Shown here: positions 1 through 20,000 of the stretch, piece by piece
How positions within the stretch are numbered: position 1 is the stretch's first letter
How the letters are laid out: each line of letters opens with the position of its first letter
Source of the DNA: Chiloscyllium plagiosum
Lineage: Eukaryota
DNA length: 20,000 bases
Assembly: GCF_004010195.1 (NCBI RefSeq)
Contig: NC_057718.1
Span: 102,547,687 to 102,567,686, forward strand
Reading direction: 5' to 3'
Made by a program: the position numbers and the translations under genes
Notes under the pieces: generated by a model
The model's database searches: none
What the model saw: only the letters and a program-made list of their open reading frames with translations
What the model was told of the DNA's origin: nothing

Positions 1-363
1 AAACAACACGAACAGCTATCCTTAGTAGCCAAACACGCAGACAACAAGCAACATGAATTCGACTGGGACAACACTACTATCATAGGGCAAGCCAGACAGA
101 AAACAGCCAGGGAATTCCTAGAGGCATGGCATTCATCCACAAACTCCATCAACAAACACATCGACCTGGACCCAATATACCAACCACTAAAGCGGACAGC
201 TGAAACTGACAACCGGAAATGGCAGGGACAGACCACTATAAACACCGGAGAAAACATCAAAGAAGTGCTTCGCAGGAGGCCCCCAAGCACTGATGATGTC
301 GCCTAGCCAGGGGACGAAACGTTTGCAACAAAAACTTCCAGCTCGGCGAACAGAACCACAACA
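1..363 (+). mobile_element. 3' end of a Penelope-like element (GIY-YIG endonuclease C-terminus plus pseudo-LTR); runs off the left edge
   Basis: Frame 1 is open from 1 to 306: KQHEQLSLVAKHADNKQHEFDWDNTTIIGQARQKTAREFLEAWHSSTNSINKHIDLDPIY...STDDVA*. It is homologous to the GIY-YIG tail at 5700-5890 and contains a hammerhead motif. Confidence 0.9.
287..326 (+). ncRNA. Minimal type I hammerhead ribozyme motif
   Basis: gca-CTGATGA-t-gtcgcc/tagcca/ggggac (one G.G mismatch)-GAAA-cg-TT-tgc. Stem I is gca/tgc; palindromic AACGTT replaces stem III; the cleavage triplet is GUU. Confidence 0.8.
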
Positions 364-366
364 GCC

Positions 367-486
367 TTTTACTATTCACCCTCTCCAAGCTTCTCATGAT
401 TTCATAAACTTCTACAAGATCGCCTTGTAGTCACTTCAGGGAAACAAACCCGAGCCTATCCAACCTCTTCCCTATACCTCAAACCC
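367..486 (-). mobile_element. Old CR1-clade LINE fragment
   Basis: The reverse complement resembles the CR1 segment 'YRERLDRLGLFSL..GDLIEVYKIM', also seen at 10910-11010 and 18590-18690. Confidence 0.7.
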
Positions 487-604
487 ACAGGATCATCTTC
501 AACCATTTGAAAGGCTCCGTGAGATCTTTTGTTTAGCACCCCATCAAATAAAGTTGATAGTCTGGTAGTGCAATATTCCCTCAGCAATATATTGAAGGGG
601 TCAG

Positions 605-795
605 TTAGCTCAGTTGGTTGGGCACCTGGTTTGCAATGCTGTGTTCCTATCCCATACTGGCTTAGGTCAAAGTGGAGGTCCTGCCTTTTCTATGTCACCC
701 CTAACCTGGGGCCTGGTGATACTTAGGATAAATCACCAATTTTGTGTGTCTAATGAAAAAGCTTACTTGGGCTATGGTGACTTTTACCTATACTG
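605..795 (+). mobile_element. Degenerate tRNA-derived SINE, apparently nested in a minus-strand DeuSINE remnant (about 555-604 and 796-870)
   Basis: A-box-like TAGCTCAGTTGG head and 3' end 'ctatggtgacttttacctatact'. The left flank 'gtagtgcaatattccctcagca' is the reverse-complement homologue of 12105-12125. Confidence 0.5.
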
Positions 796-1619
796 ATGTG
801 TCACGTTTGGTGTGTGCTCAAGTTGTGAGGCTTGAATCTGAAGCCTGCTGATTTGTGTAACGCTAATATTGGAACTCGGTATGAAGAATTATTTACTTTA
901 TTAAAAAATTGGAAACAAGATGCTACAGTTTTAATTTGCAGTTATCCTAAATCTTCCTAGTATCTCTGACTAGGCTTGGCCCACTATCTAGCAATTCATG
1001 TACGTTTTAAGTGATTGACATTGGGCAGCAGTGCCTACATTTTTTTTTGAGTAGATAGTCAGGTTTTGGGGAAATGCAGCTTTCTGAGAAAGTTGAAATT
1101 GTCATGTCTTTTCCTTCCATTCGTTACAATATTTCCTGTATTTTCCTTTAAATAAATGTATTTATTACTTGTTGGGTGGTGGTGTTTACAAAGCTATATT
1201 AGGTAACATTCAGGAATTATCTTGGAGGCAATTTTGGTGGTATAAGTAGTAAAGTAAAACTAGAATTGGAGCTTATGATGCATGTTTTGAAGTACTCATC
1301 GTTGATTTAGTGATTGATTCATTTCCAGAAAAGAGTTGAATTTCCTTTTGTTTAACTTTGTTCTTTCCTGGGTTCTAACTAGTGAATTGTCTCCAGCATT
1401 TTCAGTCCTCTTTTTAGTCCTTTTTGGTTTTGGCTTCTTTGAATAGAATCCAGCTGTTTCAAAATGTTACTTGCTCTAAAGGATAGATAGATAAGAATTT
1501 CTGCTGAATCTTTATTTGTGTTTGCAAAGAAATCAATTGAGATGTAGAGGTTTTAAAATGTAGAATTTCATTAAAATAAATTGAACTCTAGGTTTACTTT
1601 TCAGTACAAGTAGAAGTCT

Positions 1620-1901
1620 CTTAGATAAGTATGGAAACAGGCCCTTTGACCCAACAAGTCCGCACCAACCCTCCGAAGAGTAACCCACCCAGACCCATGC
1701 CCGCACCCTATATTTACCGCTGATTAATGCTCCTAACAGTATGGACAATTGAGCATGGCCAATTAACCTGACCTACACATTTGCATTGTGGGAGGAAATC
1801 CACACAGACATGGGGAGAATGTGCAAACTCCACACTCCTGAGGCAGAATTGAACCCAGGTTACTGGTGCTGTTCATCAGCAGTGCTAACCAGAGCCATAC
1901 C
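1620..1901 (-). mobile_element. HE1-type SINE (V-SINE), older copy
   Basis: The reverse complement aligns by eye with the 7012-7322 copy (tRNA head, 'gagtttgcac.ttctcccc.tgtctg', tail 'gggcctgtttcca'). Confidence 0.88.
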
Positions 1902-2344
1902 CTTTTGGTATACAGCCATTGTTTATATGATCCTTTTCTAGTTTTTTTTGTTCTGAGCAGGGACTGAGTACATAATTTATTTTTTAAAAACTTTAAACAC
2001 CATATTGAGAGATTGGCAACCATACAGAAATAGTCTCTCATGAGAGACTATCTACATGGAATAACAAAACACCTGTAGTCTGATTTACACTAGATCTGCA
2101 AAACTAGATTTTAAATAATTGAGATGCACGTTTTGTAAAACTATGGGAGGATAAAGAGTTTTCAACATAACTTCCAAATGATTTTTATTTTTAAACACAA
2201 ATTTGTAAGCCACCTGTCTGTCAAAACCAGATGTGTAAATGCATTCAAGTGGCAGTTTTGAATTATAGAATTTCAGTAAATACAGTCTTTCCAAATGAGA
2301 CCCCATACGTTTTTAACTTTTGAATAAAGGTGAAGATTATCTAC

Positions 2345-2490
2345 TGTATTTTGCAGCCAATGAGATGCTCTTTGAAGTGTGGTTGTTGTAAAATTGGGAA
2401 ACTCTATTGGCAAGTCTTCACTGTCAACAAATATGTTTATAATAGCCTAATCTGTTGGTTTACAATACTGATGTTTTTCTGAGGGTGGCA
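2345..2490 (-). mobile_element. DeuSINE (SacSINE1/AmnSINE-like) 3' remnant
   Basis: 'cagccaatgagatgctctttgaagtgtggttgttgtaaaattgggaaac' resembles the recalled reverse-complement Deu domain 3' region. Confidence 0.45.
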
Positions 2491-4178
2491 TTGAGCAGGC
2501 ATCAAATGAACTTCTACAGTTGCTGATGTGCTGAGACATAGTTCTGCAGCTGCCAACTGTCCAGTAGATGCTCTTGCTAAAATTTTCGTTTCAGATTCAT
2601 GCTGGTTGTTGAATGGTGGGGTTGCTTTTGGAATATCAATGAAACTTTGCATTTATAGAAAGCACAAAGAGCACGTTCAGTTGGCGGTGATCGAAGCACT
2701 ATGATTAATGCAGGCAATGTTCAAAAAGTGTACAGATTTTCTGTCCTTGTTTCCCAGGACTGGGTCCTTTATATTTTTGCCCAGGTGAGATCTGATGGCT
2801 CAGCACAAACCAAAATTTAACACTAGGACCTTTCTTTGTCATCGGTGTTGAATTAAGCCATACAATCAGTCAATTGAATTAAAATATTTTAGTTCCTATC
2901 TTGAAGAATTTGGTTCTTTTTTAATCACTTGCAAATACTTTTCAGGTAGTGGTTAGTACTTGGTGGATGGGTTGAATGGAATCTAATGATTTGGGTATGA
3001 GATGCTCTGGCAGTACACCTTTTTATTCTGAGTTGAGTAAGATAGTTAAGAAATTTGAGATTCTTGTTGGTAACAGCAGAGCCCTTATTTTCTTTTTTGA
3101 GTGCATGTTGAGAATTTTATCTGTAGTTGGATGTAAGTTGGGAACCCAGATTGTTCAATTCTCTTCACAATTTTTTTAAGAAAGATTAGTTAAGTTTAAA
3201 CATTGATATTCATGTGCAGGGCCTGCTGTCTTGGGGGCTGGAAACATAAGCAACTGAAGGTATTTTATTCTTTGGATAACAGTGTCAAAACATCTAAAAC
3301 TGATGTTAAGCAGACCATTAAGGTTTTCCCCTTGAAATCTGAAAACCTTTTTGGCACTCAGTCAGTAGCTTGACATATAATTAAGTTTAGTGACTAAATT
3401 TGTGAATAAATCTGCATTACTTTGCTTTTCATTCAAACTTTTGCAGATATGTGGGCATCCTTCACTGTTTTGTAACTGAACCTTTCTTTTGCAGTGATAG
3501 CGTTAAACATGTTTAACATAGTATTTTTCATCAATTTTTAGAGTTTTATCTGCAGTCAGTGTCTTTCCCTCTACTTCTCTCTACACTCTTGCACTGTCCC
3601 TTCCATTCTGCCACATAATTGGCACTTAATGAAGAGTATACGTCAGTTATTGCATACGAGGTTAGTAGTTATTTTGCAATGGAACAATTGTGCTTTTCTT
3701 GCTGACCACGTTCGTTTTGTCAAAACCCTCTTTTCTTTCCCCCACAAAATAAAGAAATGATCTTCACAACATATCCATATATCTGCAGCAAAATAGTAAC
3801 TTTACATGCAGCCTTCATTCAGAAGGACAAAAATCTTATCACTTGTACCATTGGTTGTTTTATAAAGTTCAGGGAGGCAAAATTTAAACTTTCGTTCCTG
3901 TGTCAATGCACATCCACTGGAATTCAGTAAATGGCAATTTTATCGTTGCTGTTTGTTGTTGGCATCACTTCAGCTAGATGTAATGTTAATATATTTATAC
4001 TGTTGACAAGAAATTTCTGCTACCATCATAAAATAATGAGATGATTATCTTTCCAGGGCTCATACTGTTAACATCTAACAATTCATATAGCTAGTTCAAA
4101 TTCAAGTTGTTTGCTCCTAACCCTTGCCAAAACAAAGCCCTCATTAATTCACAACTTGAAAGAAAGGATATGGTGTCA

Positions 4179-5443
4179 GCTAGTTTTGAGAAGATGTGTA
4201 GTTCAGGTTGAGGTTCTGGATGTAGGTTTGCTAGCTAAGCTGGAAGGTTCATGTTCAGACGTTTTGTCACCATACTAGGTAACATCTTCAGTGAGCCTCC
4301 GGGCAAACCATTGCTGACGATTCCTGCTTTCTATTTATATGCTTGGGTTTCTTTGGGTTGGTGATGTCATTTCCTGTTCTTTTTCTCGGTGGTGAATCAG
4401 GTCCAAGTCATTGTTTGTTTGTTGACAAAGTTCTTTTTGGAATGCCATGGTTCTAGGAATTCTCGTGCGTGTCTCTGTTTGGCTTGTCCTAAGGTGGATG
4501 TATTGTCCCAGTCGAAGTGGTGTCTTTCCTCATCTGTACATAATGATATTAGTGAGAGAGGGTCATGTCATTTTGTGGCTAGGTGATGTTCATGTATCCT
4601 GGTGGCTAGTTTTCTGCCTGTTTGTCCAATGTAGTGTTTGTTACAGTCCTTGGATGATATTTTGTAAATGACATTAGTTTTGCTTGTTGTTCGTATAGGG
4701 TCTTTCAAGTTCATTAGTTGCTGTTTTATTGTGTTGGTGGGTTTGTGGGCTACCATGATGCCAAGGGGTCTGAGTAGTCTGGCAGTCATTTCCAAGATGT
4801 CGTTGATGCAGGGGGCAGAGTGGCTAGGATTTCTGGACATGTTTTGTCTGCTGGTTTGGGTTTGCTGCTGAGAAATCTGTGGATTGTGTTCATTTGGTAC
4901 CTGTTCTTTTTGAATACTTGGAAAAAAAGGTGATTTTCCTCTGCTCTGCATAGTTTCTGTGAGCTGGCTCTTTGGAATAATGTTCTGATGCTGCTTCATT
5001 TGTGGATGTTGGGATGATTGCTTCTGTAGTTCAATATTTGGCCCCTATGTATTTTCCTGTAGATGCTGGTTTGAAGTTGGCTGTTTGCTCTCTGTGACAT
5101 CGAGAAATGGCAGTTTGTTGTTTATTTTCCTCCTCTTTAGTCAATTTTATGCTACTAATGGTGCTATTGATGGTTTTGAAGCTATCTTCTAATTTGTTCT
5201 GTTTAGTGATGACAAAGGTGTCATCCATGTAGCGGATCCAAAGTTTGGATTGGCTGGTTGGCAGAGCTGGTTTGAGTCTCTGCTAAGTACTCTGATATTG
5301 GAGATCCCATGGGTGTTCCGTTGGCTTGTCTGTAGGTTTTGTTGTTGAAGGTGAAGTGGGTGGTAAGGTATAGGTCCATTAGCTTGACAATACTGTCCTT
5401 GCTGATGAAGTTGGTGGTGTTTGTATCTTTTGGGTCTTCTCAT
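4179..5443 (-). mobile_element. 5'-truncated, decayed Penelope-like element (RT C-terminal part, GIY-YIG, pseudo-LTR); left arm of the inverted insertion
   Basis: The minus strand gives RT motifs NGTPMGSPIS (about 5295-5325) and KLWIRYMDDTFVI (about 5205-5245), and the GIY-YIG motif NVIYKI..KDCNKHYIGQTGRKLATRIHEH. It carries frameshifts and CGA>TGA stops. Confidence 0.93.
4255..4294 (-). ncRNA. Hammerhead motif, probably inactivated
   Basis: Minus strand: tca-CTGAAGA-t-gttacc/tagtat/ggtgac-AAAA-cg-TC-tga. GAAA is mutated to AAAA (catalytic G12 lost by CpG-type decay). Confidence 0.75.
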
Positions 5444-5460
5444 AGTGTAGTTACTACACT

Positions 5461-6094
5461 CCTCTCCTCTCCTACATCAAAGACATCTCGGAAATGACTG
5501 CCAGACTACTCAGACCCCTTGGCATCATGGTAGCCCACAAACCCACCAACACACTAAAACAGCAGCTAATGAACTTGAAAGACCCTATGCAGACAACAAG
5601 CAAAACTAATGTCATTTACAAAATACCGTGCAAGGACTGTAGCAAACACTACATTGGACAAACAGGCAGAAAACTAGCCACCAGGGTACATGAACATCAC
5701 CTAGCCACAAAACGACATGACCCCCTCTCACTAATATCCTTACATACAGATGAGGAAGGACACCACTTCGACTGGGAGAACACATCCACCTTAGGACAAG
5801 CCAAACAGAGACACGCATGAGAATTCCTGGAAGCGTGGCATTCCAACCGGAACTCTATCAACAAACACACTGACTTGGACCTGATTTACCACTCCTTGAG
5901 AAATGAACAGAAAATGACATCACCATAGGAAATGCAATCACCAACTCAAAGAAATGCAAGCTTCTAAATAAAAAGTAGGAATCATCAGCAATGGTTCCTC
6001 TGAGCTGATGGAGGCTCACTGAAGATGTTACCTAGTATGGTGATGAAACGTCTGAACATGAACCTTCCAGCTCAGTGAGCAAACCTACATCCAG
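5461..6094 (+). mobile_element. Penelope-like 3' segment (GIY-YIG plus pseudo-LTR); right arm of the inverted insertion
   Basis: ORF 5494-5820 reads NVIYKIPCKDCSKHYIGQTGRKLATRVHEHH...HHFDWEN and continues EFLEAWHS after a premature TGA. It is an inverted copy of about 4215-4825. Confidence 0.93.
6016..6055 (+). ncRNA. Minimal type I hammerhead ribozyme motif with intact core
   Basis: tca-CTGAAGA(6019-6025)-t-GTTACC/tagtat/GGTGAT-GAAA(6045-6048)-cg-TC-tga. GUC triplet, ACGT palindrome, 3-bp stem I. Confidence 0.83.
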
Positions 6095-7011
6095 GATATG
6101 GTGTCATTTAGACCTCATCTAAAAGGACTAAATGACACCGTATGGCATGGAAAGGGTCTCTTTGCGGATCCACTTTTAATACGTTATAGGGAAAATATAG
6201 AGAATGCAGACTTTTTAAATGGGTAGCTCAGAATGGTGGTAACAAATGATTAATAGGCTGATGAAGATGGAACCACTGGTCTGAGGCAACTATATTAAAA
6301 AAAAATTCCTAAATGGTTAGTTATACAAAATCTTCAAATAAAGATACATACTAAGATTTTTGCATTGATTTAGTGATGCACACCTGTGGGTATGGCCTAT
6401 CTGATCCTGCTGTAACTGCATTTTAAGGAATACAGTTTACTTTGGTAAAATACTTTTCTGCAGATGCCATAGTTTTGTTAGATTTTTGAACTTTGTTTGA
6501 CTGCTGTCCTGTAGAAGTGTTTTTATTGTATTCAAAAGAAAGTCATGTGTTGTCACTTTGCTTGGATAAAGTTAAAATATCTATACTTGTATTAATTTTG
6601 TTTGCTGGCAAATCATCTTCACACATGGTTTTGATTTTCTTTTTATTTGCAAATAAAGGTTTGGGTATCTTTCCATTAGGTAGTTTTAAATCTTGAGTGA
6701 ATTTGGGTTTCTGGCCGAACCAGCTAGTGTTGTGTGTACTGTGCTTTATGGTTTCAGCATAGATCGAAAGGTTTGTACCTGCAGAATGAGATTGTTTGCC
6801 TAATGTCCAATCAAGAGTTTATGTACATTGGATTATTCTTTGACTTGTGAATATGATCCAAATTAAAACCCTTCATCTTATATGGTAATTGAGTCTTCCA
6901 ATACAAAACTGCCTATTGAAGGAGTTTGCTTGAGAATGAAATCAAAATTTAGATTGTTTGTTTTTTTTTTATCTTGCCGTTTGTTTCCTTTCACTGGTTA
7001 CACTTTTTTGT

Positions 7012-7322
7012 GGGCGGCACGGTGGCACAGTGGTTAGCACTGCTGCCTCGCAGCGCCAGAGACCCGGGTTCAATTCCCGCCTCAGGCGACTGACTGTGTG
7101 GAGTTTGCACGTTCTCCCCGTGTCTGCGTGGGTTTCCTCCGGGTGCTCCGGTTTCCTCCCACAGTCCAAAGATGTGCAAGTCAGGTGAATTGGCCATGCT
7201 AAATTGCCCGTAGTGTTAGGTAAAGGGGTAAATGTAGGGGTATGGGTGGGTTACGCTTCGGCGGGTCGGTGTGGACTTGTTGGGCCGAAGGGCCTGTTTC
7301 CACACTGTAAGTAATCTAATCT
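7012..7322 (+). mobile_element. Full-length, young HE1-type SINE (V-SINE)
   Basis: A box TGGCACAGTGG, B box GGTTCAATTCC, V-domain 'ggtttcctccgggtgctccggtttcctcccac', CR1-like tail ending in (taatc)n, many intact CpGs. Confidence 0.93.
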
Positions 7323-7834
7323 TTTGAACAGCACCTGACCAGTTTGATGTTAAAGCTGATGTACAAAAGGCAGATTTCTCAAAGTGCTTGGGTACAAGAC
7401 AGAGTTCTATGTTTTTTTTTGCAAATGTACAGTTGGGTGGAACAATGTATGGACCTAAGATAAGGTGGTGTAGTAAAATGGAGTAGTCAATCATCAAATG
7501 CCGTGGAGAGGTTAAGGGTTCCCACTTCAAGGCTATTGCTGCTTAAGCAGATCGTTGGAATTGAGGTTAACTTGCTTAATGAATTTAGCTTGCTTTAGCT
7601 TAATGAATTCCTTAGCTGGCTGATAAGTTCATTCTGTGATATACAAACTCCATAACGTGGAGCAGGTGGTGCTTGAATGATTGGGCACATAGTGTTTGGA
7701 GATTTATGAACTTGCTCTGAAGTTTTGTCTTCACTTCTACAGTTCCAACAAAATGACTATATTCATTACCTTCCTGAATAAACCTTCCATGTTTTTGGTT
7801 ATGAGCTAGGAACTCTGGTCAATTATCAAAGTTA

Positions 7835-8010
7835 AATACTATTGGTGGTGGAAATCTGAAAGTGTGCTGGAGAAACTCAGCAGATCTGACAGCATCTTTG
7901 GAGAGAGGGAATGAATATTGAATCCAGTATGACACTTTGGAGCTTAAGCTCTTTTCTATCTCTCTCTCTACAGCTGCTGCCAAATCTGAGTTTATCTAGA
8001 GCATTCTACT
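7835..8010. repeat. Degenerate fold-back repeat, probably from an older pseudo-LTR-type mini-element
   Basis: 'tgctggagaaactcagcagatctgacagcatctttggagagag' is imperfectly inverted in 'ctctctctacagctgctgccaaatctgagtttatctagagca'. It resembles the body of 14961-15163, but no ribozyme core is recognisable. Confidence 0.55.
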
Positions 8011-8250
8011 TCTTCAAGTTCCCATGAATTGCAGGGATAATTGATTCAGAATGCTTTCATTATGTTGTCTTTCTGCTGGCTTGCTGGAGTCCCCATCTGT
8101 ACCTGAGTTCTGAGTAGAACAGTTAGCTGTCTGGTGTCCAGCATACGAATTACTTGTTCCAACTGTATTTTCATAATTAGTGCTGAGAATGTGTATAGGT
8201 ATAAGCAGGCAGGGAAAGAGTTAAGTTCTGAGTTTTCTGAAATAAGAGGT

Positions 8251-8528
8251 TCAGCGAGTTTTGTGAAGATTTGTAGTTTAGGTTGAGGTTATGGATGTCG
8301 GCTTGCTGAGCTGGAAGGTTCATGTTCAGATGTTTTATCACTGTACTAAATAACATCTTTAGTGAGCCTCCAGACAAAGCACTGCCGATGATTCCTGCTT
8401 TCTATTTATGTTTGGGTTGGTGATGTCATTTCCTGTTCTTTTTTCAGGGGGTAGTAGAACAGGTCCAAGTCAGTGTATTTGTTGATAGAGTCCAGTTGGA
8501 ATGCCTTGCCTTTAGGAATTCTCGTGTA
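8251..8528 (-). mobile_element. Penelope-like 3' end / pseudo-LTR, same family as 4179-6094, with a degenerate hammerhead at about 8325-8365
   Basis: Colinear with 4176-4468. The core reads CTAAAGA...AAAACATC, with several core mutations. Confidence 0.88.
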
Positions 8529-9010
8529 TGTTGGGACATGACTCAGATCAGATAAGAAATTACAGTTAACAATGGGATGCTGGAGGCAAAGGTAATGGGC
8601 TAACCAGGTGGAAAAGCAGTCATTATGTAGAGCCATTTAACAATATTGGAAGTAATCAGTATGTAAAGTCAGCTAACAAGGTGAAAAGTATTCATTGTAT
8701 GAATCCAGTCAACAAGAACATTGTATAAACAGTAAAGTGCTTGGTCTCTGCTGTTGATACTCATTGATTGTAACGGTCACCTCGTTAATATGTATGTTGC
8801 CATGTCTGGATGCTCCTCCCTGTAATATGACTCTATAATTAATTGAGAACCTATTGTTTGAGAGAAGACTGAACTCCTGTCCCTGTGCACATGGGCGATC
8901 ATTCTCTCTCGCGCTCTCTGTCCCTCCCAGGGGTCGGAATAAAGATGGAGGTAAAATACACTGTCTGTCTGAGCATTTTGCTTCGTGCGGGGGGAGGATA
9001 CGGGATGACA
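8529..9010 (+). mobile_element. Probable solo LTR, copy A
   Basis: Starts TGT and ends ACA; TATA-like 'ctctataatt' near 8833; AATAAA near 8938; colinear with 13488-13912. No clean TSD. Confidence 0.6.
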
Positions 9011-9229
9011 GTACCTCAGTGCTGAGCATGAAAGCTTGACGAGGATGTTGCCTGTTGGACTTGCTTCTGCACTTAGAGGATTTTGTGAAGACGGAACTGA
9101 TGGTGGTACTTCAGTGCTTTGCTCCTGTGGGTTATGAGAGCCTCAAAAGCATTTAGGAAGCACCGTGATCTCTGGTGCCCAGTAAACCAAGAAATTGGTC
9201 TCTGGTTTGAGAGCATATTTTTAATAACA

Positions 9230-9420
9230 GACATGGTGGTTTTGGGGAATGTGAAAACCAGATTCAGTAGATTCAAAGGAGAACTTGTCGGAGGATGGTG
9301 TGCACATCAGAAATGATGATGCATTGATGGATTGACAACTTAAAGTGGTAGCTGGAGTTGAGCTGAGGGTTTTGAGGTGTTTTTTTTAGGGAAAAGGAAA
9401 TGATGCCAGATTGTGTTGGT
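9230..9420 (-). mobile_element. Possible very old L2 LINE RT fragment
   Basis: The reverse complement weakly resembles the L2 'KSAVITPLLKK.TLDP' region. Confidence 0.3.
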
Positions 9421-10840
9421 GTTTCCGATCATTTGAATGAGATGCATCTGTAGCGGATTCTGAGTTTTGACCATTGAGAATCATTTGGAGAATTTTGACA
9501 TAAAATTAGAGGTTAACGTTATTGGGGAGGAATGGGGCTAGGTGTTACCAGTCAGTGACAAAGCTAGCTACTTCCAGTAATATCTATATTAAGAACACTC
9601 CAACTTCCATGTGCTTTTTTGCTCGAGACATGAATGCTTCGGTAAGGTCCAGTGTGAGAAAACATGAACCTGGAATTTCATACCTTCCAGCATCATTTGT
9701 CTTAGACAGTAGAATTTGTGCTTTAGTCTGTTGTTGATTATCTGGCAGTAGGTTTAAAGAGCCAGAGTAGGAGACTTGAACTTAATACTGTCCTGTCAAA
9801 TACAATCCAATCAGTCGTGTTAATGTGGCAAGTGAGTGGCTGAGGAAAGATAATTGTGATTGATGCATGTCAAAAAGTGAAACTGAGCTCGAGATGGACA
9901 CTTTCACAGTGGCAAGTCCACATTATGTAGAACCATGACTGGGAGTGTTGATGTGGAAAGTGAAATTGAGGGCACAACAGTGATGTTTTGACCCCAATCC
10001 TTCGAACGACTCGCGGAAAAACAAGAATCCTGATTTGATTTGTTCTATTAAACTTTTCAACTAGACAGCTCTTGCAAACTGGAACAGTGCTGATTGGCAT
10101 CTTCATTTTAAGTTTTGTGGTATTGTAATATTTCTGATCAGTTAAACTGTTTTAAGTTGTAAAGTTAATTTCATATTTTTACGCAGCTGCTTGGATTGAT
10201 ATTACCTGTGCTTTCTCCAACTGCTGATCCTATGGTTTCTACTAGTATGTTTTTAATTAAAGTTGTGGATTAGTCATAGTTTACTTTATAATCCACTGAA
10301 TTAATTTAGCTTTATTTCATGTTTCTGGACTTTTGCGCTTGAAAGATATTTTGAAAAACATAATTAGTGTAGGACCACTTTGCTATAACTAAAAGGAAAT
10401 ACTTCAACCTTTTGCCTCGTACTTAGTTTAAATGGTCTGCATAATTTGGGATTTGCATAAAATGATATATCGTACGATTTTTATATTTGCTATTATAGTT
10501 TCAAGCTTTTATTTTCTGCATACTTGAAATTGGTACATAATTGTGATTTAAAATCACATCTGTGCACTTTTTGTGAACTCTGGTTTCCCTTTGCAATGAT
10601 TGAGAAAACGTGCTGAAATTTTGCAATGGTAATGACAATGAAATTATTGATCCTTGTTGATACCTATTGAAACTGACAATTTTAGGGTACTGCACAACCA
10701 GAAATTCAAATGTTGCTGATTCTGTGCGCTCAGATGTAGTTTTTAAGTATTTGAAGGTTTCTGAAGATGAACCAGAAGCATTCCATCTTCAATGTCTCAT
10801 CTAGTTGCTGCATCAGGGAAAAAAAAAGTCCTAGCAATGG

Positions 10841-11430
10841 TTCTTGTGAAGCTTGAAAGGGTTCAGAAAAGATTTACAATGATATTGCCAGGGTTGGAGG
10901 GTTTCAGCTATAGGGAGAGGCTGAATAGGCTGGGGCTGTTTTCCCTGGAGCATCGGAGGCTAAAGGGTGACCTTATAGAGACTTATGAAATCATGAAGGG
11001 CATGGATAGGGAAAACAGACAAGATGAAAGTGAGGACTGCAGAAGATGGGGATCAGAGTTGAAGAGTGTGGTGCTGGAAAAGCACAGCATCTGAGGACCA
11101 GGAGAATCGACGTTTCTGGTATAAGCCTTCGTCTGGAATAGACGAGGTCTCTTCCCTGGCTTGGGGAAGTCCATAACTAGAGACATAGGTTTGGGATGAG
11201 AGGGGAAGGATATAAAAGAGACCTAAGGGACAACTTATTCACTCAAAGGATGGTGCTTATATGGAATGAGCTGCCAGAGGAAGTATCTAGATGGGTTTAT
11301 AAGTGGGAAGGGTTTGGAGGGATATGGGCCCAGTGCTGACAAATGGGACTAGATTAATTTAGGATATTTGGTTGGCATGGATGAGTTAAGCCAAAGTGTC
11401 TGTTTTCGTGCTGCATATCTCTGACTGACT
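10841..11430 (+). mobile_element. CR1-clade LINE 3' fragment interrupted by a mini-element
   Basis: VKLERVQKRFT.ILPGLEGFSYRERLNRLGLFSLEHRRLKGDLIE; 3' tail 'ctgcatatctctgactgactct'; homologous to 18530-19020. Confidence 0.92.
11024..11136 (-). mobile_element. About 113-bp non-autonomous hammerhead-type mini-element with a degenerate core
   Basis: Minus strand: cCAGACGAaggcttataccaGAAAcgTCgattctcc. Flanked by an imperfect TSD, aacagacaag (11014-11023) / aatagacgag (11137-11146); the CR1 resumes after it. Confidence 0.82.
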
Positions 11431-12099
11431 CTGCTGGGTTGGTCATGTGGTTCTCATGGAAGGATCCAGGATAGTAAAGGCATACAGTACAGCCAGCTGG
11501 GCTCAGGATTCCACACTGCAAGATATTCCAAACTGGGGTTGAAAGCCAATCTGAGCTTTGCATTTTGGATCCTAGAACATCCAAAAAAAACAACCTTAGA
11601 CAGACCCAAAAGCAAAATCTACGTTTAGGTTGAACAGAGTCCAGTGACTTCAGGAGAAGAGCGTGTGGCACAAAGCCAGTGTCTCCATCTGTCGCACAAA
11701 CACCAACTTCATGTGCAGTGGTTGCATTCGTTAAGTAAATTGAGACTTGGTGTAATGTCATATGTGAGATGACATCAACCTTGTCTGTAATCCCTTTTCA
11801 CCTTTTTGCTGAACAGACATTCATTGAAATGATGGAGAATCCATTAATTAATTAAGTATATTTAAGTGGTCATTGGCATTCACGTTTGAGAAAGCCATGA
11901 ATTGAGGGGTAAGCTCAATAAATGTCAGATTGCCTTTGACTGATGAAGCAAATGGTCTTTCAGCTTAATGAGCAAATGCCTCGAATGTTCAGTTGCTTGC
12001 TGAATGATCTTAAACATTCTGTTACACGGCTGCATGATTCATATTGACTGCTCATCTCTGCTTAATTGAGTTATGCTCAAATGTAACTCCAAAAGCAAC

Positions 12100-12340
12100 A
12101 GCTCAGTACTGAGGGAATGCTGCATTTTTGAAGTTGCTGTTACACGGATGGAATACCACTACACTATTTGAAGAGGACTAAGTTCTCCTGTTGGCTTGAT
12201 CTGCATTCCTCCTTCCAGCATGATCAAAACATTGTCCCTTGTTTGTGTTTGGGGATATAGCTATATGTCTGTGCTTCACAAATGATCAAGATATATTGTA
12301 AAATGTGTTGAGGATGTGAAATGCATGATAGAAACATCAG
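12100..12340 (+). mobile_element. DeuSINE (SacSINE1-like) remnant
   Basis: 'cagtactgagggaatgctgca', 'cactatttgaagag...agttctcc' and 'gaggatgtgaaa' occur in the order recalled for the Deu domain. Confidence 0.6.
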
Positions 12341-12383
12341 TTTGTGTCCATACATTAATTTGGTGATCCCTGTATCTTTCCAG

Positions 12384-12398
12384 AAATGCCTCACTATG
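12384..12398 (+). other. Candidate 15-nt microexon or alternative upstream exon of ppp3r1 (KCLTM)
   Basis: tccctgtatctttccag|AAATGCCTCACTATG|gtgagg: pyrimidine tract with CAG, strong donor, frame-preserving length, ends in ATG in phase 0 with exon 2. No transcript evidence is available. Confidence 0.4.
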
Positions 12399-12614
12399 GT
12401 GAGGTGATATTCAATTTTTGTTCTTGTATTTTTAAGCTTGTAGCTAGGCCCAGTTAACCATGTGCCTCCAGATGTCTGCTTTTTTGTGTGTGAAAATCAT
12501 TGCTGAATCTAATCTTCGATGTATATCAATGAAGGCATAGTCACGTTTTTCTTTATAAACCCAGACAATTTGGAGCCTAATGGCAACCTCTTAATAGAAA
12601 TTACAGAATGATAG

Positions 12615-12675
12615 CGAGCAAACCCTCCAACTCTGGCAATATCTTTGTAAATCATGTCTGACCCCTTTCAAGTCT
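12615..12675 (-). mobile_element. Short CR1 fragment
   Basis: Reverse-complement homologue of 10853-10900 (LERVQKRFT..LPGLEG). Confidence 0.6.
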
Positions 12676-13369
12676 CATAATTGCAGAACTATTTTGAACT
12701 TATGACTAAAGTTTTGACAACATCCAAAAAAATGGTTATGCACCACGCAAGCATATTTGATAGATCATTCGGGAATTCACTTAGCCATATGCTTTTGTTT
12801 TCATAGGTCCAGTCATCAAGACTTGTTAAGTTATTTTTCTGAGATTATTACACACTTGATGTAACTGCAATCTGCCAACTTCTATGAACAACAACCAGAA
12901 TTTCATTAGCAAATACAGTACAAACTTTGGAGAAACTCTTGACACTCTTCACCATGCTTGCGAAGCGTGTCGAGAGTTCTCTCTGAACAAAGGAACAGTC
13001 CTTCCTTTATACAAAATCTTTACAATCAGTAATGCCCACAAGACAACCTCCAGCCACTTCCCCACAGTCACATGCCACTCGATACAATGCAGTGACCACA
13101 TCATCTCCAGAAACCGTGTAATGTAAATAACCCGTAATGGTCAAATCTGTTGCAAATCGTTCTTTAGCTACAGGGAGTAGTCAAAATTCCAACTGTAATG
13201 TTCTTATTGATTTTGAATAAGATGATACAAATGTAAATTATCTCTTAATAATAGTAAATGTCTCTGAATGGCAAGGGATGGGAACGTAACTTCCTTAGAA
13301 TCTACCTGTAAGTCAAAGGCATCCCACCCTGGTCTCGGGACATCCAATTTCCTGCAGGTCAGCAGAGCA

Positions 13370-14035
13370 AATTATAGCACAGAAAATCAACTTTTGGCGC
13401 ATTGTTTTTGACCTGCACAGATGCAATCACCTAATTATACTAGTCTCGTTTTCCAGGTCTTGACCGTATAACCTCTTAATGAGAAAGTGTATAAGGCATG
13501 AGTGGGTCAGGAAAGAGTTAAGTTTAGGGTTGCTTGACAAAAGGTTCAGCTAGCATGACTGGAGGTGCTAGAGGCAAGGGTAGTGGGTTGACGAGGTGAA
13601 AAGCCATTTAACAAGGTTACGATCATTCATTGTATAACACCAGATGGCTTAATCTCTACTGTTGACACTTGCTGCTTGTAACGGTAACCCAATCAATATA
13701 GGTGTTGCCTTATTTGGATGCTCTTCCCTGTACTTGACTATATATTTCCTCAAGAATCTGCTGTTTGAAAGGAGACTGAGAACTCATGTCTCTGTGCACA
13801 TGGGCGATTGTTTTCTCTCCCTCCAGGGTCCAGAAGATGAAGGAATTAAAACTATACTGTGTCTCTGAGCATTTTGCTTCAACTGATATGGGAACAGGGA
13901 AACAGGACGACAATAAGCCTTGCATTGCAGGTACCCATCGGAATACCACAAGTGTTATAAGTTTCAGATTCTCATCACCCTCTGCGTGAAAACGTTGTTA
14001 CACTCATCTCTAAATCTCTGCTTTTCCCTTAAAGT
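13370..14035 (-). mobile_element. Old CR1 3' end split by the LTR at 13488-13912
   Basis: 'cagattctcatcaccctctgcgtgaaaa...ctctaaatct' resembles the reverse complement of the CR1 segment 'RFFTQRVV..WN'. Confidence 0.4.
13488..13912 (+). mobile_element. Probable solo LTR, copy B
   Basis: Starts TGT and ends ACA. Shares blocks with 8529-9010 ('ttgtaacggt', 'ggatgctc.tccctgta', 'ctgtgcacatgggcgat', 'ctgagcattttgcttc'). TATA-like motif near 13740 and ATTAAA near 13845. Confidence 0.6.
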
Positions 14036-14074
14036 GAGAACTGGTGTTGAGGGAGAGTGCCAACTTCAAAGATA

Positions 14075-14075
<1 letters not shown>

Positions 14076-14137
<62 letters not shown>
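14076..14137. repeat. (AC)31 microsatellite
   Basis: Perfect dinucleotide run seen directly. Confidence 0.99.
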
Positions 14138-14139
<2 letters not shown>

Positions 14140-14318
14140 ATCTGACTTCCCATCACAACAGACCTCTGCAGCATCTTGTAGGTGGCTGCATGCTGATGGT
14201 CATCTGTCTCCCAGGTGCTGCAATGACCTCTTCACAGCTCTTGGATAACAAACTGGAATCCAACAGGGCATTGTGGAATTAGAGGGTACTGTCTGGTACT
14301 TGGTGTAATTACATGACC

Positions 14319-14727
14319 TGTAACATTCATGGTAATTGTGATGACCAAGAGGATACTGACGCCTTGAAAGGGAACCTTATGCTGAGAGAAGCAGGAGGAA
14401 TTTAAGTCAAAGTGGGATGACTTTGAACAGAGAGGTGTCCTTATTGTAAGATGTGACCACTTGACCCCTCACAGAAGGGGATATATAAGTCCTGCGATAT
14501 ATTGGCAAGCTTTAGCACAAGCTCTCTGGGGACAACCAGCAATCTTTGGGTGTGTAAAACCTGTGTGAATTCCTGCCCCAAAAGCTTAGTTGGTCAGGGA
14601 AGACATCTATATCAATGAAGAGTTCATAATCTGAAACTCTGTTTCACACCAGAGAGCTGGTTCTGGCACGCAGCTCCTGCATCTTGCATTTTTGGGGAGT
14701 ATCCAGCCCTGAATGTCAGATTTAACA
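14319..14727 (+). mobile_element. Possible solo LTR of an unrelated family
   Basis: TGTAAC...TTAACA termini about 410 bp apart with internal TATATAAG near 14482. No TSD and no second copy. Confidence 0.25.
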
Positions 14728-14960
14728 TAGCTTTTAACACATTGTTATTGGAGAGCATGATTTCCTTCACAGTTCAGTGGCTGGCTGTATGACCTAAAAT
14801 GAGAAGGGATATTTGGTGGCAAGTAAGAATGATCTGTGTGCCGGAAGAATTTGTGGCTATTTAAAAGTATGAATATTTTGGTGGACATCTGATTATTGGG
14901 ACTACAATGTAGACAGCCAGAAGGCTGGAAGAACACAGCAAGCCAGGCAGCATCAGGAGG

Positions 14961-15163
14961 TGAAAATGTGTTGCTGGAAAAGTGCAGCAGGTGAGGCAGC
15001 ATCCAAGGAACAGGAGAATCAACGTTTAGGGCATAAGCCCGAAGAAGGGCTTATGCCCGAAACGTCGATTCTCCTGTTCCTTGGATGTTGCCTGACCACC
15101 TACGCTTTTCCAGCAACACATTTTCAGCTCTAATCTCCAGCGTCTGCAGACCTCACTTTTTCC
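14961..15163. mobile_element. Head-to-head inverted dimer of the hammerhead mini-element (80-bp arms, 6-nt loop)
   Basis: 14961-15040 is a near-perfect reverse complement of 15047-15126. The + strand core is CCGAAGA-a-gggc/ttat/gccc-GAAA-cg-TC (15039-15066). A related fragment lies at about 14912-14960. Confidence 0.9.
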
Positions 15164-15331
15164 TGTAAAGTATTGCCTGTTTGGTGTTTAACTGGATATG
15201 AAGGTGCAGGTTAGATTTCTTTTATAAAGGCAGGTTAAGGTTTTTGAGATATTTTTTAAAATTTCTACAATGATTGTGTACAACAGATTTGGGCAAGGGA
15301 GTGAAATAGTAGCAGCACAACAAGAGGGCGC

Positions 15332-15407
15332 CCTGTCTCTCTGCCTGTCTCTCTGCCTGTCTCTCTGCCTGTCTCTCTGCCTGTCTCTCTGCCTGTCTCT
15401 CTGCCTG
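15332..15407. repeat. (CCTGTCTCTCTG) x6.3 minisatellite
   Basis: Six perfect 12-bp units plus a partial unit. Confidence 0.97.
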
Positions 15408-15699
15408 ACGTAATGTGTTTTTATGGACCTTTTGATCAACTAGCACAATCTTGGTCCCATAGGTGCTCATTAACAAAAATATCAAAAACTTGTTCCTTGT
15501 TCATGCTGATTTTACATTTTATTTTTATATTATTGTTTGCATTCTGGTAACAGGAAAATGAGAATCTAAGTGGTATAGAGAAGGCTTGTTTGGAGTGCAA
15601 ACACTGGCGTAGACCTATTGGTCCAGTTTTTTGCCTCTGCTTCAGCACATCTGAACTCACTGATGCACATACAGTGGGCAGGATCCCTTCCTTCTGCAT

Positions 15700-15995
15700 C
15701 CATAACATTTTGATTGTGTGAACTCATTGAAGTTTTTGTTATCTCATTTGGTGTTCTCCTGGTTGGCTTCCATCTTCCAAACCGCCATACAGTTGAGCTC
15801 AGCCAAAGCCCTGCTGCTAGCCTCCTCAACCATTTGTTGTTCCTCCCCTATGCTTGAGTAAAATTGGCTCCTTTGTTTTAAATTTCTTGCTCTTGCTTTA
15901 GATCGTCTATTGCCTCGCCCTTGTCTATCTTTGTAACCACTTCCAGACCTATAACCTTCCAGGATTCTGGGTTCCTCCAATTCTAGCTTCTTGCC
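15700..15995 (+). mobile_element. Old L2-clade LINE fragment (ORF2 C-terminal region)
   Basis: 'ttgagctcagccaaagccctgctgct...attggctcc...tttaaatttctt...gcctcgcccttgtctatctttgtaaccacttccag' resembles decayed L2 'LQ..QN.AAR...LHWLP...FK.L...GLAP.YL..LL'. Confidence 0.6.
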
Positions 15996-16500
15996 TTAAT
16001 AGCTATTATTTATGATGTTAATTGATTTAGCATTCAAATTGTCACACCCTCAGGTGGTGCTACCATCGTGGAGTTTGGAATCCCAAGTGGGGTCATGAGA
16101 TCAGAGATAAATGGCAGCTCACACCAACTTACAACAGATGTGCTCCTCTAAATGCCAATTGCATAACTTGAGGCATTGCAGCAAAAAATGTCATGAATTG
16201 TAAAGGATGAAAAAGAGAAGAATTTTACTTGCAAATGCTGTAATTTCAAAGGCACAGTCTATTTAACTTATGGAAATTTGACTTTAGTGTTCTTAGATAT
16301 TGATTGAAGTACTTGTATGTTTAAAGTAAGCATGTATGGTAGTTGATTAAAATAAAAATATGCTTTACAAGTACTGAGCTGTTTACTATGCATTCACTTC
16401 TGGCTAGGCAAAGATATTTAAAAAACCTCAGCCACTCAAAGCATGCTGAACTGCATTAATTTGCTTTTGAGTTTAATTTATAAACTTTGATCTTTTTCAG

Positions 16501-16540
16501 GGAAATGAAGCGAGTTATCCCCTTGAGATGTGCTCACACT
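16501..16540 (+). CDS. ppp3r1: Coding exon 2 (40 nt) of calcineurin subunit B type 1; start ATG and downstream exons lie outside the window
   Basis: Acceptor ...actttgatctttttcag| and donor |gtaagt. Translation GGA AAT GAA GCG AGT TAT CCC CTT GAG ATG TGC TCA CAC T gives GNEASYPLEMCSH(F), matching the vertebrate CnB1 N-terminus MGNEASYPLEMCSHFD. Phase 0 / phase 1 boundaries match the recalled structure in which exon 1 contributes only the ATG. Confidence 0.96.
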
Positions 16541-17291
16541 GTAAGTAGTTACTCTATTTAAAATAGGTTTTCTATTTGTTAACATTTGTTTTACTTAGAT
16601 ATATATTTTGTGGTATACATCTTTGTGATGCATCATAAGCACCAACTTCTAGGTGGTTTGTGATCCTGGAATGCTGAGGAAATTTTAGACAGGTTTTTAT
16701 TCCTTTGCTGTCAGGTGAATAATAGTTTTGGAAGATGAACATTCCTGAATCGTACCCTTTGTCCATTGAATCTATACTGGCCAAAAACATGTAGGCAATT
16801 CTGCTATGATGTGGTAGTTCCATTCTTTTGCAATTCTGTGTTATAAGAAAATTGCGTAATAACAGCACCATTTAAACTGGTGGGTCCAGAATCTTGTTAT
16901 AACCAATGCATGCTTAAAGATTTGCGCTTTATAAATAGTGTCCCAATTCATCAATTGTGTTAGTGAATTTGTGTTAACAAAACATGGGTTACAACAGAAC
17001 GACATGCACTAGACTCATAGTCTTAAGTTACCTAGAGGTAACTTAACCAGTGTTTGTCCATGTTTTCTGTAAACATCTCCCTGCTATTGGTTATAGTGTC
17101 CTTAGTGCAGTAATTATCTTTCCAGGCCAGTTCTCACAGTAGACATTTATCTTTGCTGTCTCTGAGTTAATTGGTCTTTCATTTTGTGGATTTTATGACA
17201 ATAAATCTTTCTTTAACATCATGTTGCAGTTTCAATTTATATAGATTGCTGTGGTTTTGTGGCATTGATTTGACGAATGAGAACTACTTTT

Positions 17292-17630
17292 GTTCTTGTG
17301 TGGGATATGGGCTATCCCTAATTGCCCTTGAACTGCATGGCTTAGTACACCATTTCAGAGGGCAGTTAAGAGTCAACCACATTGCTGTTGTCAGATCAAG
17401 TGTGGGCAGTAGGTTTCTTTCCTTATAGAACATTAGTGATTCAGATTTTTCATTTTTACAGAAGTCAATGATAATTGTCATGGCCATCATTTTTGAGGTT
17501 AGCTTTATATTTGATTGAATTTAAGTTCCAGTAGAAATTATTTTAGAGTTGAGCCAGTGCCCCAGAGTATTAGCCTGGCCCTCTAGGTAACTTAACCAGT
17601 GACATTAGTACTATGTCACTAACTTCCCCC
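17292..17630 (-). mobile_element. tRNA-derived SINE, distinct from HE1
   Basis: The minus strand starts ggggaagttagtgacatagtactaatgtcactgg (degenerate A box) and has body 'caatgtggttgactcttaactgccctctgaaatgg...ttcaagggcaattagggat', recalled as a common shark SINE. Confidence 0.75.
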
Positions 17631-17750
17631 ATTTAATGTCTCAGTGAAGCTTATTTAAAAACTGATTTGATTTGATTAATTTTATTCATTCATTAGAAAC
17701 ACAGCATCGATGAAATAGATAAATTTATCTGACAAGTTTCACAGATCAGT

Positions 17751-17848
17751 TCTCAGAATTGCTCATGAGTACCCTTTTGACGAGAAGAGCTCTCACGCCT
17801 GAGTCACCTTCACGTCTCAGGTATTGCTCATGAGTACCCTTTCGACGA
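17751..17848. repeat. Two 33-34 bp direct repeats separated by 31 bp
   Basis: tctcagaattgctcatgagtacccttttgacga (17751-17783) and tctcaggtattgctcatgagtaccctttcgacga (17815-17848). Confidence 0.9.
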
Positions 17849-17929
17849 CTCAGATCTTTTTAAATATTACCCTCCCGTATCCCCAAGCAATTTTGTACTT
17901 AACATCTCATGTTGCTCAAGCAGTGACTT

Positions 17930-18020
17930 GAGAAAAGTGAGGACTACAGATGCTGGAGATCAGAGTCAAAAAGTATGGTGCTGGAAAAGCAGGCAGCATC
18001 CTAGGAGCAGAAGAGTCGAC
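17930..18020 (-). mobile_element. Mini-element fragment of the 11024/15047 family lacking the ribozyme core
   Basis: Colinear with 11026-11111 ('aaagtgaggact.caga..tgg.gatcagagt...ggtgctggaaaagca...gcatc...gtcgac'). Confidence 0.85.
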
Positions 18021-18231
18021 TATGACTCAACTTCTGCAGTGTCAACTTTAACCCAGATTCCCCTCAGACTGTCTCCTGATTTTTCTTTGCACTTACTTTC
18101 TATTTGTCATACTGTAACTTTGATGTCTGATGATTTATGGTCCGAGTCTCTGCCATTCTGATTTAAAATGAAGATTTGTTGGGGGTGGCGTTGATGCATG
18201 CTGGATCTTCTATGAGAGCAGTCTGTAGCAT

Positions 18232-19022
18232 AAATAAGTGCGAGGTGATGCATTTTGGGAAAGCAAATCTTAGCAGGACTTATACACTTTATCGTAAGGT
18301 CCTAGGGATTGTTGCTGAACAGAGACCTTGGAGTGGAGGTTCATAGCTCCTTGAAAGTGGAGTCGCAGGTAGGTAGAATAGTGAAGTAGACGTTTGGTAT
18401 GCTTTCCTTTGTTGGTCAGAGTATTGAGTACAGGAGTTGGGAGGTCATGTTGCGGCTGTAGAGGACATTGGTTAGGCCACTGTTAGAATATTGCGTGCAT
18501 TTCTGGTCTCCTTCCTATCGGAAAGATGTTGTGAAACTTGAAAGGGTTCAGAAAAGATTTACAAGGATGTTGCCATGGTTGGAGGATCTGAGCTACAGGC
18601 AGAGGCTGAACAGGCTGGGGCTGTTTTCCCTGCAGCGATGGAGGCTGAGGGGTGATCTTATAGAGGTTTACACAATCATGAGGGGCATGGATAGGATAAA
18701 TAGAAAAAGTCTTTTGGGGTCAGGGAGTCCTGAACTAGAGGGCAGAGGTTTATGGTGAGAGGGGAAAGATATAAAAGAGACCTAAGGGGCAACCTTTTCA
18801 TGCATAGGGTGGTACGTGTTTGGAATGAGCTGCCAGAGGATGTGGTGGAGGCTGGTAAAATTGTAGTATGTAACAGGCATTTGGGTGGGTATATGAATAG
18901 GAAGGGTTTGGAGGGATATGGGCCGGGTGCTGGCAGGTGGGACTATATTGGGTTGAGATCTGGTTGGCATGGACGGGTTGGACCGAAGGGTCTGTTTCCA
19001 TGCTGTACATCTCTATGACTAT
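18232..19022 (+). mobile_element. CR1-clade LINE 3' end (about 790 bp, frameshifted ORF2 C-terminus)
   Basis: KCEVMHFG...LVRPLLEYCVHFWSPSYRKDVVKLERVQKRFTRMLP...RVWNELPE. The tail 'gggtctgtttccatgctgtacatctctatgact' is shared with the HE1 SINE tail. Confidence 0.95.
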
Positions 19023-19595
19023 CCGATTCGGTTCAAATATCAAAAGTAGTACGTAACCACAACTTACCTTCACCCACTTCTTCTATGCAACTGTTTTAGG
19101 ATATTTGAAAATATTCCTCAGAAATGATGACATAATGTTGGCCAATTTGACGATTCGCATGTTGACAATAAAACTGTCTTTCTGAAAATACATTTTTAAA
19201 AAAAAACTTGTAATATCTTTTAGACAGGATCAAATTTGAAATATGAGCCTCTTTTCAACTTTTATTCCATCTGACTCTTGCCAGCATCACCAACCTATTC
19301 CTTTGTGGCACCCACTGAAACACATAATTCCATTTATGTCAAATGCAACCTAGCATGTTTGACAAACTGTGGTGGAAATGGCCCTACTCTACAGCAATTT
19401 ACAGTTCGTGTTGAGATATAGATCAAGCATGATCTAACAGGTTGGCAAAACAGGCATGAGATACTAAATGGCTGCCTCCTATTCATAGAAACATAGAACA
19501 TAGAAAAAAAATACAGCGCAGTACAGGCCCTTTGGCCCTCGATCTTACGCCGAACCAAGCCCATCTAACCTACACAAGCCCACTATCCTCCATAT

Positions 19596-19690
19596 TCTGG
19601 ATCAGTGGTGCTGGAAGAGCACAGCAATTCAGGCAGCATCCGAGGACAGGCAAAATCGACGTTTCGGGCAAAAGCCCTTCATCAGGAATA
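19596..19690 (-). mobile_element. 95-bp hammerhead-bearing mini-element with a perfect 11-bp TSD
   Basis: TSD atcctccatat at 19585-19595 and 19691-19701. It interrupts the CR1 3' region. Confidence 0.9.
19655..19688 (-). ncRNA. Minimal type I hammerhead ribozyme with a fully canonical core
   Basis: Minus strand: ttc-CTGATGA-a-GGGC/tttt/GCCC-GAAA-cg-TC-gat. Predicted cleavage is between 19658 and 19657; stem I is only about 2 bp in this context. Confidence 0.85.
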
Positions 19691-20000
19691 ATCCTCCATA
19701 TGCCTATCCAATGCCTGTTTAAATGCCCATAAAGAGGGAGAGTCCACGACTGCTACTGGCGGGGGCATTCCATGAACTCACGATGCGCTGAGTAAAGAAT
19801 CTACCCCTAACATCTGTCCTATACCTACCACCCCTTAATTTAAAGCTATGCCCCCTCATAATAGCTGACTCCATACGTGGAAAAAGGTTCTCATGGTCAA
19901 CCCTATCTAAACCCCTAATCATCTTGTACACCTCTATCAAGTCACCCCTAAACCTTCTTTTCTCCAATGAAAACAGCCCCAAGTGCCTCAGCCATTCCTC

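Follow-up and report, generated by a model that had tools for sequence, protein, structure and literature searches.

Short hammerhead-bearing insertions in Chiloscyllium plagiosum DNA as probable end modules of a Penelope-like element

Minimal hammerhead ribozymes are known from the pseudo-LTRs of metazoan Penelope-like elements (PLEs), where, in the available text of Cervera and de la Pena 2014 (PMC4209133), they occur mostly as solo motifs or opposite-strand pairs that stem from truncated PLEs. The class of sequence described below is thus already known, since solo PLE hammerheads have been described across animals. Such minimal motifs cleave poorly, and only as dimers, in the accounts given there and in the accessible part of a review (PMC6765202). 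Insertions of endonuclease-bearing PLEs typically show 5' truncation, an adjacent inverted copy, an optional 30-40-bp tail and an 8-10-bp target-site duplication (PMC3846280, PMC8557442 and PMC2377424, in the portions available). In the in vitro work, as far as the available text of PMC11167929 presents it, the tail corresponds to the interval that separates two internal start sites of the reverse transcriptase (RT), the main substrate is uncut RNA and insertion does not need hammerhead cleavage.

A second relevant group is the metazoan non-LTR retrozymes, whose defining features in the accessible part of PMC7229834 are tandem units of 150-450 bp. The available text of a preprint (10.64898/2026.07.22.740005) makes the case that PLE ends gave rise to animal retrozymes and includes a count of these for one chondrichthyan; the family analysed here could be listed in its supplements. 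Neither the available text nor two supplement files of PMC4209133 mention cartilaginous fish, and the available text of PMC6155905 holds nothing further on sharks. Our literature search, which covered few subscription papers, returned no description of this family or of the run-off idea discussed in the last section, and a search for two family motifs gave an unrelated match only.

A 95-bp insertion and its relatives in the window

The window (the whole 20,000-nucleotide stretch of DNA that was analysed) contains, near its end, a 95-bp insertion whose ribozyme strand is minus and which lies within a LINE-like repeat:

19480-20000, minus strand: host repeat, LINE-like 3' end with a short-repeat tail (blastn, multi-copy depth)
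19585-19595, plus strand: left copy of the target-site duplication (repeat scan, empty-site joint)
19596-19690, minus strand: putative end module without tail, its 3' end 62 nt past C17 (alignment, repeat scan)
19654-19689, minus strand: minimal type I hammerhead motif, cleavage only predicted (descriptor, alignment, profile model)
19691-19701, plus strand: right copy of the target-site duplication (repeat scan, empty-site joint)

The host repeat, which we take to be CR1, matches repeats at 10931-11011 and 18616-18695 (blastn) and carries its tail repeat at 19484-19506. The insertion is bounded by a perfect 11-bp duplication, ATCCTCCATAT, one of four perfect repeats of at least 11 bases spaced 60-250 apart in the window. 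We aligned four public sequencing runs (three of DNA and one of RNA, X21) to 19380-19800, and in three of the four (X1, X12 and 49 reads of X21) detected an empty-site joint from 19584 to 19691, which skips 106 bases with 11 letters fitting either side. Because the host repeat is multi-copy, this joint reflects other host copies and is not a demonstration for the locus itself; it proves insertion with duplication, and not polymorphism at 19596-19690. The 95-bp insertion with a perfect duplication that the first-pass annotation had proposed is confirmed by the repeat scan together with this joint, and a chance duplication as the source of the ATCCTCCATAT pair was rejected.

Alignment and blastn placed six pieces in one family: 19596-19690 and the first five of the following, the last entry being a more distant relative.

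11024-11140, minus strand: tailed relative that lacks 12 nt internally and has a degenerate core and stem II (blastn, alignment)
15041-15163, plus strand: tailed right arm of an inverted pair; starts at core G5, core incomplete
14961-15040, minus strand: tailless left arm of that pair; starts at stem II
17930-18020, minus strand: related copy with tail; likeness ends at the GUC triplet, core absent or decayed
14912-14960, minus strand: short, more diverged module fragment adjoining the inverted pair (blastn, alignment)
7835-8010, two inverted arms: decayed sister-family hairpin without an intact core (blastn, repeat scan)

The five longer pieces are 82-94% alike over ungapped aligned columns, and all six together make up 553 of the 20,000 bases. 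An intact core is present in the 19596 copy alone (1/6), although in the 17930 copy a core-like remnant may reach about 18039. The duplication around the 11024 copy is imperfect, with 8 of 10 letters shared between 11014-11023 and 11137-11146 (seen by eye; the automatic scan did not call it), and the repeat scan found no duplication flanking 14961-15163, 17930-18020 or 7835-8010. The relatives claimed earlier were therefore recovered, with an imperfect duplication at 11024 and degraded cores outside the 19596 copy; of the two older relatives suggested, 14912-14960 aligns within the family and 7835-8010 is the more distant sister hairpin. Weak miRNA-type Rfam matches at 7880-7990 and 14994-15092 reflect hairpins only and were set aside.

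As the first-pass annotation had stated, the copies have no tRNA head, ORF or poly-A. ARAGORN predicted 0 tRNA genes, no ORF lies inside the copies, and the four family stretches contain neither a B box on either strand nor an A run longer than 5, while the same box search found both boxes in a control repeat at 7010-7320. A tRNA-derived SINE was rejected on these grounds. The control repeat itself (plus strand, SINE-like) resembles shark tRNA-derived SINEs and has an older inverted relative at 1628-1891 (minus strand). Elsewhere in the window, an unclassified repeat is present at 8600-8990 and again, with 70-75% likeness, at 13490-13880, and the overlapping frames gave no meaningful Pfam match. 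A partial duplication at 17740-17860, with a perfect 20-mer 65 bases apart, immediately precedes the 17930 copy.

The window is likely intronic. A 40-nt exon at 16501-16540 (plus strand), between AG and GT, encodes GNEASYPLEMCSH, the very residues with which mouse calcineurin subunit B type 1 (Ppp3r1; PMC12103767) begins; the intact hammerhead of the 19596 copy lies on the opposite strand to this gene.

On the minus strand the insert reads, in order, five nucleotides, CUGAUGA (19685-19679), a bulged A, a 4-bp stem II, GAAA and CGUC. Stem II (GGGC/GCCC, with a 4-nt loop, 19677-19666) is followed by GAAA, a C-G pair and UC, and the predicted cut falls after 19658. The stem I arms, at 19689-19686 (5') and 19657-19654 (3'), form three of four pairs and one U.U, where a stem I of about 4-5 bp is typical of PLE minimal hammerheads. 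The core (CUGANGA...GAAA...UH), stem II and the bulged base before it, which we used as membership features, are all present; a profile model (R2) gave 47 bits for 19650-19692 and 39 bits for 15032-15074, scores that are partly there by construction and are not independent evidence, because the R2 training set was picked by a pattern from the 19596 copy. Thus the CUGAUGA, 4-bp stem II, GAAA and GUC of the hammerhead core claimed for the 5' end were found, whereas stem I is weak and the motif is minimal rather than canonical. The Rfam search that had been proposed for the hammerhead gave no match at E up to 10, in the window or in 19560-19730.

In its minimal type I core, the bulge ahead of stem II and the G10.1-C11.1 pair, as well as in its palindromic 15.2-16.2 positions, dispersed solo copies and close opposite-strand pairs, the motif resembles the PLE hammerheads in the available text of PMC4209133; it departs from them in having 4 rather than 7-8 base pairs in stem II and a weak stem I with a U.U. 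The palindrome (ACGU) would in principle permit a dimer stem III (self-duplex of -1.7 kcal/mol). The predicted monomer fold, in which the core pairs with the ACGU region, is more stable than the competent fold (-11.4 vs -5.7 kcal/mol), which agrees with the poor, dimer-only cleavage reported for such motifs. The monomer is predicted not to cleave; fold z-scores were not significant.

End classes, abundance and junctions

Measured past C17, the 3' ends of the pieces fall at 59-64 nt in two cases and at about 94-97 nt in three, the latter after restoring 10- and 12-nt deletions. These two classes, some 35 nt apart, match the 30-40-bp tail that lies between the two RT start sites of PLEs, and the inverted pair at 14961-15163 carries the tail on one arm only. 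The 10-11-bp duplications are a further likeness to endonuclease-bearing PLE insertions.

A member of another PLE family in the window served as an internal control:

4165-6106, inverted arms: GIY-YIG PLE insertion (4179-6092) with its 14-bp duplication (Pfam, repeat scan)

This element carries hammerheads at 6019 (plus strand, intact and minimal) and 4291 (minus strand, damaged), the former on the strand shared with the calcineurin B exon. It ends 40 and 79 nt past the cut site, with inverted arms and the tail at one end only, and the inverted pair at 14961-15163 repeats this layout in miniature. Two further PLE 3' ends were noted: 1-362 (plus strand) belongs to another family with a GUU triplet and its core at 290, and 8251-8531 (minus strand) is a decayed copy of the 4179-6092 family. 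The tail, the inversion and the long duplication together support the earlier proposal that a PLE mobilised the short pieces.

What sets the family apart from published PLE insertions is that the copies are only 95-130 bp long, with 5' ends clustered at the hammerhead; the window's remaining PLE pieces each measure about 280 bp or more. The five pieces with a definable 5' end span about 33 nt, from 5 nt upstream of C3 to the cut triplet, and the two that bear duplications begin 5 nt (19596) and 1-5 nt (11024) upstream of C3. The portions of the PLE insertion literature examined hold no account of such clustering. Since the ends cluster, they do not fit plain random truncation, and they would also fit a short master element. 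The refuting outcome named in the first-pass annotation, random 5' truncation of a known PLE, is only half borne out: the pieces look like PLE ends, yet their 5' ends look clustered.

The claim of a very high copy number was upheld by depth ratios across the three DNA runs. In X1, summed contig depth, which is not a copy number, was 3.6-10.9 million over the element vs 13.5 on the unique flank, and over the three DNA runs the ratio of element to flank was 0.8-8 x 10^5, or 2.7 x 10^3 to 2.6 x 10^4 if each base was counted 31 times. From these ratios, which concern two organisms (A and B), we put the copy number of the family at thousands to hundreds of thousands, an abundance that appears far above the 4,000-9,000 motifs of coelacanth and frog given in the available text of PMC4209133.

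Loose ends behind 19689 were the largest group among those listed in every run. In the DNA runs they comprised 1077, 1104 and 878 contigs with an agreement of 0.33-0.34, contig counts that over-weight unique flanks, and in X21 they comprised 386 raw reads with an agreement of 0.47. Their consensus begins GAGG in 4/4 runs (at most 30 letters are visible), which shows that longer copies exist: some copies continue into a common upstream sequence, and in many others unrelated flank begins less than 30 bases out. X21 also holds tail-like loose ends ahead of 19604. Reads of this run came from both strands in similar numbers, with none on the unique flank and no pile of starts or ends, as read from a poly-A single-cell library (about 2% of it read) that is ill suited to linear or circular monomer RNAs.

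Opposite-strand joints occurred in 3/3 DNA runs, and recurrent ones connect the 5' boundary (19686-19690) to 19641-19646. A short stretch at 19641-19646 is complementary to the element's 5' boundary, and the fragment 14912-14960 stops close to this position as well; this stretch may be a fold-back priming site. Among the joints listed, a single one was head-to-tail (19687 to 19611), at single-copy depth in X12.

Origin of the hammerhead type and competing explanations

Using a looser pattern made from the 19596 copy, we found 118 metagenome loci with the same core and stem II, apparently animal host DNA, and 0 loci in viral and prokaryote contigs; family-specific patterns gave 0 loci in viral, metagenome and prokaryote contigs, and none of the 118 resembles the 19596 family beyond the hammerhead. 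Seven of the 118 match the GIY-YIG pieces of the window (tblastn), and in six of these the match is followed on its own strand, 176-344 nt further downstream, by the hammerhead; this hammerhead type is therefore a PLE pseudo-LTR motif. Two loci (L073 and L009) show a C-x4-C-x2-C linker, a mark of Neptune/Nematis PLEs, whereas the window frame 5446-5820 is without it. L073:477-2093 (plus strand) is a broken PLE with RT-like frames, the zinc-finger linker and a GIY-YIG-like end, and the same hammerhead follows about 80 nt after its last stop. Pfam returned weak GIY-YIG matches only, in both window pieces and in 1 of 6 ORFs from L073 and L009, and no RT match in those ORFs. Opposite-strand hammerhead pairs, 31-482 nt apart, were present in 10/118 loci (L013, L021, L027, L031, L036, L041, L057, L094, L107 and L111) and same-strand pairs in 0/118; the same inversion habit is thus seen in other animals.

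We consider it probable that the 95-130-bp pieces are end modules, each a pseudo-LTR end with an optional tail, for which the uncleaved RNA of a third PLE, probably one of Neptune type, served as template; the Neptune assignment of the parent is inferred from the contigs above. Counting against this reading, the 118 comparison loci were themselves selected by a pattern made from the 19596 copy. The third partner that had been postulated gains from the family's difference from the two PLEs of the window, and lacks its ORF-bearing member: no Neptune-type ORF occurs in the window, and the search met only other GIY-YIG pieces. A link between hammerhead and GIY-YIG ORFs was found for the motifs of other animals and, for the 19596 family, not in the window.

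The copies might instead form an independent, SINE-like non-autonomous family, in which self-transcribed masters of 95-130 nt are retroposed in trans by a PLE. The clustered 5' ends, the near-random agreement of contig loose ends at 19689, the very high abundance and subfamily-like variants that differ between runs all lend themselves to such masters: a change at 19655 (A>T) that closes the stem I U.U pair makes up about 20% of depth in X12 and 0.2% in X1. Non-autonomous PLE derivatives are also known in algae, by the available text of PMC8557442. However, with no B box or tRNA head there is no visible promoter for a short master, the upstream continuation is common to 4/4 runs while the contig counts are biased to unique flanks, the 5' ends vary over some 33 nt, and the tail is present or absent as in ordinary PLE insertions. 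We therefore regard an independent family as unlikely.

Much less probable are non-LTR retrozymes, tandem units that self-cleave as dimers, circularise and reinsert. The family shares with them (PMC7229834 and 10.64898/2026.07.22.740005, in their available parts) its non-coding nature, a type I hammerhead, a relationship to PLEs and dispersed monomers, and their report from one chondrichthyan genome, the dimer permitted by the palindrome and the one head-to-tail joint fit this reading. But it has no tandem two-hammerhead units, its unit is shorter than 150-450 bp, its core is intact in one of six pieces, and its ribozyme is minimal, where that of retrozymes is canonical type I with a 6-bp stem I and a loop-loop contact. 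None of the 15 tandem-repeat rows of the window is an array of the unit, and X21 has no pile of RNA starts or ends, though such a library is ill suited to showing one. A circular template would place the element's own 3' end upstream of the core, yet the loose ends there carry a sequence unlike the tail, and the unit is thus not circularly permuted; with neither a tandem array in the window nor circular permutation found, a retrozyme is unsupported. In addition, the copies keep the core upstream of the cut, and a cleaved linear RNA, starting after GUC, could not supply it; the 17930 copy alone is compatible with such a template. The idea of an independent retrozyme-like family spread through self-cleaved or circular RNA, put forward in the first-pass annotation, is thus not supported, given the window's lack of a tandem array and the retained core.

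Least credible is that the motif resembles a hammerhead by chance, or survives without catalytic activity as a relic within some unrelated short repeat: this would suit the missing Rfam match, the U.U pair of stem I and the monomer fold that buries the core, yet the minimal-hammerhead descriptor, with two matches in the window (19685, minus strand, and 6019, plus strand), matches only 3 times in 300 shuffles, the variants listed within 19660-19689 are limited to N7, loop II and one CpG, and 49 distinct motifs outside the window share an identical core and stem II with a covarying stem I (65 double-change cells vs 28.9 shuffled, reached in 0/500 shuffles that ignore the relatedness of motifs, with slid controls far lower). 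A tandem satellite was also rejected.

A model for end-module insertion

If the pieces are end modules of a PLE, the parent's own GIY-YIG endonuclease and RT would paste them in. In the model we propose, whose nicking, two-site priming and fold-back steps are drawn from published PLE work, the PLE protein would bind the RNA near the tail and the endonuclease would nick the target DNA. Reverse transcription would then be primed at one of two internal RNA sites, giving copies with or without the tail, and cDNA synthesis would run back through the uncut hammerhead and stop; fold-back priming would produce the inverted pairs. Most of the resulting copies are predicted to be inactive from the moment of insertion.

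For the 5' boundary at the hammerhead, we favour run-off, at slightly less than even odds. PLE transcripts begin inside the upstream pseudo-LTR (available text of PMC2377424), and the front of stem I is where an intron ends in Drosophila virilis (available text of PMC4209133). The RT start signal would be present in both pseudo-LTRs of a partial-tandem transcript, and a start at the 5' one would yield a cDNA ending at the RNA 5' end, which run-off would place just upstream of the core. An RT that falls off at the ribozyme fold is a possible source of the same boundary, and some other cause an unlikely one. As a tentative proposal, the stubs may be integrated run-off cDNAs begun at the 5'-proximal tail site, the PLE equivalent of strong-stop DNA.

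These pieces matter modestly for annotation, because they take up 553 of the 20,000 bases and can readily be mistaken for SINEs, MITEs or retrozymes. Should run-off prove true, the thousands to hundreds of thousands of copies would mark where the PLE transcript starts and preserve an early intermediate of PLE integration. If the 5' boundary is the RNA start, the family would provide a very large natural dataset on where PLE RT starts and stops, one that would bear on the origin of pseudo-LTRs and inversions, still an open matter in the available text of PMC11167929.
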